From Candidatus Thalassarchaeum betae (GTDB lineage Archaea > Thermoplasmatota > Poseidoniia > Poseidoniales > Thalassarchaeaceae): DNA of 64,000 nt. The stretch spans positions 1 to 64,000 of the forward strand of contig PSPG01000003.1 of assembly GCA_003193925.1 (NCBI GenBank), given 5' to 3'. The notes under the pieces are model-generated. The model was not told the origin of the DNA. It searched no databases and saw only the letters and a program-made list of their open reading frames with translations. This document shows, piece after piece, positions 1 through 64,000 of this stretch (within the stretch, counting starts at the first letter, position 1; each line of letters begins with the position of its first letter). A program made the position numbers and the translations under genes.

Positions 1-375
1 GGGCGAGGATCGATCGTTCTGATTGGCTCGACCGCAGGTATCTACGGTGAATCCGGACATGCTGATTACGCTGCGGCGAAGGGCGCCATCACATCAGGTC
101 TGCTGATGTCACTGAAGAACGACGTCTCGCAAATCGGCGGTGTCCGTGTCAATGCGGTCGCTCCAGGATGGACAGTCACGCCAAAGAAGATCGAACAGGG
201 AGTCGACGAGGAGCTAGTCGAGCGTGCAACTGCGACGATGGCGCTGAAGAAGCTCGCGACCCCTGAGGATGTGGCTAGCGCTGTGGTCATGCTAGCTTCA
301 GACGAGATATCAGGACACATCACGGGTCAGGTGATCGAGGTCGCTGGCGGAATGGAAGGACGTTTGATTCCCTGA
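1..375 (+). CDS. Short-chain dehydrogenase/reductase (SDR), 5'-truncated by the window edge
   Basis: Frame is open from base 1: GSIVLIGSTAG..YAAAK (catalytic S and YxxxK), then RVNAVAPG and ITGQVIEVAGG, typical of the SDR C-terminus. Confidence 0.85.
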   Translation, partial: GRGSIVLIGSTAGIYGESGHADYAAAKGAITSGLLMSLKNDVSQIGGVRVNAVAPGWTVTPKKIEQGVDEELVERATATMALKKLATPEDVASAVVMLASDEISGHITGQVIEVAGGMEGRLIP

Positions 376-680
376 ATCAATGAGTAGCGAATGAGTCGCC
401 CCTCAGTCAATCGGTATGAATGAGTCATGTCCGAGTCATAGGGTTCTTCAGTAGAACCCACTGAAACACTGCCTGTTGCATAGGGTTGCACTCATGCACC
501 CTTTGAGCCGTGGACGAGTCAATGTGGTTTCAATGGGTCCAAAGAGCTCATCACTTCGGCCTGTGCTTGTAGCAGTAATCGCTTCCTTTCTGACTCTTCG
601 ATTTGTTGCACCGTTCCCCACCCGAATCTACATGCCGACTCTGTCCTGATTGCCGTCACGAAGGTTTGTAATGGCGAAGG

Positions 681-1433
681 GTGGGGGAGCGAAACATGGC
701 AGATGAGGGTGCGGGTGTCCAAGAGGCGAAGGTGCCTGAGCGAGTGGTCGACGGGAAGCCGACTCTCTACTGTTTCGAGACCTGTCCGTTCTGCTGGAAG
801 GTCCGTTCACTGCTCTCCTGGAAGGGCGTCGATTTCTCGAAGGTCGAGGTCGATCCGATGAAGAAGAAGGAACTCAAATGGTCAGATTGGTCGGCGGTGC
901 CGGTCTATGTGGAGGCCGACGGCACACAGGTCAACGACTCCAACCCCATCCTCCACTGGGTCAACTCCAACCACACTGGGGGAACACCCTTCCCACGGGC
1001 GGGCGAGGATGAGAGCCAAGACAAGTGGATGGACTTCAGTGGTGATGTTCTCGGAAAGTCAATCGTTGCCGTCATCTACAGCTCATATGGTGACAGTCGC
1101 AAGGCGCTCGCCTACGTATCAGAGGTTGAGTCGTTCAGCCGTTGGCAGGCGTTTCAGGCGAAATGGCTCGGCGGGTTCATCATGCGGATGGTCGGCAAGA
1201 GCCGAGCCAAGATGTTCGAACTTCCTCCCGAAGAGAACCTCGAATTCCAACTAGATCACCTCTCAAGCGCGCTCGCAGGCGATTTCATGGGCGGCGATGT
1301 GCCCAACGGGGCGGACTTCGCCAACTACGGGATTCTGCGAGCTATGCAGGGGCTGCGCGGCTTCCCCATCGTCGAGGCTCACGGCTCGATTGGACCGTGG
1401 TTCCAACGGATGAAGTCGACTTCTGGCGTCTGA
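681..1433 (+). CDS. Glutathione S-transferase family protein, prostaglandin E synthase 2-like (glutaredoxin N-domain)
   Basis: TCPFCWKVR motif, AVPV, NDS and a GST C-terminal helix region (FMGGDVPNGAD); the ATG at 696 is a possible start. Confidence 0.8.
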   Translation: MGERNMADEGAGVQEAKVPERVVDGKPTLYCFETCPFCWKVRSLLSWKGVDFSKVEVDPMKKKELKWSDWSAVPVYVEADGTQVNDSNPILHWVNSNHTGGTPFPRAGEDESQDKWMDFSGDVLGKSIVAVIYSSYGDSRKALAYVSEVESFSRWQAFQAKWLGGFIMRMVGKSRAKMFELPPEENLEFQLDHLSSALAGDFMGGDVPNGADFANYGILRAMQGLRGFPIVEAHGSIGPWFQRMKSTSGV

Positions 1434-1475
1434 TTAGTCGATGCGGGGCTTTGTCAGCGCGAGGATGCTGTAGAA

Positions 1476-1772
1476 TCACTCACAGAACACCCTGACAGTG
1501 TCACCGTCACTGCTGACGATGTTCACGTCGAATTCCTTGACAGCTTCCAGCAACTCCTCCGTAGGGACTTCGTCTATGAATCGGTCTAGATCGAAACCCT
1601 CGTTCTCCATGGCTTTCCTAGCGCTTCTGGGGATGAAGTGGTGGAATTTCATGGACAAATTGATGAGGATTAGTGGGATGCGAATATTCACGTCATCGCC
1701 GTCGTTGCTCTGCACCATTATGTAGAGAAATCGTGGGTTCTTAGTGGTGGTTTTTAGTTTGTCTTTGGCCAT
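1476..1772 (-). CDS. Small hypothetical protein
   Basis: 98-aa ORF with a protein-like beta-alpha-beta pattern (VNIRIPL ... DGDTVRVFCE); fills the gap between the GST and amt genes. Confidence 0.6.
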   Translation of the reverse strand: MAKDKLKTTTKNPRFLYIMVQSNDGDDVNIRIPLILINLSMKFHHFIPRSARKAMENEGFDLDRFIDEVPTEELLEAVKEFDVNIVSSDGDTVRVFCE

Positions 1773-1870
1773 GTATTCTGGTTGAAGACCGCGCCTAATA
1801 AGCCTGTCATTTCAATGGGTACCGCTACATCAGTCCCAACGACTAAGTGTAGATTATCAATGCACGAATC

Positions 1871-3076
1871 ATGTCTTTAGACACTGGCGATACTAGCTTC
1901 ATGCTCGTAGCCACCGCTTTGGTAATGATAATGACACCCGGATTGGCCTTCTTCTATGGCGGCCTGGTGAGCAGGAAGAACGTCCTCGCAATCATGATGC
2001 AGTCCTATGTATCAATGGGTGTCTCGACGATACTCTGGGTCGCAGTGGGGTATTCATTATGTTTCAGCGGTGATGTAGGGGGAATAATCGGAAATCTGGA
2101 TATGGCTTTCTTGAGAGGCATCGAAGTCACTGACCTTGGGGGCCTCAACGACACCATCCCGCTATTGTTATTCGTCGTCTACCAGATGATGTTCGCCATC
2201 ATTACGCCGGCCCTGATAACCGGGGCCTTTGCCAACCGAATCACCTTCAAGGCCTACCTGATCTTCCTGGTGGCTTGGCAGATTCTCGTCTACTACCCCT
2301 TCGTCCACATGATCTGGGGTGGAGGCATGTTGGCTGATTGGGGAGTGCTCGATTTCGCCGGCGGCATCGTGGTGCACGCTCTGGCGGGCATGGCGGCCTT
2401 GGCCAGCGTCATTTATGTGGGGAAAAGAGGGGTCGAGGATGCTGGCGCCCACAACGTTCCCTTTGTCGCCATAGGCGCTGCGCTCCTCTGGTTCGGCTGG
2501 TTCGGTTTCAATGCCGGCAGCGAGTTGGCTGTTGACGGAGTCACAGCGGTCGCCTTCATCAACACTCAGATAGCGGCTGCGTTCGCAGCCATAACCTGGC
2601 TGCTTCTGGCTTGGTACTATGACGGGAAACCCTCGTTTGTGGAGATGCTCATCGGCATGATTGCTGGACTGGCCACCATAACTCCCGCCGCAGGTTTTGT
2701 CAGCCCCCAGAGTGCGATGCTCATCGGAGTGGCTGCTGGAGCGGCGTGTTACTTCGCCGTGGTATTTCGGAAGAAAAAGGGATTGGACGATGCTCTCGAC
2801 GTCTGGGGTGTTCACGGCGTTGGTGGTGCTCTTGGAATCATTATGTTGGGTGTTCTGGCCTCTGAGAGCATCGGTGGGCAAAACGGTCTCTATCATGGTA
2901 ATCAGGACTTCTTCATGGTGCAGTTGGCCGGATTGGCTCTGGCCTGCGTCTGGGCCTTCGCGTTCACCTACGGGATGCTGATGATGATTGACAAGGTCAC
3001 ACCGGTGAGAGTGAGTGAGGAAGCTGAGGCTGCACTGGACGTGACTCTCCACGGTGAAAGCGCATACACCGATTAG
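1871..3076 (+). CDS. amtB: Ammonium transporter (Amt family)
   Basis: MTPGLAFFYGGLV, YQMMFAIIT, DFAGGIVVH, WFGWFGFNAGS and DDALDVWGVHG; both pore His residues are present; about 11 TM helices. Confidence 0.97.
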   Translation: MSLDTGDTSFMLVATALVMIMTPGLAFFYGGLVSRKNVLAIMMQSYVSMGVSTILWVAVGYSLCFSGDVGGIIGNLDMAFLRGIEVTDLGGLNDTIPLLLFVVYQMMFAIITPALITGAFANRITFKAYLIFLVAWQILVYYPFVHMIWGGGMLADWGVLDFAGGIVVHALAGMAALASVIYVGKRGVEDAGAHNVPFVAIGAALLWFGWFGFNAGSELAVDGVTAVAFINTQIAAAFAAITWLLLAWYYDGKPSFVEMLIGMIAGLATITPAAGFVSPQSAMLIGVAAGAACYFAVVFRKKKGLDDALDVWGVHGVGGALGIIMLGVLASESIGGQNGLYHGNQDFFMVQLAGLALACVWAFAFTYGMLMMIDKVTPVRVSEEAEAALDVTLHGESAYTD

Positions 3077-3200
3077 AACCACGAGAATCCAGCCTGACTC
3101 AATGGTAGGGTCGGTTCGAGAATTTTCTGGGTTTCCTAATTTCTGCTTAGTTAAAAAGAAATATCTTCCCTGTGTCCGATGCTTGAAACGGAGTGACATT

Positions 3201-3953
3201 ATGGATGATGAGGAACACTTCGAATTCGAAAAGATTGGGCGTTTAATTGGCCCACACCACTTCCTCTGGGTCTTCATCCTCTTCTTCCCCATCGCTCATT
3301 CCTACAGCGACCCTAACCACCTCCCCGGTTATTACCTGGGAGACCGCTGGATGCGTTGTTGGAATTTCCCCGACTTCATCTATGGGGGGGAATACTGTCA
3401 CAATCCCCAAACGGATACAGCTTTTCTCTTCGCTTCATTATTCGAGTCAGTCGTGATTGTATTGACCCTTGCTGTAATATTCAGAATCCTACGAGGTTCG
3501 TCGGAGCCCGAGCCGGAACCTGAGCCAGAGGAACCTGTGTGCGAGTTGGAGGGCTTCTGTGAGTTTGACTATCCTGAAGCATCTAACAACTACGAGGCCG
3601 AAGGGCGGTGCTGGCATTGTGGGAAGATAGAGTCGCCAGAATTTGTGGGACTGATGATGGTGGGTCAAGATCGCTTTCAGATTCTCAGGGACATGGAAGA
3701 CGACCTTGACGACGCAACTTACGATAGGCTCCAGCAGATGTTCCAAGCCATTCACGACAGCGAAATCGACTTCGCGAACAGTGGGGAAGGGACCCCCGAG
3801 TCCCGGCTTGAGGAGCTCAAGGCGATGGACGATTGCGAGCAGATACTCGCGGCGATGGCCCCCCATCTGGACGAGGCAACTTACGAGAAGTTCGGACGGG
3901 AGTTGGACGCGCACAGAGAACGGTTCCGGGCCTGGGAACCCAAAGCAAACTAG
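3201..3953 (+). CDS. Orphan membrane protein with 2 TM helices, an (EP)n linker, a Cys-rich putative Zn-binding segment and an acidic helical C-terminus
   Basis: ATG at 3201 (MDDEEH...), two hydrophobic stretches, EPEPEPEPEE, C-x5-C...CWHC. Confidence 0.65.
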   Translation: MDDEEHFEFEKIGRLIGPHHFLWVFILFFPIAHSYSDPNHLPGYYLGDRWMRCWNFPDFIYGGEYCHNPQTDTAFLFASLFESVVIVLTLAVIFRILRGSSEPEPEPEPEEPVCELEGFCEFDYPEASNNYEAEGRCWHCGKIESPEFVGLMMVGQDRFQILRDMEDDLDDATYDRLQQMFQAIHDSEIDFANSGEGTPESRLEELKAMDDCEQILAAMAPHLDEATYEKFGRELDAHRERFRAWEPKAN

Positions 3954-4028
3954 TCGGAAGCGAGGTCGGCGTCGATTACACCTGAGTCGGCTCGTTCCAC
4001 TCGAGCGAACCTTCTGGTGCCGTATCGT

Positions 4029-4115
4029 TCAGCCGTACACTAGGTACACGACGAGCGCCAGGGTTGCCATACAACCGTACAGGAGTCCCCACGGAAGGCG
4101 GTCCGTGTCGCTCAT
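4029..4115 (-). CDS. 28-aa single-TM micro-protein (MSDTDRLPWGLLYGCMATLALVVYLVYG)
   Basis: Read by hand; the ATG lies 3 nt after the upstream stop and is preceded by a GGTGA SD-like sequence; hydrophobic C-terminal half. Confidence 0.4.
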   Translation of the reverse strand: MSDTDRLPWGLLYGCMATLALVVYLVYG

Positions 4116-4118
4116 GCG

Positions 4119-4373
4119 TCACCACTTCCGCCTGTACCCGAGTTTCCGGCGCGTCATGTGGTAGGCGCAGACGTGCTCCCCGGGCTTCGCTGGATGCTTG
4201 CACCTGCCGCCGTCGCCGGTCATCGCCTCGCATCGGGGCTCCGCCTTCTTCTTCGCCTTCTTCGGCCCCTTCACGAACGCCTGAGTGCGGTCCCTGAGGT
4301 TCGCCTGCCGCCCCGACGTCCGGGGCCTGCGTGTTCGGGAGTGGCCCGGGGCCGTTCCACGGGCGCGGGCCAT
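4119..4373 (-). CDS. Small basic protein with a CCCH-type Zn finger (C-x-A-x-T-xx-G-x-R-C...C-xx-H)
   Basis: MARARG...KKAKKK...RCEAMTGDGGRCKHPAKPGEHVCAYH; TTAATT about 25 nt upstream of the ATG at 4373. Confidence 0.6.
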   Translation of the reverse strand: MARARGTAPGHSRTRRPRTSGRQANLRDRTQAFVKGPKKAKKKAEPRCEAMTGDGGRCKHPAKPGEHVCAYHMTRRKLGYRRKW

Positions 4374-4414
4374 GAAGGGCGGAGCACAGGGGAGGCAATT
4401 AACCCTACAAGTCG

Positions 4415-4690
4415 TCATTCATCGCGTGACATCATGTAACTGATGACCGATGCACTGAACCCGGAGCCAAACCCAATTCCCATGGAACCGACTAAGTCCA
4501 TCGGGGGCATTCCAAACCATCCATAGTAGTACGTGAAAAAAAAGACGAAACCCACTACTGCACCTATTCCAGCATGTCGAGCATATTTTTTCATGAACTT
4601 GGCAGGGGAGGGTCCCTCTATGATGTATGCGAAATATTCGCTACCCTCTGACTCGTATCTACGAGAGAGGGTTAGCAACAAATCGTTCAA
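4415..4690 (-). CDS. Small 2-TM hypothetical membrane protein (true start may be the ATG at 4594)
   Basis: MKKYARHAGIGAVVGFVFFFTYYYGW...GSMGIGFGSGFSASVISY, two Gly-rich hydrophobic helices. Confidence 0.5.
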   Translation of the reverse strand: MNDLLLTLSRRYESEGSEYFAYIIEGPSPAKFMKKYARHAGIGAVVGFVFFFTYYYGWFGMPPMDLVGSMGIGFGSGFSASVISYMMSRDE

Positions 4691-4711
4691 GTCCAGCGCC
4701 CCTTTCGGAAC

Positions 4712-4807
4712 ATGCCATTGGACTTGACAAGCAAGAGGTCCATCCTGATAATGCTCATTGTAGCATGGCTCGTCATCCAGTTCAGGAAGTGGATCTACAC
4801 AGTATAG
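4712..4807 (+). CDS. 31-aa single-TM micro-protein (MPLDLTSKRSILIMLIVAWLVIQFRKWIYTV)
   Basis: Read by hand; ATG..TAG with a hydrophobic helix flanked by basic residues. Confidence 0.4.
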   Translation: MPLDLTSKRSILIMLIVAWLVIQFRKWIYTV

Positions 4808-4940
4808 GGTAGGGAATCCACTACCGAGCAGTCAATCGGTAGGAATGCAACAGGATTGGTTGGTTGGGCTTACCGAGGCACCCATGAAACTAGCAATCAG
4901 TGGATAGGGTTCACTTAGGAACCCACACAACCACTGGTGG

Positions 4941-5684
4941 TTAGTTGGGTTCAGAATCCTCTTCTTGGTCGAATATACTCAGTTGGTTGACCCTTTCTCT
5001 GAGTTTCAATACCTCCAATGTCAACTCATCTCTTGACATTGATTGCAAGTCCTCGGTTAAGACGAGTTTTCCATTTTCCCAAAGCGTAGTGAAACCGCTT
5101 CCATCAGACCTTGTTGTGAACAAGCGACCGTGAAACATATTGTCCTTGAACTGGCCTTCGTAGCGATCACCGTCCGCGTATTCGTAGGCCCCCTGGCCGT
5201 GCTGCTTACCGTCCTTCCAGTGGCCGTCGTAGCGATTACCGGCAAGATCACCGCTCGCGTGTTCGTAGACCCCTTGGCCGTGCTTCTTACCGTCCTTCCA
5301 GTGGCCGTCGTAGCAATCGCCGTTCGGGTATTCGTAGACCCCTTGGTCGTTCCTCTTGTCGTCCTTGTACTGGCCGTCGTAGCGACCACCGGCATAATCA
5401 CCGCTCGCGTATTCGTAGACCCCTTGGCCGTGCTTCTTGCCGTCCTTCCACTGGCCCTCGAAGAGATTACCGTTCACGAATTCGAGGACCCCTTGGCCGT
5501 GCTGCTTGCCGTCCTTCCACTGGCCGTCGTAGCGAGCACCGTTCACGAATTCGTAGACCCCTTGGCCGTTCCTCTTGTCGTCCTTCCAGTGGCCGTCGTA
5601 GCGATCGCCGTTCACGAATTCGTAGACCCCTTGGCCGTGACGCTCCCCCAGCTCGTTGGTATCGCCAGTGTAGGTATTAGTCAC
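4941..5684 (-). CDS. MORN-repeat protein with a C-terminal coiled-coil segment
   Basis: About 8 repeats of YxGxWKDxKxHGQGVYEY/F (23 aa, two of 27 aa). Confidence 0.9.
   Translation of the reverse strand: MTNTYTGDTNELGERHGQGVYEFVNGDRYDGHWKDDKRNGQGVYEFVNGARYDGQWKDGKQHGQGVLEFVNGNLFEGQWKDGKKHGQGVYEYASGDYAGGRYDGQYKDDKRNDQGVYEYPNGDCYDGHWKDGKKHGQGVYEHASGDLAGNRYDGHWKDGKQHGQGAYEYADGDRYEGQFKDNMFHGRLFTTRSDGSGFTTLWENGKLVLTEDLQSMSRDELTLEVLKLRERVNQLSIFDQEEDSEPN
5160..5640. repeat. Intragenic tandem repeat (69-bp unit, some 81 bp) encoding the MORN repeats
   Basis: Recurring ttcgtagaccccttggccgt and ccgtccttccagtggccgtcgtagc blocks. Confidence 0.85.
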
Positions 5685-5750
5685 AAATTCGGATAAGGGT
5701 CATTGATTTCAATGATACTACATTCAAGTCTATAGACGAATGACCCTCGT

Positions 5751-5787
5751 GAGTCCGGAAGCTCAGGGGTTTAGATCCACGAGGATT
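5751..5787 (+). repeat. Dyad site copy 1: gaagctcagggg-tttaga-tccacgaggatt (5758-5787), preceded by gagtccg
   Basis: Direct match to 6170-6199 and inverted match to 8376-8412; arm-6 bp-arm architecture. Confidence 0.85.
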
Positions 5788-5941
5788 AGAACTGCCTGCC
5801 CGGATTTATCCCAGGGTCTATTGCCCCTCTCGAGTCCATCGTCGCAGGCCTCGCCCGCGAGCTCCGCGAGTGCCTGGCGCGAGGCGCGTCCGAGCGCGTC
5901 GGCGTGCTGCTGACTCTGCTCGAGGCCCTGGGGGGTCCGCC

Positions 5942-6079
5942 ATGAGGCTAGAAAATCCCCGTGTCCGCCCACCAAAGCACGTAGACTATGACCATGAGGG
6001 CAACGAACTCCTGCCAGCCGGGCTCCCAGTTACCGTCAGGGTCAAGCGGCACGATACCGACAGGAGGTGCCAGCCTTGA
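5942..6079 (+). CDS. 45-aa hypothetical micro-protein (MRLENPRVRPPKHVDYDHEGNELLPAGLPVTVRVKRHDTDRRCQP)
   Basis: ATGA overlap with an upstream start-less frame (...LLEALGGPP*) and TTGA overlap with a downstream mini-ORF preceded by GGAGGTG. Confidence 0.4.
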   Translation: MRLENPRVRPPKHVDYDHEGNELLPAGLPVTVRVKRHDTDRRCQP

Positions 6080-6169
6080 ACGCCTCGCCCCGCATGATGG
6101 AGGAATGCCCCGACTCGTGGCGCGGCTCAACTGCCTCGCCCTGGCTCGGGTACGCCTTCGACGTGCCAG

Positions 6170-6199
6170 GAAGCTCAGGGATTTAGATCCACGAGCGTC
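6170..6199 (+). repeat. Dyad site copy 2: gaagctcaggga-tttaga-tccacgagcgtc
   Basis: Same spacer as copy 1, 412 bp downstream; immediately precedes the bacterial-like tauE-dcyD segment. Confidence 0.85.
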
Positions 6200-6278
6200 C
6201 ACGGCCACATCGAAATTTCGGCTATCGGTGATCAAGGAATCCAAGATAGCCTTACATGAACACAAGCACGGGCGAGAG

Positions 6279-7028
6279 ATGGTGGATTGGATATTACTAC
6301 TGCTGATGGTGACATTTGCAGCCGCTATGGTTCAATCGGCGACGGGATTTGGCTTTGGGCTAATCTCCGTACCCGCCTTCCTGATCGTGATGAATTCGGT
6401 GGTCGCGATTCAACTGGTAATCATCATCACCTTGGGGATGTCCTGTGTTCATTGGCCGACATTAAGGGGCGTGGCGCCGGGGCACCTGCTGAAGTGGCTG
6501 TCGCTAGGCTGCACCTTTGGGTTTCCACTGGGTATCGTGGTCTATGCCAAGTTCGATATCGATACCATCAAAATGACGGTAGCGTTGTTAATCATCCTGA
6601 TATCCGTAATAAACGGTTGGCACCTGTTGAGCAAAGAAACAGGTCGTCGCCAGCCAGATCGACAACCCCATGGTCCCGGTACGCTGATGGGTGTCGGTGT
6701 TGCCTCCGGCCTGATGGCCAGCAGTCTGGCAATGCCTGGACCTGCGGTAATGCTCTATCTCTCTCGGACCGGACTCGATAAAAACGAGATTCGGGCCACC
6801 ATTTTGACATTCTTCCTGTTCTCCTATGGCGGGGCGCTGCTGTTACAGGCGACCTTGATCGGTATCGGGACCCAAACCTGGATTAACGCCTTGGTACTCA
6901 CGCCCGCAGCCCTTGGGGGGGTGGTTGTCGGTCACCTGCTATCGAAAAAGATTAATCAACAACTGTTCGAGGGGCTGGTGCTGTTGATATTGCTGCTAAC
7001 TGGCTTTTTCATGCTGGTCAGCCTCTAG
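6279..7028 (+). CDS. Sulfite exporter TauE/SafE family membrane protein
   Basis: AAMVQSATGFGFGL motif, SSLAMPGP in the second repeat, about 8 TM helices; ATG at 6279 preferred over the ORF-track start. Confidence 0.88.
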   Translation: MVDWILLLLMVTFAAAMVQSATGFGFGLISVPAFLIVMNSVVAIQLVIIITLGMSCVHWPTLRGVAPGHLLKWLSLGCTFGFPLGIVVYAKFDIDTIKMTVALLIILISVINGWHLLSKETGRRQPDRQPHGPGTLMGVGVASGLMASSLAMPGPAVMLYLSRTGLDKNEIRATILTFFLFSYGGALLLQATLIGIGTQTWINALVLTPAALGGVVVGHLLSKKINQQLFEGLVLLILLLTGFFMLVSL

Positions 7029-7070
7029 CCCCCCGCCAACAACCTAACGTAATACCAAAGAGAGAAAAAC

Positions 7071-8084
7071 ATGCTAACCGACCAGTATCCCCGAGTCGAC
7101 CTGTCACATACACCGACGCCCCTGGACAGTCTGAACAATCTGAGCGAGGAGCTTGACGGGCCGCGCATCTGGGCGAAACGGGACGACTGTACCGGTCTTG
7201 CCATGGGCGGAAATAAGGCTCGCCAGTTGGAGTTCTACCTAGGCGATGCCGTCGCCAAAGGGGCCGACACCATCCTGACCACGGGGGCCGTGCAGTCCAA
7301 TCATGTGCGTATGACCATCGCCGCGACGAGAAAGTTGGGTCTCGAAGTCGAGGTGCAACTGGAGGAGCGAGTCGCAGGCCGACGACAAGAGTACTATGAC
7401 TCCGGCAATCCCTTCTTGATGAAAATGATGGATGCCAAGATCCACCGCTACCCGATAGGTGAGGATGAAGAGGGCGCAGATCGAGCCCTCTATGATAGGG
7501 CTGAAGAAATTCGAAAGGAGGGTGGCAACCCCTACGTCATCCCCCTGTCGGGTAACCACGTGCCCTACGGCGCTCTTGGTTATGTGAAATGTGCCGAAGA
7601 GTTACTGGAACAGTTCCCGCAACTTTCCTTGCGCGTCGACGCCATCGTACTGGCAACCGGTAGTGGTATGACCCAAGCCGGACTACTGGCCGGCTTGAGA
7701 GCCCTTGGCAGCGGCATCCCCGTCTACGGTTTTTGTGTTCGGCGCGACCAAACCGCTCAGGCCGGCCGTGTGTTTGACAAAGCGCAGAAAGTTGCGGAGA
7801 TGATCGACTGCCAAGGCGTGGTCACTCAGGGTGACGTCTGGGTCGACGACCGCATGCTGGGTCCAGGTTATGGCCAGTTGAATGCGGAGCTGCTGGAGGC
7901 GATACGCCTGACTGCCCGATACGAAGGCATGTTGCTCGACCCCACCTACAGTGGAAAGTCGATGGCCGGACTGATTCATCTGGTGGCCAGCGGGCACTTT
8001 CGGCGCGACCAAACTGTGGTGTTCCTGCATACCGGCGGCACGCCGGCGCTTTTCGGTTACCCTGAAATCTTGGAACTACAGTAA
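7071..8084 (+). CDS. dcyD: D-cysteine desulfhydrase / ACC deaminase family PLP enzyme
   Basis: KRDDCTGLAMGGNKAR (PLP Lys), GAVQSNH, LLDPTYSGK and FLHTGG; AGAGAG purine-rich SD-like sequence upstream. Confidence 0.9.
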   Translation: MLTDQYPRVDLSHTPTPLDSLNNLSEELDGPRIWAKRDDCTGLAMGGNKARQLEFYLGDAVAKGADTILTTGAVQSNHVRMTIAATRKLGLEVEVQLEERVAGRRQEYYDSGNPFLMKMMDAKIHRYPIGEDEEGADRALYDRAEEIRKEGGNPYVIPLSGNHVPYGALGYVKCAEELLEQFPQLSLRVDAIVLATGSGMTQAGLLAGLRALGSGIPVYGFCVRRDQTAQAGRVFDKAQKVAEMIDCQGVVTQGDVWVDDRMLGPGYGQLNAELLEAIRLTARYEGMLLDPTYSGKSMAGLIHLVASGHFRRDQTVVFLHTGGTPALFGYPEILELQ

Positions 8085-8130
8085 ACCCCCGAAGGTGAAT
8101 ATAATGGGGGCCTCCGGCCTCCGAATAGCG

Positions 8131-8343
8131 ATGGACGAATGGGACAACGAAGGAGGCACGATTCCCACGCAGGACCGGGATCTCCCCGTCACCGGTAAAC
8201 GGTGCTGCTGCTGTTGCTGCTGCTGTTGCACGGCCATCGAGGGGGATAACCCGCGTCGGCTTCGACTGGTCATCAAGGGCGGTTGGCTGGTCGTGCTCGT
8301 CCTAGCTGCCATCGTCGGGGCCTATTGGCTGGGCGGGCAGTGA
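8131..8343 (+). CDS. 70-aa membrane-anchored protein with nine consecutive cysteines
   Basis: MDEWDNEGG...GKR-C9-TAIEG...GWLVVLVLAAIVGAYWLGG; AATATAAT about 26-33 nt upstream of the ATG; mixed TGC/TGT codons. Confidence 0.6.
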   Translation: MDEWDNEGGTIPTQDRDLPVTGKRCCCCCCCCCTAIEGDNPRRLRLVIKGGWLVVLVLAAIVGAYWLGGQ

Positions 8344-8375
8344 ACTCAGGGGGGGGACTGAGAGGTGAGATTCTT

Positions 8376-8412
8376 GACGCTCATGGATCCTAACCCCTGA
8401 GCTTCCGGACTC
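8376..8412 (-). repeat. Dyad site copy 3 (inverted): minus strand gagtccg-gaagctcagggg-ttagga-tccatgagcgtc
   Basis: Reverse complement matches 5751-5783 at 30/33 positions and shares the gagcgtc end with copy 2. Confidence 0.85.
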
Positions 8413-8576
8413 TCTGAGTCACAGAAGATTCACTCTGCATTAGACAGTCCCGCACTCGAGCACCGGTAAGACGTCGTCAGCGTAGCCATCGTTCATCCCG
8501 TAAGTCAGGTGGGCGTCGAGAGTGGGTTGGATCATTGTGAGTTCAGACGCACGGGTTGACTTCTTTAGGAATGTTT

Positions 8577-8592
8577 CTTAATAATTATTAAG
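8577..8592. promoter_or_regulatory. Perfect 16-bp AT-rich palindrome cttaataattattaag
   Basis: Self-complementary; lies at the island's right edge, about 20 bp beyond the nadE stop. Confidence 0.45.
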
Positions 8593-8612
8593 CGAAGCGT
8601 GCAAGCCTGATG

Positions 8613-10337
8613 TCACCTCTTCACGGCCAGCGGTTGGCGCCAGCCCTGACCGAAGGCGCGCTCGCTGACGCGAGGTGCGGGCGGCATCTGCCAGCGCTTG
8701 TGCTCACTGGTGTTGAGCTTGTCCTCGACCCACGCCACCGTAGCCTCGTCGTAGCCCTCAGCGGCGATGCTCTCGGGCGAGGCCATGTCTTCGATGAGAG
8801 CGTGTAGAATGGCGTCGAGCGTCGCGTAGGGGGGCAGGCTGTCCTGATCGACCTGGTCTGGGGCGAGTTCGGCTGAGGGTGCCTTAGTCAGGGTAGACTC
8901 GGTGAGTGGGGGCGGGTTGCCCATGGACTCCGCGTCCGTGTTGATGGCGCGGGCCAGATCGTAGACTTGGGTCTTGTAGAGGTCGCCGAGGGGCGCGTAT
9001 CCGCCGTTCATGTCGCCGTAGAGGGTACAGTAGCCGACCGCTAGCTCGGATTTGTTCCCCGTGGCCACCGCCATCGAGCCGCGCGCGTTAGCCGCGCCCA
9101 TCACCAGCATGCCCCGTATGCGCGCCTGCAGATTCTCCGCCGCCACCGGGTCGCCCGAATCGAGCTCCTCTGCCAGAGCCTCCTCCGCCTCGTTGTGAAG
9201 CTCGTTGATCGGTATCGAGAGCATCTCGATGCCAAGAGCCTCCGCGGTTGCCACCGCGTCGTCGATTGAGTGCTGGCTCGAGTGCCTGCTCGGCATCGAC
9301 AGGCCCAACACGTTTGCCGGCCCGACGGCGCGCGCGGCGATCACCGTACACACCGCCGAGTCTATGCCTCCGGACATCCCGAGCACGAGGCTCGTGATGC
9401 CCGATTTGCGGCAGTAGTCACCCAGTCCCGTAGTCACTGCGCTGAGTAGGTCCGTGCCGCTGTCCGGAGCGGCAGGCTCGTCGCCCGGTGCCACCATTTG
9501 GACAGCGCAGCGGCAGTCCGGGTCGCACTCGCCCTCGGGCCACGGCAGCCAACCGGCAGAACTCGGGTCCTCGAGGTCAACCAGCATCACGCCCATGCAC
9601 CAGCCGGGACCCTGCACCACAGTGCCATCGGGCCAAGCGACCAGCGAGCGGCCGTCGAAAATCAGGTCGTCGTTGCCGCCGACCTGGTTGCACAGCGCGA
9701 AGGGGTGGCCGAGCGTGGCTGCGGCGGCTCTGACCAGCGCGGCTCGCTCGCCCTCCTTGGCAAGGTGGTAGGGGCTCGCAGATAGGTTGACGGTAAGCCC
9801 GAGTGGGCCGCCGCCCTGCTGCCAGTCGGCCAGTTGCTCGATTGGGTCGGTGCGGTAGTCGTTAGGCACGTCGCCCACGTGCTGCCAAGCGTCCTCGCAG
9901 ATGGTCACTCCGAGGTGCATCCCGGATGCGCTTGCAAGGCCGGCATCGAGATTCGGCTCGAAGTAGCGGGCCTCGTCGAACACATCGTAGGTCGGCAGCA
10001 GCTGCTTGCGGCAGACGATTTCGCCGCTGCCGCCGGGCCCGACGCGCACCGCGCCGTTGGCCGGTTTGGTGCGCTCGCTGCCCGAGTCAATTGGCGTACC
10101 GACCAGAAGTGGGATAGGAGACTGGACTGCGCTCGCGGCAGCCTGACACCGCTCGACGAAGCCGTCCTCGAGCAGCAGGTCACGGGGCGGATACCCGCAT
10201 ATTGCGAGCTCGCAGGTGCACGCTATCGAAGCCCCGTTGCTGGCCGCCAGAGCGGCTGCGCGCTCTATCTCAGCGGCGTTGGATTCAATGTCCCCAATTG
10301 TGGGGTTGAGTTGCAGCAGCGCCACGATCTCGCCCAT
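8613..10337 (-). CDS. nadE: Glutamine-dependent NAD+ synthetase
   Basis: Nitrilase domain with the E-K-C triad (CEL, RKQLLP, ICED) plus a synthetase domain (SGGIDS, ENLQARIR, TGNKSE, PSAEL). Confidence 0.96.
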   Translation of the reverse strand: MGEIVALLQLNPTIGDIESNAAEIERAAALAASNGASIACTCELAICGYPPRDLLLEDGFVERCQAAASAVQSPIPLLVGTPIDSGSERTKPANGAVRVGPGGSGEIVCRKQLLPTYDVFDEARYFEPNLDAGLASASGMHLGVTICEDAWQHVGDVPNDYRTDPIEQLADWQQGGGPLGLTVNLSASPYHLAKEGERAALVRAAAATLGHPFALCNQVGGNDDLIFDGRSLVAWPDGTVVQGPGWCMGVMLVDLEDPSSAGWLPWPEGECDPDCRCAVQMVAPGDEPAAPDSGTDLLSAVTTGLGDYCRKSGITSLVLGMSGGIDSAVCTVIAARAVGPANVLGLSMPSRHSSQHSIDDAVATAEALGIEMLSIPINELHNEAEEALAEELDSGDPVAAENLQARIRGMLVMGAANARGSMAVATGNKSELAVGYCTLYGDMNGGYAPLGDLYKTQVYDLARAINTDAESMGNPPPLTESTLTKAPSAELAPDQVDQDSLPPYATLDAILHALIEDMASPESIAAEGYDEATVAWVEDKLNTSEHKRWQMPPAPRVSERAFGQGWRQPLAVKR

Positions 10338-10382
10338 CAGTACTCAGGGGGGAAGGGGGGCATTCAAGGTTGCCGGATGGTT

Positions 10383-11024
10383 TCAGTGGCACGCCGCATC
10401 GTACTTCTTCAGCCGCCAGTAGTTGTAGGGCCAGGGCGTCAGGAAGCCGACGATGAGCATCGGCGGGATGACCCACCATACCAGTTGGGCCCCTCCCATC
10501 AATACAAGGTCGACGCTATTCATCGCCGCTTCCATCGAGAGCATGGAAATCAATGACATTCCGATTGCCACCCGGAATGCCTCATTCAGTGCCATCTGAG
10601 CCGATAGGATGACGGTCTCAAGGGCGATTGAGGTCATGATTCCATTGAACATCGCCAGCCACATAATCATCATCGTGCTCCATCCCGAGTCAGTGAATAC
10701 AAACTGGAAAGCTGCTATGGTTCCGATATCGCCGATGGAGCAGCCGATCAGGCACCATTTGGTGTTGTTCGCAGACTTCCTCCAGACATCGCCGTCGCTC
10801 CAGTTAAAGTCGACGCCTGCGCCGTCGGCGGTGTAGCCAGCGCCGGTGATAGCAGCGACCATCGCGTCTCGGCCCACCCCTGAATGGGATACCACTGCCT
10901 GACCGATCTCGTGGGATACTTCAGCGCTGAGCACCCCGGTCAGCCCCTCAAGAGCGTTCCGGACATTGCCTGAGCATCCCGTGCAGGTCATCCCTCCGAC
11001 CGGGATTGTGACCGTCTCAGACAC
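10383..11024 (-). CDS. Heavy-metal-associated (CopZ-like) domain fused to a DUF4396-like membrane domain
   Basis: GMTCTGC HMA motif, then WCLIGCSIGD...SMISMLSME...PWPYNYW; GTG start at 11024. Confidence 0.8.
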   Translation of the reverse strand: MSETVTIPVGGMTCTGCSGNVRNALEGLTGVLSAEVSHEIGQAVVSHSGVGRDAMVAAITGAGYTADGAGVDFNWSDGDVWRKSANNTKWCLIGCSIGDIGTIAAFQFVFTDSGWSTMMIMWLAMFNGIMTSIALETVILSAQMALNEAFRVAIGMSLISMLSMEAAMNSVDLVLMGGAQLVWWVIPPMLIVGFLTPWPYNYWRLKKYDAACH

Positions 11025-11126
11025 GCCCGGCCGTCCCGACGGGCACTCTTGAATCCTACTAAACGACGAATTCGCCCTGTGGGCGAACGAGGCATCTTCA
11101 ATACAGCGCCGTGGGTCGCCGGCCCG

Positions 11127-14100
11127 ATGGGCGTACCCAAGCCAGCCGGCAGCCTCGACCCGGTCGCCCTTGAGACTGCCTTGATGGAGACATGGGGCGA
11201 AGAGGGGACCTTCGAGGCGACTATCGAGGCGCGCCGAGACGTCGCCAGTCCCTTCACCTTCCTCGAGGGACCGCCCACTGCCAACGGCCGGCCTGGCATC
11301 CACCACGTCATCTCGAGGCTGTTCAAGGACATGGTGTGCCGGTGGAAGACCATGGAGGGGCACGTCGTCGAGCGCATGGGGGGCTGGGACACCCACGGCC
11401 TTCCCGTCGAGATAGAGGTGCAGAAGAAACTCGATCTGATGTCCAACGAGGCCATCGAGGCCTATGGCATGGAGGCGTTCAACGAGAGGTGCAAGGAGAG
11501 CGTCTGGACCTACGAAAAGGCGTGGCGCGAGATGACCGAACGCATGGGCTTCTGGATAGACATGGACGAGCCCTACGTCACGCTGCACGACGAGTACATA
11601 GAATCCGCATGGTGGTCACTCAAGCGGATGTTCGACAAGGGCCTGCTGTTCCGCGGTCACAAGGTCCTGCCCTACTGCCCCCAGACGGGCACCAGCTACT
11701 CCACCCACGAGGTCTCCCTGGGCTACAAGGAGGTGTCCGAGCCGGCCGTCTACATCAAGTTCAGGCTCGTCGATGACGATGCCTCGGTGCTGGCGTGGAC
11801 GACCACGCCGTGGACCCTGCCGGGCAACGTGGGGCTGGCCGTCGGCCCCGATGTCACCTACTGCCGCATCCGCATCGCCGAGCCGCCCGCCGGTGCGTGG
11901 GACGGGCGCGGTGGAGCGGAGGTCGGAGAGGAGTTAATCCTCGCCAAGGACCTGCTCACAGACGTCCTGCGCCACCAGATCGAGGTCATCGGCGAGTTTC
12001 CGGGCTCGCAACTCATCGGCAAGGCCTATCACCCCCTTTTCCCCGACGCGGTCGAGCGAGGCGACTCCGAGAGCGCCTGGACAGTCGTCGCTGCCGACTT
12101 CGTGACCACCACTGACGGGACGGGCGTGGTCCATACCGCAGTGATGTACGGCGAGGAGGACTACAACCTCGGAATGGAGGTCGGCTTCCCGGCTCAGCAC
12201 ACCGTCGGCATCGACGGCGCCTTCGTCGCCGGGACCCATCACCTGCTCGACGGTCGCTACGTCAAGGACTGCGATTCCGACATCATCGACCACCTCGCCG
12301 ACGAGGGCCTGCTCTACCGCGAGCACACCTACACCCATGACTACCCGCACTGCTGGCGCACCGATCACCCGCTGCTGTACTACGCGATGGACAGCTGGTT
12401 CGTCCGCATGACCGCGGTCCGCGATGAGATACTCCAGTACAACTCTGAGGTCGAATGGGCCCCCGAGTGGACCGGTACCAAGCGCATGGGAGAGTGGCTC
12501 TCGAACATCAAGGACTGGGCAATCAGCCGCGAGCGCTACTGGGGCACCCCTATCCCCGTGTGGATCTGTCCGGACTGCGGCCACGAGCACTGCATCGGCA
12601 GCATCGAGGAGATGGTTTCGATGAAGACTGCGGACTCACCGGTGCCGCCCGAACTGCACCGACCTTACGTGGACGACGTCAAGCTGCACTGCCCCTCGAG
12701 CGGCTGCTCGGGCGAGATGGTGCGCGAGCCCTACGTCATGGACTGCTGGTTCGACTCTGGCTGCGCCTCGTTCGCCCAGTGGCACTACCCGTTCGAGAAC
12801 GAGGACAAGTTCGACGGCTCGTTCCCGGTCGACTACATCTGCGAGGCCGTCGACCAGACGCGAGGCTGGTTCTACTCGCTGCTCGCCGTCTCGACAGCGG
12901 TGTTCGACAGCACCTGCTACCACCGCTGCCTCTCACTTGGCCACATCCTAGACAAGGAAGGAAAGAAGATGAGCAAGTCGAAGGGCAACGTCGTCGACTC
13001 GTGGGACCACTTCAACAAGGAGGGCGCTGATTCGATTCGCTGGTACATGACCACGCAGAGCGCGCCGTGGTCTCCCACCAATTTCGACCCCAATGGGGTT
13101 CGACGGTCCTACGCCTCGATGTTCCTCACGCTGTGGAACATCTACCGCTTCCACGCCGACTACGCCGCGCTCGACGGGTTCGATCCCGATGACCAGTCGG
13201 GCTACGTGGCTGTCACAGAGCGCAGCCCGCTCGACCGCTGGGTACTGTCGAGGGCGAGTGCGATGGCCGACGCGTACCACGAGCACTTCGAGTCTTGGGA
13301 CTTCCACAAGGCCGGGCGCGAACTCGAGGACTTCGTCGTCAACGACCTCTCGAACTGGTATGTGCGGCGCTCGCGGCGTCGACTCTGGGACGAGGCGGAC
13401 AGCAGCGACAAGCGGGCCTGCCAGCACACTCTGCACGAGGCCTTGCTGCTGGTCTGCCGGCTGATGGCGCCGATTGCGCCGTTCATGCCTGACAGGATCC
13501 ATCGCGATCTCGTCGGCTCGTCTGTCCATCTGGCCGATTGGCCCGCCGGATCGTCGCTGCTCGAGCGTACCCTACCGCCGCGTGACTACGGACTGGAGCA
13601 GCAGATGGCGCTCGTTCGCACGCTCGCCGAGACCGGGCGTCGGATTCGCGTCGAGGGGGGGCGCCGGCAGAGGCTGCCGTGCCGCTACGGGTGGATCATC
13701 GGAGGGCCTGAGCTTGCCGGCTTCCACGACATCCTCGCAGAGGAGCTGAATGTGGAGAGCCTGATGACAGAGAAGGATCTGGACCGCTTCCAGAGGACTG
13801 CGCTCAAGCCGAACAGGAAGTCGCTGGGCGCCAAGTGCAGATCCGACCTGCCGGCTGTGCTGGCCAAGTTGGGCACCGCCGATCCCGACTCGCTCCTGCT
13901 CGAGATAGAGGCCGGCATCGCGGCGCTCGCAGGCTATCAGATCACGATGGACGACATCGAGGTGCGCCGAGTCGAGAAGGAGGGCTACTCAGCAGCCACT
14001 CTGTCCGACGAAGACTTCGGTGACGTATCCCTGGTGCTCGACATGAGCATCGACGATGAGCTGCAGTCGCGCGGGCTCGCGCGTGACGTCATACGCAGAA

Positions 14101-14315
14101 TCCAGTCGAAGCGTAAGGAGCTCGACCTCGCCGTCGAGGGCACCATCCGGCTGTCTGTCTGGATAGACGGAGGCGAGTTGGCCGAAGACGACTGGGCGCA
14201 CGTGCAGAGCGAGACTAGGGCCGGCACTGCGGTTCTCAACGAAGGTGATGCACCCTCCGAGGCCGACTCGTTCGAGGTCGACGGCATCGAAGTCGCGTTC
14301 ACAATCGCTTCCTGA
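11127..14315 (+). CDS. ileS: Isoleucine--tRNA ligase (archaeal/eukaryal type)
   Basis: EGPPTANG, GWDTHGLP, WTTTPWTLP, DWAISRERYWG, DQTRGWF, KMSKS. Confidence 0.97.
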   Translation: MGVPKPAGSLDPVALETALMETWGEEGTFEATIEARRDVASPFTFLEGPPTANGRPGIHHVISRLFKDMVCRWKTMEGHVVERMGGWDTHGLPVEIEVQKKLDLMSNEAIEAYGMEAFNERCKESVWTYEKAWREMTERMGFWIDMDEPYVTLHDEYIESAWWSLKRMFDKGLLFRGHKVLPYCPQTGTSYSTHEVSLGYKEVSEPAVYIKFRLVDDDASVLAWTTTPWTLPGNVGLAVGPDVTYCRIRIAEPPAGAWDGRGGAEVGEELILAKDLLTDVLRHQIEVIGEFPGSQLIGKAYHPLFPDAVERGDSESAWTVVAADFVTTTDGTGVVHTAVMYGEEDYNLGMEVGFPAQHTVGIDGAFVAGTHHLLDGRYVKDCDSDIIDHLADEGLLYREHTYTHDYPHCWRTDHPLLYYAMDSWFVRMTAVRDEILQYNSEVEWAPEWTGTKRMGEWLSNIKDWAISRERYWGTPIPVWICPDCGHEHCIGSIEEMVSMKTADSPVPPELHRPYVDDVKLHCPSSGCSGEMVREPYVMDCWFDSGCASFAQWHYPFENEDKFDGSFPVDYICEAVDQTRGWFYSLLAVSTAVFDSTCYHRCLSLGHILDKEGKKMSKSKGNVVDSWDHFNKEGADSIRWYMTTQSAPWSPTNFDPNGVRRSYASMFLTLWNIYRFHADYAALDGFDPDDQSGYVAVTERSPLDRWVLSRASAMADAYHEHFESWDFHKAGRELEDFVVNDLSNWYVRRSRRRLWDEADSSDKRACQHTLHEALLLVCRLMAPIAPFMPDRIHRDLVGSSVHLADWPAGSSLLERTLPPRDYGLEQQMALVRTLAETGRRIRVEGGRRQRLPCRYGWIIGGPELAGFHDILAEELNVESLMTEKDLDRFQRTALKPNRKSLGAKCRSDLPAVLAKLGTADPDSLLLEIEAGIAALAGYQITMDDIEVRRVEKEGYSAATLSDEDFGDVSLVLDMSIDDELQSRGLARDVIRRIQSKRKELDLAVEGTIRLSVWIDGGELAEDDWAHVQSETRAGTAVLNEGDAPSEADSFEVDGIEVAFTIAS

Positions 14316-14316
14316 T

Positions 14317-15750
14317 TCAGGCGACGGCGGGGCCGTACCTGACCGGAAGCAGCATCTCGACCCCGAACAGCGGGTCGGGGTCGGTCGAGTCGTGGTAGGC
14401 GATGAACGCCCCGCCGTCAGGCAGGATGCCCATGCTGGCGAAGTCGAACCTGATGTCGTTGCCAGCACCGGAGGTCGAATCGAGGTCGCCCAGCCCGAGG
14501 TGCGTCTTCATGTCGGGCACGAGGCTCTCCGAGTACTCCCTGACGTGCCAGGCGACATCGACGTCGGGGCCCTCAGCGCTCTGGTAGCGCACGTTCAGGA
14601 CGAACAGGTCCTGGGCCCCGTTGGCGTGGAACTCCCACTCCTCGAGCTCGGTCGCGACCGAGGACAGGTTGTAGGTCTGGTTCGTCCAGGTCTCGCCCCC
14701 GTCCCATGAGAGCATGTGCTGGAGCACGGTGCCTGCGGCGGTGACGCAGTGGAGCGCTGTGGAGGAGTCGAAAGAGCAGTACTGCGAAGGCAGGCTGCTG
14801 CCGTTGGCATTGGTCGCAGCCCACCAGCTGAGCGAGGTGTCGAGGTATGCATCCACATCGCCGTCGAAGTAGTCGGGGAAGTACAGGCCGCCCGATGGCA
14901 CCGGGAAGGAGCGCATCTCCTTGTGCGGCTTGGTGTAGTCCCACTCGACGCCGAGCTCGTCGAAGTCGAGGTCGACCTCCATGACGTCAAGGTTCGCGTC
15001 TCGGTCGGGGAAGTCGAAGTTCTGGTAGTTCAGACCGTCAGTGCTGATCTGCCCGCCGCGGTTGGCCACCTGGTGCCAGAAGTTACTGATCACGAGGCTG
15101 GCCCAAGGCCCGCTGCCGTAGATGCTGCTGATCGGTCCGGTCACCTCAACCTGCCAGGACCTGTCGTAGAAGGCCTCCGGGGGCCGGTTGTAGCACCAGC
15201 TCCAGTCCTCGTCCTCGGAGTCGTAGAAGAAGGCGTAGAACTGGTCGGCTCCGCTGGTGCTCGGATACGGGAACCAGCCCATCGCGATGAGGTCCCCGTT
15301 GGTAGCCTGCACAATGCTGCCCTCGCCCAGGCCCTCCTGGCCCGGGAGCGTGGGCTTGGGGAGATAGCAGCCGAACTGCGAGAGGATGGTCGGTCGCCAT
15401 TCCTGCCACGTCATGCCCCTGTCCTCGCTCCAAGTCGGGTACTCGCCGCCGAAGTTGAGGATCCAGCCCTCCTTGGTGGCGGCTAGGTAGTGCTCGCAGC
15501 AGTTGCCGCCGTGCTCGTTGCCGTAGACGGTCCAAGTCGAATTGCCCCAGGTGTCGTTGCTGAACGGATCGCCTACGGTGAAGTTTCGGGGGTCTTCGTA
15601 GGACGATGGTACGTCGATGTAGTGGTATCCGGTATCCCACGGCGTCAGATCCTTGTCTTCGACCTCGCCTCCGCCGAAGCAGCCTGCGAGCGTCATGCTG
15701 CAGACCATCATCACCGCTAGCACTGCCCGCGACGCTCGCGTCGTTGCCAT
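14317..15750 (-). CDS. Secreted lipoprotein-like protein with Asp-box (BNR) motifs, probably a beta-propeller
   Basis: Signal peptide with a lipobox (TLAGC); SEDRGMTW, STDGLNY and SWDGGETW. Confidence 0.7.
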   Translation of the reverse strand: MATTRASRAVLAVMMVCSMTLAGCFGGGEVEDKDLTPWDTGYHYIDVPSSYEDPRNFTVGDPFSNDTWGNSTWTVYGNEHGGNCCEHYLAATKEGWILNFGGEYPTWSEDRGMTWQEWRPTILSQFGCYLPKPTLPGQEGLGEGSIVQATNGDLIAMGWFPYPSTSGADQFYAFFYDSEDEDWSWCYNRPPEAFYDRSWQVEVTGPISSIYGSGPWASLVISNFWHQVANRGGQISTDGLNYQNFDFPDRDANLDVMEVDLDFDELGVEWDYTKPHKEMRSFPVPSGGLYFPDYFDGDVDAYLDTSLSWWAATNANGSSLPSQYCSFDSSTALHCVTAAGTVLQHMLSWDGGETWTNQTYNLSSVATELEEWEFHANGAQDLFVLNVRYQSAEGPDVDVAWHVREYSESLVPDMKTHLGLGDLDSTSGAGNDIRFDFASMGILPDGGAFIAYHDSTDPDPLFGVEMLLPVRYGPAVA

Positions 15751-15852
15751 CACTGGACCCCGTGGCAGGGCCGTATTTCGCACTTCGCACGCGATGCGCC
15801 CTGCGGCGCAGGGCGGTGAGGTTCAAGGCGAGAAGCGCCGCGTGGCGGGGCC

Positions 15853-18438
15853 ATGCGCAGAGCCGTTGTGCCCGCAATCCTGCTGATGCTGATGGCCAGT
15901 CTGTGGCCCTTGGCAGTGACTTCTGCCCAGTCTGCGCCCACTGACGCGGTCTACATCAACGAGATACTGGTGTCCCCGAACAACGAGAACTACGGCGGCA
16001 CCGACTGGAACGGCGACGGCTCGATAGGAATCTACAGCGACCAGTACCTCGAACTGCACAACCCCGCCTCCGAGGCAATAGACATCGGCGGCTGGTGGCT
16101 CGACGACATCGCCGACGGCGGCTCCCCAGCCTGCAGCATCGGCTGGGACACGGTCCTCGAGCCGGGAGCCTACGTCGTCTTCTACCGATCCTGGACGGGA
16201 ATCGAGTTCGACTACTGGGACGGCGACACGATTCGTCTTCTCGACGGCTCGGGGACCGAGGTCGACTCTGTGAGCTATGAAGGCGAGGACTCTGACTGGG
16301 ACATCCCCTACGGATACGACTCGACTGGCAACTGGGTCAAGCTGTCCGACGGCAGTCCGACCCCGGGAGGCGCCAACGACCAGGAGTGGGGTGGCACCAA
16401 CCACTTGCAGGGCAACTGCTACGCGCCACGCGACCACATCCACTCCGGCCAGTACGTGCTCAAAGGCGAGATCGTCACTATGGCCTCAGAGAACGCGGTG
16501 ATTCCGAACGGGAACGTGCTCGTCATCGACGGGACTATCGAGGCGGTTTGGTCTGATGCCGACCCCGAGCCACAGGCGGCTGAGGGAGTGATGACGATTG
16601 ACACCAGCGGCACCATCTACCCGGGACTGATCGATACCCACAACCACGCTCACTACAATTACATCCCGCTGTGGGACCACGGCACCAACGGCTGGCAGAA
16701 CAGGTACCAGTGGCAGGCCGAGGAGGCCTACAAGGACGCGGTATCCCGAGTGAAGAGCCATGTCACGAGCGGGGGCAGCGCCGGCTGCGACCTCAACCCG
16801 GAGGGCATGAAATTCGCCGAGCTGCGCTCGCTGGCCGGTGGCACCACCGCCATCCAGGGGAGCTCCACCTCAGACACCGACACCTTCGACTCGATTCTGG
16901 CTCGCAACGTCGAGCTGTACAACTTCGGCAGGGACTACGTATGGACCAAGGTCAGCCAAATCACCTCCGACTACGAGGGCAACCACATCAAGGAGGGTAA
17001 CTCCTCGGGCAGCCTCGACGGCTGGTTCCTGCACCTCGCAGAGGGCGTGGACGAGGCCTCTCGAGCCGAGTTCGACGTCCTAGTCGGCAACGACCTGCTG
17101 GTGGGCGAGCTCATCGTGATCCACGGCACCGCGCTCACCTCCGCGGAGTTCGAGCAGATGGCCGCGGTCGGCGCGAGCCTAGTGTGGTCGCCGACCTCGA
17201 ACCTGCTGCTGTACGGCGACACCGCTGACATCGCAGCTGCTGACGCGGCGGGGGTGAACATCGCCCTGGCTCCCGACTGGGCGCCCTCTGGGATGAAGAA
17301 CCCGCTCGGCGAACTCAAGGTAGCGGACTGGTGGGACAGCAACGTGCTCGGTGACATCTTCACCGACTACGAGATGGTTCAGATGGTCACCACCAATTCC
17401 GCTCGTGCGACCAACTGGGAGGACGAAACCGGCATCATCGCAGCCGGTATGGCCGCCGACCTGCTGGTACTCGACCGCTTCCACGACGACCCCTACAGGA
17501 ACCTCATCAACGCCATCGACCCCGATGTCCGACTGGTGACTGTCGGCGGCCTGCCGGTGTTCGGGGACGTCGACATCATGCAGGCCCTCGACGACGAGAT
17601 CGAGGTCATCCAGGGAGACGGCTTCCAGAAGGCGACCGACGTGACCTACGACGGGGTCGAGATGGCGAGCAAGTCCTACGCGCAGATAGTCACGGACCTC
17701 GCTGCTTGCATGGCCGAGAAGACGACAAACCCGATGGAGGAGCTTTTCACCTACGGTGATGACCGCTTCTTCGACGTGCTGAACCGCTCCGCTACCTTCC
17801 AGGACGGGCGCACCATCGACCTGTGGGGTGACTACTACGACATCGAGTTGGACGACTCCGGGCACCGGCTCGACGGCACGGTGGGCGGCAGTGGGCCCAT
17901 CCAGACCAACAACTCCAGCAACGGCAGCAACGGGGAGATCGTGCCGGAGCCTGACCTGCCGGTGCTGTGGCCTACCTACGGTCCGCGAGGAGGCACGATT
18001 CCACACCTGACCACCATCGAGGAGGGCATCCACCTCGAGGAGTGCGAATCCACCGAAGCGACTCTCTCCGGGGCCAATGTGCCTACGACTCCGGCCAGCA
18101 AGGTCCTGCTGTGCGGCGCGATATTGATCGTGATGCAGCCGACCGCCGATTGCATCGAGGCAGGAGGCTCCTTCTGCGACCTCGAAGTCGCTGATGCAGT
18201 GGCTGTACCGGCCCACCTGTGCTCCGATTCGGGGACCTACCCCTACGAGGTGACCTGTCGGTATGGCTACGCTTTCATAGATGCAGAGGATGAGCCTGAG
18301 CCTGAGCCGGAACCTGAGCCGGAGGAGGAGACTTGGATGGACGGCGCGCTCTACTGGGTGGCTATCTTCGTCGCTCTGGCCGTGATTGCGGGCTCAATCG
18401 GGATAATCAACTCCAACCTGCGCGAGCGCGCGAAGTGA
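15853..18438 (+). CDS. Secreted, C-terminally anchored metal-dependent amidohydrolase with an N-terminal lamin-tail-like domain
   Basis: Signal peptide; INEIL...YLELHN...IDIGGWWL (LTD); PGLIDTHNH, HLAEG, IHGT and APDW (amidohydrolase); (EP)n linker and a C-terminal TM helix. Confidence 0.8.
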   Translation: MRRAVVPAILLMLMASLWPLAVTSAQSAPTDAVYINEILVSPNNENYGGTDWNGDGSIGIYSDQYLELHNPASEAIDIGGWWLDDIADGGSPACSIGWDTVLEPGAYVVFYRSWTGIEFDYWDGDTIRLLDGSGTEVDSVSYEGEDSDWDIPYGYDSTGNWVKLSDGSPTPGGANDQEWGGTNHLQGNCYAPRDHIHSGQYVLKGEIVTMASENAVIPNGNVLVIDGTIEAVWSDADPEPQAAEGVMTIDTSGTIYPGLIDTHNHAHYNYIPLWDHGTNGWQNRYQWQAEEAYKDAVSRVKSHVTSGGSAGCDLNPEGMKFAELRSLAGGTTAIQGSSTSDTDTFDSILARNVELYNFGRDYVWTKVSQITSDYEGNHIKEGNSSGSLDGWFLHLAEGVDEASRAEFDVLVGNDLLVGELIVIHGTALTSAEFEQMAAVGASLVWSPTSNLLLYGDTADIAAADAAGVNIALAPDWAPSGMKNPLGELKVADWWDSNVLGDIFTDYEMVQMVTTNSARATNWEDETGIIAAGMAADLLVLDRFHDDPYRNLINAIDPDVRLVTVGGLPVFGDVDIMQALDDEIEVIQGDGFQKATDVTYDGVEMASKSYAQIVTDLAACMAEKTTNPMEELFTYGDDRFFDVLNRSATFQDGRTIDLWGDYYDIELDDSGHRLDGTVGGSGPIQTNNSSNGSNGEIVPEPDLPVLWPTYGPRGGTIPHLTTIEEGIHLEECESTEATLSGANVPTTPASKVLLCGAILIVMQPTADCIEAGGSFCDLEVADAVAVPAHLCSDSGTYPYEVTCRYGYAFIDAEDEPEPEPEPEPEEETWMDGALYWVAIFVALAVIAGSIGIINSNLRERAK

Positions 18439-19860
18439 TCATCCCAGGTGCCAGACCGGCCCGTCCGGCCCGTCCTCGACGACGACGCCCATCGCAGCGA
18501 GCTCGTCACGAATCTGGTCAGCGCGCGCCCAGTCACTGCCTTCGCGCGCGGCCTCGCGCTCGGCCAACAGCGACTCGACCTTGCCTGCGACCTCGGACTT
18601 CGCCGAGTCGGCTTCGGCTAGAGACGACATGACCTCGTCGCGAGACGGGAGCAGCCCGAGTGCATCGCCCGCGTGGCTCTCCAGCCATGCTGCGACATCT
18701 GCGCCCGCGCCCGAGGCGACGACGCCTTGGACCTCTATGATAGCCGCTCGCGTGTTGAAGTCGTCGTCCATTGCGGCGGCGAAGCACTCGCTGGCGCCTG
18801 CGAGATCGGCGCCCGACTCGCCGTCCGCGCCCAAGGAGGCGCCGTAGACGGAGACCAGCCGCTCGTAGTGGGAGTCCGCATCGGCGAGGAACTCGGGAGT
18901 CAGGTCGATCGGGTTTCGGTAGGGCACGCTCAGCAAGGCGTAGCGCAGCGCCAGCGGGTGGTGAAGCTCGAAGGCGTCGCTGACAGTCCAGAAGTTACCG
19001 AGGCTCTTGCTCATCTTCTCGCCGTCGACGTTGACGAAGCCGTTGTGCATCCAGTAGCCGACCACGGGCTCGCGGCCCGTGCAGCATTCGGACTGGAAAA
19101 TCTCGGCCTCGTGGTGCGGGAAGCGCAGGTCATGGCCGCCACCGTGGACGTCGAACTGCTCGCCGAAGTGCTTGAGCGACATCGCAGAGCACTCGATGTG
19201 CCATCCTGGCCTACCCGCCCCCCAAGGACTGTCCCACGACGGCTCGGCGGGCTTGGCGAGCTTCCACAGTGCGAAGTCGCGGTGGTCGCGCTTGCCCGAG
19301 CCGGTATCCTCGACGCGCCCGCCAGCTCCGGCTCGCACCATCTCGAGCGTCTGTCCTGTCAGTTGGCCGTATTTCTCGGGAGCGGTGTCGATTTCGAAGT
19401 AGACGCCGTCGTCACCGATGTACGCGTGGCCCTTATCGATGAGCGTGGACACCATGTCGATGATCTCGGGGATGGTCTCGGTCACACGGGGATAGGAATC
19501 CGCCCTCAGGACGTTCATCGCGTCCATCGCCTCGTAGTAATCGGCGATGTTGCGGTTGGCGACTTCGGAGAAGTCGACCCCCTCTGCTTCCGAGATGTCC
19601 AGGATCTTGTCGTCAATGTCGGTGAAGTTCTGCACGTAGTCGACATCGTAGCCGCTGGCCTCCAGCCACCTGTGAACCACGTCGAAAGCGAGGTAGCAGC
19701 GAGCGTGTCCCAGATGGCTTGGCGTGTACGGCGTGATGCCGCAGACGTACATGCGTACCCTGCCATTCTCAAGAGTCGAGAAAGCCCGCTTGTCGCGCGA
19801 GCGTGTGTCATAGACCCTGAGTGTCATTCTGGCCTGACTGCGTGGCTTACCCGTCATCAA
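18439..19860 (-). CDS. cysS: Cysteine--tRNA ligase
   Basis: YVCGITPY, HLGHAR, NFTDIDDK, GRPGWHIECS, FPHHEAE, KMSKSLGN; the start could be 19827. Confidence 0.97.
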   Translation of the reverse strand: MMTGKPRSQARMTLRVYDTRSRDKRAFSTLENGRVRMYVCGITPYTPSHLGHARCYLAFDVVHRWLEASGYDVDYVQNFTDIDDKILDISEAEGVDFSEVANRNIADYYEAMDAMNVLRADSYPRVTETIPEIIDMVSTLIDKGHAYIGDDGVYFEIDTAPEKYGQLTGQTLEMVRAGAGGRVEDTGSGKRDHRDFALWKLAKPAEPSWDSPWGAGRPGWHIECSAMSLKHFGEQFDVHGGGHDLRFPHHEAEIFQSECCTGREPVVGYWMHNGFVNVDGEKMSKSLGNFWTVSDAFELHHPLALRYALLSVPYRNPIDLTPEFLADADSHYERLVSVYGASLGADGESGADLAGASECFAAAMDDDFNTRAAIIEVQGVVASGAGADVAAWLESHAGDALGLLPSRDEVMSSLAEADSAKSEVAGKVESLLAEREAAREGSDWARADQIRDELAAMGVVVEDGPDGPVWHLG

Positions 19861-20558
19861 CCCCGCGCCGCATCGACGAGGGCGGAGTACAGTACGTCAT
19901 GCCCAATGCGCTCCGGGTGCCACTGCACGCCGATGCAAAACCTCAGGTCGGGGCGTTCGACGGCCTCGATGAGCCCATCGTGCTCGGCGAGTGCTGTGAT
20001 GGTGAGTTCACCGGCGTCTGCGACACCTTGGTGATGAGTCGAGTTCGCCATGATCTGCGTGCCCATCATAGCGGCGATCATCGAGCCCTCCTTGGCAACC
20101 ACTCCGTGCTCGGTCGCAACGCCGCTGTAGCCGCCGTGGCCCTCGTGCCCGGGGGTAGTGTCGAGATGCTGGTGCAGACTGCCGCCGTGGAGAACGCAGA
20201 GCAGTTGCATGCCTCGGCACACGCACAGCATCGGCATGTCGCGCTCGAGCGCGCCTTCGAGCAGGGCAATCTCCGAGGCGTCCTGCTCGGCGTAGTACTC
20301 CTTGGTCATCGGGTCCGGCTCCTGGTAGTAAGTCGCCGGGTCGAGGTCCGGGCCCCCAGCGATGACGAGGCCGTCGATCCTGTCCAGCAGCGGGCCGGGA
20401 TCCTCGCTGGGAGGTATGATGACCGGCGTGCCCGCAGCACACCGGATTGCGGTAGTGTAAGTCGAGGGGAGTATTGCCGAATTCATCGACCAGCCGGCGT
20501 AGCTGGCATCGCGCACGAAGCAGGTCACTCCGATGACGGGTCTCGCTCCATCAGCCAT
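19857..20558 (-). CDS. Gamma-glutamyl-gamma-aminobutyrate hydrolase family (peptidase C26, class I GATase), paralog 1
   Basis: GGPDLDP, CVCRGMQ nucleophile elbow, HHQG, GVQWHPE. Confidence 0.88.
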   Translation of the reverse strand: MADGARPVIGVTCFVRDASYAGWSMNSAILPSTYTTAIRCAAGTPVIIPPSEDPGPLLDRIDGLVIAGGPDLDPATYYQEPDPMTKEYYAEQDASEIALLEGALERDMPMLCVCRGMQLLCVLHGGSLHQHLDTTPGHEGHGGYSGVATEHGVVAKEGSMIAAMMGTQIMANSTHHQGVADAGELTITALAEHDGLIEAVERPDLRFCIGVQWHPERIGHDVLYSALVDAARG

Positions 20559-20583
20559 ACGCGCTCGAGACAAGACTGGAACT

Positions 20584-21276
20584 TCAACTTCGCGCTGCTT
20601 CAATGAGAGCGGCGAATATCTCGTGCTGCCCGGTCATCTCGGGGTGCCACTGGACCGAGATGCAGAACCTCTTGTCGGGGTCCTCGACGGCCTCTATCAG
20701 GCCGTCCTCGGTCCTGCCCACCACCTTCAGGTCCCCGGCGTCGGCGACTCCCTGATGGTGTCCCGAGTTGCCCACTATCCGAGTCCCGACTATCGAGGCG
20801 AGCCTCGAGCCCTCCTCGATACGGACCGCGTGCTCGGACCACTCGCCACCTGTGGCGCCATGCTGCTCGAAGCCCGTAGTCTCCGGCAGGTGCTGGTGCA
20901 GCCTGCCCCCGTTGTCCACGCAAAACAGCTGGTGCCCCCTGCAGACCCCGAGGAACGGCAGGTCGCGCTCCAGAGCGGCTCGCATCAACGACAGTTCCGA
21001 GGCGTCTTGCTCGGGCCGGACGTCGTTCGTGCGCTCGTGCGGTTCCTCGCCGTACAGCGCCGGGCTGATGTCGCGCCCTCCGGAGATGATGATGCCGTCG
21101 AGCGAGTCCAGTAGCGAGCCGTCCACCTCCCCCTCGGTGATGAGAAGCGGAGTGCCGCCAGCGCGGCGGATCGCCTCTGGGTAGTTGTGAGGCAGCATCA
21201 CGACCTCTTGGTCGGGCGTCTCGTAATCACGCGTGTTGACCGAGGTGGTGATCCCGATCAGAGGTCGCATGCTCAC
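20584..21276 (-). CDS. Gamma-glutamyl-gamma-aminobutyrate hydrolase family (peptidase C26), paralog 2
   Basis: RPLIGIT, GGRDISP, GVCRGHQ, HHQG, VQWHPE. Confidence 0.88.
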   Translation of the reverse strand: MSMRPLIGITTSVNTRDYETPDQEVVMLPHNYPEAIRRAGGTPLLITEGEVDGSLLDSLDGIIISGGRDISPALYGEEPHERTNDVRPEQDASELSLMRAALERDLPFLGVCRGHQLFCVDNGGRLHQHLPETTGFEQHGATGGEWSEHAVRIEEGSRLASIVGTRIVGNSGHHQGVADAGDLKVVGRTEDGLIEAVEDPDKRFCISVQWHPEMTGQHEIFAALIEAARS

Positions 21277-21674
21277 TCCTCTTCTTCCTCTCGCATCTTC
21301 CTAGCGTGCCTGAACGACATGATGCCAGCGGTCATGAAGCAGGCGCCCACGACGATGAGCATGAGGTGCGAGGCCAGAGCGAGGTTCGACATCCCGTCGC
21401 CGTCGGTGAAGACGCGGGCACCACCGGCGACCATCGCCAGAGCCACCACCATAGCAACGTGCATGTAGTGGTGCAGGTTGGCCTCGTTCCTCTCGGAAAG
21501 AACGCCGAGGACCAGGAGCGGGGCACCCATGAATGAGGGGATCATGGCAGTAATCGAAGGCGGATCGGCGCTTTGCATGAAGTAGGCCGCTATGCCCCAG
21601 ATTACTAAGAGGCCCCCCTCGATAATCGCCAGCCTTGGTACGCTCATCCCGAGAAATCTGAACTCGTCGCTCAT
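21273..21674 (-). CDS. Small 4-TM membrane protein (TMEM14-like pattern)
   Basis: PSITAMIP, HHYMH and SFRHAR; four hydrophobic helices. Confidence 0.65.
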   Translation of the reverse strand: MSDEFRFLGMSVPRLAIIEGGLLVIWGIAAYFMQSADPPSITAMIPSFMGAPLLVLGVLSERNEANLHHYMHVAMVVALAMVAGGARVFTDGDGMSNLALASHLMLIVVGACFMTAGIMSFRHARKMREEEEE

Positions 21675-21706
21675 GGCACCCGCCATAGGCGGGTGGTATA
21701 TGACCG

Positions 21707-23710
21707 TCACGATTGGGCGATCTGCTCTTGGATCTCCTTGTCCTTGGCCACGATCTGCTCCCACAGCAGCTCGGCCACGTCCATGACCTCCATCTCCGCA
21801 CCGACTGCGTTCAGCCCGTCGTTGACCATGATGGAGCAGAACGGGCAGCCCACTGCTACGGTGTCGCAGCCGGTCTCGGCCAGCTCGGCGGCGCGGATGA
21901 CGTTGACACGCTTGTCGGGGTCCTCCTCCATCCACATCCGCGCCCCGCCGGCACCGCAGCAGAACGAGTCGCGGCCGTGGTTCTCTGTCTCGACGTCGAC
22001 GCCGCCGATTACGCTCCTCGGCTCATCGATGACGCCACCGATGCGCCCGAGGTAGCACGGGTCGTGGAAGGTCACGCTGCGTCCGTTCTTCTCCTTCTCG
22101 ATCTGCGGCAGCTTGCCCTCCTCCTGCAGCTTCGCGAGTATCTCGGAGTGGTGGAAGACCTCGAGATCGCCGCCACCGTAGTCGCCGTACTCCTTGCCCA
22201 AGGTGTGGAAGCAGTGCGGGCAGGAGGCGATGATTCGCTTGACTCCGAGCTCTTGGAAGGTCTTGATGTTGGTCTCGGCTAGCATCTGGAAGAGGTACTC
22301 GTTGCCCGCTCTGCGGGCCGGGTCCCCCGAGCAGCCCTCCTGCATCCCGAGGATGCCGACGTCGAGGCCGGCCTGCTTGAGCAGGGAGATGGTCGAGCGG
22401 GCCACCTTCTGGTTGCGCGCATCGAAACTCGCAGCGCAGCCTACGAAGTAGATGTACTCGGCAGGCTCGCCGACCTTCACATCGAGGTCGGCCGCCCAGT
22501 CGGCGCGCTCGTGGGCGCCGAAGCCGTACGGATTCGAGGCGGACTCCATGTTGCCCATCGCCGTGTTCAGCTCCTCAGGGTACTCCATCGTCTCCATCAT
22601 CGCGTTGCGGCGCAGGTCGGTCAGTTTGGGCACGTGCTCGATGTACAGCGGGCAGACGTCGACGCAGGCGTTGCAGGTGGTGCAGGCCCAGACCGCCTCG
22701 TCGGTGATTCGCTGCATCATGGTCTCCCCGGGCTGCTCGCCCGCCAGCAGCAGCGGAGCGTGCTCGTTTGCGTAGTCGCGGACGTCGAGGATGACCTGCA
22801 TGGGGTTCAGGCCCTTGCCTGAGGCGTAGGCCGGGCAGACGTCTTGACAGCGCCCGCACGAGGTGCACGACCAGCCGTCGATGAGCTGCCTCCAAGTGTA
22901 CTGCGTGTAGGTGCTGACTCCGAAGGTATCGATGTCGAGATCCTTGAGCGGGACCGCCTTACCGTCGTCGCCGACAGCGAGCGGGCGCATCTTTCCCTTC
23001 GCCTCGATGTCGTGGAAGAACACGTTTGGCACAGCCATCACCAAGTGCATGTGCTTGGACAGCGGTATGAGAACCAAGAAGACGCAGATCGAGAGAATGT
23101 GAATCCAATAGGCGGCGATGACCGTGCCTTCTGTCGGGCCCATGCTGGCGACCCAGTGCCCGATAGGCTCCCACTTGCTGGATGGGTCCTGAGACGCCTC
23201 GACGATGAACGAGGTCGTCGTGATGAAGATTATCAGGAGCAGGATGACGTTGCCCTCGAGTTGCGACGCGTTCTTGAGTTTCTCAGGGGCGAACGCCACC
23301 CTGCGCACGAGGGCGGGCACGCACCCGATGAACGCCATCGTGTAGCCGAGTTCGACCATCCCGTTCCAAGGTCCGAACAGCGCATCGGGGAGGATCCTGT
23401 CGGAGAAGGCGTTCGCGGTGGCGAGGTCGAACATGTCGGAGGCCAGCATAAGGAAGCCCCAGAACATCAGGACGTGCATAGTCCCGACGACCCGTTCTCT
23501 GAGGACGTGCTTCTGCCCCAGCCAGCCGATAATGAACTCCCGCAGGCGGGCGCCCCATGAGCCGAAACGGTCGTCGGGAGCGCCAATCATCACTAGGCGC
23601 GTGGCCTTCCGAACCTGATAGAGGAAGAAGCCTATCGACAGGCCACCGATGACCAGCAGGATGTGCCAGCCGTCGAGGGGGCCGTATGACTGCAGCAACG
23701 GGTGCTCCAT
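21707..23710 (-). CDS. Membrane-bound Fe-S oxidoreductase (FadF/heterodisulfide reductase-related, CCG domains)
   Basis: N-terminal TM helices with His residues, CTSCGRCQDVCP and CTTCNACVDVCP, and two CCG domains (CSG/CPHC; HDPC/CCG/CPFC). Confidence 0.9.
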   Translation of the reverse strand: MEHPLLQSYGPLDGWHILLVIGGLSIGFFLYQVRKATRLVMIGAPDDRFGSWGARLREFIIGWLGQKHVLRERVVGTMHVLMFWGFLMLASDMFDLATANAFSDRILPDALFGPWNGMVELGYTMAFIGCVPALVRRVAFAPEKLKNASQLEGNVILLLIIFITTTSFIVEASQDPSSKWEPIGHWVASMGPTEGTVIAAYWIHILSICVFLVLIPLSKHMHLVMAVPNVFFHDIEAKGKMRPLAVGDDGKAVPLKDLDIDTFGVSTYTQYTWRQLIDGWSCTSCGRCQDVCPAYASGKGLNPMQVILDVRDYANEHAPLLLAGEQPGETMMQRITDEAVWACTTCNACVDVCPLYIEHVPKLTDLRRNAMMETMEYPEELNTAMGNMESASNPYGFGAHERADWAADLDVKVGEPAEYIYFVGCAASFDARNQKVARSTISLLKQAGLDVGILGMQEGCSGDPARRAGNEYLFQMLAETNIKTFQELGVKRIIASCPHCFHTLGKEYGDYGGGDLEVFHHSEILAKLQEEGKLPQIEKEKNGRSVTFHDPCYLGRIGGVIDEPRSVIGGVDVETENHGRDSFCCGAGGARMWMEEDPDKRVNVIRAAELAETGCDTVAVGCPFCSIMVNDGLNAVGAEMEVMDVAELLWEQIVAKDKEIQEQIAQS

Positions 23711-23823
23711 TGCGTCTGCCTCTTGCCAGACTCGCCTGACAGTGGTCGCAGTCGTGACATGCCCTTGAAACAACCGCCGACAGACAACCCAACCCTCATG
23801 GCTCAAGGGCCCAACCAACAGAC

Positions 23824-24801
23824 ATGGCGCGCGCCTTCGCACCGGGGAAGTGTATCCTGTTCGGTGAGCACGCCGTGGTGTACGGCCACCCCGCGGTGGC
23901 CGTGGCCATAGACGGCGGAGTCGAAGTCAGCATAGAGGAGTCCGACCGATGGACCCTAGAGGGGCTTCCCTTCGACTCATCCCGGCACCCTCACATCTCC
24001 TATATCCTCCAGGAGGTGTTCCAGTACGACGGGCCATCGCTGAGGATGCAGGTCAAGAGCAGCCTGTTCTCATCCGCCGGCCTCGGCTCCTCGGCAGCCC
24101 TGTCCAATGCTATGGGTGCCGCCCTTCACTCCCACCTGAATCCGGGCCAGCCCCTCGATCCGGTCGCGCTGGCCCGGATGGGGCACTCGGCCGAGGCGCG
24201 GGCTCAGCAGGGCCGTGCCAGCCCGACCGACACCGCTACCAGCGCGCTGGGAGGCTGCGTAGTGGTCTCTGGAGAGTGGGTCGAGGGCACTCGTCACGTT
24301 TTCGACGCCAGCCTGTCTACGCCCGAGGGTGAGAGAGAGTGGGCAATCAACGCGGTCGACCTGCCGGACAACCTCGAGGAGGCTTGGCTTGTGATCGGCT
24401 ACACCGGGGACATTTCGCCTACCGGCAGGATGGTCGCCGGGGTGGCGAGCCTGCTCGAGGAGAAGCCGGAGCTCGAGGGCGAGATGGACGCCATAGCGAG
24501 GATCACCCGAGCCGGGCTGACCGCTCTGTCCGCCGGCAACCTCGAGGCGGTCGGCATGGCGATGGACGCGTGCCATGAGAGGCTGCAGCGCTTGCAGGTC
24601 AGCAGCCCCGCCCTCGAGGCACTTGTCGAGGCCGCCAGACCGCACGCTCTGGGAGCCAAGCTCACCGGCGCCGGCGGGGGCGGCTGCATGGTGGCTCTGG
24701 CGAGAGAGCCGAGGAGGGTCGCTGAGTCGATCGAGATAGCCGGTGGGAAGCCTCTGATATCGAGGGTTGGGGCACCCGGAGTGCATCTGCTCGAAAATTA
24801 A
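23824..24801 (+). CDS. mvk: Mevalonate kinase (GHMP family)
   Basis: PGKCILFGEHAVVYG, SAGLGSSAA, KLTGAGGGG. Confidence 0.85.
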   Translation: MARAFAPGKCILFGEHAVVYGHPAVAVAIDGGVEVSIEESDRWTLEGLPFDSSRHPHISYILQEVFQYDGPSLRMQVKSSLFSSAGLGSSAALSNAMGAALHSHLNPGQPLDPVALARMGHSAEARAQQGRASPTDTATSALGGCVVVSGEWVEGTRHVFDASLSTPEGEREWAINAVDLPDNLEEAWLVIGYTGDISPTGRMVAGVASLLEEKPELEGEMDAIARITRAGLTALSAGNLEAVGMAMDACHERLQRLQVSSPALEALVEAARPHALGAKLTGAGGGGCMVALAREPRRVAESIEIAGGKPLISRVGAPGVHLLEN

Positions 24802-24856
24802 GGCTCAGATTCGGCTCAGTCAATCGAAAATTCAGGTTCGTTGATACCGACCACCC

Positions 24857-24864
24857 TTTATAAG
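24857..24864 (+). promoter_or_regulatory. Archaeal TATA box upstream of tbp (TTTATAAG)
   Basis: Centred about 26 nt upstream of the ATG at 24886, consistent with a leaderless transcript. Confidence 0.55.
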
Positions 24865-24885
24865 TAGCATATGGTCCGGGGCCTC

Positions 24886-25614
24886 ATGCTAAGCGACGAG
24901 GAGCGCCTTACTGTCGTCAACGTGGTCGCCTCCACAAGAGTGGCGGAGGAACTCGACCTTCCGGACATAGCCATACAGCTGAACTGCGAGTACGAGCCCG
25001 AACAGTTCCCGGGCGTCGTATACAGGGTGAAAGAGCCCAAGCTCGCCATCCTGATGTTCCGTTCTGGGAGGGCTGTCTGCACGGGCGGCAAGAACAGGGC
25101 CAACATCCATACCGGCATCGAGATGATGACCAAAGACCTGAACGCCGCGGGAATCGAGACCTGGGATCTCAAGGACGTCGAAATCGAGGTCCAGAACATG
25201 GTCGCCACCTACTCCCTGTTCTACCCCGAGGATTACGCCGGCGTCGCGAAGATGGATGACAACAACACCCGTGTCATCGACACGGCTGATGGCATCCGCG
25301 CCGCCACCGACGAGGAGGTAAAGGCCATGGGTAGCGACGACGAGGACCCTCGCATCCGAGGCATCCGCGAGGGAGAGCCTCTAGCAGCGCTGCCTCGCAA
25401 GCTGAATCTAAACATGCTCACCTTCCACCTACCCTTCGACAAGGTCGAGTACGAGCCCGAGCAGTTCCCGGGCCTGATCTACAGGCTCGACTACCCGAAA
25501 GTCGTCTGCCTGATCTTCGGCAGCGGCAAGATGGTGATCACCGGTGCTCGCCACAAGGACGAGATCCTGGAGGCGGTTCAATTCATCCAGGACGAGTTGG
25601 CGGACCTGCTGTGA
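24886..25614 (+). CDS. tbp: TATA-box-binding protein with an insertion in repeat 2
   Basis: Two TBP repeats: NVVAS/NMVAT, YEPEQFPG twice, FRSGRAVCTG/FGSGKMVITG. Confidence 0.95.
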   Translation: MLSDEERLTVVNVVASTRVAEELDLPDIAIQLNCEYEPEQFPGVVYRVKEPKLAILMFRSGRAVCTGGKNRANIHTGIEMMTKDLNAAGIETWDLKDVEIEVQNMVATYSLFYPEDYAGVAKMDDNNTRVIDTADGIRAATDEEVKAMGSDDEDPRIRGIREGEPLAALPRKLNLNMLTFHLPFDKVEYEPEQFPGLIYRLDYPKVVCLIFGSGKMVITGARHKDEILEAVQFIQDELADLL

Positions 25615-25669
25615 TAGCCTGAGGCTTCCAAGGGTGAGATTGATGCGTCCCTCGCCGTTCCGGCGAGGC

Positions 25670-28600
25670 ATGCGCTCGCATGCGAGTCTCGCTCTTGGGC
25701 TCGCAATGCTGATGCTGATGTCGGCTCAGTCCGGCGTTTTAATGGCTCAGGATGCCAAGTCTGAGGAACTCTACGACTTCCGTGTGATGGAATCCTCCGT
25801 CAGAACCACCAATCTGGTCGATGTCCCCTCTTGGAAGATAAACGACATATGGAACTACGACGGAGCACTGGACGTCAGGGACTTCGTGGCGGCCGCGGAC
25901 GTCAGCACGAACGTCCAGTTCCTCGATGGGACCATGACTCAGAGGGTCGCGAGCATCAGCATGATGGACGTCGCTGGCGTGGACACCCTAGTCTATAGGG
26001 TGGAGTCTGATGGCTACTACGAAGCCGAGGGCATCAACCTCGATGGTTACAGCGGCGACCTGGTCGTCCAGATGGATACCGAGGAGTATTTTCGTGTCTC
26101 AGACCTTGCATCAATTCAGTATGAAGCTACTTTCGACATCGACTTCCTCTACCAGATATTGTGGTGGACATACACCATTCATGTAGCCGACCTAGTCGTC
26201 GACACCAGTTACTCCCCTCCTCTCGAGGGGTATGACTTCCCAATCAGCGTCGGAGAGGAATGGGAGACTGACTACTACCAGGAGACTGACTACAGCGGCT
26301 CGAGCGATTACGTCGATATCCCATCAGACAGCGCCAGTAGCAACACGACCAGTTGGGAGACCGTCAGCCAAGGCTACCCGGGAGTCTTCTACAGCGGCTG
26401 CGCGCAGTCGTACAACATCACCAACTACGACCACATCAATTCGATCAAACACCAGACGGGCTACAAGTGGTACTGCCCCGCCATTCGAGGCGACATTCGC
26501 TCCTCTCTGACCATTTCAGGAATAGGTATCCTCGCCGAGCACGAGCTCACGTCCTATCAGCCGTCAGGGCGCTGCAAGCAGATCTCTGTCGAAGTCGCCC
26601 ACCCCCTCTCACCGGTGGACTTCGAGATGTCGGCTTGGCTCAATGCAACCAACTGCGGCGGCGGCACCAACAGTCCACTAGCAGGGCAGAGCCTAGAATT
26701 TCGGTACGAGATTGGCGGAGATATCCGGAACGTGACCACAGCCGACAACGGCTCGGCCTTCATCACCTTCGACACGGGCCACAGTGCCGATGACACCGTG
26801 AGCGAGACAGATCTCGGCAGTCACGGTGTGGTGGCCTGGATACCCGGAGAGAAAATCATAGGTGCTGCCACGATTACCATCGATTCGGATGTTCACCAAG
26901 TGGACTTGGTGGCTCGCTCTGAAGGCGTCACTGTGGAGAGGACGCGGGGCAACAGGACGGTGACGCTCGATTCGAACATAGGATTCAACGCGATTTCCAG
27001 CGACGAGTTGATATTCAGTGTACCAGTCCTCAATAGAGGGATTATCGACTCCCCTGGAACCACTCTGGTAGTCGAGGCCCCTGATGGCTCGACCTCCTCG
27101 ACCTCCGTGCCTAGCCTGTCGAGTCTCGAGGAGTCGAGGGTGAACGTGAGTTGGACGGTTCCCGAGAACCACCCCCACGGCGACATCAGCCTCTCCTTCG
27201 TCGTCGACCCCGAGCAGCAGATTACTACCGACGGCAACCGCTCGAACAACGAAGGTTCGTTCTCCCTGTTCATCGGGAGTTTGCCGACCGCGTCACTGTC
27301 GATTGTGACCGAGGCGCTCACACTTGCCGAGGTCACGTTCAACGGGCTTTCCTCGTACGACCCCGATGGGGGTGCCGTTACATGCGAATTCAGTGTTGAA
27401 GAATTGAATGGAGATACCTCGACCTCATCCGAGGAGGACTGCATCCACGAGTACACCTGGGACGACGACGGCACCTTCCTCGTGACTTTGACCATCACCG
27501 ACAACGAGAACGACCGGGATTACGCAGAGGCGCTCATCACCATCCTGAACCGGCCACCCGAGGTCGCTATCGGCTCCAATCTCGACTCCGTCCCAGTACT
27601 GTCCCCGGTGACCTTCGACGTCACCGAGAGCGGCGACCTCGACACTCAGAATCCCGAAGCCCCCATCGACATACAGTGGCACTCGCCCTGTGAAGAGGGC
27701 CAGGTCGGCGTGCGCTGCACCATCACACCCAATGCCGAAGGGACCTACACTGTCGAGGTCACGGTGATGGACGACGACGGGGCGACGACCGATGACTCAC
27801 TCATTATCAGTGTGACCAACATCGACCCGACGAACCCCCAGGCCGAGATTTGGCTCGGTCCGAACAGACTGATTCCGGACAGCGTCGGCAGGTACTTCGT
27901 CAACGAAGGCGATGCCTTGCTGTTGCGAGGCTGGGCGGAGGACTCGGAGAACGATCTTGACGGACACCAGCACCACTGGTCGCCTGATGCGGAGCTGAAT
28001 CCCGAGTTGGTGATCAGCAGCGTCGGCTACTACAGCACCATCGAGCACGTCTACCACATTTCAGGCCAGCATCTGGCTACTTTGCAGATAGTCGATGACG
28101 ACGGGGCCAGCACGGAGACGCTGATCGTGCCGATCATCGTCAACAACGTGGCCCCGTCGATCGGCCCGATAGCGCCACTGCTTCCCGTCGCCGAGGACCA
28201 GCCGGTCCAACTGTCAGTCGAAGTCACCGACACGATGGGCGACCTGCCGAACCTCATCCACTGCTTTGACCTCGACCCGTACACCAATTCGGACTCTGAG
28301 GGCAACGAGAGCGATGACTGCGACGTGGAGTCGCGGCACCTCGCTCATTCCTGGGCCGATGCGACCACCGCTCCCGACTACATCGTGTTCCACGTCACCG
28401 ACGACGACGGTGCGCGAGACTACATCGCCATCTCGATAGACGTCAACAACCTCGACCCAGTGGCACGCGCTACCGCCAGCGATTACAAGCCGACAGAGGG
28501 CGATGTGATTATCTTCTCTGCCAACGGGACCACGGACTCCGAATACGACATGGGGAACATGGTCTACATCTGGGATCTCGATATCTACGAAGACAGCAAT

Positions 28601-29239
28601 GGTGACGGGGACCCCGCTAACGACCTCGACAGGCAGGGCGTGTGGATAACGGTCAGTTTCGAAGGCGAGGGCACCCGGACGGTGCAGATGACCGCCTTCG
28701 ACGAGGGCGAAGGAGCTTCGATCACTCTGGTCATCGAGGTCCAGAAGGCCCCCTTCAGCCTTGGCGGCTTAGTCGCCGCCTACGGACTCTACATCGTACT
28801 GTTTGGCATGATAGTGGTTCTCGGTGTGGTTCTGATGCAGAGACTACGCCCCTCTGAAGTCGTCGTCAAGGCCCCTGAGGTCAGAGGCAAGCCGCGACGC
28901 CGGGGCAAGCGCATCTCGATGGACGACGCCTTCGACGACCCGGAGTACGACCCTTTCGATTCCGAGAAGAGGAAGTCAGGGCCGAAGAAGTCCCCGGGAG
29001 AGACCGAGTGGTGGTCCGATGCGGAGACACCTACGGTGGAGGAGACCGGGCCGGTCATCCCGGAGCCCCTTGACCCGGAGGAGCCGCAGAAGATGGAGGA
29101 CCTCGCCAGTGCATTCGATAAATTGACAGGCGAGGCACCGCACGAAGACGAACCGGAAGAGGAGGATCCGGAGTCAGTCGCGGCGTCAGTAGATGAGGCC
29201 CTGGACGATGATGACATCGAAGCACTCTTTGATGATTAG
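25670..29239 (+). CDS. Large surface protein with CARDB and multiple PKD-like domains, a C-terminal TM helix and an acidic cytoplasmic tail
   Basis: Signal peptide; VLNRG...VDPEQ...NRSNN (CARDB); repeated SYDPDG / V(T/M)DDDGA motifs (PKD); TM helix GLYIVLFGMIVVLGVVL. Confidence 0.8.
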   Translation: MRSHASLALGLAMLMLMSAQSGVLMAQDAKSEELYDFRVMESSVRTTNLVDVPSWKINDIWNYDGALDVRDFVAAADVSTNVQFLDGTMTQRVASISMMDVAGVDTLVYRVESDGYYEAEGINLDGYSGDLVVQMDTEEYFRVSDLASIQYEATFDIDFLYQILWWTYTIHVADLVVDTSYSPPLEGYDFPISVGEEWETDYYQETDYSGSSDYVDIPSDSASSNTTSWETVSQGYPGVFYSGCAQSYNITNYDHINSIKHQTGYKWYCPAIRGDIRSSLTISGIGILAEHELTSYQPSGRCKQISVEVAHPLSPVDFEMSAWLNATNCGGGTNSPLAGQSLEFRYEIGGDIRNVTTADNGSAFITFDTGHSADDTVSETDLGSHGVVAWIPGEKIIGAATITIDSDVHQVDLVARSEGVTVERTRGNRTVTLDSNIGFNAISSDELIFSVPVLNRGIIDSPGTTLVVEAPDGSTSSTSVPSLSSLEESRVNVSWTVPENHPHGDISLSFVVDPEQQITTDGNRSNNEGSFSLFIGSLPTASLSIVTEALTLAEVTFNGLSSYDPDGGAVTCEFSVEELNGDTSTSSEEDCIHEYTWDDDGTFLVTLTITDNENDRDYAEALITILNRPPEVAIGSNLDSVPVLSPVTFDVTESGDLDTQNPEAPIDIQWHSPCEEGQVGVRCTITPNAEGTYTVEVTVMDDDGATTDDSLIISVTNIDPTNPQAEIWLGPNRLIPDSVGRYFVNEGDALLLRGWAEDSENDLDGHQHHWSPDAELNPELVISSVGYYSTIEHVYHISGQHLATLQIVDDDGASTETLIVPIIVNNVAPSIGPIAPLLPVAEDQPVQLSVEVTDTMGDLPNLIHCFDLDPYTNSDSEGNESDDCDVESRHLAHSWADATTAPDYIVFHVTDDDGARDYIAISIDVNNLDPVARATASDYKPTEGDVIIFSANGTTDSEYDMGNMVYIWDLDIYEDSNGDGDPANDLDRQGVWITVSFEGEGTRTVQMTAFDEGEGASITLVIEVQKAPFSLGGLVAAYGLYIVLFGMIVVLGVVLMQRLRPSEVVVKAPEVRGKPRRRGKRISMDDAFDDPEYDPFDSEKRKSGPKKSPGETEWWSDAETPTVEETGPVIPEPLDPEEPQKMEDLASAFDKLTGEAPHEDEPEEEDPESVAASVDEALDDDDIEALFDD

Positions 29240-29253
29240 GTGCAGCCGGGCCC

Positions 29254-29730
29254 ATGGTAAACCTGTTCAGGCTGCTGGGATTGCCCGATCCGTCCAAGAT
29301 CCAGCAGGGCTCGGCGAAGGCCGGGGGGGTGTCCGTGGACCCCGGGCCCCAGGCCGATGACAAGTTCCACGACCTCGGGGAGGCTATGTGGTCCGAGCGG
29401 ACCAGCAGGATTACTCCTCGGCCCAATCGCCAGGTCGTATACATGAGGCCTGACGACCTACACCGGCTCCCCTTGCACGGAGTCGAGCAGAACCTTGCCG
29501 AGGGCGACATGCTACTAGTCGACTTGGGCTCGCTCACTCACATGCCGAGTCAGCAGGACGTCTGCAAGAAGCGTGTCCGGGACATGGGCGAGAGAATCGG
29601 GCTCCCGGTATTCTCGCTGAACGAGTCGGACACGCTGCTCATGGTGCCCGGAGCCCGGATGAGGGTCGACACGGTCAGGCACAAACTCGGCATGGCCATC
29701 TGGAGTCAATTACCAGAGTCCGAATTCTGA
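29254..29730 (+). CDS. sepF: Cell division protein SepF-like
   Basis: Amphipathic N-terminus (MVNLFRLLG), LAEGDMLLVDL and LLMVPGARMRV resemble the archaeal SepF core. Confidence 0.6.
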   Translation: MVNLFRLLGLPDPSKIQQGSAKAGGVSVDPGPQADDKFHDLGEAMWSERTSRITPRPNRQVVYMRPDDLHRLPLHGVEQNLAEGDMLLVDLGSLTHMPSQQDVCKKRVRDMGERIGLPVFSLNESDTLLMVPGARMRVDTVRHKLGMAIWSQLPESEF

Positions 29731-29954
29731 GAGTTGTCCTCGTCCGGTATGGGGCCGTCTTCCAGCCATGTGTCCAGAACGCCAGAGGCAACCTCGGAGG
29801 CGGTGTGCTCGGTGAAGTCCCGGTATGCGAGCCACTCGGCGATGATCTCGTCGTCCTCGCCGCGCTTCCTCTTGCGCTCGATGGAGGCGTCGGCATACGT
29901 CACGCAGCGCCGCAGGAACAACTCGATCAGTCTGCGGCGCTCGTCTACGTCCAT
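29706..29954 (-). CDS. Small helical hypothetical protein
   Basis: MDVDERRRLIELFLRRC...WLAYRDFTEH...LDTWLE; starts 4 nt after the bcp stop. Confidence 0.65.
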   Translation of the reverse strand: MDVDERRRLIELFLRRCVTYADASIERKRKRGEDDEIIAEWLAYRDFTEHTASEVASGVLDTWLEDGPIPDEDNSQNSDSGN

Positions 29955-29958
29955 CCTC

Positions 29959-30441
29959 TCACCACACCCCCAAGTCGGACAACAGCTGCTCCACGTGGCC
30001 TTTGGGGCTGACCTTGTAGCCAACCCAACGTAGAGCCCCATCGGAGGCGACCGCGAAGGTCGAGCGCAGGGTTCCCATGTATGTATTGCCATACATGCTC
30101 TTCTCCCTCCAAGTGCCGTAGGCCTCGTGCAGCGAGGCGTCCTCGTCCACAATCAACTCGAAGGGGAGATCGTGCTTGTCGATGAACCCCTGATGACTCT
30201 TCGCGGAGTCGGTGGAGACCCCGATGACCCTCCACCCGGAGTTGCTGAACCGCCCGAAGCTGTCGCGGAAGTCGCAGGCTTGGACGGTGCAGCCGGAGGT
30301 GTTGTCGCGCGGGTAGAAGTAGAGTATCACGCCTTGGCCTGAAGCCAGCATCTCGGAGAGTCGGATCACGGTGCCGTCAGTCACCGTGGCCTCGAAGTCG
30401 GGCGCCTCATCGCCCGCCCCCAACTCCACAGGGTTCGCCAT
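29959..30441 (-). CDS. bcp: Peroxiredoxin, BCP/PrxQ type
   Basis: YFYPRDNTSGCTVQAC, GVSTD, RSTF. Confidence 0.92.
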   Translation of the reverse strand: MANPVELGAGDEAPDFEATVTDGTVIRLSEMLASGQGVILYFYPRDNTSGCTVQACDFRDSFGRFSNSGWRVIGVSTDSAKSHQGFIDKHDLPFELIVDEDASLHEAYGTWREKSMYGNTYMGTLRSTFAVASDGALRWVGYKVSPKGHVEQLLSDLGVW

Positions 30442-30485
30442 GGCTCTGCGAATCCGCTCGTGGATAAAAACCGACGGCTGAGGAC

Positions 30486-31133
30486 TCAGACGCCCATCTC
30501 CTCGCGGATGCGCTTCTTCGTAGCCGCCCACGAGCATATCGGGCACTCGGTGAGGTCGTGGCGCAGGGCCGGGCAGTGCTCCCTGCCGAAGTAGATGATT
30601 TGCAGGTGACGGCGAACCCAAGTGTCCGCGGGGAACACCGTCTTCAGGTCGCGCTCGGTCTGGACCACGTTGCGCCCGTCGGACAGGCCCCAGCGCGTGG
30701 CCAGCCGGTGGATGTGCGTGTCGACGGGGAAGGCGGGCACCCCGAAGGCCTGAGCCATCAGCACGCCGGCGGTCTTGTGGCCGACGCCGGCTAGTGACTC
30801 GAGGAACTCCCAGTCCGGGCGCACGCCGCCGCCGTCCGCGACAATCTGCTCTGCCATCCGGCGGAGGTTCCTCGCCTTGGTAGGAGCTAGGCCGATTTCG
30901 CGGATGATACCATGGATCTCGCCGACCTCGAGTTCGGCCATCCGCTCAGGCGTGTCTGCAGCGGCGAACAGAGCCGGAGTGACCTCGTTGACCTTCTTGT
31001 CAGTGGTCCGCGCTGACAGCATCACCGCGACCAGCAGCGTATAGGGGTCGATGTGATCGAGCGGAATGGGCTGCTCGGGGTAGAGATCGTCGAGTATCTG
31101 GCCGGCCCTATGCGCCTTTTCAGCCCGGCGCAT
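30486..31133 (-). CDS. nth: Endonuclease III (HhH-GPD glycosylase/AP lyase)
   Basis: LLVAVMLSA, LAGVGHKTA (HhH Lys), FPVDTHIHR and a C-terminal Cys cluster. Confidence 0.93.
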   Translation of the reverse strand: MRRAEKAHRAGQILDDLYPEQPIPLDHIDPYTLLVAVMLSARTTDKKVNEVTPALFAAADTPERMAELEVGEIHGIIREIGLAPTKARNLRRMAEQIVADGGGVRPDWEFLESLAGVGHKTAGVLMAQAFGVPAFPVDTHIHRLATRWGLSDGRNVVQTERDLKTVFPADTWVRRHLQIIYFGREHCPALRHDLTECPICSWAATKKRIREEMGV

Positions 31134-31135
31134 CG

Positions 31136-31339
31136 CTATCCCTCCTGATCCTCTCTGAGGCCCAGCGTGAAGGCGGCGGCGATGCAAAGTCCCGGGATCC
31201 CGTAGCACGGGCCGTACATCCAGGTCTCCCACTCGGAGGATTGGGAGGGGCCGCCCAAGAGCAAGTAGGCTGCGAGAGCGATCAGGATGCTGGGGATGAC
31301 TGCGACCGCGGCGAAGATGGTGGCGCGCATCAGTCGCAT
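31136..31339 (-). CDS. Small 2-TM membrane protein
   Basis: Two hydrophobic helices; ends 2 nt before the nth start. Confidence 0.6.
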   Translation of the reverse strand: MRLMRATIFAAVAVIPSILIALAAYLLLGGPSQSSEWETWMYGPCYGIPGLCIAAAFTLGLREDQEG

Positions 31340-31374
31340 GCACCATCCTCCCCTACTCATCTGATGAAGGTTCG

Positions 31375-33315
31375 TCACAGGCCGAACAGCCGTTCGATCT
31401 CGGCTCCGCTGCGGGTGTTGAGCACGTCTGCGGCCCCCAGCCAGCCCTTGCGGGCGATCTGCACGCCGAACCACACGTCCCGCAGCCCGTCGGTGTCGTG
31501 GGCGTCTGGGTTGATGCATACGGGAACCCCCTGCTCCTTAGCGTACTTGCACAACCTCCAGTCGAGGTCGAGCCGGTAGGGCGAGGCGTTGATCTCGACA
31601 GCCTTCAGCTCGCCCTCGGCGTTTAGCTCGCCCATCCTGCGGAGTACGGCGTGCATATCGACGGGGAAGCCCTCCCTGCCCTGCAGGATGCGTCCCGTCG
31701 GGTGACCGAGGATGGTGAACGTCGGGTTCTCTACAGCCTTGATTAGCGCCTCGGTGTTGGCTATCTCGTCCCGGCTGCGCCAGCTTCCCAGCGCGTGGAC
31801 GCTGCCGACCACGTGGGTCAGGGACCGGCGGACCTCGTCGGTGTAGTCTAGGCTGCCATCGACGAGAATATCGCACTCGCTGCCGTGCAGCAGCCGGAAG
31901 TCGGTGCCCTCGTCGCGCCACTGCTCGTTCAGGGTGCGGATTGCATCCGACTGAGCTGCCACCTCGGCGCCGGGTACTCCTATCTGCCGGCCTCCGATGT
32001 TCAGGACCTCGGAATGGTCGGCTATTCCGAGGTACTCCCAGCCTAGGTTCATCGCGGCGGCTGCCATCTCCTCCAGTGTCGCCGTGCCGTCTGATGCCAC
32101 TGTGTGATTGTGGAGTGCGCCCCTGATGTCGTCTGGCTCGATTAGCCCCGGCAGGCCAGCGCCTCCAGTGCTGGCTGCCTCTATCTCGCCCATGTCCTCA
32201 CGCATCTCGGGCGGGACCCAAGCCATTCCGAGATGGCGGTAGATATCCGACTCGTCGGCACACTCGAGAGTGTGCTTGGCAGCCTCCATACCGGTGCTGT
32301 CGCCAGCGGCCTCCTCGGGGAAGAGACCGAACTCATTGAGACGCAGTCCGCGGTCGATGGCAATCTGCCTCATCCGAATGTTGTGCTCCTTCGAGCCGGT
32401 GAAGTACGCGAGGGTGAACGGGAAGGTGGCGGGGGCGACGATCCTCACCTGGGCGTCGATTGTCGCATCACTACTGCGCTCCTTCAAAGTCTCAGCCAGT
32501 TGGACATCGACGCTGCCGCCTCCAACAGCTCCCCCCAGCATGTCGGCCTCTAGGATGAGGCTGATTTTCGACTCGCCGTGGCCCTTGACCTCGGCTATGC
32601 CTGGGAAGGCCAGAATCGCCTCGATGACCGAGTCATGGTCATCCGTCTCGGCCCCGACGACGATGTCGAGGTCGCCGATGGTCTCCCTGCGTCTGCGGGT
32701 GCTGCCGGCCAACTCGGCCCTGATTACACCGGGTATGGCAGAGATGCGCTCCTCGAACGCTTGGCCGTAGAGCAGTCCCACATCCATCCTGCTGCGCCCC
32801 TGATAGCGGCGTAGTAACTCGATTCCCTCGAGATACTTCTGCTGGCTCTTCTCGCCGAACCCGGACAGCGGGGCGATGTGGCCCATCTCACAGGCCGCCT
32901 TCAGCGACTCGACTGAGTCGACACCCAGCTCCTCGTGCAGGATGCGGGCTCGCTTAGGGCCGAGCCCGGGGATTCCTATTATCTCCATGAGGCCAGGTGG
33001 GATGCGCTCGTACAGACTCGTCAAATCTCCCCATGTTCCCTCGAGCACGGCTCTCGTAATCAGTCCACCCAGGCCCTTGCCGATTCCTTTGACGTCGGTG
33101 ATCCTCTCCTCCTGAACCACGGTGAGCAGGTCCTCCTCGAGCGAGGCAAGGGCGCGGCTGGCGTTCTGGTAGGCGATGACGCGGAAGCGGTTGGCCCCGT
33201 CGAGCTCCAGCAGGACGCCGACCTGCTCGAGAACGGCCACTATCTGCGACTTGGTGATGAACGGTGGGCCCTCTGACCTCGCCTTAGGCAGACTCCAGCC
33301 GGATACCTTGACCAC
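31375..33315 (-). CDS. polX: Family X DNA polymerase fused to a PHP 3'-5' exonuclease domain
   Basis: NRFRVIAY, HhH motifs (GIGKG, GLGPKR), AGSTRR..GDLD, FTGSKEHN, PPEMRE; PHP motifs HNHT..SDG, DHS, GHPTGR, NPDAH. Confidence 0.93.
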   Translation of the reverse strand: MVKVSGWSLPKARSEGPPFITKSQIVAVLEQVGVLLELDGANRFRVIAYQNASRALASLEEDLLTVVQEERITDVKGIGKGLGGLITRAVLEGTWGDLTSLYERIPPGLMEIIGIPGLGPKRARILHEELGVDSVESLKAACEMGHIAPLSGFGEKSQQKYLEGIELLRRYQGRSRMDVGLLYGQAFEERISAIPGVIRAELAGSTRRRRETIGDLDIVVGAETDDHDSVIEAILAFPGIAEVKGHGESKISLILEADMLGGAVGGGSVDVQLAETLKERSSDATIDAQVRIVAPATFPFTLAYFTGSKEHNIRMRQIAIDRGLRLNEFGLFPEEAAGDSTGMEAAKHTLECADESDIYRHLGMAWVPPEMREDMGEIEAASTGGAGLPGLIEPDDIRGALHNHTVASDGTATLEEMAAAAMNLGWEYLGIADHSEVLNIGGRQIGVPGAEVAAQSDAIRTLNEQWRDEGTDFRLLHGSECDILVDGSLDYTDEVRRSLTHVVGSVHALGSWRSRDEIANTEALIKAVENPTFTILGHPTGRILQGREGFPVDMHAVLRRMGELNAEGELKAVEINASPYRLDLDWRLCKYAKEQGVPVCINPDAHDTDGLRDVWFGVQIARKGWLGAADVLNTRSGAEIERLFGL

Positions 33316-33408
33316 GGCTCCAACCAGTGGTCACCCGCCTTGATTCTGTCCCTCGGGGGCCGAGGCCTCCTCCCCAACTTACTCAAGCGGGTTCGCTTAC
33401 GAAGGGGC

Positions 33409-33750
33409 ATGGACCCAGTCGGCTTAGCGGAGACGGTCTCGGTGAGTCTTTGCAGTCTGGCAGTGCTGCTCTGGATGTCGATAGGGACCTTCTCCCGGAC
33501 CGAGGCTGCAGAGCTGCTTGCACAGCGGGTCATAGCCGCGCTCTGCATAATCTCCGCAATCCTACTGTTCGCCCTCCACCATATGGGAGGCGAGCTCTGG
33601 GGCTCGAGGAACGTGGCACGTCCCCTAGCGGTCGTAGCCGTCATCGTGGCCTTGGCAGGGATGCTGAACATCAAGGGAAAGGACATCCGGGGAGAGACCA
33701 ATCCGCACAATATCGCGAAGATTCGCCAAGAGAAGAAGCCTAAGGACTAG
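33409..33750 (+). CDS. 3-TM hypothetical membrane protein
   Basis: MDPVGLAETV...; three hydrophobic helices and a basic C-terminal tail. Confidence 0.6.
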   Translation: MDPVGLAETVSVSLCSLAVLLWMSIGTFSRTEAAELLAQRVIAALCIISAILLFALHHMGGELWGSRNVARPLAVVAVIVALAGMLNIKGKDIRGETNPHNIAKIRQEKKPKD

Positions 33751-34022
33751 TCGTTCGCGATCTTGTCATCGATGAAGGCGCGCATGTACGCGGGCAACTC
33801 GCCATTGACGAAGACGACGTCGTTGACATCGTGGAGTTTCATCAGAGAGTAGTAGATCTGCATCGCGGTCATCGGGGTGGCGCTGCACCCGGTGCAACCT
33901 CCCTCTAGAGAGATCATGATCACCCCATCAGTGGTATCCATCACGTTGACGACGCCGTCATGGGCGTCGAGGACCGCCTGAACGGGGCCCACAGAGTCGA
34001 GAATCGTCTGCTTGTCGACCAT
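33747..34022 (-). CDS. NifU/Nfu-type Fe-S carrier protein
   Basis: AHDGVV...ISLEGGCTGC, the NifU C-terminal CxxC motif. Confidence 0.8.
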   Translation of the reverse strand: MVDKQTILDSVGPVQAVLDAHDGVVNVMDTTDGVIMISLEGGCTGCSATPMTAMQIYYSLMKLHDVNDVVFVNGELPAYMRAFIDDKIAND

Positions 34023-34088
34023 CCGGTACCCTCCTCCGGCGGTCCAGTCCATGCGGGGGGCTTTCAACCAATTGCCGCTACGGAGGCC

Positions 34089-34988
34089 ATGGGCGCGCAC
34101 ACGCGGGTGGTGCTGCTTGACCTGCTGGTCGAGCTCTCCGAGTTCGGACACGGCGGCAATCAGGAGATGGTACGGCCACTCGCGGACAGCGGGAGCGTCG
34201 AGGTTCTGCTCCTCACTCCGCAGATGCAATCGCACGAAGCGGGGGAGCGGGCTCAGTCCGAAGGGGAGACGCTTCTGACCGAGGACGACGTTCCGCACTG
34301 GGACGACGATTTCGGCTTCTGGCAGGAGTGCGAGCTGCAGATGGGGGGCAATCCGGTGACGTTCCGCCGCATCGCGATGCCACTGCACGGTGACGATGAG
34401 TTGACTGCACAGTGGTTCAACGGGCTAGGCGTCGATGCGCTCTACTGCGGCGGCTCTCGCCGCAACGTCTCGATATGGGAGGACTGGATGGAGGGCTGCG
34501 CCGCCCTCATGCGAGCCTCGGTGAGCTCTGGCACGCCCACGCTAGGGATCTGCTTCGGCCACCAACTGCTGTGCAAGGCGCTCGGTGCGACCATCACCCG
34601 AGCCGACTCCCTGTCGAACGGGGTCTGGGACCTCGATTTGACAGCCGAGGGCAGAAGCGACCGTCTCTTCCAAGCCAGGCGCACTGGCGCTGACGACTCG
34701 CCCGTAGTCCTGTTCACCCACAAGGACCACGTGGTCACAGTTCCCGACTGCTGCACCCTGCTCGGTAGCACCGAGCACAATCCAGTCACCGCCGTGCGCG
34801 TTTACGACGGGGGGGGCAACGCCCTGCCGTCGTGGGGAGTGCAATTCCACCCAGAGGCTGCGAAGACTCGCGTCGAGCGCGCCTTCGAGTGGGGGCACAT
34901 CACCGAAGAGGAGATGGACTCGTTCCAGCGCGAGCACGACGGAGCCGGCATCCTCGCTTCATTCGCCTCGGTCGTGCTCGAAAACTGA
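34089..34988 (+). CDS. Stand-alone class I glutamine amidotransferase (GMP-synthase-like)
   Basis: GGSRRNV, LGICFGHQ, HKDHV, GVQFHPE. Confidence 0.85.
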   Translation: MGAHTRVVLLDLLVELSEFGHGGNQEMVRPLADSGSVEVLLLTPQMQSHEAGERAQSEGETLLTEDDVPHWDDDFGFWQECELQMGGNPVTFRRIAMPLHGDDELTAQWFNGLGVDALYCGGSRRNVSIWEDWMEGCAALMRASVSSGTPTLGICFGHQLLCKALGATITRADSLSNGVWDLDLTAEGRSDRLFQARRTGADDSPVVLFTHKDHVVTVPDCCTLLGSTEHNPVTAVRVYDGGGNALPSWGVQFHPEAAKTRVERAFEWGHITEEEMDSFQREHDGAGILASFASVVLEN

Positions 34989-35061
34989 AAGCGGTCCGCC
35001 CCGTAGGGGCGGGGCCATTGGATTTGGATTATAAGCGGGCCTTTGGTCGACGGGGCGACAG

Positions 35062-37125
35062 GTGAGTAGTGTGATTGAGAACATCCAGGAGATTGGAGTG
35101 GGCACAGCATTAGTCGGACTGCTGATTGCATTCGTGCTGTACAAGAAAATCAACAAGACCGAAATCAGCAATCCGATCGTCGCAGACATCACTCAGCAGA
35201 TTCAGGACGGAGCTATGACCTTCCTGAGGGCCGAATACAGGTACCTAGCCATCTTCATCGCAATTGTGGCTGCGGCGCTTTACGCCAACCCGAGCACCGA
35301 GCCGGAGACCGCTGTCGCGTTCCTCGCTGGCGCCGCGGCCAGCGTTGCCGCTGGATTCAGCGGTATGCGCGCGGCTACCAGCGCCAATGGGCGCACCGCG
35401 ATGGCCGCAGCCGAAGGCGGGCAGCCTGCCGCGCTGGCCGTGGCCTACAACGGTGGGGCTGTGATGGGCCTGTCCGTCGGTGGCCTCGGACTGCTAGGAA
35501 TCTCCGTGATGGCGATGTGGCTGGGCACCGGAGACGCCATCCAGAACGTCGCTGGCTTCGGGATGGGGGCTTCGTCCATCGCGCTGTTCGCGCGCGTGGG
35601 CGGGGGTATCTTCACCAAGGCGGCCGACGTCGGTGCCGACCTAGTTGGCAAGGTCGAGGTTGGAATCCCTGAGGATGATCCCCGCAACCCCGGTGTCATC
35701 GCCGACAACGTCGGTGACAACGTCGGTGACGTCGCAGGAATGGGCGCTGACATCTTCGAGTCCTTCGTCGGCTCGATCATCGCCGCTATGATCATCGCGC
35801 AGGCCTCGGGCATGCACGAGCACTACGTCCTCCTGCCGATCTTCCTCGGCTTCGTCGGGTACGCTGCGAGCATCATCGGCATCTTCAGCATGGAGCTGAT
35901 GAAGGGCGGCGATGCCGCTGCGGCCCTACGAAACACCACCTTCATCGGCGCTGGACTGTTCTGGGTCGCTGGCTGGTTCGGAATCGGTGAAATCGGGCTA
36001 GAGACCGGCACTGACCCGATGATTGCCGTGATTATCGGCAGCATAGTCGGTATCCTGATTGGACTCGTGACCGAGTACTACACGGGAATCGAGGACGTCC
36101 TCGGTGTCTCGACCAGGGCAATCCCGCACATCGCCGAGATGTCCAAGACCGGTCCTGCTACCAACGCCATAGCCGGCCTCTCGGTCGGGATGCAGTCGAC
36201 CTTCATCCCCATCCTCCTCATCTCCCTCGGCATCTTCGGCGCCAACCACTACATGGGTGGCGGCGATCCCGGCCTCTATGGAATCGCAATGGCCGCCATG
36301 GGCATGCTCGCGACCGTCGGCGTCACGATGACTGTAGACGCCTACGGGCCCGTGGCAGACAACGCCGGAGGGATCTCGGAGATGAGCAAGCTCGGCTCGG
36401 ACGTCCGCGAAATCACCGACGGACTCGACAGCATCGGCAACACCACTGCCGCCATCGGCAAGGGATTCGCAATCGGCTCGGCCGCTCTGACCGCTCTGGC
36501 CCTGTTCGCCGCCTTCAAGACCTCGAGCGGCCTCACGGCCGCTGACCTCAGCCTGACCGAGCCGATAGTTGTAATCGGGCTACTGATCGGTGGCTCGCTG
36601 CCGTTCGTCATCGCAGCGATGACGATGACCAGCGTCGGAAAGGCAGCCGGTGAGATGGTCAACGAGATTCGTCGCCAGTTCCGCGAGATCGACGGCCTGC
36701 TGGAGGGCAGAGAGGGCGTCAAACCGGACAGCGCCCGGTGCGTCGAGATCTCGACCCAGGCCGCGCTCCGCGAGATGGTGGCCCCGGGACTGACAGCGAT
36801 TGCTGCTCCTGTAATCGTCGGAACAGTACTAGGCGCAGCAGCCCTAGGCGGGCTTCTGGCTGGGGCCCTCGTGACCGGTGTACTGATGGCGCTCTTCATG
36901 GCCAACGCCGGCGGCGCTTGGGACAACGCGAAGAAGGCCATCGAACAGGGTCGCATCGAGGGTGCCGCGAAGGGCGATGCTTCTCACGATGCGGCGATCA
37001 TCGGCGACACTATCGGCGACCCGTTCAAGGACACCAGCGGGCCTTCGCTGAACATCCTGATCAAGCTGATGTCGATCGTCGCGGTCGTGATAGCCCCAGG
37101 GCTGACCCTCACAGGAATGCTCTGA
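35062..37125 (+). CDS. hppA: Membrane-bound pyrophosphatase, K+-dependent (probably Na+-translocating)
   Basis: [31 protein letters not shown] (Ala = K+-dependent), [10 protein letters not shown]; TTATAAG at 35029-35035. Confidence 0.95.
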
Positions 37126-37153
37126 GAGCGCCATACCTGTCTGCGTCAGTCTC

Positions 37154-38134
37154 ATGACTGACGGCAGGGACGGCTTACTCATGCGCGCGGCGCTGAGTAT
37201 GGCCCTGTCGGTCCTGCTGATGGCCACCGCGCTATCCGGCTGCACGAGCATCAGCGGTATCGTCGGGGGCTCTGATTCCGTCGAAGTCCCAGTTTGGGAG
37301 GTCGGCGATTGGTGGCTGTACACCTTCTCGACTCCAGACTACACCGACGACACGGCCCGACTGGTCGTCGCCTCCGTCAGCGAGGAGGACAACTCCTCCT
37401 ACATGCTTGCCATCTCGAGTCTGAGCGAGGCTCGCAGGCACGCGGTGCTGAATCACAACCCGTTCCTCGGCAGGATGACCCATGAGGACCTGAGCGCGTA
37501 CGAGAACGGCGTTGCCCGGACTGTGATGGACTTCCCATTGGATGAGGACAAGACATGGGAATTCACGCTGTTCTCCACCGAATGGAGCTCCAGTGTCAGG
37601 GGCGTCTCCGGGAACTCGGTGACCATCGGCGCTTTCGCGGATGACGGCTCCCAACTCGAATACGTCTACGACGGGGACGTCGGCTTCTTCTCGGCCTTCT
37701 TCTGGACCGACGCCTCCGGTGTCGAGCAGATGCGGATGATGCTCGCCGACAGCGGCGAAGGGCATACTGGCGACGTCTACTTCGTCCGCGGCGGCGACCT
37801 GTACTCTGACGAGTGGGAGGACACCGGGCCGGATATCGAGATCCGTGACACCTTCTTCGTCGGTGACCATCCCTCAGACGGCGAGTGGGACGAGATGATC
37901 TACTTCCTCGACGCCGAGTGCGGCGGGGGCTCCTCCAGCATCACCCTGACACTGCGGGACCATGCCTCGCTCTCCGCCCTCGAGAGGATCTGGGGACCGG
38001 GCGCCAGCGAGAGCGGCACTCTCGGCACCATCCCCTACCCCAGTGAGGAGTACACGCTGACTCTGACTTTCACCGGAAACACGTACCTGCGGCTCATGAT
38101 AGCAGGCGGGATAACCAGTTCTTGGAGCCTCTAG
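37154..38134 (+). CDS. Lipoprotein-like secreted hypothetical protein
   Basis: Signal peptide with an ALSGC lipobox; acidic, beta-rich sequence with VPVWEVGDWWLY. Confidence 0.7.
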   Translation: MTDGRDGLLMRAALSMALSVLLMATALSGCTSISGIVGGSDSVEVPVWEVGDWWLYTFSTPDYTDDTARLVVASVSEEDNSSYMLAISSLSEARRHAVLNHNPFLGRMTHEDLSAYENGVARTVMDFPLDEDKTWEFTLFSTEWSSSVRGVSGNSVTIGAFADDGSQLEYVYDGDVGFFSAFFWTDASGVEQMRMMLADSGEGHTGDVYFVRGGDLYSDEWEDTGPDIEIRDTFFVGDHPSDGEWDEMIYFLDAECGGGSSSITLTLRDHASLSALERIWGPGASESGTLGTIPYPSEEYTLTLTFTGNTYLRLMIAGGITSSWSL

Positions 38135-38397
38135 AGGTAATCGAGCAGGTGGTCCGAGCCACCGACGAACACGGGCTCCTCGCCCCTGAGGTCGAACAAG
38201 ATCGGAACCGTGCGGTGCTTGGTCTCAGCGACTACGGCCTCCCTCAGACCCTCGTGACGATCGAGGTTGACCTCCGTGTAACTGAGGCCGTGCGCCTCCA
38301 GCGTCCTCGTAGCGAGAGTGCAGTACGGGCAGACAGTCTGACTGAAGAACAGGAAGTCCGTATCTGCGGACTCAAGGTACTCACGTACTCGTGACAA
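38131..38397 (-). CDS. Glutaredoxin
   Basis: CPYC, RTVP, FVGGSD; TTG start preceded by GAGGAG. Confidence 0.85.
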   Translation of the reverse strand: MSRVREYLESADTDFLFFSQTVCPYCTLATRTLEAHGLSYTEVNLDRHEGLREAVVAETKHRTVPILFDLRGEEPVFVGGSDHLLDYL

Positions 38398-41300
38398 CGG
38401 CCTCGTCCTCCTCGTACCATGCCTCCGGCCGCTCTCCGAAGTCGCCATCGAACTCGTCCTCGCCATCACCGAAGCGGCCCTCGAGGACCCTGTCGACCTC
38501 ATCGGGATCGATGAACCATAGCAGTATCACCGTGAACAGGGTTAGCGCTGCTCCTATGTACAGCGAGGTGGTGTAGTCGAACCTCTGTATCATCTCGCCT
38601 GCGAACAGGTAGGCGAACACCGCCGAGAGGTTGAACATCGACATGTAGGCGGTGAACTGGGTCCCGCCGGCCTTGCTGAAGGTCAGCCTCATCGCGACAG
38701 CTATGATGCAGATCCAAGCGATGCCGTTGACGATGGAGCGGGCGCAAAGGTACGTGGTCATCACCGCAGTATTCGTCCAGTAGTCCGAGAGAAGCGCCAT
38801 TCCGGCGTTTGCCAAGGCTAGGAATGTGAAGCCGACCATAGCGACCTCCCTGACGCCAAACTTGTCCCCGATTATGCCTCCGATGATCTGTCCGAGCATC
38901 ATGAAGGCGATGACGATGCCACCCATGGTGACGTTGTACTTCGTCTGCGACCAGCTGGCCTCGTTGATGAAGATGTCAACCACTATCGGGTCGGTGAAGA
39001 GGTATAGTTCGGCCAGCAGGCACAGGAAGATGAGCAGGAAGGAAGAGCGGGTGGAGAAACCCTGGACGATGTAGTAGGCGGTACTGGAGACGTTCCTCTT
39101 CGACGATCTCGACATGAAGAAGAACGGATTGGGGACATCCGGTAGGGATACACCGAGCCACTCTGCGATGAGGAGTAGGGCGGTCAGGGCGAAACTGACC
39201 TTAGTGAACAGGAGGAACGGGCCTCCGATTGCGCCGTACGTCGCGTTGGTCGAAACTAGGTGGAGGATAGCGAACGCACCGCCGATGAGCAGGGCCACTA
39301 TGCTCACCCAAAGCAGTGCCGCGGGGAGGCTGACATTGTCCCGATACAGGTTGGTGGCTACCCATCTCGCCCTGTTGAAACGGGGGTCCTCGTCCCCATC
39401 CCAAGGCAGTGCGATCTCGGCCTCTGGATCTTCCTCCGACTCCTCCTCCTGGGTCCACCAGAGGTCCTCCTGGCCTTCCTCTGGCTTGCTCCAAGGGAAC
39501 AGCCTGTCCCCGGGCCTCTCGCGCAGGAACAGCGGCATCAACATGATGAGAAGCAGCACAGGCAGTTGGACCATGATCGCTGACTTGATGCCGAAGGGGA
39601 CGACCAGCATCCCGAGGACCGCCCCTCCGAATATGATGCCGCCGCGCTTGGCGGCGAACATGAAGCCGTTCGCCTTGGCGACCTCGTGGGGCTCTAGCAC
39701 ATCGACGGCGAGAGCGTCTACGCTGACGTCCTGCAAGGACGAGAACAGGTTGTGGACGAACAGCAGTATGGTAACGAGTCCGATTGAGGCGTTGAGGTCG
39801 GGCACGAAGAGCAGGGTGGATAGGGAGACCACCATCCCGGTCTGGGCGAATAGGATCCACGGGCGCCTGATTCCGTATGCTGGGAATCGAATTAGGTCAA
39901 TCATGGGGCCCCAGATGAACTTGAACGTCCAAGGCAGGGCGATAGTCGCGAACAGTATGGCGATCTGCTCGGGCGAGGCCCCGTTGTCGACGAGGTAGGC
40001 GACGAAGGCCACGTAGGTGAACCCGGACGGCAGTCCCTGGGCGACGTACAGCACGCACAGAGAGACGAAGCGCCTCATCGTGCTCTCTGTGAGCGAATTG
40101 CCTTCTTTCCATGATCGCCGGCCTGCTCTGAGAACTTCCGGGATGCGTGCCGGGCTGTAGGCCCTGATGTCGAACTCTCCGTCTTCGCCGTCTGAGGATG
40201 AGAGGGCGGAGAGGAACTTCCGGTCCCAGCGCTCATTGATCATGATGTAACCAAGCAAGGCCAAGATCATCACGAATGGAATGAAGAAGACGTAGGAGCC
40301 AATAGAAACCAAGCCGACTGCGGCGCCAACGGCCGACATCTCATCGATGAGGATGACCCTGCGGGCATCTACCGGGGAGATGCTGTCATCGGACATGACC
40401 AGCCTGGCGTAGATGGTGGTGTTGCCCGACTGCTCGTGCGGGTCGAGCTTGATGCGCCAACTTGCCCAGTCCCCGTTCTTGGACAGGTCGGCAGCCCCCT
40501 GCCACTCCCCCCCTCCAACCTTTACCTCAACGAGGCCGGTTCCGGGTGCGGCACCTGATGCAGTCCCGGCGATGTAGCTCTCGTTGCCGATCTCCTGCAG
40601 CGTGACGACGTCCATCGAGACGTTTAGCGAGCGGTCTATGCTGCCAGCCGCCTCGACGAAGGCCACCGGGTCGGCCTGACCGTAACCGAACTCGTTGTCA
40701 GGTCGAGATTCGAGCAGGCTGCAGTCGTTGAATCCGGGGTCGTCCAGCAATGCGATCTCCCGCTCTATCGAGTGGGCCCCGATGATGTCCTTGAACTCGG
40801 TCGGGGTCATGTCCGGATTGGCCTGCATCATCAGCGCGGCTATTCCTGCCATCAGCGGTGTGGCCATGCTGGTGCCGGACTTGCTGGTGTAGCCGTCCTT
40901 AGTGGCTGCATCGGGGGCCATGATGTTCGAGCCTATCGTGGCGACATCTGGCTTCACTCGCAAATCGGAGGTGTAGCCCCTGCTGCTGTAAATGGCGAGG
41001 CTGAGGTCCTTGTCCAGGCTAGCCACCGTAACGGGCAGTCGGGCGTCGCCCGGGCTGTCGATGGTGTTGCAGCCTGCGAGGGTGGCACCGCCGAACTCGT
41101 TGCCCGCGGACAGCGTGGTGATGATGCCGGCCTCGACCACCATGTCCATCTGGCGGCTCCAGGCAGAGTTGCCGTCGTTGTCGACGTGGATCTCGAACTG
41201 CTGCTCGCCGAGCGAGGAGGTGAGGATGTCGATGCCATGACCACCATCCCACTGACGATCCTTGTTGTCGATAGCCCACTGGGCACCCTGCATGATGTCC

Positions 41301-42205
41301 TCGATGTCGCCGTCGCAGCACGACAGGATGTTGATCAGGAATGCTCCCGGTGCTGCTCCGATGTAGCGTAGCCCGGTGCTGGGGTCGGTCTGACCTCCTC
41401 CCGTTCCAGCAGCGATGCCGGCAACATGGCTGCCATGGTCACTGGAGTCGTAGGACTCAGCCGGATCTTGCTCCGCGTCGGTTATCACGGCGTCGAAGAA
41501 GGCGATGATCTTCGGGTCACAGTCGGCTGGTATTGGGTCGGGGTTGGGGTCTAGTGGATCAGGTGGGTCATCGAGGCAGGTGAACGGGTCGTCGTCCATG
41601 TCGTTGAGGCCCTCATGGTCACCGCGAATCCCGGTGTCTAGGATCGCGATCACCGAGCCGGTGCCATCGAGGCCGAGTTCGGTCCAGACCTGGTCGACCC
41701 CTAGGGTCGGGACGGCTTCGTGCATGTTCGGCTCGGCCAGGCCGAGGTCCTCGACCATCACGACCCCGGGAAGGGCGCGGACGCCTTTGGGGTCGAGGAG
41801 CGCTGCGAAGGGGACCGTGGCAGCGAACAGGTCGAGGTACTTGGCCCGGAACGTGACCTCGGCGCCAAGCCGCTCGAGGACCCTGACGTCGGCGTCGGTA
41901 GGATGGTGGTCGTAGTCGACGAACACCCTGGCGCTCCCGGCCGGTGCTCGGCGCCACCAGTCCTGCTGGACGTCAGCCGGCTGCTCGAGCAGCCACTCGA
42001 GCCTGTCATCCAGTTGGTTGGCGTCCTTGTCGCGGCTCCAGTAGAGCCACCAGTAGGCATGGATGTCGGATTCCACCGAGGCACTCCAGTTGCCGTCTGC
42101 GTCGAATCCGCCGCGCCCGTCCTCGGCCATTATGGTCGATGAGGCGAGTGGCAGCAGGAACAGCAGGACGACTGCTGAGGCCAACGCTGCACGCCGTCCT
42201 GCCAT
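38381..42205 (-). CDS. Fusion of a secreted S8 subtilisin-family peptidase and an AmpG-like MFS transporter
   Basis: Signal peptide; ILDTG, HGSHVAG, SAGN and SGTSMATP triad motifs; a linker TM helix; then LYVAQGLP, PWTFKFIWGP, RRPWI, QDVSVDALA and TQFTAYMS. Confidence 0.9.
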   Translation of the reverse strand: MAGRRAALASAVVLLFLLPLASSTIMAEDGRGGFDADGNWSASVESDIHAYWWLYWSRDKDANQLDDRLEWLLEQPADVQQDWWRRAPAGSARVFVDYDHHPTDADVRVLERLGAEVTFRAKYLDLFAATVPFAALLDPKGVRALPGVVMVEDLGLAEPNMHEAVPTLGVDQVWTELGLDGTGSVIAILDTGIRGDHEGLNDMDDDPFTCLDDPPDPLDPNPDPIPADCDPKIIAFFDAVITDAEQDPAESYDSSDHGSHVAGIAAGTGGGQTDPSTGLRYIGAAPGAFLINILSCCDGDIEDIMQGAQWAIDNKDRQWDGGHGIDILTSSLGEQQFEIHVDNDGNSAWSRQMDMVVEAGIITTLSAGNEFGGATLAGCNTIDSPGDARLPVTVASLDKDLSLAIYSSRGYTSDLRVKPDVATIGSNIMAPDAATKDGYTSKSGTSMATPLMAGIAALMMQANPDMTPTEFKDIIGAHSIEREIALLDDPGFNDCSLLESRPDNEFGYGQADPVAFVEAAGSIDRSLNVSMDVVTLQEIGNESYIAGTASGAAPGTGLVEVKVGGGEWQGAADLSKNGDWASWRIKLDPHEQSGNTTIYARLVMSDDSISPVDARRVILIDEMSAVGAAVGLVSIGSYVFFIPFVMILALLGYIMINERWDRKFLSALSSSDGEDGEFDIRAYSPARIPEVLRAGRRSWKEGNSLTESTMRRFVSLCVLYVAQGLPSGFTYVAFVAYLVDNGASPEQIAILFATIALPWTFKFIWGPMIDLIRFPAYGIRRPWILFAQTGMVVSLSTLLFVPDLNASIGLVTILLFVHNLFSSLQDVSVDALAVDVLEPHEVAKANGFMFAAKRGGIIFGGAVLGMLVVPFGIKSAIMVQLPVLLLIMLMPLFLRERPGDRLFPWSKPEEGQEDLWWTQEEESEEDPEAEIALPWDGDEDPRFNRARWVATNLYRDNVSLPAALLWVSIVALLIGGAFAILHLVSTNATYGAIGGPFLLFTKVSFALTALLLIAEWLGVSLPDVPNPFFFMSRSSKRNVSSTAYYIVQGFSTRSSFLLIFLCLLAELYLFTDPIVVDIFINEASWSQTKYNVTMGGIVIAFMMLGQIIGGIIGDKFGVREVAMVGFTFLALANAGMALLSDYWTNTAVMTTYLCARSIVNGIAWICIIAVAMRLTFSKAGGTQFTAYMSMFNLSAVFAYLFAGEMIQRFDYTTSLYIGAALTLFTVILLWFIDPDEVDRVLEGRFGDGEDEFDGDFGERPEAWYEEDEAVVTST

Positions 42206-42255
42206 GGGCAGGACGAAAGTGGGGTGGTGTTTGAGACTTAGGTCGTCATCAGTCG

Positions 42256-43125
42256 TCAACTGACCTTCATTCCCTGATTGTCGTAGTCCCACTCGATGAC
42301 TTCCCAGCCGGCCTCCTCGACCGCGGAAACCGCTGTACTGACGCCCGTCGGGGAGCATAGCAGGCCCACTGAGCCACCGCCGCCTGCGCCCAAAGCCTTC
42401 CAAGCCACCGCCGAGCCCGCCTCCAGAAGGGGGTCAATCACGCCTCGAAACGGGTCGTGGATCGCCGGATCCAGCATGTCGACTCCCTTGCAGACCTCAT
42501 TGAGGGCATGGACCACGAGTTCGCGCCGATCGCGTTGAAGCCCCTCGGCCATGGTTCGTGCGGCCCCTCTGATGAGATGCAGGCCGCCGATCACCGACTC
42601 GTCGCCCTGATCGTAGCGCTCCCAGACCCCGGAGTGCATGTCTCCTGAGGTGTGCTCGATTCCCGTATAGGCGATGACGAAGTGCTTGCGCAGCCAGTTC
42701 CTCGCCGAGCGCATCGGCTCGAACGGCATCTCCTCGACCTCGTCGCCGAGGAAGAGCAGGTGGTTGAATCCACCATGTGCGGCGGCCCACTGGTCCTGCC
42801 TGCCGCCGCGGTTCTCGAGCAGGGCCTCGAACTGGAAGGCGAGCTCGGCGATGTCCTCAGGGCTCTTGTCGCCACCGGCGATGGTCGCAATCAGTCCGAC
42901 GTTCATCGCCCCGCTCGTCCCGAGGCCCGATCCCGTCGGCATGTCGCTGCTGTACTCGACCCGTATCCGCCCGTCCGCGTCCTTCTCCATGATGCTCCGG
43001 ATGTATCGATTGATGGCGAAGTTGACGACCTCGCCCCCGAAATCGCCGCTGTACGGCTGGACGTCGGTCCAGCCTCCTGCGAGGTCGACGCGTACGGGAA
43101 CCACCACTTCCACGCGTTCCGCCAT
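42256..43125 (-). CDS. GHMP family sugar kinase (HddA/fucokinase-like)
   Basis: PVRVDLAGGWTD, PTGSGLGTSG, GRQDQ, GAGGGG. Confidence 0.85.
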   Translation of the reverse strand: MAERVEVVVPVRVDLAGGWTDVQPYSGDFGGEVVNFAINRYIRSIMEKDADGRIRVEYSSDMPTGSGLGTSGAMNVGLIATIAGGDKSPEDIAELAFQFEALLENRGGRQDQWAAAHGGFNHLLFLGDEVEEMPFEPMRSARNWLRKHFVIAYTGIEHTSGDMHSGVWERYDQGDESVIGGLHLIRGAARTMAEGLQRDRRELVVHALNEVCKGVDMLDPAIHDPFRGVIDPLLEAGSAVAWKALGAGGGGSVGLLCSPTGVSTAVSAVEEAGWEVIEWDYDNQGMKVS

Positions 43126-43207
43126 CGAACACAGCAAATCTCCGACCCATGAGAAGGATTCGGTCTGCGACCGAAAATAACGGGTAGGTAAGGCCCCTCC
43201 GCCCTAC

Positions 43208-43921
43208 ATGGCCTCCGGTGTGGATCGAGCCATCGCCGCATTCGTCGCCGGTGAGCCAGTCATGGTGTTCGACTCAGCCTTCAGGGAGCGGGAGACCGAC
43301 CTGCTGTGGCCCGCGGACGCCGCGACGCCGGAGGTCATGCGGACTCTGCGCAAAGACTGCGGCGGCCTGCTGTTCCTCGCTATCGGAAACGAGATCGGCG
43401 AGCTCTTCGGGCTGCCATGGCTGCAGGACATCCATTCGCACCCTGCGCTGGTCAAGGAGAACCCGGTGCTCGCCGATCTCGTGACCAACGACCTGCAGTA
43501 CGACACGCGCTCTGCATTCACAGTCTCACTGAACCACAGGGACACGTACACCGGAATCACCGACCGCGACCGCGCCCTGACCACCCGCAGATTCGGCGAA
43601 CTGACCGGTGAACTGCTCGCCAGTGGGGCGGACGGTGAGGCTGCGCGAGCCGCACTCGGCGCCGAGTTTCGCACCCCCGGGCACATCCCAGTGTGCCGAG
43701 AGTCCCGGCAGGGGCTCAGGACGCGACAGGGGCACACCGAGCTGGCCGTCTCGATAGCGCGGCTCTCCGGGCACTCGCCGTGCACCATCGGCGCCGAAAT
43801 GCTGCAGCCGGACGGCGACGGCGCTCTGGCTGTCGAGGATGCCCGCGAATACGCCCGCAAGCGTGGCATACCGATGATCACCGGGGCAGACATACTCGAG
43901 GCGCTTGGGATAGACGAATGA
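43208..43921 (+). CDS. ribB: 3,4-dihydroxy-2-butanone-4-phosphate synthase (archaeal type)
   Basis: DSAFRERETD, YTGITDRDR, FRTPGH, RQGHTE. Confidence 0.93.
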   Translation: MASGVDRAIAAFVAGEPVMVFDSAFRERETDLLWPADAATPEVMRTLRKDCGGLLFLAIGNEIGELFGLPWLQDIHSHPALVKENPVLADLVTNDLQYDTRSAFTVSLNHRDTYTGITDRDRALTTRRFGELTGELLASGADGEAARAALGAEFRTPGHIPVCRESRQGLRTRQGHTELAVSIARLSGHSPCTIGAEMLQPDGDGALAVEDAREYARKRGIPMITGADILEALGIDE

Positions 43922-43964
43922 GGCGAAGGATTGAGGCAGGTCTGCGTTTCGGGGGTGTGAGAGC

Positions 43965-44423
43965 ATGGTGCGCGTGATGGCCGTCGGCATTTTCGATCTC
44001 CTTCACGCCGGGCACCTGCACTACCTCGAGCAGGCCAAGTCGCTGGGCGACGAACTGGTCGTCGTGGTTGCTCACGATGACACGGTCCGCAATCAGAAGC
44101 ACGAGCCCATAACGGGCCAGGAGTTGCGACGCAGGATGGTTGCCGGGCTGAAGCCGGTGGACGAGGCCATCGTGGGTAACCCCCCTTCAGTCCCGATCTT
44201 CGACATCCTCGATGTCGTCAAGCCCGACAAAATCGCTCTGGGCTACGACCAGAAGCACTCGATCGAAGCCGTCCGGGCAGGTCTGGAGAGACAGGGCCAT
44301 GGCCACATCGAGGTCGTAAGGGTAGAAGGGCTCTCGGACGACTTGGACGGGACTCGCAAGATCATCTCAAAGATCCTTGACCTCTGGACCGGGACCGAAG
44401 ACGGCCCCTACGAGGAGGATTGA
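43965..44423 (+). CDS. ribL: FAD synthetase (archaeal cytidyltransferase-like)
   Basis: GIFDLLHAGH and IALGYDQ; located within the riboflavin operon. Confidence 0.82.
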   Translation: MVRVMAVGIFDLLHAGHLHYLEQAKSLGDELVVVVAHDDTVRNQKHEPITGQELRRRMVAGLKPVDEAIVGNPPSVPIFDILDVVKPDKIALGYDQKHSIEAVRAGLERQGHGHIEVVRVEGLSDDLDGTRKIISKILDLWTGTEDGPYEED

Positions 44424-44424
44424 G

Positions 44425-45030
44425 ATGTTCACCGGTATCGTACAGGGCACCGGAGAGGTGACTTCGATCTCGGATGGCGGCACAGTGCGTCGGTTCTCCA
44501 TTGAGATGAGTGGTCTGAGCGATGAGCTCGGGATGGGTGCGAGCGTATCCGTCGATGGCGTCTGCCTGACTGTATCCGGAATGGAAGGGAGCGTCGTCGA
44601 CTTCGATGCGATTCCCGAGACGCTGGAGCGCTCGACTCTCGGGGGCCTGTGTGTCGGTGATGCGGTGAACCTCGAGCGCGCCCTGCGCATGGGCGATGAG
44701 CTGGGAGGGCACGTCCTGTCCGGGCATGTAATGGCCACAGCGGAGGTGCTCGGCCGTAGCGAGGTCGGCGAGGGCGTCGACATGGAGATCTCCGTCTCGT
44801 CGGACATCAGGCCGTTTGTCATGGAGAAGGGCTACATCGCCGTCGACGGTATCAGCCTCACCGTCGGCCGGGTCAGGGCCGAGTCGTTCGACGTCCACCT
44901 GATTCCCGAGACCCTCGAGAGGACGACCATCGGCAGCAAGTCTGAGAGCAGCCTTGTAAACATCGAGGTCGACCCAATGACCCAAGCTGTGGTCGAGACC
45001 ATCTCACGGATGATGGAGGCACGCCAGTGA
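44425..45030 (+). CDS. ribE: Riboflavin synthase (bacterial-type alpha chain)
   Basis: MFTGIV N-terminus, DGVCLTV, VNLERAL, GGHVLSGH, DGISLTV. Confidence 0.93.
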   Translation: MFTGIVQGTGEVTSISDGGTVRRFSIEMSGLSDELGMGASVSVDGVCLTVSGMEGSVVDFDAIPETLERSTLGGLCVGDAVNLERALRMGDELGGHVLSGHVMATAEVLGRSEVGEGVDMEISVSSDIRPFVMEKGYIAVDGISLTVGRVRAESFDVHLIPETLERTTIGSKSESSLVNIEVDPMTQAVVETISRMMEARQ

Positions 45031-45422
45031 ACCTCGGCATCGTCTGCGGAGCCTTCCACCGCGAGCACGTCGAGAGTATGCTGGAGTACGCCCGCGACGA
45101 GGCCGCATCGAAGAACTGGGAGGTCGCTGATGTGGTCTGGGTTCCCGGCTCGATGGAGGCTCCTCTAGCACTGGAGAGGATGCTCCAGCGAGAGGACATC
45201 GATGGCGCTGTCGCGCTCGGCATCATCGAGCGGGGCCAGACCGATCACGGTCTGGTCATGGGACAGTCCGTGACGAGGGCGATCATCGAGTTGCAGATTG
45301 CACACAATAAGCCCATCGGGCTCGGGATAATCGGTCCTGGCGCCGAGCCAGAGCACATCGTGGCGCGGTTGGAACCGCATGCCCGCGCTGCTGTCGGCGC
45401 GGTCGCGGCCATGGTAGAGTGA
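45027..45422 (+). CDS. ribH: 6,7-dimethyl-8-ribityllumazine synthase
   Basis: VPGSMEAP, LGIIERGQTDH, KPIGLGIIGP. Confidence 0.9.
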   Translation: MNLGIVCGAFHREHVESMLEYARDEAASKNWEVADVVWVPGSMEAPLALERMLQREDIDGAVALGIIERGQTDHGLVMGQSVTRAIIELQIAHNKPIGLGIIGPGAEPEHIVARLEPHARAAVGAVAAMVE

Positions 45423-46283
45423 TCACAGGCGCGTCGCCTTGAGGGTGAATGACAGAGGAATCGGCACGTGCCCTTCCTTGAGTCGCCAGTGGTTCGGGCG
45501 CGTCGGCTCGAACAGGTCAGGCCAAGGTGCGAAGAAGTGCTCGTCGCGCTCGTTGAGGAAATCTATGCGGAAGCCGTTCTCGAGAAGCGCGTTGATGATC
45601 GTATCGTACCTGTACTCCCAGCAGTGCGTGGTGCGCTCTATGTCAGCCTCCGCGGTAGCGTAGCTGCCCTCGCCGACCTCTGAAATCGGACCCTCGTTGA
45701 AGAGATCGTACTTCGGAACCAGCCGAGGGCCGTCAGGCCCCTCCTCCACATCGAGGATGTTGACCATCGGGGTGCTCTCCTCCAGATACAGAACACCACC
45801 CTGCTTGAGCAGAGCGGAGCACACTCGGGCCCACTCGCCTAGGTCCGGCAACCAGCACAAGGCTCCTCGGCCCGTGTAGAGGATGTCGAACTGCTCGCCG
45901 TTCAGCGCCTCGACAGCATCCCTGACCCTGCTGACGACGAACCTCGCGTCGTCGATTCTGAGGATCCTGGCGAACCTCTCGGCCTCGGCGATTGCGTTCG
46001 GCGAGAAGTCGAGGCCGGTCACCCTCGCGCCCTCGCGCGCCCAGGAGAGCGTGTCAGTGCCGATGTGGCACTGCATGTGGAGCAGCGACTTTCCCCCGAC
46101 TCGGCCGATCTCCTCGATCTCCCAGGGCGATAGCTTGGACTCGCCGGCGAGCCACTGCTCGATGCGGTAGAACTCGGCACCGCTGCCCTGCGCGTGGAGG
46201 TGAGCCATCGCGTCCCACGACTCTAGGTTCTCCCGGATCGCCTCTTCGTCGTCGGCTGGAGGCGGTGCTGGTCTCCAGGCCAT
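45423..46283 (-). CDS. Class I SAM-dependent methyltransferase
   Basis: LLHMQCHIGTDT, VTGLDFS, FDILYT, LKQGG. Confidence 0.88.
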   Translation of the reverse strand: MAWRPAPPPADDEEAIRENLESWDAMAHLHAQGSGAEFYRIEQWLAGESKLSPWEIEEIGRVGGKSLLHMQCHIGTDTLSWAREGARVTGLDFSPNAIAEAERFARILRIDDARFVVSRVRDAVEALNGEQFDILYTGRGALCWLPDLGEWARVCSALLKQGGVLYLEESTPMVNILDVEEGPDGPRLVPKYDLFNEGPISEVGEGSYATAEADIERTTHCWEYRYDTIINALLENGFRIDFLNERDEHFFAPWPDLFEPTRPNHWRLKEGHVPIPLSFTLKATRL

Positions 46284-46438
46284 GCGAGTTCGTCGGGCGA
46301 CTCCGATGAAACCCTATCGGCAACAAGGAGTGCCGTCATTCCTCGATTTCGATGCCTTGCGCCATCATCATCTCGGCCCCAGATTCGTACCATAACCACG
46401 GAGCAGGGTTGAAGGACGTCCCACCGTTGCCGATGCCC

Positions 46439-47368
46439 ATGGGCGGTGAAGTCCGCAATGTGATAATCATCGGCTCCGGGCCTGCGGGCTACACTGCCGG
46501 CCTATACGCCGCCCGCGCTCTGCTCGAGCCTCTGATGTTCGCTGGCTACATGTCCGGCGGCCAGCTCATGCTGACCACGGACGTCGAGAACTTCCCCGGC
46601 TACCCGATGGGGGTCGGCGGCCCGGAGATGATGGTACACATGCGGGAGCAGGCCGAACACTTCGGCCTCGAGGTCCACGACAAGAACGTCGAGAGGGTAG
46701 ATTTCTCCGAGCGCCCGTTCAGGGTCTGGGTCGAGGGCGAGGAGTTCCGCGCCGAGGCTGTGATCATCTGCACCGGCGCGGAGGCCATCTGGCTCGGCGT
46801 CGAGGGCGAGGAAGAGCACAGGGGACGAGGGATCTCATCATGCGCGACCTGCGATGGCGCTTTCTTCCGCGACGAGGAGGTCATCGTGGTCGGCGGCGGC
46901 GACTCGGCGATGGAGGAGGCGACTTTTCTCACCAGATTCGCGAGCAAGGTCACCATAATCCACCGACGCGAGGGTTTCCGGGCATCGAAGATCATGTACG
47001 AACGCGCTGCCATTCACCCCAAGATCGACATCAAGACGCACAGAAGGGTCAAGAGCTGGCTCTCCGATGACAACGGCCTGACCGGAGCCGTGCTGGAGGA
47101 CCCCAGAGACGGCTCCGAGGAGGAGATCTCGTGCACTGGTGCCTTCGTCGCCATCGGGCACAAGCCGATGACGGGCTTCCTCGAAGGAGAGGTGGAGATG
47201 GATGGCTCCGGATACGTCCTGCATACCGAGCACACCATGACGAGCGTGCCTGGTGTGTTCGCCGCGGGCGACGTAGTCGACAAACGGTACAGACAGGCGG
47301 TCACCGCTGCTGGCATGGGCTGTCGAGCGGCCATGGATGCCGAGAAGTGGTTGGAAGGCCAGCATTAG
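46439..47368 (+). CDS. trxB: Thioredoxin-disulfide reductase
   Basis: IGSGPAG, CATCDG, VGGGDSA, FAAGDV; start uncertain (46433 or 46439). Confidence 0.95.
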   Translation: MGGEVRNVIIIGSGPAGYTAGLYAARALLEPLMFAGYMSGGQLMLTTDVENFPGYPMGVGGPEMMVHMREQAEHFGLEVHDKNVERVDFSERPFRVWVEGEEFRAEAVIICTGAEAIWLGVEGEEEHRGRGISSCATCDGAFFRDEEVIVVGGGDSAMEEATFLTRFASKVTIIHRREGFRASKIMYERAAIHPKIDIKTHRRVKSWLSDDNGLTGAVLEDPRDGSEEEISCTGAFVAIGHKPMTGFLEGEVEMDGSGYVLHTEHTMTSVPGVFAAGDVVDKRYRQAVTAAGMGCRAAMDAEKWLEGQH

Positions 47369-47379
47369 GGGGTCTCGGA

Positions 47380-47766
47380 TTGGAGCCCGAAGTTGACAAG
47401 GGTTGGCTCAGCAACCGGTTTGCCGACTTCTTCTATCTCCTGCACGTCTCAGTCACATTCTTCTGCGCTTTTGCGTGGCTGGGCCCCTACGAGTGGATGT
47501 GGTGGGGTGTCTTCATCCTCTACGGGGCCACCGAGGTCCTGTGGCTGTTCAGAGACGAGTATTGCATCCTCACTGACGCCGAACAGTGGTTCAGAGGCAT
47601 TCCTAAAGCGGACTCCCATCTCGATCAGAGTTTCATCCGACGACTGTTCAACCTCATACTCAGACGGGATATACAGCCTGAGAACGCGAGTACGCTCACG
47701 CGCGTGTGGGGTCGTATAGGTTGGCTGGTGGCGACGGCTCGCCTGTTCGTGCCGGGTGTGCCCTGA
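47380..47766 (+). CDS. DUF2784-like membrane protein
   Basis: ADFFYLLH, CILTDAEQWFR and SFI motifs; hydrophobic helices. Confidence 0.6.
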   Translation: MEPEVDKGWLSNRFADFFYLLHVSVTFFCAFAWLGPYEWMWWGVFILYGATEVLWLFRDEYCILTDAEQWFRGIPKADSHLDQSFIRRLFNLILRRDIQPENASTLTRVWGRIGWLVATARLFVPGVP

Positions 47767-47816
47767 CGAGGCTTGCGACCGAAGCGCACATGTTGGATTG
47801 CCCCCCTCGGCGGAGC

Positions 47817-48962
47817 GTGTCCGACGAGCAGAGTGCTGGCGAGAGCGCGCGGTACGCGCGTCATCTGACGCTACCAGAGGTAGGTCCCGAGGGGCAGAAG
47901 CTGCTCAGCGAGGCCTCGGTCCTCGTGGTGGGAGCAGGCGGCCTCGGCTCGCCAGCCCTGCTGTACCTCGCAGCGGCGGGAGTTGGCAGGATAGGCGTCA
48001 TAGACGACGATTCGGTCGACATCACTAACTTGCAGAGGCAGGTGATTCACGGAACTGCGGAGCTGGGAGAGCCGAAGGTGGCGTCCGCTGAGCGCAGGCT
48101 CGCCGACCTCAATCCGGAGGTCGAAGTAGAGTCGTTGGAGTTCAGGCTGGAGGTGGACAACGCCCTGGACGTCATAGGCAGCTACGACTTGGTGATAGAC
48201 GGCTCTGACAACTTCTCCACCAGGTACCTCATTGGCGATGCGTGCGAAATCCTCGGCAAACCGTGGGTATTCGGCAGCATACACAGGTTCGAGGGGCAGG
48301 TGTCCACATTCAACCTCGACGGAGGGCCCAACTACCGCGACCTGTTTCCAGAAGCCCCTCCGGCCGAACTCGCTCCCAACTGCGCTGAGGCGGGAGTCCT
48401 CGGAGTCCTGCCCGGGATAGTCGGGTCAATCCAAGCCACCGAGGCAATCAAGGTGATCCTCGGAGTCGGCGAACCACTCAGCGGCAGGCTGCTGGTAATC
48501 GACGCGCTCAGCATGGGCATGCGCTCCCTCTCATTCTCCCACGACCCCAGCCGCCAGACAGTGACCGAGATTTCCAAGGAGGCCATAGAATGCTCAGCCA
48601 GACCGGGTTCGATGGAGGAGATGCAGGGGGGCATGCGGGAGATCAGCCCCTCCGAGTACGTCACCCGCGTAGACGGCGGATGGTCCCCGTTCCTACTCGA
48701 CGTCAGGAGGAGGGACGAGGAGATGATCGTCTCCCTCAACGGGACGGCCCTGCGAATCCAACACCTGTCGATCCCCTCGCGTACGGACGAGGTCCCCAAG
48801 GACCGAGACGTGGTCGTCTACTGCAGGACGGGGGGCAGGTCCGCTACCGTTGCGCGCTTCCTAGTAGCCATGGCAGGCTGGTCTGAGGAGCGCGTCTACA
48901 ACCTCTCCGGAGGGATTCACGAGTGGTCGGATACTGTTGACTCTTCCGTCCCAAAATACTAA
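47817..48962 (+). CDS. moeB: Molybdopterin-synthase adenylyltransferase with a C-terminal rhodanese domain (MoeB/MoeZ, E1-like)
   Basis: RYARH, GAGGLG, NLQRQ, GSDNF, NCAEAG; rhodanese motif YCRTGGRS. Confidence 0.92.
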   Translation: MSDEQSAGESARYARHLTLPEVGPEGQKLLSEASVLVVGAGGLGSPALLYLAAAGVGRIGVIDDDSVDITNLQRQVIHGTAELGEPKVASAERRLADLNPEVEVESLEFRLEVDNALDVIGSYDLVIDGSDNFSTRYLIGDACEILGKPWVFGSIHRFEGQVSTFNLDGGPNYRDLFPEAPPAELAPNCAEAGVLGVLPGIVGSIQATEAIKVILGVGEPLSGRLLVIDALSMGMRSLSFSHDPSRQTVTEISKEAIECSARPGSMEEMQGGMREISPSEYVTRVDGGWSPFLLDVRRRDEEMIVSLNGTALRIQHLSIPSRTDEVPKDRDVVVYCRTGGRSATVARFLVAMAGWSEERVYNLSGGIHEWSDTVDSSVPKY

Positions 48963-49117
48963 TTGTGGTGACTATTAGTTAAGACTAACTATTATTTGCG
49001 GTATTTTCTATCTTTTTCGATTTGAGAATACCTAGAGTATACGTATTTTCACTATTTGTGGGGATAACTGGTGCAGTGAGTCGAAGAATTGTTGTATAAG
49101 CAGACCTTCGGGATACC

Positions 49118-51994
49118 ATGGCGATTACCCGGCAGGGAGTCTGGAGATGCCCCTCCTGTGAGCATCATCAGACATGGAGGACGAAAGAATCGATCGAGAG
49201 AATTGACAGGAGGTGCAAGCACTGCGGCAAGCGGGTCCGGGCGATCCTCGACCGTTCTTCGAGCGGACAGGGTAGGCAGCGGGCGGTGCAGATCTGGGAG
49301 CGTGATACCACCTTGGACCTGGATGAGCTCAAGGATGAGGCCCTTCGCAGAGACCAGGAGTCAGAGCGAAGGGTCGAGCGGGCGGACTCGATCCGCTCTT
49401 ATGCTTCCGGGACTGCTTCCCAGAGCGACCTGCCTACGATATGGGGGGCGGGCTGGGAGCCTAGCTCCGCCCTCGACTTCCCGACCCCGCTGAGCTCCTC
49501 GTCAGCCCGGGCCGAACTGCTCAGATTCGTCGTCGAGAGACATGACGGTCACCTCGGCGCTGCAGCCTCAAGTTGGGACGAGCTAGGGGCTCCGGAGTCA
49601 TTCGGAGGAGAGGCTTTCCACGAGTTCTCGAAGCGTTATGTGAGTGCCCTTGAAGAGTCCCTGCACGAGCGTCTACTGACTCCTGCGCTATCCTCGTTGG
49701 GAGATGCCGAGGTCATACCCAGAAGGTCGGGTGAACTGCATCTGGAACGGCGTGCTGCGAGGCTATTGCTCGACATCGTACTATGCTTGAGGCGAATCGC
49801 CCACTACGCTTCAATCACCCTCGAGCAACGCATGGAGTGGCAGAGGATGATGACTAGGACGAGAGCAGTAGACGAGCACCTCAAGGACCTCTTCGCGAAC
49901 GGCCTGCCCACGCCCGATGGCGGAACCTTCGGAGGAAAGGGATTCCGTTCGACCTGGCAGGAGGGAGTGGTCGCGTGCGCGGGCGCGATGCGAAGGGGCA
50001 TCGATATCCCAGAGGAGGAACGCGCTCGAGCCGACATCGTAGCCCCGATGATCCGGGACGTCGGACTCGCACTGGCCATGGGACAGACTGCGACCGAGGT
50101 CTTCGCCGCCCAGATAGGCAAGTCCGGCTCGTACATGGACGGCGGGCAGGAGGGCTCGGGCGGAAGGGACCTGCACATCGGCAACTGGGAGAAGGGGATC
50201 CTGCCCCCGACCGCTCCCCTGCCGATAGCGAGCGCCACCACCACCGGAGTTGCTCTCGCGGCGTCTAGGCTCGGAGTGGACCGTTTTCACCTCGCGCCAG
50301 TCGGTGAGGGCTGCAGCAGCAGCGGCGAGTTCTGGGAGGCGATGAACCTCGCAGGAGCCCGCGGACTACCGATATCTTTCATGATCCAGAACAACCAGAT
50401 CGCCCTAGACACCTTCGTGACCGGCCAGTCCGGAGTCGAGACCTTCGGCGACAAGGGGCATGCCATGGGGATGCCGGCCTGGACGATGGACGGCTCGGAC
50501 CCGGGGCTGTTCTACGCCTCCACCGCCGTCGCGAGGGAGTTCGCGACCGGTGGAGGGGGGCCGACCCTGATACACGTCGAGACGATGCGGGGCTGCGGGC
50601 ACGCGCACCACCATGACGACCTGTACCTCGGTGCAGCCTCGGGGAACCCGCCCGGCTACGTCGACCGAGAGCTGCTCACCTACTGGGCGGAGAAGGACCC
50701 AGTCCCGAACCACCGGGAACTGATGATCCAGCTCGGTGCGGACGAGAGGGAGATCGAGTCGATGGAGGCTCTAGAGCAGGCGTTGGTGGATGCCTCCCGG
50801 GAGGAGATGGAGGAGATGCCGTGGCCCGAGGGCCACACCGTGACAAAGGGCGTGACGAGCCTACATGACGCTACCGGACACGCCGAGCAGTACGAGAGGT
50901 TCGGGCGCGAGGTGGCTGTGGTCGATTCGCCTCTGGCTCCGGGTGAGAGCTCTCTAGAGTTCTCTGACGCCTCCAACTCCTGGACCTTCAGTCGAGCCAT
51001 CCAAAGAGGGATGGTCTCGATCGCCGAGAAGCACGGCGACAAGGTCGTGTTCATGGGGCAGGACATGGAAGTCGCCGGTGCCTTCGGCATGACTATTCCA
51101 CTGATTGCCAAGGGGCATTCGGACAAACTCCTCGACATGCCACTGTCCGAGTCCGTCATCGTCCACTCCGCTATTGGCGCGGCCTTAGGCGGGATGCGCC
51201 CGGTAGCAGAGATCCAATTCGGCGGCTTCGCTGCTCTGGCGATGAACGCACTCGTCAACAACGCGGCCCAACTGCGCTGGCGCTGGGGTGCGAATGTTCC
51301 GGTCACCGTCCGGATACCCCTCGGTGGGAAGACGCGTAGTGGGCCGTTCCATGCAAACATGATCGAGTCTTGGTTCCTCAACGACCCGGGCTTGGTGATA
51401 GTCTTCCCGAGCACTCCGCAAGACGCCTACGACCTGCTCATCGAGTCTCACGAACTCGCTGACCCGGTCGTCTTCCTCGAGCACCTCGGGCTGTATGGAT
51501 TGAAGGGGGGCTTGACCGGCTGGGGGGAGTTGATCAACCAGCTCGTGGACACCGAGTCAGTCCACCAGCGACTTGCCGCTGGAGAGAACTCATTGGGAGA
51601 GGCCCGCGTCGTCCGGGGTGGCAAGGACCTGACCATCGTCACCTGGGGTGCGATGGTCCATGTCGCGATGAAAGCGGCCTCCGAGGCGGCCAAGAAGGGG
51701 ATCGAAGTCGAAGTGGTCGACCTTCGGACCATACTGCCCTTCGACGCCCGGACCTGCATCGAATCGGTGCGACGGACCGGACGCCTCGTAGTCCTGCAGG
51801 AAGCGCAGTGGACTGGGGGCTTGGGCAACACCGTGAGCAGTCGCATCCTCGAGGAGGCGTTCTGGTGCCTCGAGTCCCCTCCCGTGGTCATAGGCGCGCT
51901 CGACACCCCTGTCCCCTTCGCCCCCACTCTGGAGGACTACACCATACCCACAGCCGAACTGGTGTCCCGTCACATCGAGAGGATGTGCGCCTGA
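49118..51994 (+). CDS. 2-oxoacid dehydrogenase E1 alpha+beta fusion with an N-terminal Zn-ribbon extension
   Basis: CPSC...CKHC N-terminus; GEG..NN TPP-binding motif; GQD, DMPLSE, EIQF, GPFH and EVVDLRT (E1 beta). Confidence 0.88.
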   Translation: MAITRQGVWRCPSCEHHQTWRTKESIERIDRRCKHCGKRVRAILDRSSSGQGRQRAVQIWERDTTLDLDELKDEALRRDQESERRVERADSIRSYASGTASQSDLPTIWGAGWEPSSALDFPTPLSSSSARAELLRFVVERHDGHLGAAASSWDELGAPESFGGEAFHEFSKRYVSALEESLHERLLTPALSSLGDAEVIPRRSGELHLERRAARLLLDIVLCLRRIAHYASITLEQRMEWQRMMTRTRAVDEHLKDLFANGLPTPDGGTFGGKGFRSTWQEGVVACAGAMRRGIDIPEEERARADIVAPMIRDVGLALAMGQTATEVFAAQIGKSGSYMDGGQEGSGGRDLHIGNWEKGILPPTAPLPIASATTTGVALAASRLGVDRFHLAPVGEGCSSSGEFWEAMNLAGARGLPISFMIQNNQIALDTFVTGQSGVETFGDKGHAMGMPAWTMDGSDPGLFYASTAVAREFATGGGGPTLIHVETMRGCGHAHHHDDLYLGAASGNPPGYVDRELLTYWAEKDPVPNHRELMIQLGADEREIESMEALEQALVDASREEMEEMPWPEGHTVTKGVTSLHDATGHAEQYERFGREVAVVDSPLAPGESSLEFSDASNSWTFSRAIQRGMVSIAEKHGDKVVFMGQDMEVAGAFGMTIPLIAKGHSDKLLDMPLSESVIVHSAIGAALGGMRPVAEIQFGGFAALAMNALVNNAAQLRWRWGANVPVTVRIPLGGKTRSGPFHANMIESWFLNDPGLVIVFPSTPQDAYDLLIESHELADPVVFLEHLGLYGLKGGLTGWGELINQLVDTESVHQRLAAGENSLGEARVVRGGKDLTIVTWGAMVHVAMKAASEAAKKGIEVEVVDLRTILPFDARTCIESVRRTGRLVVLQEAQWTGGLGNTVSSRILEEAFWCLESPPVVIGALDTPVPFAPTLEDYTIPTAELVSRHIERMCA

Positions 51995-52055
51995 GTACCC
52001 CGGTCGCCCAACCAAATGGTCATGAGCGTAGTGCCGTCTCCCGAGAGCGAGTCGC

Positions 52056-53000
52056 ATGGCCTTGGCAGAGACTGACGGGATGCTTGTCATTGCCGGGTTC
52101 GTCCTCCTGATGCTGGGGGGCGAGTTCGTCGTCCAAGGAGCCATCACCATAGCCAACAGGCTGAAGGTCCCGCCGCTCCTGATCGGATTCACCGTCGTCG
52201 CCATCGGGACATCGCTGCCGGAGTTGGCAGTTGTCTTGGAGGCAGTCAGCGAAGGCACCCACGAGATCGCCGTCGGAGCTGTTCTCGGCTCCAACGTGGC
52301 CAATGTGATGCTGGTTCTGGGAACCGCGGCCCTGCTTGGCGCGGCATCGGACCCCGGGCCCGGCATCCGTCGCGACGCGATAGCCGTCGCCGTCGCCACC
52401 GTGATCCTGCTGGCTGCCGTGCTGATCGGGGAGATCGCGTCGCAGTTCGGCGTCCTCATGCTGCTGGGCCTCGCCGCCTACTACACCTACTCCTACCGTG
52501 CCTCCAAGGCAGATGGGAACGATGTCGAGGACAGCAAGTCCTGGTTGCCTGACAACGTGAAACTGGCAATCCCGACCACCGTCGCGGGTGGCTACATGAT
52601 CTGGACTGGCGCTCAGATGCTGGTCGAGGGGGCCACTGGACTAGCGACCGACTACGGCATCTCCGAGTCCGTCATAGGCCTCTCGATAGTGGCGCTGGGA
52701 ACCTCCCTCCCCGAGTTAGCGGTGACTCTGGTCGCTGGGCTCAGGGGGCAGGGGGGCGTTGCCCTGGGCAACGTGCTTGGCTCCAACGTCATCAACATCC
52801 TCGGCATCCTGGGTGTGGCCTCTACATACGCGGGAGGGCTAATCGTAGCTCCGGAATTCGCTGTGCGGGACATCTGGGTCGTCGTCCTCACATCGGGCTT
52901 CATCGTAGCCATGCTGCTGGACGAGCGTCACATCGGCAGGCGGGTGGGAGCGACGATGGTCGCCGGTTACCTGGCGTACATGGTGTTCCTGTACCTCTAG
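52056..53000 (+). CDS. Ca2+/Na+ antiporter (YrbG/CaCA family)
   Basis: Two alpha repeats GTSLPE...GSN. Confidence 0.92.
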   Translation: MALAETDGMLVIAGFVLLMLGGEFVVQGAITIANRLKVPPLLIGFTVVAIGTSLPELAVVLEAVSEGTHEIAVGAVLGSNVANVMLVLGTAALLGAASDPGPGIRRDAIAVAVATVILLAAVLIGEIASQFGVLMLLGLAAYYTYSYRASKADGNDVEDSKSWLPDNVKLAIPTTVAGGYMIWTGAQMLVEGATGLATDYGISESVIGLSIVALGTSLPELAVTLVAGLRGQGGVALGNVLGSNVINILGILGVASTYAGGLIVAPEFAVRDIWVVVLTSGFIVAMLLDERHIGRRVGATMVAGYLAYMVFLYL

Positions 53001-53059
53001 GTCCGGTTAGCGCTATCCGGGGTGCGAACCGCTAAGACCGAGGCCTCGCCCCTAGGGCC

Positions 53060-54205
53060 ATGGTCGACTTCAGCCTGTCAGAGGAGCAGCGTATGCTCCA
53101 GGAGGCGGCGCGCGAGTTTGCTGCTGCGGAAGTCCAGCCGCACGCTGAGAAGTGGGACCGTGAGAGCACCTTCCCGCGAGAGGCGATACGCAAGGCCAAC
53201 GAACTCGGTCTGCTCACCGTCAAGATTCCCGAGGAGTACGGCGGCTACGGCATGGGCTCCTTCGAGGAGGTTCTGATATGCGAGGAAATCGGATGGGGCG
53301 ACCCTGGGTTCGCCACCGCATCTGGCAGCACGATGCTGGCTTCCTACCCACTCATCACAGGCGGCACTGAGGACCAGAAGCAGCGCTACCTGTCCAAGGT
53401 CGCCGATGGCTGCATCGCAGCCTACTGTGTGACGGAACCCGGTGCCGGTAGCGATGTGCAGTCGATTCGGACGCAAGCCGTCAGGGACGGTGACGACTAT
53501 GTCGTCACCGGCAGCAAGATGTGGATCACCGGAGCCGGTCACGCTGACTGGTTCTTCGTTCTGGCATACACCGACAGGGAAGCTGGGTACAGGGGAATGA
53601 GCGGTTTCATCGTCGACGCCGACAGCGCCGGCGTCGTGCTCGGCAAGAAGGAGGAGAACATGGGCCAGCGCTGCTCCGACACGCGCGCGGTCGACTTCAA
53701 CGACGTTCGCGTGCCGGCGGAGAACCTCATCGGCGGCGAGGAGAACGGCGGCTGGATGAATGCGATGAGGGCGTTCGACCTCTCGAGGCCCACGATATCC
53801 GCGCACGCCGTCGGCAATGCCAGGGGCGCCATGGAAGAGGCCCTGAGGTACGCCAATGAGCGCAGCACCTTCGGAAAGCCGATCTACAGGCACCAAGCGA
53901 TCTCGTTCATGATCGCTGACATGGCGACCAAGATCGAAGCTGCCAGGCTTCTGACGTGGTGCGCGGCGAAGAAGGCCGACGCCGGCGAGCGCAACACACT
54001 CGAAGCCGCCCACGCCAAGCGCTTCTCCGCCGACATGGCGATGGAGGTGACCACCGACGCGGTGCAGGTGTTCGGCGGATACGGCTACTCCGAGGAGTAT
54101 CCCGTGGCCCGCCGCATGCGAGGTGCCAAGGTGGTTCAGATCTTCGAGGGTTCGAGCCAGATTCAGAGGATGATCATCGGGCGAGAGCTGCTCCGGGGCA
54201 TGTGA
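53060..54205 (+). CDS. Acyl-CoA dehydrogenase (medium-chain-like)
   Basis: YCVTEPGAGSD, KMWIT, QVFGGYGY, IFEG. Confidence 0.95.
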   Translation: MVDFSLSEEQRMLQEAAREFAAAEVQPHAEKWDRESTFPREAIRKANELGLLTVKIPEEYGGYGMGSFEEVLICEEIGWGDPGFATASGSTMLASYPLITGGTEDQKQRYLSKVADGCIAAYCVTEPGAGSDVQSIRTQAVRDGDDYVVTGSKMWITGAGHADWFFVLAYTDREAGYRGMSGFIVDADSAGVVLGKKEENMGQRCSDTRAVDFNDVRVPAENLIGGEENGGWMNAMRAFDLSRPTISAHAVGNARGAMEEALRYANERSTFGKPIYRHQAISFMIADMATKIEAARLLTWCAAKKADAGERNTLEAAHAKRFSADMAMEVTTDAVQVFGGYGYSEEYPVARRMRGAKVVQIFEGSSQIQRMIIGRELLRGM

Positions 54206-54215
54206 TGGTGGTGAG

Positions 54216-54797
54216 ATGGCCGAAGACGCCGTTGCTATCGGCTGCGTCGTCCTAGCGGCGGGTGGCAGCGGGCGCCTCGGGCAGCCCAAGGCGCTGATCG
54301 AGGTGGGTCAAGGCACCCTGATCCAATGGCTGGTCGGAAGGCTCGAGAGCCACGGCCTAGCGCCAGTGGTCGTGACGCGGGGGGAGTTGCTGGAGGATGT
54401 GGCGGCATCCGTCGCTTGCCGGGTAATCGTCAACCCTCGTCCGGAGGATGGGCGGACCGGGACCCTCCAAGTGGGCATCGCCCACCTCGATAGAGAGATC
54501 GGTCCCGGGTACGGCCTGCTGGTGGTGCCCGTAGACCGCCCGGGCTTCTCGGACTCGACTCTCCGGAGTCTCATCTCCTCGGAGCGCACCGCCTGCCCGA
54601 CGAAGGACGGGAGGGGAGCGCATCCGATCGTCATTTTAGCCGCCGAAGTCGGGAGGATTCGAAGCGCTGCGCCCGACGCTCCGCTACGCGAACTGATAGA
54701 ACCTTTCCGACTAGAGGTCGAGGACCCCCACCTGCACCTCAACGTAGATCTGCCAGGAGATTTGATCGGTCTGGATGATTCGTTGGTGAATCTGTGA
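54216..54797 (+). CDS. MocA/MobA-like nucleotidyltransferase (probable molybdenum cofactor cytidylyltransferase)
   Basis: LAAGGSGRLG..K, PVDRP, GAHP, NVDLP; near xdhC and the molybdoenzyme genes. Confidence 0.78.
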   Translation: MAEDAVAIGCVVLAAGGSGRLGQPKALIEVGQGTLIQWLVGRLESHGLAPVVVTRGELLEDVAASVACRVIVNPRPEDGRTGTLQVGIAHLDREIGPGYGLLVVPVDRPGFSDSTLRSLISSERTACPTKDGRGAHPIVILAAEVGRIRSAAPDAPLRELIEPFRLEVEDPHLHLNVDLPGDLIGLDDSLVNL

Positions 54798-54861
54798 TAC
54801 AGAGTGCTTTGGAATAGGAAGCATATTCTTTTCAGTCAATCCACTTTCGGGAGTCCGTAAC

Positions 54862-55680
54862 ATGGGCATCGTAGCATTCATGGAAGGTTTCGACCCCATT
54901 CAACAGGCCTTGATCGCGGGCCTCTTCACATGGTTCTTGACAGCGGCGGGAGCCGCTATTGTGATATTCTTCAAGGAAATAGATAGGAAGGTACTGGATG
55001 GTATGCTGGGATTCGCAGCTGGTGTCATGATAGCAGCCAGTTTCTGGTCACTTCTCTCTCCGGCTCTAGAATTATCGGAAGGCAAGGATCTGCCAGTCTG
55101 GTTCCCTGCGCTCGTGGGATTCCTACTTGGAGGATTCTGCATGAGACTAATCGACATGTTCCTTCCGCATCTTCACCCAGGAGCGCCTCCCGAAGAGGTA
55201 GAGGGAGTCGATAGCTCCTGGCACAGAAGCATGTTGCTCGTCTCGGCGATCACCCTCCACAATATCCCAGAGGGGCTCGCAATCGGAGTGGCATTCGGGG
55301 CCGCAGCCTCAGGATTCGAGGGTGCGACCACGGGCGGAGCGATAGCACTGGCAATAGGAATCGGTATCCAGAACTTCCCCGAGGGGGCGGCGGTCTCGCT
55401 GCCCCTCAGACGTGAGGGGCTCTCGAGGAGGGGCAGCTTCCTGTGGGGGCAATTATCCGCTAGCGTCGAGCCTGTGGCAGCCGTGTTGGGGGCTGCACTG
55501 GTGATCGTTGCGACACCCATTCTTCCCTATGCCTTGGCTTTCGCGGCGGGTGCGATGATCTTCGTAGTGGTCGAGGAACTGATACCAGAGGCCCACAGGG
55601 GCGGGAACGGCGATATCGCCACCATGGGCGCGATGTTAGGATTCGCCGTCATGATGGTTCTCGACGTCGCCTTCGCATGA
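54862..55680 (+). CDS. ZIP family (ZupT/GufA) divalent metal transporter
   Basis: LGFAAGVM, HNIPEG, QNFPEG, ELIPE. Confidence 0.93.
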   Translation: MGIVAFMEGFDPIQQALIAGLFTWFLTAAGAAIVIFFKEIDRKVLDGMLGFAAGVMIAASFWSLLSPALELSEGKDLPVWFPALVGFLLGGFCMRLIDMFLPHLHPGAPPEEVEGVDSSWHRSMLLVSAITLHNIPEGLAIGVAFGAAASGFEGATTGGAIALAIGIGIQNFPEGAAVSLPLRREGLSRRGSFLWGQLSASVEPVAAVLGAALVIVATPILPYALAFAAGAMIFVVVEELIPEAHRGGNGDIATMGAMLGFAVMMVLDVAFA

Positions 55681-55686
55681 TTCCGG

Positions 55687-56556
55687 TTGCGCAACCACAA
55701 AGGCACACTACCTGCTCTCAGGGACGTGACTCGCGCTGTCCTGACATGGGTGCTAGAGAGGCTCGAGGGCGGCGAGCGCGTCGCCATGGCCTCGGTAATC
55801 GAGGCCAGCGGCAGTGTGCCGGGCAAGCCTGGAGCGAGGCTCGCGATGACATCAGGGGGGGCAAAGTTCGGCACCGTCGGTGGAGCCGGGCTCGAGTTGA
55901 AGGTCGAGAACGCTCTGAAAGAGTTGCTCAACGGGAGCCGGGAGCCTGCCCGCAGCAAGGGGGGGAAGGTGGAGACCTTCCTGCTCTACAAGGATGCGAA
56001 GGGAGAAGAAGTGACGTCCCTTGACAGCCTATGCGGCGGCCGCGTTACCGTCGCCATGGAGGTCATCGAGCCCATGCCGCACATACTCATCGCAGGTGGC
56101 GGGCACGTCGGCCGCTCGGTCGCTATCGTATGCGACACGCTCGGCTGGTCGCACAGCGTTTTCGACGTTCGCCCCGAGTACGCCGACTCTGAGCGCTACC
56201 CCTTCGCAACCGAGTTGCACGCCAAGGCGGTCTCGGAGTTCCTGGACTCTGAGGACGCCGTCTCCCTGAGCAGATTCTCCGACGTTCTGCTGCTGGGCCA
56301 CGACTGGGTCGTAGACCAGCAGATGCTGCTGGGGATGCTGAGCGAGTTCGACGGGGGCTCGCGGCCGAGGATTGGCGTCATCGGCTCGACCGTGAAGTGG
56401 AACGCTTTCCGTGAGGCCGCCGTCGAAGAGGGCATCTCACAGGCCGCAGTCGACTCGGTGAGATGCCCCATCGGACTCGACATCGGCGCGGACTCGCCGG
56501 AGGAGATCGCCGTAGCGGTCTGCGCCGAGATCATGGCTCTGGAGAAGCGGGATTAG
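55687..56556 (+). CDS. XdhC/CoxI family molybdoenzyme maturation protein
   Basis: GSVPGKPGA, GTVGG, CGG, GGGHV, PIGLDIGADSPEEIA; the start may be 55726. Confidence 0.9.
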   Translation: MRNHKGTLPALRDVTRAVLTWVLERLEGGERVAMASVIEASGSVPGKPGARLAMTSGGAKFGTVGGAGLELKVENALKELLNGSREPARSKGGKVETFLLYKDAKGEEVTSLDSLCGGRVTVAMEVIEPMPHILIAGGGHVGRSVAIVCDTLGWSHSVFDVRPEYADSERYPFATELHAKAVSEFLDSEDAVSLSRFSDVLLLGHDWVVDQQMLLGMLSEFDGGSRPRIGVIGSTVKWNAFREAAVEEGISQAAVDSVRCPIGLDIGADSPEEIAVAVCAEIMALEKRD

Positions 56557-56559
56557 AAA

Positions 56560-56958
56560 TCACTCGACGAGTTCCGTCTCGTCCTCATCCGCTGCTCCCC
56601 TAGGTTCTATTTCGACGATATGGACATCCTGGCTCTCGGTGACATGAACTATTTCGGGTTGCCTTTCCAGACTTGGGATGAAAGTGGCTATTGACACCCA
56701 TATCAACACTATAATCAGAATAACAGTTAACGAATTCTGAACAGCATTTGTCAAGTCTTCCTGTTCAAAGGATGCTATCCATGCCCATACGAAACCAGTT
56801 GCGAATGCTATTGTTAGCAATATTGAGCCTACAATCGCTAGGCCCACTCTGACAGGCATCTTCCCGAAAGCGCCGAAAACAAGATTGATGATTTTTGAAA
56901 TGTTACTAGTAGTGAACCTGAAAACGCTTGAGAATAGTTTCCTGCCTATGAATCCCAC
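56560..56958 (-). CDS. AT-rich 2-TM hypothetical membrane protein
   Basis: 132-aa ORF with two hydrophobic helices and an acidic tail; visibly AT-richer than its neighbours. Confidence 0.6.
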   Translation of the reverse strand: MGFIGRKLFSSVFRFTTSNISKIINLVFGAFGKMPVRVGLAIVGSILLTIAFATGFVWAWIASFEQEDLTNAVQNSLTVILIIVLIWVSIATFIPSLERQPEIVHVTESQDVHIVEIEPRGAADEDETELVE

Positions 56959-57062
56959 TGTATCACCCTCGGATATGTTACGGTGAGTTCCTACATGAAT
57001 ATGCCTGCAATTGCACTACAAATCCGACGAAGGCTGAAATCTCCCCAACGCCGCGGGAGAGC

Positions 57063-58283
57063 GTGCGCAACCTTGCCCTGATGCTCGCGCTTCTGGTTAT
57101 CACGGCTCCGCTCAGCGGCTGCCTGTTCTGGGGGGACGACGAGGAACCCGAGGTACAGCCCGAGGAGGAGGTCGGTTTCGGTGCCTTCAGCGTGGTCGCC
57201 CCCATCGACACCGGAATCAACGTCTACCATAACCACTTCCGGATGAACGAGTCCTACCCGCAGTGGCTCCTCGACGGCTTCGGTGTGACCAAGGTCTGCG
57301 ATGTGACGTTGAATGGGACCTGGCAGGAGAGGTACGAGGCCGACAAGACCACCTGCTGGGACAACATAACCTCACAGGACGTCGTCTGGTTCCGCGGCAC
57401 CCGCATCATCGGCACCACTCCCGACGACAACACTGACATTCCGATCCTCGACGATCCGCAGGACGGGCACGGCACCGCCGTCACCGGAGCCGTACTCAAC
57501 GCCAATCCGGATGCTGTCATTTTCTTCGTCGAGGGTTTCAGTGACGCTGCCGTGCTCGCAGCGGCCAACCAGCCCCTAGTGGATCTTATCACCACGAGTT
57601 TCGGCCCAATCCTCTCTGTTCCAGTGCCTGGCATCGAGGACGCCACAAAGTTCGCTGTGGTGCAGAAGAAAAAGCTCCACACGGGGGCGGCCGACAACTC
57701 GCCCTCGCCGGCAGTCCAGGACTCGACGGCTGGCCCACCGTGGAGCATCGGCGTCTCGGGTTACGCCGAGGAGGGCGATGACCAGAAGGAGACGATGAGC
57801 GGCTCCTACCCCGACGTCGCCGCGGACTGGACGCAGGTTCTGCCCAACCATGACGACATCGACGGCTACCACGAGACCTCGGGCACCTCTTTCGCCACCC
57901 CTAGGACAGCAGGCCTGCTGTCGAAGGTCCTGATGCGGCTCCGAGCGGAGTTCGGGGACGCGTCTTCGGGAGCCGATCCTGACACACGCGACGGGCTGAT
58001 GGTGAACGGGACGAACTTCACCCTGACCAACGACGACCTGCGCGACACCCTGAACCTCTCGGGATGGTATCCCTCGTTCAACACCTGGGACCCGCTCTCT
58101 GGCACCACTCCGATCTCGCCCATAGCGCCTTGCACGCAAGTAGGCTGGGGTGTGGTGAACGAGAGCAACGTCCTGCCCATAATCGGGCACTTGAACGGCA
58201 CTTCGACGATGGCTAACAGGCCCAGTGACGTGGTCATGTGCATGGAGGCCAATCAGGCTATTCGTGAGGCCTACTGGGAATAA
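57063..58283 (+). CDS. Lipid-anchored S8 subtilisin-like serine peptidase
   Basis: PLSGC lipobox; IDTG, GHGT and SGTSFATP. Confidence 0.8.
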   Translation: MRNLALMLALLVITAPLSGCLFWGDDEEPEVQPEEEVGFGAFSVVAPIDTGINVYHNHFRMNESYPQWLLDGFGVTKVCDVTLNGTWQERYEADKTTCWDNITSQDVVWFRGTRIIGTTPDDNTDIPILDDPQDGHGTAVTGAVLNANPDAVIFFVEGFSDAAVLAAANQPLVDLITTSFGPILSVPVPGIEDATKFAVVQKKKLHTGAADNSPSPAVQDSTAGPPWSIGVSGYAEEGDDQKETMSGSYPDVAADWTQVLPNHDDIDGYHETSGTSFATPRTAGLLSKVLMRLRAEFGDASSGADPDTRDGLMVNGTNFTLTNDDLRDTLNLSGWYPSFNTWDPLSGTTPISPIAPCTQVGWGVVNESNVLPIIGHLNGTSTMANRPSDVVMCMEANQAIREAYWE

Positions 58284-58375
58284 CAGCGACCGCTGAATAC
58301 AATATCCGACTTGGATTGACCCCACAGGGGTCAAACCGAATGCTCAAAGGATGACACTGCTGGTGTGGCCACTGC

Positions 58376-58948
58376 ATGGTTCAGTTCCGACTCCCAATGC
58401 TCCCGGCACCGGACGAGGTTTCGTGGTCCCCCAGCGTGAACGGAGTCAAGCTCGCGCTGCACATCGAGAGCAATGCGATTCTGCTCGACGTCCTGCGTGA
58501 CCAGGCAGGCAGCCTGGGTACCAAGCGGGGCTGTGACATGGGAACCTGCGGGTGCTGCAGCGTACTCGTCGACGGGACTCCCAAACTGTCTTGCCTGATG
58601 CTGGCCCAGGAAGCCGACGGCTGTGAGATCACCACCATCGAAGGGCTCGCAGACGGACATCACCTACACCCCATCCAGCAAACCTTCACTGAGTACGGCG
58701 GAAGCCAGTGTGGCTTCTGCACACCCGGTTTCCTAGTGGTCATCTCAGCTCTGCTGGACGAGAACCCAATCCCGTCAGACGACGAGATCAAGACGGCTAT
58801 CGAGGGCAATCTGTGCAGATGCACCGGCTACCAGCAGATCGTCGACTCAGTGCGCGCTGCCTCTGACATCCTGGTCTCCGGCAGCGGCACGCCGAATGCG
58901 ACCGATGCGAAGAGCGATCCGGATCCGAGCTACGGCGGAGAGGCGTAG
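58376..58948 (+). CDS. Molybdenum hydroxylase small [2Fe-2S] subunit (HcrC/CoxS-like)
   Basis: GCDMGTCGCC...SC, QCGFCTPG, NLCRCTGY. Confidence 0.93.
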   Translation: MVQFRLPMLPAPDEVSWSPSVNGVKLALHIESNAILLDVLRDQAGSLGTKRGCDMGTCGCCSVLVDGTPKLSCLMLAQEADGCEITTIEGLADGHHLHPIQQTFTEYGGSQCGFCTPGFLVVISALLDENPIPSDDEIKTAIEGNLCRCTGYQQIVDSVRAASDILVSGSGTPNATDAKSDPDPSYGGEA

Positions 58949-58958
58949 GTGATTCAAG

Positions 58959-61718
58959 ATGGTCGATGAAAAGGACAGAGTGGTCGGATACCGGCAGCAG
59001 GGTGGCAAGCTACTGTTCCCCAAGCCCGGTTCCGGAGGCAGTCGCGAGTACAGCGAACCGCGTGATGAGGACAGCATCGCCAAGAGCAGGGGAGCAGGGG
59101 GCCACAAGCACGATGAGTTGCTGACCGGTTCTGCAATCGGCAAGGCCACACCGCTGATCGACGGACGCTGGAAGGTCACAGGGCAGGCCCAGTACGGGGA
59201 CGACGTTCGCCTGCCAGGCGAGCTCGTCGGCAGGATAGTCCGCTCCAAGCATCACTACGCCAGAGTCCTGTCCATCGACGCGACAGCAGCGCTGGAGCTG
59301 CCTGGCGTTCTCGCAATCGCAACAGGAGCGGATGCCAGCGGCTCCTTCGGCGTACTGCCCGTCACCAAGGACGAGCACGCCATGGCGCGGGACAAGGTAC
59401 GCCACATCGGTGACCTGGTTGCCTGTGTAGCTGCTGTCGACGAGGCGACCGCGAGGGAGGCGGTCCGTCTGATTGAGGTCGAGTACGAGGAGTTGGACGC
59501 GGTCCACGACATGCGAAAGGGGCTGGACGACGCAGACGAGCCTATTCATGACAGAGGCAAGTACCACATCGGTTCGTCGAACATCCAGAAGAGGGTGTTT
59601 CAGGAGTTCGGCGACATCGCCGGTATGACGGAGAACGCCGTCGCCAGCCACAAGTCGGACTGGCTGTTCGCCGGCGCCAACCATGGATTCACCGAGCCGC
59701 ACGCGGTCGTCGCCCACTGGGAGCCGTCGGGCCGACTGACCATGTACACCCCCCAGCAGGTCCCGCACTACGTCCACCGGGCGCTGGCCGAGGTGCTTGA
59801 GATTCCCATGCACCAGATTAACGTCTACCGCACCTTCGTCGGCGGAGGGTTCGGCGGCAAGTCCGACCCGTTCCCGCACGAGATGTGCGCCGCAATCCTG
59901 GCGCGCAAGACCGGGCGGCCGGTGCGAATAAACTTCGACCGCGAGGAGGTCTTCTTGGTCAATCGCGGTCGGCACCCCTCTAGGATAGAGATGAACCTGC
60001 ACGCCGACTCCGAGGGCAGGCTGTGCGGCATCGAGACTGACGCCCTGATCGACGGTGGCGCCTTCGCATCGTTCGGCCACGTCACCACTTACTACAACGG
60101 CGTCCTGCACACCGCCCCCTACGAAATCGGCGCCTTCCACTACACCGGCGCGAGGGTATGGACGAACAAGCCAGCGAGCGGGGCCATGCGTGGCCACGGG
60201 GCGGTAAACTCGCGCTGCGCCGTGGAGGTGGGCCTGGACGATCTGGCCGGGCAGCTCGGAGTCGACCCGATCACATTCAGGCTCGCTAACCTACTGCCTC
60301 CGCACTCGGCCACGATCACCGGATTCAGGGTCACCAGCATCGGCATGCGAGAGTGCCTCGAGAGGGTCAGGGAGGCTTCGGGCTGGGACGAGAAGTTCCG
60401 CAAGTTGCCGGATGGCCACGGAATAGGCGTCGGCTGCGGCTTCTTCATCTCCGGTAGCGGTCTTCCGATCCACTGGGATCCCAACAAATTCCCCCACGCC
60501 ACCGTCCACCTCAAGGTCGACATGGACGGTGGCGTGACCGTCCACACCGGCGCGGCCGAGATAGGGCAGGGCTCCGACACCGTCATCGCCCAGTCGGTCG
60601 CAGAGGTCCTCGGCCTGCCGTTGGAGATGATCAGGATCAGGAGCATCGAGACTGACACCGCTCCGGTGGACCTAGGCTCTTACTCGTCGCGTGTCACTTT
60701 CATGAACGCGAACGCCGCCATCACTGCAGCAATGGACATTCGGCAGAAACTGCTGGACGCGGCTGCCGAGGTCACCGGCGCGCCGGTCGAGAAACTGGTC
60801 ATCGGTGACCGGCGCATATTCCGCAAGGACAACCCCGCTGTCGGGGTCTCCTACCTCGAGGCGCTGCACAAGGCGCTGGAGGACACCGGGGCTCTGGTTT
60901 CATCCGGGGCATACCGCACCCCGCCGATGGGGCGCGTTCACAAGGGGGCGGGTGCGGGAATCGCCCCGGCCTACTCATTCTCGGCCTACATCGCCGAGGT
61001 CAAGGTCGACATCGAGACCGGACAGACCGAGGTGCTCAAGGTATGGGCTGCCCATGACTGCGGCAAAGCCCTCAATCCACTGGCGGTGAAAGGGCAGATG
61101 ATCGGTTCGTGCCACATGGGGCTGGGGCAGGTGCTCAGCGAGGAGATGCGCTACAGCAGGAACGGGCATCTGCTGAACCCGGACCTGCTCGATTACAAGA
61201 TCCCAACAGTCCACGAGATGCCGGAGATCGTGCCCATCATCGTCGAGTCGAACGACTCTGAAGGCCCCTTTGGGGCCAAGGAGGCTGGAGAGGGGCCGTT
61301 GCTGCCAATCCTCCCTGCGGTCTGCAACGCGGTCTACGACGCAGTCGGCATCCGCACAAGTGAGTTGCCGATAACCCCCGACCGGATGCACAGGATGATC
61401 GAGGCGAGATGCAAAGACGAGGGTGCCTCCAGCCCCCTAGATCTGGCTTCACCCAGGCTGCAGCACTCGGACCTCGAAGGCGTGCTGGAGGCTCGTGCTG
61501 CCGAGCACGCCGAGCGAGACCGCTCCCGTAACACCGACCCCGACCCACCCGATTACAACAACGGGGCCCTGTTCGGGTTCGACCCGGAAATCCCACCCGA
61601 CGAGCAGGACGAGCGCTGGGTCGTCAGCGTGACGCCTGGCGACGAGTACGTCGACAGCCCACGTCTGGCCGGCAGCGCGTGGAAGCACACCGAGCGACGA
61701 CACGGGGGTGGTGCCTGA
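58959..61718 (+). CDS. Xanthine dehydrogenase-family molybdopterin subunit, 4-hydroxybenzoyl-CoA reductase alpha (HcrA)-like
   Basis: KVTGQAQY, GGGFGGK, GAMRGHG, PHATV, GSYSSRVTFM, GPFGAKEAGE. Confidence 0.88.
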   Translation: MVDEKDRVVGYRQQGGKLLFPKPGSGGSREYSEPRDEDSIAKSRGAGGHKHDELLTGSAIGKATPLIDGRWKVTGQAQYGDDVRLPGELVGRIVRSKHHYARVLSIDATAALELPGVLAIATGADASGSFGVLPVTKDEHAMARDKVRHIGDLVACVAAVDEATAREAVRLIEVEYEELDAVHDMRKGLDDADEPIHDRGKYHIGSSNIQKRVFQEFGDIAGMTENAVASHKSDWLFAGANHGFTEPHAVVAHWEPSGRLTMYTPQQVPHYVHRALAEVLEIPMHQINVYRTFVGGGFGGKSDPFPHEMCAAILARKTGRPVRINFDREEVFLVNRGRHPSRIEMNLHADSEGRLCGIETDALIDGGAFASFGHVTTYYNGVLHTAPYEIGAFHYTGARVWTNKPASGAMRGHGAVNSRCAVEVGLDDLAGQLGVDPITFRLANLLPPHSATITGFRVTSIGMRECLERVREASGWDEKFRKLPDGHGIGVGCGFFISGSGLPIHWDPNKFPHATVHLKVDMDGGVTVHTGAAEIGQGSDTVIAQSVAEVLGLPLEMIRIRSIETDTAPVDLGSYSSRVTFMNANAAITAAMDIRQKLLDAAAEVTGAPVEKLVIGDRRIFRKDNPAVGVSYLEALHKALEDTGALVSSGAYRTPPMGRVHKGAGAGIAPAYSFSAYIAEVKVDIETGQTEVLKVWAAHDCGKALNPLAVKGQMIGSCHMGLGQVLSEEMRYSRNGHLLNPDLLDYKIPTVHEMPEIVPIIVESNDSEGPFGAKEAGEGPLLPILPAVCNAVYDAVGIRTSELPITPDRMHRMIEARCKDEGASSPLDLASPRLQHSDLEGVLEARAAEHAERDRSRNTDPDPPDYNNGALFGFDPEIPPDEQDERWVVSVTPGDEYVDSPRLAGSAWKHTERRHGGGA

Positions 61719-62701
61719 TGCGCATGCCGCCGTTCACGCTGCACACTCCCGACTCTCTCGACGAGGCGCTGTCCATCGCAGGCGGGCTCGCCGACTCCGC
61801 CGAGGAGTTCGACTGGGTCGCAGGCGGCACCGACCTGCTGCCCAACTACAAGTGGCACCTGAACGTCAAGCCGCACGTCATCTCCCTAGCCAGAGTCTCG
61901 GAGCTCTCGGAACTCTCGTACACTCACATCGGAGCCATGGTCCGACTGCAGGACCTCGCCGAGTCCGACGCCGTCCACCCGCTGATCGCCAGGGTGTCGA
62001 GCATGATTGCGAGCGTGATGATACGGCGCTCCGGAACCGTCGGAGGCAACATCTGCCTGGATACGCGGTGCTTCTGGTTCAACCAGTCGGAGGAATGGCG
62101 CGAGTCCATCGAGTGGTGCTACAAGTGCGACTGCGGGAGCGGTGCCGACTGCAGGGTCATACCGAACCAGAACACGCTCTGCGTCGCCACCTACCAAGCA
62201 GACCTCGCACCGGTGCTGATGTGCCTGGGCGCGACCATCCACCTAGCCACCCCCTCGGGCAAGCGGTCGGTGCCGCTGACCGAGTTCTTTGAACTCGACG
62301 GGATCACGCGCAACGTCCTAGAGCCCGGCGAGCTGGTGACCCACCTCACCCTGCCCGAGGACATCTCGGAATGGCAGGGGGACTACCAGAGACTTCGACA
62401 GAGGCAGTCGTGGGACTTCCCGGAGGCTGGCGTCGCGGTGCTTTGGAAATCTGGCTCCAACGGAGCCCCCTCTGACCTCCGGGTCGCTACCACCGGCCTC
62501 GAGGCGATTCCGGGTTACCACTCGGAGGAGGCCGCCGCCGCCCTCGAGGGCTGGAGCGGCGTGGACAGCATCGACGAGCTGGCCGAGGCGGTCAGGAAAG
62601 CGGTCAGGCCGGTGCTAAACACCTGGTACCCTCCGTCGTACAGACGCAAGATGGTCAGAATTTTAACGAAGCGAGCGAGCAGCGGTCTCTTGGAAGTCTA
62701 G
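61718..62701 (+). CDS. FAD-binding subunit with a [4Fe-4S] insertion, HcrB-like
   Basis: AGGTDLLP and TVGGNIC, followed by the DTRC..NQSE.WR...C.K...C...C.ATY insertion. Confidence 0.88.
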   Translation: MRMPPFTLHTPDSLDEALSIAGGLADSAEEFDWVAGGTDLLPNYKWHLNVKPHVISLARVSELSELSYTHIGAMVRLQDLAESDAVHPLIARVSSMIASVMIRRSGTVGGNICLDTRCFWFNQSEEWRESIEWCYKCDCGSGADCRVIPNQNTLCVATYQADLAPVLMCLGATIHLATPSGKRSVPLTEFFELDGITRNVLEPGELVTHLTLPEDISEWQGDYQRLRQRQSWDFPEAGVAVLWKSGSNGAPSDLRVATTGLEAIPGYHSEEAAAALEGWSGVDSIDELAEAVRKAVRPVLNTWYPPSYRRKMVRILTKRASSGLLEV

Positions 62702-62702
62702 C

Positions 62703-63632
62703 ATGAAATCGAGACTGTGCATCGGCCTCGCCCTCCTGCTCCTGGCCTCCGCGACGCCAGTGCAGGGCCAGTTGGGAGCCTGGGACCTCGGGATCGAGTA
62801 CCCCGGCGACAACGAGGACATGCCCTTCAACGTCGACAAGGACGGAAGGTCCACGATCCAGTTCTTCGTGAACAACGATGAGTTTCAGGACATCGAGGTC
62901 GAGTTCGAATACGACATTCCGTTCGCCGGCGAGGCGGATGGCCCCGAGTCAGAGACCATCAGCGGTGGCTCGAACGAGACCTTCACCCTCTCGGTCTCGG
63001 GAATAGACGTCTGGAACTACGCGGCAGACTCCAAGGGGGAGTTCACGATCACCGCTAACCTGGTCTCCAGAGCCGGTCTGCCCATCGGCCTGCCTGGAGA
63101 GAGCGAGGAAGCCAGCGGTTGGCTGAAGATCCCGAGAATCTACTCGATGGAGCTCGATGTCGCCGACCCTGTCGGCCCTATGAACGCGGGCTCGGACGTC
63201 ATCCTCCGAGTTACTGTGACCAACACGGGCAACGTGCAGGACAAGGTCGGTGAGGTGGAGGTCGCAGACAACTGTCCCCTGCTGACCACCGACAACGGGC
63301 TCGACGTCCTGATGACCAGGGACATCAACGCGGGTCAGACGACCGAGGCTGATCTCAGAGCCACCGCATCAGAGAGCCATCCCCGGAGGAACTGCAAGAT
63401 CGAGGTCACCGTCTCATCCAACGGAGCGATGAACTCGGGCGGCTCGGTGCTCGCCGGCGCGGAGACCACGGTCACCGTCGAGCCACCTCTCGAAGAACCC
63501 GATGATAGCGGAGATTCCGATGATCCGGACGACCCTGTCGAGGTGATCAGCTCGAGTCTTCCGGCACCGGGTGTAGCATCGGTATTCTGTGCTCTGGCAA
63601 TGGCATTAATCGCAAGCAATCGGAGGCGTTGA
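62703..63632 (+). CDS. Secreted Ig-like surface protein with a C-terminal sorting signal (PGF-CTERM-like)
   Basis: Signal peptide, VTNTGNVQD, acidic linker, then LPAPG, a hydrophobic helix and RRR. Confidence 0.72.
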   Translation: MKSRLCIGLALLLLASATPVQGQLGAWDLGIEYPGDNEDMPFNVDKDGRSTIQFFVNNDEFQDIEVEFEYDIPFAGEADGPESETISGGSNETFTLSVSGIDVWNYAADSKGEFTITANLVSRAGLPIGLPGESEEASGWLKIPRIYSMELDVADPVGPMNAGSDVILRVTVTNTGNVQDKVGEVEVADNCPLLTTDNGLDVLMTRDINAGQTTEADLRATASESHPRRNCKIEVTVSSNGAMNSGGSVLAGAETTVTVEPPLEEPDDSGDSDDPDDPVEVISSSLPAPGVASVFCALAMALIASNRRR

Positions 63633-63812
63633 AAATCAACGTCTGCGACGCTGATAAGGCGGTGCTGAGAAGGTGCATAAAGAACACCGAACATGCTGAA
63701 ATCGGCTCGTGCGCGCGAACTACGCTCAGCAACATATAACTGTCAAATGACGGTCGCGCGAGCACCGTAGGTGCTACCATGGTATTCAATTAGGTAAAAG
63801 GTAGGAATTATA

Positions 63813-64000
63813 ATGGCTGACGAGGGTAAGGAAGAAGTCCAGTTCACCACCTACGTGGTGGGCTCCATCGCAATTACAATCGTACTCCTCCTGCTGCTCC
63901 CGATGCTGTTCGTGATGGGCAAGTCCACCGCCTATTCGGCATACGAGGACCAAGAACTCTTCCAGCTCTCTGATATGCGCGACTCGCTCGCAGATCCTGA
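63813..64000 (+). CDS. Membrane-anchored hypothetical protein, 3'-truncated by the window edge
   Basis: MADEGKEEVQFTTYVVGSIAITIVLLLLLPMLFVMGK...; open to the window end. Confidence 0.6.
   Translation, partial: MADEGKEEVQFTTYVVGSIAITIVLLLLLPMLFVMGKSTAYSAYEDQELFQLSDMRDSLADP

Follow-up and report, generated by a model that had tools for sequence, protein, structure and literature searches.

A dispersed 38-nt repeat marks the seams of small gene blocks in some lineages of marine group IIb archaea

REP/BIME elements with their RAYT partners, as well as MITEs, are short extragenic repeats with inverted termini, which occur in both orientations, lack coding capacity and form hot spots of rearrangement. 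In Neisseria, short conserved dRS3 repeats and minimal mobile elements bracket variable intergenic segments, and gene blocks are exchanged between conserved flanks, in a process that depends on natural transformation together with a phage integrase that targets the repeat. attC sites have conserved outer boxes, which pair with each other, and a variable centre. Archaeal dif, as outlined in PMC2958812, consists of 11-bp inverted arms with few mismatches and a 6-bp spacer, and is present as a single copy near the terminus. On Acinetobacter plasmids, short and often inverted pdif sites bound gene modules, which are described as encoding no recombinase of their own, a host Xer enzyme being assumed to act on them (outlined in PMC6449649, PMC13141974 and PMC12907356). 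Integron arrays, CALINs, i.e. clusters without a nearby integrase, and archaeal integrons with cross-domain gene acquisition are treated in PMC9668308, in the main text of which the terms 'Poseidoni', 'Thermoplasmat' and 'Marine Group II' do not occur.

Here we analyse an element that shares some traits with each of these systems. The window, i.e. the whole stretch of DNA that was analysed, comprises 64 kb of Candidatus Thalassarchaeum betae (positions 1-64,000 of contig PSPG01000003.1, GCA_003193925.1), which belongs to a draft metagenome-assembled genome (MAG) of 92% completeness. From the sequence alone, three dyad sites of the type used by tyrosine recombinases had been proposed to bracket foreign-looking DNA in this window. 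Direct reading located all three sites where the original prediction had put them (table 1). A degenerate 26-nt pattern, applied with up to three mismatches, matched exactly three places in the 64 kb, and 0 of 100 dinucleotide-preserving shuffles of the window produced a match; the three sites are genuine and far exceed chance expectation. Sites 1 and 2 form a direct repeat of 27 nt with 96% identity at a spacing of 412, and sites 1 and 3 indeed make up the proposed 33-nt inverted repeat, with 91% complementarity and 2596 nt between the arms. A description of this element was not found in the literature searched, which included the archaeal integron paper in its main text.

Table 1. Coordinates of repeat copies, gene blocks and remnants in the window
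Feature	Position	Strand	Basis or remark
Site 1	5742..5788	+	full copy; nhmmer profile positions 3-49, E 9e-16
Site 2	6169..6199	+	3' part only of repeat (profile positions 18-48)
Site 3	8375..8421	-	degenerate full copy; 3 mismatches in 26-nt core, left terminus decayed
Bracketed module	6200..8374	+	Pfam; block homology to L142 and L110
TauE/SafE-family exporter	6228-7028	+	Pfam
PLP enzyme, D-cysteine desulfhydrase/ACC deaminase type	7071-8084	+	
82-aa membrane protein, nine consecutive Cys	8095-8343	+	
Short GC-rich block separating sites 1 and 2	5789..6168	.	no intact gene
MORN-repeat gene block	4807..5741 (gene 4941-5684)	-	Pfam; L060 99.8% over 4807-5784
9-nt repeat remnant, other end of MORN block	4795..4803	.	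L060 has full copy there
Core-less palindrome of 'arm' family	4636..4680	.	seam after block 4414-4646 (block end at 4646)
Two small blocks, 4115-4374 and 4414-4646	4115..4646	.	homology to other contigs
Sulfatase-like gene remnant, last ~30 codons	8422..8612	-	between site 3 and nadE

What is conserved is a block of 38 nt, CTCGTGAGTCCGGAAGCTCAGGGGTTTAGATCCACGAG, which at site 1 occupies positions 5746-5783 with terminal inverted hexamers at 5746-5751 and 5778-5783. Copies were scored with an nhmmer profile of the repeat, and geometry was measured on 111 unique full copies. Inverted termini of 6-9 bp enclose an asymmetric centre of 26 nt, with 7-9 pairs among the outer 9 nt in 95 of the 111 copies. 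The 12+6+12 layout of the original prediction did not hold up: the supposed 12-nt arms pair at just 5-7 of 12 positions in 101 of the 111 copies, and the last 3-4 bases of the supposed right arm are unconserved (0.6-1.4 bits versus 1.7-2.0 inside the block). The centre is conserved at 1.6-2.0 bits per position, with a drop to about 0 in the flanks; since 22 nt of the core served as the exact-match query by which metagenome loci were retrieved, the conservation of that stretch is forced by the sampling. With this arm pairing the block departs from the arm and spacer geometry of archaeal dif, and with 12 copies on five contigs of the MAG (a draft in which the terminus is not placed) also from its single-copy state. 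Likewise, pdif is described as a 28-bp Xer site of the form 11-6-11, whereas the block measures 38 nt and fails an 11-6-11 test. Terminal inverted repeats like those of MITEs or IS ends, however, are found in the block too.

Near-perfect conservation over 38 nt without a stable fold would suit a dedicated site-specific cassette system, in which the block is the site of a recombinase encoded in trans (XerA-like or unrecognised) and gene blocks leave as circles and re-enter at any copy, like integron cassettes or dif modules. We regard such a system as possible but doubtful: inverted termini of 6-9 bp around a 26-nt spacer match no known core site, and the poor pairing of the 12+6+12 dyad also speaks against it. 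Taken alone, the core folds weakly (z of -1.3 and -0.7), strong folding (z -9.4) being confined to those 5 of 112 copies in which the arms match. These 'arms' are two variable stretches of about 25 nt, at the apex of which the repeat is usually found; they are members of a wider family of intergenic palindromes, and core-less forms as well as forms with a short, 10-nt centre exist with the same arms. The two arms around one copy pair in cis at 7.97 of 25 positions compared with 8.23 for shuffled partners, i.e. without excess, and there is no sign of cassette-specific inverted ends either (7.94 versus 7.78 identical positions of 25, n = 33). The block is thus organized in the opposite way to attC, with a conserved centre and with variable outer arms that do not pair in cis. 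In truncated copies the break falls at a variety of profile positions; the lack of a shared break point also argues against a dedicated system. A tRNA origin of the block was considered and rejected, the best local alignment to 43 tRNA genes scoring 20, which 36 of 100 shuffles equalled. Rfam 15 gave no match above the gathering score in window positions 5600-8600 or at six full-copy loci.

Beyond the window, further copies are present both elsewhere in the same genome and in relatives. Eleven of the 12 copies in the MAG lie within 12 kb of a contig end. The family to which Ca. Thalassarchaeum belongs has the block in 6 of 226 genomes, the core being identical in 4 of 13 genera, whereas all 164 genomes from the two remaining families of the order lack it; the exact core is present in 110 metagenome stretches, and it has 0 matches in viral contigs. 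The repeat is confined to certain lineages of marine group IIb archaea, and its patchy presence combined with an identical core fits mobile DNA. Arrays consist of up to four copies within 3 kb, with one or two small genes in between (L075, L092 and contig C13 of the MAG), an arrangement that a dedicated cassette system would produce and that, as far as the published outline of those systems goes, resembles integrons and CALINs, where small accessory genes also alternate with a repeated recombination-site-like element. The commonest neighbouring gene encodes a cyclophilin (13 loci). Many copies are located at contig ends.

A cis-acting host element under selection, e.g. a protein-binding site, a terminator or an operator, could also underlie the repeat; its position at block boundaries would then be incidental because such an element simply marks gene ends. 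Strong sequence conservation, the absence of near-full copies from called genes (0 of 142) and the many copies located 10-45 nt past stop codons are all in line with this idea. Yet only 6 of the 226 family genomes carry the block, at non-orthologous positions, the nadE neighbourhoods of genomes G162 and G168 being without it. Moreover, no Rfam family is matched at threshold, allele differences begin exactly at the block (see below), and orientation relative to genes is unbiased, with 3' ends of genes beside copies 27 times on the left and 32 times on the right and 5' ends 18 times on the left and 23 times on the right. An apparently fixed orientation after gene 3' ends on contigs C13 and C20 had vanished in the tally of 142 copies. 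Nor do copies lie at a fixed distance from gene starts or promoters, as they would if they were the operators that had been considered as an alternative in the original prediction. Overall, a cis-acting role as the explanation of these sites appears improbable.

An important question is whether the sites coincide with boundaries of gene content, as had been proposed, and this is clearly borne out in the window, where shared homology blocks stop at or inside the sites (5741, 5784, 6186/6190 and 8382-8412). The three sites make up 2% of the stretch 3500-9500, and of the 36 internal homology end-points there, 11 are located inside a site or at most 13 nt away from one. In four independent metagenomes, contigs part ways at site 1, with spikes in depth and an accumulation of loose ends at 5741-5752 and 5782-5789. 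Site 2 is fused leftward to the final ~30 codons of a short ORF, the stop of which (6184-6186) lies within the repeat; this truncated junction is seen again in at least eight contigs, and an X11 contig covering 5756-6366 spans it. The junction at site 3 exists in undecayed form in L142 at 5018-5064. Thus, the junctions of all three sites were found again in independent assemblies, which argues against a chimeric assembly of the window.

The window from 4.1 to 8.6 kb is a mosaic of small gene blocks. The bracketed module between sites 2 and 3, which ends in a 10-bp inverted repeat (6190-6199 and 8376-8385), contains the tauE-dcyD pair, whose products share 78-84% amino acid identity with proteins of marine Proteobacteria, in agreement with the bacterial character first ascribed to it. 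The two genes are syntenic in marine Gammaproteobacteria at 70-77% nucleotide identity, and only over 6246/6263-8075; judged by this similarity, the pair is of bacterial origin, and captured bacterial genes are a further point in favour of a cassette system. The module is present in three contexts and in both orientations (in L142 and L110 compared with the window), the L110 junction of a glycosylase gene to the polyCys end being a singleton. One block in different contexts is again what a dedicated system would yield, and so are blocks bounded by copies on both sides, i.e. the MORN block in L060, X10 and X14 and an aldo-keto reductase (AKR) block in L092. In other contigs the MORN block is flanked by two direct full copies, and the joint 5787->4807 occurs in X10 and X14. 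The stretch 5741-5951 is common to L075 and L101 at 90-91%, and the two small blocks upstream, 4115-4374 and 4414-4646, each adjoin full copies elsewhere (L045, L078, L079, L093 and L130; L087 and L142). Synteny within the genus starts only at 8608.

Blocks adjoin varying neighbours, and the joins lie exactly at the repeat. One case is provided by two alleles, L056 and L139, which have 99.5-99.9% identity in the flanks on either side and are distinguished by a 957-nt block beginning at the repeat terminus; together with the ends of homology blocks, these alleles confirm that copies sit at breakpoints of gene content. Via the repeat, the 3' flank of the AKR gene is connected to six partners (three of them in at least two contigs) and an SDR flank to two replicated partners. 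The repeat could nevertheless be real and the shuffling largely an artefact of assembly: short-read assemblers can mis-join unrelated contigs over a repeat of 40-90 nt, and part of the junction diversity may therefore be chimeric. Of 121 distinct junctions tallied across contigs, 108 were found in one contig alone, including the L110 singleton, and the many copies at contig ends point the same way. However, the other 13 junctions are replicated across assemblies, among them those of the three AKR-flank and two SDR-flank partners, and the long allele shared by L056 and L107 as well as the junction shared by the window and L142 were each seen in two assemblies. In addition, the largest k-mers in common assembly use exceed the core in length, and the repeat is carried by one series of records whose accession prefix (ABEF) looks older. 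We therefore consider it very unlikely that the shuffling is mostly artefactual. The repeat marks the seams of flexible islands made of small gene blocks, with its copies located between genes. Site-bounded modules that appear in different contexts and orientations and contain no recombinase are likewise a feature of pdif modules as they have been outlined, and short repeats that bracket exchanged gene blocks are shared with the neisserial elements.

A simple directional site would impose a polarity, and there is none: 56 neighbouring pairs of copies are distributed as 15 --, 14 ++, 15 +- and 12 -+, i.e. 29 direct and 27 inverted pairs, whereas integron arrays are co-oriented. Furthermore, 9 of the 25 largest flank clusters sit on both faces of the centre, which is not predicted by a simple directional core site given that the centre is asymmetric, and which, together with a location in archaeal chromosomal islands, also distinguishes the block from the plasmid-borne pdif. 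Missing polarity, flanks on both faces and truncations at many positions thus speak against the simple directional site and weigh against a dedicated system. Cases in which the same two flanks enclose a flipped centre numbered zero. In contigs of four metagenomes, in which rare forms are not visible, neither the joint of an excision between sites 1 and 2 nor that of an inversion between either of these and site 3 was detected. One opposite-strand joint, 5716/5784, was seen in one X8 contig and may be a palindrome artefact.

The block itself left no direct traces of insertion. Across 109 copies, five boundary definitions and k = 2-8, no direct repeats above a shuffled null were found that could represent target-site duplications; there were no allele pairs with identical flanks that differ by presence or absence of the block, and for the C20 SDR junction the 226 family genomes offered distant gene homologues only and no orthologous empty site. 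With neither target-site duplications nor such an allele pair, mobility of the block is something that we infer. Some IS families make no target-site duplication. Still, both a target-site duplication and a transposase-bearing relative are missing for the block, in contrast to MITEs and IS ends (in a MAG that is incomplete), and this sets it apart from the ends of an ordinary IS, another of the alternatives first considered.

As had been noted, the window encodes no recombinase, the sole Phage_integrase match of the MAG being on another contig (G000:C4:23551-24054, 126.8 bits). This XerA-like gene is the only recognisable recombinase of the MAG. Its counterparts give one strong match in each of the five other repeat-bearing genomes, and its presence in six of six is compatible with a dedicated system; since only repeat-bearing genomes were scored, it has no bearing on an association with the repeat. 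A Xer-family recombinase in the host is thus a trait in common with Xer/dif systems, which does not imply that it acts on the block. No integrase adjoins any array, which speaks against a dedicated system. An integrase in an island of G199 was dismissed, since it targets a tRNA-Arg gene and occurs in just one of the six repeat-bearing genomes, i.e. is not co-distributed with the repeat; it equally fails to supply a dedicated system with its enzyme. No IntI was found with profiles that were not IntI-specific, the one tyrosine recombinase of the 92%-complete MAG not being located beside an array. Y1 transposase, resolvase, IS110 and DDE_Tnp_1 profiles (PF01797, PF00239, PF02371 and PF01609) had 0 matches in the same MAG, and TnpB (PF07282) had a sub-threshold match only. 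A Pfam scan of 172 ORFs from neighbourhoods or islands revealed no recombinase or transposase, nor was a transposase found among neighbours in 40 metagenome ORFs. Two further candidates were rejected, i.e. the AKR, which is among the commonest neighbours but is an ordinary aldo-keto reductase rather than a hidden recombinase, and a T5orf172 nuclease-like gene, which lies next to copies in L092 and L149 but is absent from the MAG.

Taken together, we favour, with a probability of about one half, the interpretation that a new dispersed repeat of REP/MITE-like type, of which the sites are copies, serves as a recombination seam. Like REP elements the block is extragenic (142 of 142 copies), although its core folds weakly and a cognate Y1 transposase of the RAYT type is missing from the MAG; its copy number (12 per genome) is low for REP or MITE elements, and it is smaller than usual MITEs. 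Such a repeat would have been spread by an enzyme acting in trans. Recombination between copies, in either relative orientation and within one genome or between genomes, would then swap, invert, delete or insert the intervening blocks, and accessory genes including the tauE-dcyD pair may have been shuffled in this way. For the exchange itself, general or template-switch recombination is more likely than a dedicated directional tyrosine-recombinase reaction. In Neisseria, i.e. in another domain of life and with another sequence, exchange has its transformation and integrase route, whereas no comparable route was identified for the block. The original idea of recombination sites that shuffle modules thus survives in part: copies at breakpoints, a module that recurs in different contexts and also inverted, and genes of bacterial type all support it, but the arm-6bp-arm geometry of a tyrosine-recombinase site does not.

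Marine group II (MGII) archaea, which are uncultured, rank among the most abundant archaea of the plankton. For these organisms, the repeat provides a concrete sequence marker for the seams of accessory gene blocks, which allows cassettes to be catalogued in metagenomes and recent cross-domain transfers, such as that of tauE-dcyD, to be dated and placed. It also makes the question of the enzyme that moves the blocks a testable one. It is possible, though rather unlikely, that MGII archaea own a gene-cassette system with a site architecture unlike that of integrons or dif, based on a 38-nt junction that is cut and rejoined. Equally tentatively, the cutter could be an unrecognised recombinase or nuclease or XerA in a non-canonical mode, and blocks would be captured, inverted and passed between genera; the captured blocks would then include genes from co-occurring bacteria. 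A dedicated enzyme, if there is one, would make this a site-specific system of a new kind; otherwise, the repeat would be a clear archaeal case of a dispersed repeat that structures genomic islands.

The three sites of the window are copies of a new, lineage-restricted dispersed repeat. Their predicted coordinates agree with the sequence when read directly, and a degenerate 26-nt pattern (up to three mismatches) matches the window only there, and in 0/100 shuffled sequences. A repeat search recovered the expected direct repeat of sites 1 and 2 (27 nt, 96% identity, spacing 412 nt) and inverted repeat of sites 1 and 3 (33 nt, 91% complementary, arms separated by 2596 nt), and additionally an inverted repeat of sites 2 and 3 (31 nt, 87%). 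In the source MAG (G000; 1.48 Mb, 23 contigs, 92% complete) the pattern has 8 matches and its reversed control 0. Scanning with a profile, as proposed in the original prediction, found a total of 12 copies in the MAG (E <= 1.2e-6, profile from 6 full copies), i.e. three each on C18 (the contig of the window) and C20, four on C13 and one each on C19 and C6; all except the C19 copy lie less than 12 kb from a contig end.

An alignment of 111 unique full copies, drawn from the MAG and from public contigs, delimits a conserved unit, or core, of 38 nt (window 5746-5783, CTCGTGAGTCCGGAAGCTCAGGGGTTTAGATCCACGAG) with 1.6-2.0 bits per position. This conservation is forced by sampling in a 22-nt part, because exact identity over these 22 nt was the condition for retrieving the metagenome loci, and is unforced in the 5' third. 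Beyond the core, information falls to ~0 over about 10 nt in both directions. In 95/111 copies the outer 9 nt form inverted termini with 7-9 of 9 positions paired; the 12-nt arm dyad originally proposed does not hold, since its arms pair at just 5-7 of 12 positions in 101/111. Folded as a single strand, the core plus a few adjoining bases is no better than shuffles (z -1.3, -0.7); a strong fold (z -9.4) is seen in a rare copy whose arms match. Rfam has no family above threshold, no direct repeats flank the core under five boundary definitions tried, and the truncated copies have many different break points (profile ends 32-46, starts 8-23). A tRNA origin was rejected, the best similarity to the MAG's 43 tRNA genes being equalled by 36/100 shuffles.

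The repeat is intergenic and located at the boundaries of gene blocks. All 142 near-full unique copies are located outside genes called by codon usage, many of them 10-45 nt downstream of a stop codon. Gene ends within 150 nt number 27 3' and 18 5' on the left and 32 3' and 23 5' on the right, the remainder having no called gene that close; a rule of 'always antisense after a gene', apparent in C13 and C20, was lost in the 142-copy tally. Orientations of 56 neighbouring copy pairs are evenly spread (-- 15, ++ 14, +- 15, -+ 12). Neighbours are accessory or housekeeping genes (aldo-keto reductase (AKR), SDR, GNAT, TauE, MFS, DUF899, nitrilase, glycosylase, MORN, GST, cyclophilin, TFIIB, S10), most commonly cyclophilin (13 loci) and AKR (8 loci). 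The cyclophilin gene stands beside tRNA-Ala(TGC), and some copies lie directly 3' of this tRNA gene or beside a ~17-nt duplicate of its 3' end (loci L042 about 4340-4420, L070 7746, L073 211, L102 9131).

From 3500 to 9500 the window is a mosaic of blocks, each 90-99.8% identical to different contigs. The predicted placement of the sites at content boundaries is borne out by 11 of 36 internal homology end-points, which lie in or at most 13 nt from the three sites; others fall at a core-less arm palindrome and at a core remnant. In the same-genus genomes G162 and G168, synteny with the window begins only at 8608 or 8744, and the repeat is absent there; in G168 the sequence following nadE (L030, G168:C56, about 12350-12750) is given as N.

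Features of the window and of one other contig of the source MAG
Feature	Position	Remark
Second interspersed repeat	about 367-524	~100 nt, GACTCA/TGAGTC-rich; flank cluster 31
Homology block	4115-4374	
Homology block	4414-4646	
Arm palindrome	4636-4680	without core
Core remnant	4795-4803	9 nt
Homology block	4807-5784	MORN gene
MORN gene	5095-5679	position of its 8 tandem repeats of 69/81 nt
Homology block	5741-5951	
Site 1	5742-5788 (+)	
Site 2	6169-6199 (+)	3' part
Homology block	6186/6190-8412/8524	TauE, PLP enzyme, poly-Cys protein
PLP enzyme	7071-8084	
Homology block	8024-8396	
Poly-Cys protein	8095-8343	82 aa, predicted membrane, nine consecutive Cys, no Pfam match
Site 3	8375-8421 (-)	degenerate
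Block between two copies	L009 (G000:C13) 7336-11671	4.3 kb
Family B DNA polymerase	L009 7750-10137	archaeal type
SRAP peptidase	L009 10962-11579	

Three contexts are known for the block with TauE. The window has it between sites 2 and 3. In L142 its TauE side borders on a core-less junction and its other side on a full copy, and upstream are a methyladenine glycosylase gene and another full copy. L110 carries the block in opposite orientation, joined directly by a full copy to the same glycosylase gene, a junction seen in a single contig. Contigs L056 and L139 are 99.9% identical to one side of a copy and 99.5% to the other; they are distinguished by a 957-nt segment that begins at the core terminus and holds a gene for a 210-aa membrane protein, and L107 also carries the long form. 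When unique DNA outside the arms was clustered, the 3' flank of the AKR gene was found joined via the core to 6 different partners in 9 contigs, three of them replicated in at least two contigs, and that of the SDR gene (C20:3780 of the MAG) to 2 replicated partners. Thus, in replicated cases, one flank is joined at the core to different partners. Of the 25 largest flank clusters, nine are found attached to both faces of the asymmetric centre, with differing partners, and no identical flank pair with a flipped centre was found among clustered flanks. Part of this diversity could be assembly chimeras, because only 13/121 distinct junctions are replicated. The tandem repeats of the MORN gene cause skip joints in metagenome contigs. 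In UBA58, a Poseidoniales MAG, aspS is contiguous with a region matching C20:6385 onwards; in the source MAG a truncated copy begins at the aspS stop codon, followed by the contig end, and the first 6.4 kb of C20 consist of cassette-like genes, so that the two contig ends likely outline one island (C6:59526-59705 and C20:1-6385; L156).

Four metagenomes, each from a different study (X8, X10, X11, X14), supplied Logan contigs for alignment to window 4800-9000. Summed contig depth spikes only in the site 1 bin (5440 vs at most 171 elsewhere in X8; same pattern in the others), and loose contig ends cluster at 5741-5752 (left) and 5782-5789 (right). X10 and X14 share a joint 5787->4807 that carries 12 additional letters and corresponds to the MORN block between two direct copies, as in L060; a core-less junction at 6189 is present in X14, and an X11 contig (5756-6366) bridges site 2. 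As these contigs and, for site 3, L142 show, the window's junctions at all three sites recur outside the source assembly. Excision or inversion joints between window sites were absent among the contigs of the four metagenomes, which cannot reveal rare forms.

The arms adjoining the core (~20-25 nt) form a limited, diverged family found on either side as reverse complements. Pairing of arms around one copy (7.97 vs 8.23 +/- 0.33 of 25 for random partners; at least 17 of 25 in 5/112 copies) and likeness of arms at the two ends of an inter-copy segment (7.94 vs random 7.78, n=33) were both rejected. After the same flank and arm, a junction may hold 8 nt (CCTCGTGG) and another arm without core (L100, L060, L107), a 10-nt centre within the same inverted termini (L074, L104, C9:1252 and C1:54881 of the MAG), or the 26-nt centre. 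The core is thus the form with the long centre within a broader family of intergenic palindromes. The second interspersed repeat is common to many fetched contigs and to C17 and C18.

A bacterial gene pair lies inside one block. As predicted for tauE-dcyD, the PLP enzyme has its closest relatives (78-84% aa identity) in marine Gammaproteobacteria (Amphritea, Motiliproteus, Nitrincolaceae-type and Osedax-symbiont MAGs), also in a Kiloniella MAG and, at 80%, in UBA58. In the bacterial relatives tauE likewise precedes the PLP enzyme gene, and bacterial nucleotide homology (70-77%) is confined to these two genes (6246/6263-8075); the poly-Cys gene is non-bacterial, and its product recurs in at least four other contigs with 7-9 Cys. 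In UBA58 the pair lies between two genes adjacent in contig C6 of the MAG, and the repeat is absent there. Codon-model scores per residue are ~0.13-0.18 for cassette genes vs 0.28 for core genes. For the L009 polymerase, the 20 other genomes of the genus hold no homologue at E <= 1e-20, and another Poseidoniales MAG holds one 67% relative. The small contigs C2, C15 and C22 (with housekeeping genes: tRNA synthetase, urocanase, histidine ammonia-lyase, AAA ATPase; GC 0.45-0.46 vs ~0.61 elsewhere in the MAG) are probably mis-binned from another organism.

The 26-mer (up to 3 mismatches) occurs in 6/226 species genomes of the Thalassarchaeaceae, in 4/13 genera. Among genomes at least 80% complete it occurs in 5/285 of the order, every one in this family, and in 0/2 and 0/162 of the other two families. 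An exact 25-mer finds 9 stretches in 5 MAGs among ~185,000 species genomes, titled Poseidoniales, Ca. Thalassarchaeum betae or unclassified euryarchaeotes; viral contigs gave 0 core matches, and metagenome contigs 110 stretches with 168 copies by profile. The core is identical between genera, yet nadE differs by 14% of nucleotides within the genus. This identity, taken with the patchy distribution, speaks for DNA that is mobile or was recently exchanged, and against an inherited host site.

Pfam searches of the MAG gave one Phage_integrase match (XerA-like, C4), 0 matches for Y1_Tnp, Resolvase, Transposase_20 (IS110), DDE_Tnp_1 and T5orf172, and a sub-threshold TnpB zinc ribbon. No recombinase or transposase was detected in 24 + 18 ORFs around the MAG copies, 40 copy-adjacent ORFs in metagenome contigs or 90 ORFs of small contigs and island ends. 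The other five repeat-bearing genomes have one strong XerA-like match each. G199 has a second, weak one, which lies at the inner edge of a low-GC island, on one contig with three copies and 12 kb from them: a 449-aa tyrosine recombinase (L245, G199:C15, 15025-16374). It is full-length in only 2/226 family genomes; its last 23-35 codons alone match in 38 others, in the source MAG over tRNA-Arg(TCG) (G000:C4:35979-36080). The 3' end of its gene therefore overlaps its tRNA attachment site, and the enzyme is a tRNA-targeting island integrase; as the repeat's enzyme it was rejected, since it targets a tRNA and its distribution does not follow the repeat.

For dif modules, integron CALINs, REP/BIME and neisserial mosaic elements alike, at least one tested defining feature is absent from the repeat. 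In function it resembles REP/BIME and neisserial mosaic elements. It also resembles dif modules, compared by the archaeal dif criteria of PMC2958812, and integron CALINs (PMC9668308). The literature searched, which for PMC9668308 means its main text, contains no description of the repeat. A simple directional tyrosine-recombinase core site, as originally predicted, is disfavoured by the lack of polarity, attachment on both faces, the many break positions of truncated copies and the 26-nt spacer between the 6-9-bp inverted termini, which also speak against an integron-like order. A dedicated system of a new kind is rather unlikely and is kept alive by what a REP/MITE-like reading leaves unexplained, i.e. 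very strong conservation without a fold, blocks bounded by copies at both sides and the missing transposase. Overall, the features fit a REP/MITE-like repeat serving as a recombination seam, and recombination between its copies would generate the mosaic of gene blocks.

Follow-up and report, generated by a model that had tools for sequence, protein, structure and literature searches.

Marine Group II (MGII) archaea, which are uncultured, belong to the most abundant heterotrophs in ocean surface waters and are thought to feed on proteins and on other organic matter of high molecular weight. The locus described here raises the question of how a free-living cell that has no periplasm retains the products of its extracellular enzymes, to which a fusion of a protease with an importer would be a concrete and testable answer. 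The window, i.e., the whole stretch of 64,000 nucleotides analysed (contig PSPG01000003.1, Candidatus Thalassarchaeum betae), had been attributed in an earlier note to an MGII archaeon, and its relatives indeed belong to Candidatus Thalassarchaeum, Thalassarchaeaceae and Marine Group II. The same note described a single ORF of about 1270 amino acids holding a protease and a major facilitator superfamily (MFS) permease, which was borne out as follows:

38381..42205, minus strand: whole ORF, encoding S8 subtilase, beta domain, linker helix TM0 and AmpG/PAT-like MFS (1274 amino acids plus stop; profile matches, same frame in relatives)

The ORF runs from ATG 42205 to the stop at 38381-38383, and the longest version of the frame opens at TTG 42403. 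Chimeric assembly, or an overlooked stop or frameshift, might join two separate genes in this way, and the evidence bearing on that reading comes from relatives and from independent DNA. Among 141 sampled genomes of family f1 (Thalassarchaeaceae, MGIIb), 90 carried the transporter at E≤1e-45, and in 58 of these (genera g1, g4, g11, g13, g15, g17, and g18) it lies in a frame of at least 1171 amino acids; the S8 content of these long loci was established by motif check in 18, by Pfam also in two, and by one continuous alignment for many more. A fused form of 1168-1210 amino acids occurs in 19 genomes of genus g29, in a second family (f4), and of the 120 top-ranking metagenome proteins, which came from several sources, 115 have both PF00082 and PF07690. 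Moreover, two independent metagenome DNA contigs, from two runs outside those flagged as possible sources of the window and spanning 38100-42240 and 38508-42500, differed from the window by 15 and 14 substitutions, respectively, with no gaps; the 18 listed in-gene substitutions comprised 11 synonymous and 7 missense changes and no stops, with 10 further differences beyond that list. The concern, voiced earlier, that reads might reveal a stop or frameshift at the junction thus found no echo in these contigs. Contigs from RNA libraries, which can contain DNA, covered only parts of the protease half and, within the acidic loop that separates the two MFS bundles, a stretch of 34 nt; none of them bridged the junction, which is the sole gap on which an artefact could lean. 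The stop-free frames in two families, the metagenome proteins and the indel-free contigs refute the artefact reading, to which we assign practically no weight, and the fusion is real, is conserved and makes sense topologically. Our literature search found no paper describing an S8-MFS fusion.

The protease half occupies the N-terminal part of the protein and comprises the following features:

42125..42205, minus strand: signal peptide, approximately residues 1-27 (hydropathy peak at 8-26 after MAGRR; by sequence inspection)
41696..42124, minus strand: propeptide-like N-terminal region, approximately residues 28-170 (upstream of the Pfam S8 match; 76% conserved in 24 fused relatives)
40679..41665, minus strand: Peptidase_S8 catalytic domain, residues 181-509, with D190, H257, N369, and S446 (Pfam, alignment; 91% conserved in 24 fused relatives)
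40340..40675, minus strand: beta-rich domain, residues 511-622, with TM0 directly after it (AF2 strands 491-580, +37 in protein numbering; 84% conserved)

Peptidase_S8 (PF00082) matched residues 181-509 over its full profile (1-288 of 288) at E 4.9e-42, with 144.6 bits against a cut-off of 21.8. The triad D190/H257/S446 and the oxyanion N369 were invariant in all 29 S8-bearing rows of the alignment (27 fused and 2 stand-alone proteins), and, judged by profile, Asp-His-Ser order and oxyanion Asn, the protease half qualifies as a member of the S8 subtilase family. Its closest solved relative is Tk-SP, the subtilisin-like protease of Thermococcus kodakarensis (PDB 3afg, 9ues; E 9.1e-33), whose structures also took ranks 21 and 41 among the Foldseek matches listed. 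Tk-SP consists of an N-propeptide followed by a subtilisin domain and, at the C-terminus, a beta domain, the same combination as in the protease half, and by analogy with this architecture residues 28-170 or thereabouts probably act as a propeptide. However, Tk-SP is a soluble secreted enzyme with neither membrane segment nor transporter, and the window protease has both. The beta domain gave a weak CBM_6 match below the cut-off (E 0.024), and the ectodomain is strongly acidic, with 100 D/E against 37 K/R over 590 residues. In the full-length AF2 model the S8 part has pLDDT mostly below 50 and is uninformative on the position of the protease.

The remainder of the protein consists of the linker helix and the transporter:

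40235..40339, minus strand: TM0, linker transmembrane segment, residues 623-657 (hydropathy, AF2 model)
40070..40234, minus strand: cytoplasmic linker, residues 658-712 (K/R-rich; just 39% conserved)
39515..40069, minus strand: MFS N-bundle, residues 713-897, with K762, D770, R780, R781, D826, and D830 (Pfam, alignment)
39158..39514, minus strand: acidic loop 898-957 and two extra helices 958-1016, between the MFS bundles (hydropathy, AF2 model)
38495..39076, minus strand: MFS C-bundle, residues 1044-1237 (Pfam, AF2 model, alignment; E1066/R1156 pair typical of S8-fused forms)
38384..38494, minus strand: acidic cytoplasmic C-terminal tail, residues 1238-1274 (14 D/E in 37 residues)

Hydropathy and the AF2 model together give the order of signal peptide (8-26), acidic ectodomain, TM0, K/R-rich linker and MFS, and the predicted topology is N-out, C-in, as expected from the proposal that a single linker helix places the protease outside and the start of the MFS inside. 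The MFS itself reads as six helices, the acidic loop, two extra helices (approximately 960-985 and 988-1016) and then a further six helices; the splitting of its halves by an acidic loop and about two extra helices, pointed out previously, was seen by both methods (898-1016). Of the parts that the earlier note had listed, signal peptide, complete D/H/S triad, beta-rich domain, one transmembrane helix and MFS were all recovered. MFS_1 (PF07690) matched from residue 716 in two stretches (E 8.2e-29, 101 bits against a cut-off of 33.4), the MFS part of the AF2 model has pLDDT 85-97 and forms two six-helix bundles, and at least 456 PDB structures matched at E≤0.001, the 50 listed being nearly all MFS transporters and three S8 proteases. 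[quoted passage not shown] Additional matches to BT1 (PF03092; residues 723-900, 50.3 bits against 22) and Acatn (PF13000; residues 713-836, 27.8 bits against 23.7) covered only the first 177 of 432 and the first 146 of 546 profile positions, corresponding to the shared N-bundle. The six N-bundle residues named above were invariant in 66 of 66 MFS rows. Compared with the window, the 24 fused relatives were identical to 91% in S8, 84% in the beta domain and 79-80% in the MFS halves, versus 62% in TM0 and 39% in both the cytoplasmic linker and the hairpin; judged by these identities, both modules are constrained while the connectors drift.

The nearest characterized transporter is AmpG, which imports muropeptides, and the earlier note had accordingly suggested bacterial cell-wall debris as a possible source of substrate. 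In that reading, the permease would be a true AmpG importing peptidoglycan fragments and the protease would trim cell-wall debris. AmpG from E. coli and others (PDB 9c3f, 9j9z, 8zbb, 8zgz; PAT family, TC 2.A.1.25) was the best PDB sequence match (E 1.3e-8), and its structures were the top four Foldseek matches for both models (E 1e-13 to 3.6e-9). E. coli AmpG and the window MFS share K62, D70, R80, R81, D125, and D129 as well as the TQF motif, and in some AmpG orthologs, as in the window MFS, the bundles are separated by two additional helices (PMC11568325). However, the AmpG family profile TIGR00901, although matching residues 710-1231 at E 2.7e-38, reached 131.7 bits against a cut-off of 350, ten other members of the transporter family scored 93-139 bits, and the AmpG equivalogs NF008867 and NF008238 gave 64 and 44 bits against cut-offs of 656 and 756. 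Only 6 of the 11 mapped AmpG residues are kept, those of the C-bundle being different: Y59 is replaced by W, K132 by A, Y152 by A or S, K235 by E and the TM10 Glu by R, with D238 in a gap, in a C-bundle where the alignment is weak and the TM10 Glu numbering uncertain. The sugar-contacting Y152 and K132 and, as far as the weak alignment shows, the C-bundle cluster of AmpG are replaced, and the window protein additionally has TM0 and a 620-residue protease ectodomain that AmpG lacks. Furthermore, the host is an archaeon without murein, AnmK (PF03702), Amidase_2/AmpD (PF01510) and GH3/NagZ (PF00933) gave no match in its 91.8%-complete genome while control genomes were positive, and no S8 subtilase is known to cleave stem peptides containing D-amino acids. 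Scavenging of muropeptides or glycopeptides is thus very improbable, and the window transporter defines an uncharacterized branch of the AmpG/PAT clan that is also present in marine Verrucomicrobiota and Planctomycetota, there fused to glycoside-hydrolase-like domains.

Other importers bear on this assignment as well. The POT/PTR transporters (e.g., PepTSt) are proton-coupled peptide importers of the MFS, bacterial members of which also have a two-helix hairpin between the bundles, and they rank among the next-best Foldseek matches of the window models; PF00854 (POT/PTR) matched neither the window protein nor any other protein of the genome. A published parallel to the proposed coupling comes from Acinetobacter baumannii, where AmpG1 uses a periplasmic Ig-like domain to bind the lytic transglycosylase Slt with a Kd of approximately 6 nM, so that an AmpG-type MFS is physically linked to an extracytoplasmic enzyme making its substrate and the products of Slt are led into the permease, termed 'substrate channeling' (PMC13507758). 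In AmpG1 the association is non-covalent, through a mid-permease domain and with a glycan-cleaving enzyme, whereas in the window the protease is attached covalently at the N-terminus via an extra helix.

What is new here is that the transporter gene, at a fixed locus, carries interchangeable outer domains. Besides S8, these are an M28 peptidase, a cupredoxin and two beta domains of unknown function. Peptidase_M28 with MFS was found in P0127 and in G110 (genus g5), where it lies beside the same glutaredoxin and lipoprotein genes; the cupredoxin form was found in P0130 and G046, and in some f4 transporters the ectodomain is nearly absent. TM0 is present in every other ectodomain form too, and the insert between the two bundles is missing in family f3 and in the M28 and cupredoxin forms. 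The cupredoxin, the beta domains and the near-bare f4 form indicate that this MFS needs no tethered enzyme. The variety of ectodomains, a redox protein included, would suit a supply role in which the MFS sends a cytoplasmic compound out for use or processing by the ectodomain, as does its distant relative SLC33A1, which moves acetyl-CoA and is matched, like Acatn, over the N-bundle. Yet a subtilisin or an M28 peptidase has no obvious exported co-substrate, and the solved structures nearest to this MFS in sequence and in fold are importers, which leaves export little probability.

Fusion and fission of the protease have been repeated. Of 15 genomes with a transporter frame of 840-950 amino acids, in three of which a 'type-A' ectodomain was confirmed by sequence, 10 keep a stand-alone, membrane-anchored protease ortholog (68-79% identity, frames of 663-726 amino acids), and in these two genera each of the 8 genomes with the fusion has the fused copy alone. 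In the split form of g11, the separate gene lies approximately 11-13 kb from the transporter locus, at a site where the window has no such gene:

54206..54215, no strand: empty site of 10 nt between the two genes found on either side of the stand-alone S8 gene in g11 split genomes (abutting genes in the window)

In G053 and G041 the separate gene sits between orthologs of the window genes 53060-54205 and 54216-54797, and in G093 and G129, also of the g11 split form, one flank of the site was seen. Additionally, G165 (family f4, genus g28) has the protease ortholog joined to a different, unrelated MFS (MFS_1/MFS_1_like; BLASTP E 0.18 against the window MFS), and its AmpG-like MFS stands alone, an architecture that recurs in three metagenome clusters.

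These forms allow two readings of the fusion to be weighed. The halves may be independent, the surface protease, which could for example mature or turn over the cell's own envelope proteins, using as an anchor an MFS that carries an unrelated solute. The stand-alone ortholog is already anchored by a single C-terminal helix, so that a need for anchoring could suffice to account for a membrane segment at the C-terminus; relatives have a cupredoxin or beta domains of unknown function at this place on the MFS; and the halves differ in history, G067 and G045 of genus g15 being 84% identical in S8 and 51% in the MFS. Nevertheless, an anchor of 12-14 helices is costly where one helix would do, and the presence of two peptidase families on this transporter, the independent joining of the same S8 to a second MFS family and the mutual exclusion of fused and split forms (8 of 8 fused and 10 of 15 split-form genomes) are easier to explain by a functional link. 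We therefore consider the anchor reading rather unlikely.

We lean, with modest confidence, toward a membrane-tethered digestive module in which the surface protease cuts protein and the fused permease imports the peptides before they diffuse away, and the recurrent joining of protease and MFS, as read from the comparison of sequences, supports such a device. The signal peptide would export the N-terminal part, and an active subtilisin with its beta domain would fold outside and, by analogy with Tk-SP, shed its N-terminal propeptide. The protease would remain tethered at its C-terminus because the beta domain ends only a few residues before TM0, which would cross the membrane once and lead the polypeptide to the inner face, where an importer of AmpG/PAT type, driven by proton coupling, would start. 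Dissolved or particulate protein would then be cut at the cell surface and short peptides captured by the adjacent permease before their loss to sea water; the MFS would accordingly import rather than export, its substrate would be peptides, and proximity would raise capture. Of the earlier cut-and-import proposal, the functional link between protease and transporter is favored by M28 on the same MFS, by the replacement of fused by split forms and by the second MFS partner, while the cupredoxin and the beta domains, which show that the transporter does not always come with a hydrolase, weaken the proposal. The Opp/Dpp-type binding protein and the OPT transporter in the genome count against cut-and-import, and cleavage near TM0 could release the protease and undo the tether.

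A wider reading, which we offer tentatively as a possibility, is that the AmpG-like MFS with TM0 forms a general uptake platform of Poseidoniia, whose cassettes would be swapped by recombination at one locus, with the type-A domain docking the split protease by analogy with AmpG1-Slt. Since S8 would have moved repeatedly between stand-alone and fused states and captured a second MFS, selection may repeatedly favor hard-wiring proteolysis to a secondary transporter. If true, the platform would parallel bacterial 'selfish' uptake in archaeal cells that have no periplasm. Natural controls for experiments exist in the fused versus split proteins, in the outer domains of S8, M28, and non-enzymatic type, in the two deep lineages of the MFS and in the second MFS partner.

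The 3' end of the fusion ORF is overlapped by a glutaredoxin gene, as the earlier note had observed, with an extent that depends on the start codon:

38131..38502, minus strand: glutaredoxin gene overlapping the 3' end of the ORF (likely start TTG 38397)

From ATG 38502 the overlap amounts to 122 nt, and from TTG 38397 to just 17 nt; a GGAGG-like stretch lies upstream of this TTG, and conservation in other genera begins there. The glutaredoxin neighbor is kept at every examined f1 locus that reaches that side.

The open reading frame running on the minus strand from the ATG at 42205 to the stop at 38381-38383 is a single frame of 1274 residues, in which Pfam recognises a full Peptidase_S8 domain (residues 181-509, E 4.9e-42) and an MFS_1 domain starting at residue 716, with additional partial matches to BT1 and the acetyl-CoA transporter in the first MFS bundle. 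The single frame uniting an S8 triad with an MFS permease described in the earlier note was confirmed, the triad being intact and residues D190, H257, S446 and N369 being invariant in 29/29 S8 rows. Hydropathy and an AF2 model divide the protein as follows:

Residues 8-26: signal peptide
Between the signal peptide and TM0: acidic ectodomain
Residues 623-657: TM0, one long hydrophobic segment joining the outer domain to the MFS
C-terminal of TM0: basic linker of 55 residues
C-terminal of the linker: two sets of six helices, separated by an acidic loop and two extra helices (~960-1016), and then an acidic tail

This arrangement gives 15 membrane spans with the N-terminus out and the C-terminus in, as expected from the proposal that the protease lies outside and the MFS domain is entered from inside. 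Among 24 fused relatives, identity to the window protein is 91% in the S8 catalytic domain, 84% in the beta domain and 79-80% in the MFS halves, falling to 62% in TM0 and 39% in the cytoplasmic linker and hairpin; both modules are conserved and the connectors are not. In the full-length AF2 model (residues 38-1237, 68-row alignment) the MFS domain is confident and the S8 domain mostly has a pLDDT below 50.

The fusion had been considered unlikely to be accidental, and the search for the S8 plus MFS architecture in relatives, as well as the inspection of the junction for a stop or frameshift, agreed with this view. In the window's genus, the gene is full length in a single frame without stops in 10 of 21 genomes, including that of the window, and the nine other copies are 74-81% identical to it; in the same set it lies in pieces at contig ends in 8 genomes and has no orthologue match in 3. 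Moreover, PF00082 and PF07690 occur together in 115 of the 120 best metagenome proteins retrieved with the MFS part as query, some of which carry the JGI name 'subtilisin family serine protease/MFS family permease', while the remaining five are proteins of 717-814 aa on contigs of 2.3-4.4 kb. Contigs from two DNA runs, neither of which was flagged as a possible source of the window, span the gene from end to end with 14-15 substitutions and zero gaps, and the 18 in-gene changes listed comprise 11 synonymous changes, 7 missense changes and no stops. RNA contigs from two metatranscriptome libraries (X15 and X16) cover 40668-42112 plus one 34-nt piece at 39416-39449; none of them bridges the junction (40070-40340), and DNA carry-over in such libraries is possible. 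A transcriptome study of these archaea lists 'subtilase' among the highly transcribed genes and, in the portion of the source covered, mentions no fusion and has no row of S8 plus MFS in its supplementary tables (PMC9723583). No paper describing this fusion was found in the literature searched.

The closest PDB sequence matches of the transporter are AmpG (E 1.3e-8) and SLC33A1 (1.5e-7), and fold searches with the full-length and type-A models (type A being one of two beta-rich outer domains found in the place of S8) returned AmpG structures in the top four positions, followed by other MFS proteins that include POT peptide importers. The NCBIfam AmpG model aligns end to end over residues 710-1231 (E 2.7e-38) and scores 131.7 bits, short of its cut-off of 350; ten further family members also fall below this cut-off, with 93-139 bits. 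When the functional residues of AmpG named in PMC11568325 are mapped onto the alignment of the window protein with AmpG, K762, D770, R780, R781, D826 and D830 correspond to AmpG K62, D70, R80, R81, D125 and D129 and are invariant in 66/66 family rows, whereas Y59, K132, Y152, K235, D238 and the TM10 Glu of AmpG appear to be replaced in the window's family, the alignment being weak over the C-terminal bundle. Additionally, a pair in this bundle is typical of the S8-fused forms (E1066 in 26/27 rows and R1156 in 25/27). Because of the sub-threshold AmpG scores, the replaced AmpG residues and this pair of its own, the transporter is best classified on sequence grounds as a member of the AmpG/PAT clan in a branch that is so far uncharacterised, and not as an AmpG. 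AnmK, Amidase_2, GH3 and POT were not detected in the window's genome (91.8% complete), where one Opp/Dpp-type binding protein and one OPT transporter are present.

The S8, type-A and M28 forms share a locus with the order lipoprotein, glutaredoxin, transporter, (GHMP kinase) and ribB, the kinase being absent between transporter and ribB in genomes G041 and G048. In the window, the genes around the transporter and glutaredoxin are:

35062-37125, plus strand: presumably a membrane pyrophosphatase gene, judging from its sequence, flanking the locus
37154-38134, plus strand: predicted lipoprotein of 326 aa with an LSGC motif and no family assigned, conserved beside the glutaredoxin-transporter pair across the window's family
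42256-45030: genes that we take, from their sequences, to encode a GHMP-type kinase, ribB, an FAD synthase-like and a riboflavin synthase-like protein

The reported overlap of the downstream glutaredoxin gene with the 3' end of the fused frame is present, and its extent depends on the start codon, amounting to 122 nt from ATG 38502 and to 17 nt from TTG 38397, where glutaredoxin conservation in other genera begins.

The fused gene is widespread in the MGIIb family (f1, Thalassarchaeaceae) and occurs in one further lineage; it does not belong to the core gene set of Marine Group II as a whole. At E<=1e-45 the transporter was matched in 90 of 141 sampled genomes of this family, with frames of at least 1171 aa in 58 (genera g1, g4, g11, g13, g15, g17 and g18), 840-950 aa in 15 (g4 and g11), 873-888 aa in 4 (g5), 658-661 aa in 2 (g16) and fragments only in 11; at the same threshold, genera g2, g3, g12 and g14 gave no match among the 141. 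Both S8 and MFS were confirmed in representatives from every long-frame genus. In a class-wide sample of 301 genomes, the fused form (1168-1210 aa) was also present in 19 genomes of genus g29, family f4, a lineage that, from the GTDB layout, is probably MGIII. The fused query had no match at E<=1e-150 in the 141 genomes of family f3 in this sample, and protease and transporter matches lie in separate frames in 14 f3 genomes.

Fused and split forms appear to replace each other, judging from their complementary occurrence. Ten of the 15 genomes having an 840-950-aa transporter carry a stand-alone protease orthologue, 68-79% identical and encoded in a frame of 663-726 aa, that has a C-terminal anchor of its own. 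The other five (80-89% complete) had no stand-alone protease match at E<=1e-80, and in 8/8 genomes with the fused form from these genera (g4 and g11) the fused copy is the only one. Six genomes with M28 or cupredoxin forms had no protease orthologue at E<=1e-80. In two g11 genomes (G053 and G041) the stand-alone S8 gene lies ~11-13 kb from the transporter, between orthologues of the window genes 53060-54205 and 54216-54797, which in the window enclose an empty site:

54206-54215: 10 nt separating genes 53060-54205 and 54216-54797

For G093 and G129, where the stretch retrieved was shorter, one of the same two flanks is visible, and a second S8 paralogue is also found at the site in G041, G093 and G129. 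At the g4 stand-alone S8 loci (L014, L037 and L038), no flanking gene matches the window.

The stand-alone genes fall among the fused ones in an S8 tree made by a quick method. A single group of fused forms, with 18 fused rows held together, was rejected on this tree (AU p 7.5e-5) and not rejected on the equally quick MFS tree (p 0.12), the tested group having been named after the trees were seen. The two halves conflict with each other and with the genus labels: two g15 genomes (G067 and G045) share 84% identity in S8 and 51% in MFS, G141 (g15) and G064 (g11) share 75% and 84%, respectively, and the MFS half reaches 86.8% identity between genera (L024 of G102, g11, and L002 of G019, g1) and 51.3% within g15 (L027 and L031). 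The gene looks mosaic, as if two deep MFS lineages had been exchanged between genera, and we interpret these patterns as two or more changes of state, together with recombination between the two lineages close to the junction.

In another f4 genome (G165, genus g28; L115:1209-4403), a 1065-aa frame joins the orthologous protease to a different MFS (MFS_1/MFS_1_like; BLASTP E 0.18 to the window's MFS), and the AmpG-like MFS is a separate gene (L114) with a signal-like N-terminus, ~25 residues, TM0 and almost no ectodomain. G216 has the same frame length, and three metagenome clusters (P0331-P0333) share the architecture, which by sequence comparison would be a second, independent fusion. Outside the archaea, the closest homologues consisting of the MFS alone cover residues ~700-1241 at 38-50% identity and come from MAGs of marine Verrucomicrobiota, Planctomycetota and Gammaproteobacteria (L096-L113), which hints at transfer between domains. 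Two matches labelled Neomarinimicrobiota and Nitrospina (74-86% identity) seem to be archaeal contigs placed in the wrong bin.

When residues 601-1274 were searched against 1.84 billion representatives, 4150 relatives were returned, and Pfam was used to read the outer domains of 15 relatives with long extensions and of the fetched loci. In every case a TM0-like helix follows the outer domain, and this one N-terminal position is occupied by S8, by Peptidase_M28 (P0127; G110 of g5), by a plastocyanin/halocyanin-type copper domain (Copper-bind, E ~1e-13; P0130 and L030:1812-3785 of G046, g16), by type A or by type B. The attachment of a redox protein to the transporter in the copper form has no evident rationale. 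Type B has an apparent lipobox and type A is all-beta (pLDDT 45-80 in an AF2 model), and in the ESM Atlas both fall only in unnamed Thermoplasmatota clusters. A search with the type-A ectodomain found MFS in 60/60 proteins; type A has no match in Pfam, and the whole-model fold search gave MFS matches only and none for the outer domain. Type A has no detectable homology to the S8 part (hhalign probabilities of 0.2% against the beta domain and 8% against the whole S8 ectodomain), and the exchange between them is therefore regarded as non-homologous.

The best reading of these data, which we hold with slightly more belief than doubt, is a cut-and-import module for peptides, based on module conservation, the M28 variant, the complementarity of fused and split forms and the second MFS partner. 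The N-terminal propeptide would leave and the mature protease would remain tethered by its C-terminus; no other arrangement of the parts would permit propeptide loss with the mature enzyme still tethered. Because the beta domain runs almost straight into TM0, the predicted architecture implies that no more than a few nanometres can separate the protease from the outer mouth of the permease. Against cut-and-import are the cupredoxin and other non-S8 outer domains (type A and type B) on the same transporter, the fact that the stand-alone protease anchors itself, and the full-length model, which gives no guide to protease position. The nearest published analogue is AmpG1 of A. baumannii, whose periplasmic Ig-like domain binds Slt and channels muropeptides (PMC13507758). 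Besides, distant members of the transporter family (31-38% identity) carry C-terminal domains beyond an extra hydrophobic segment, namely 3-keto-disaccharide-hydrolase, FG-GAP, or GH63-like plus GH65C plus F5/8-type-C (P0146, P0206 and P0219). Their domain content suggests a tethered-enzyme design of this kind directed at glycans, perhaps in bacteria, since the nearest MFS-only genome homologues are those of marine Verrucomicrobiota and Planctomycetota.
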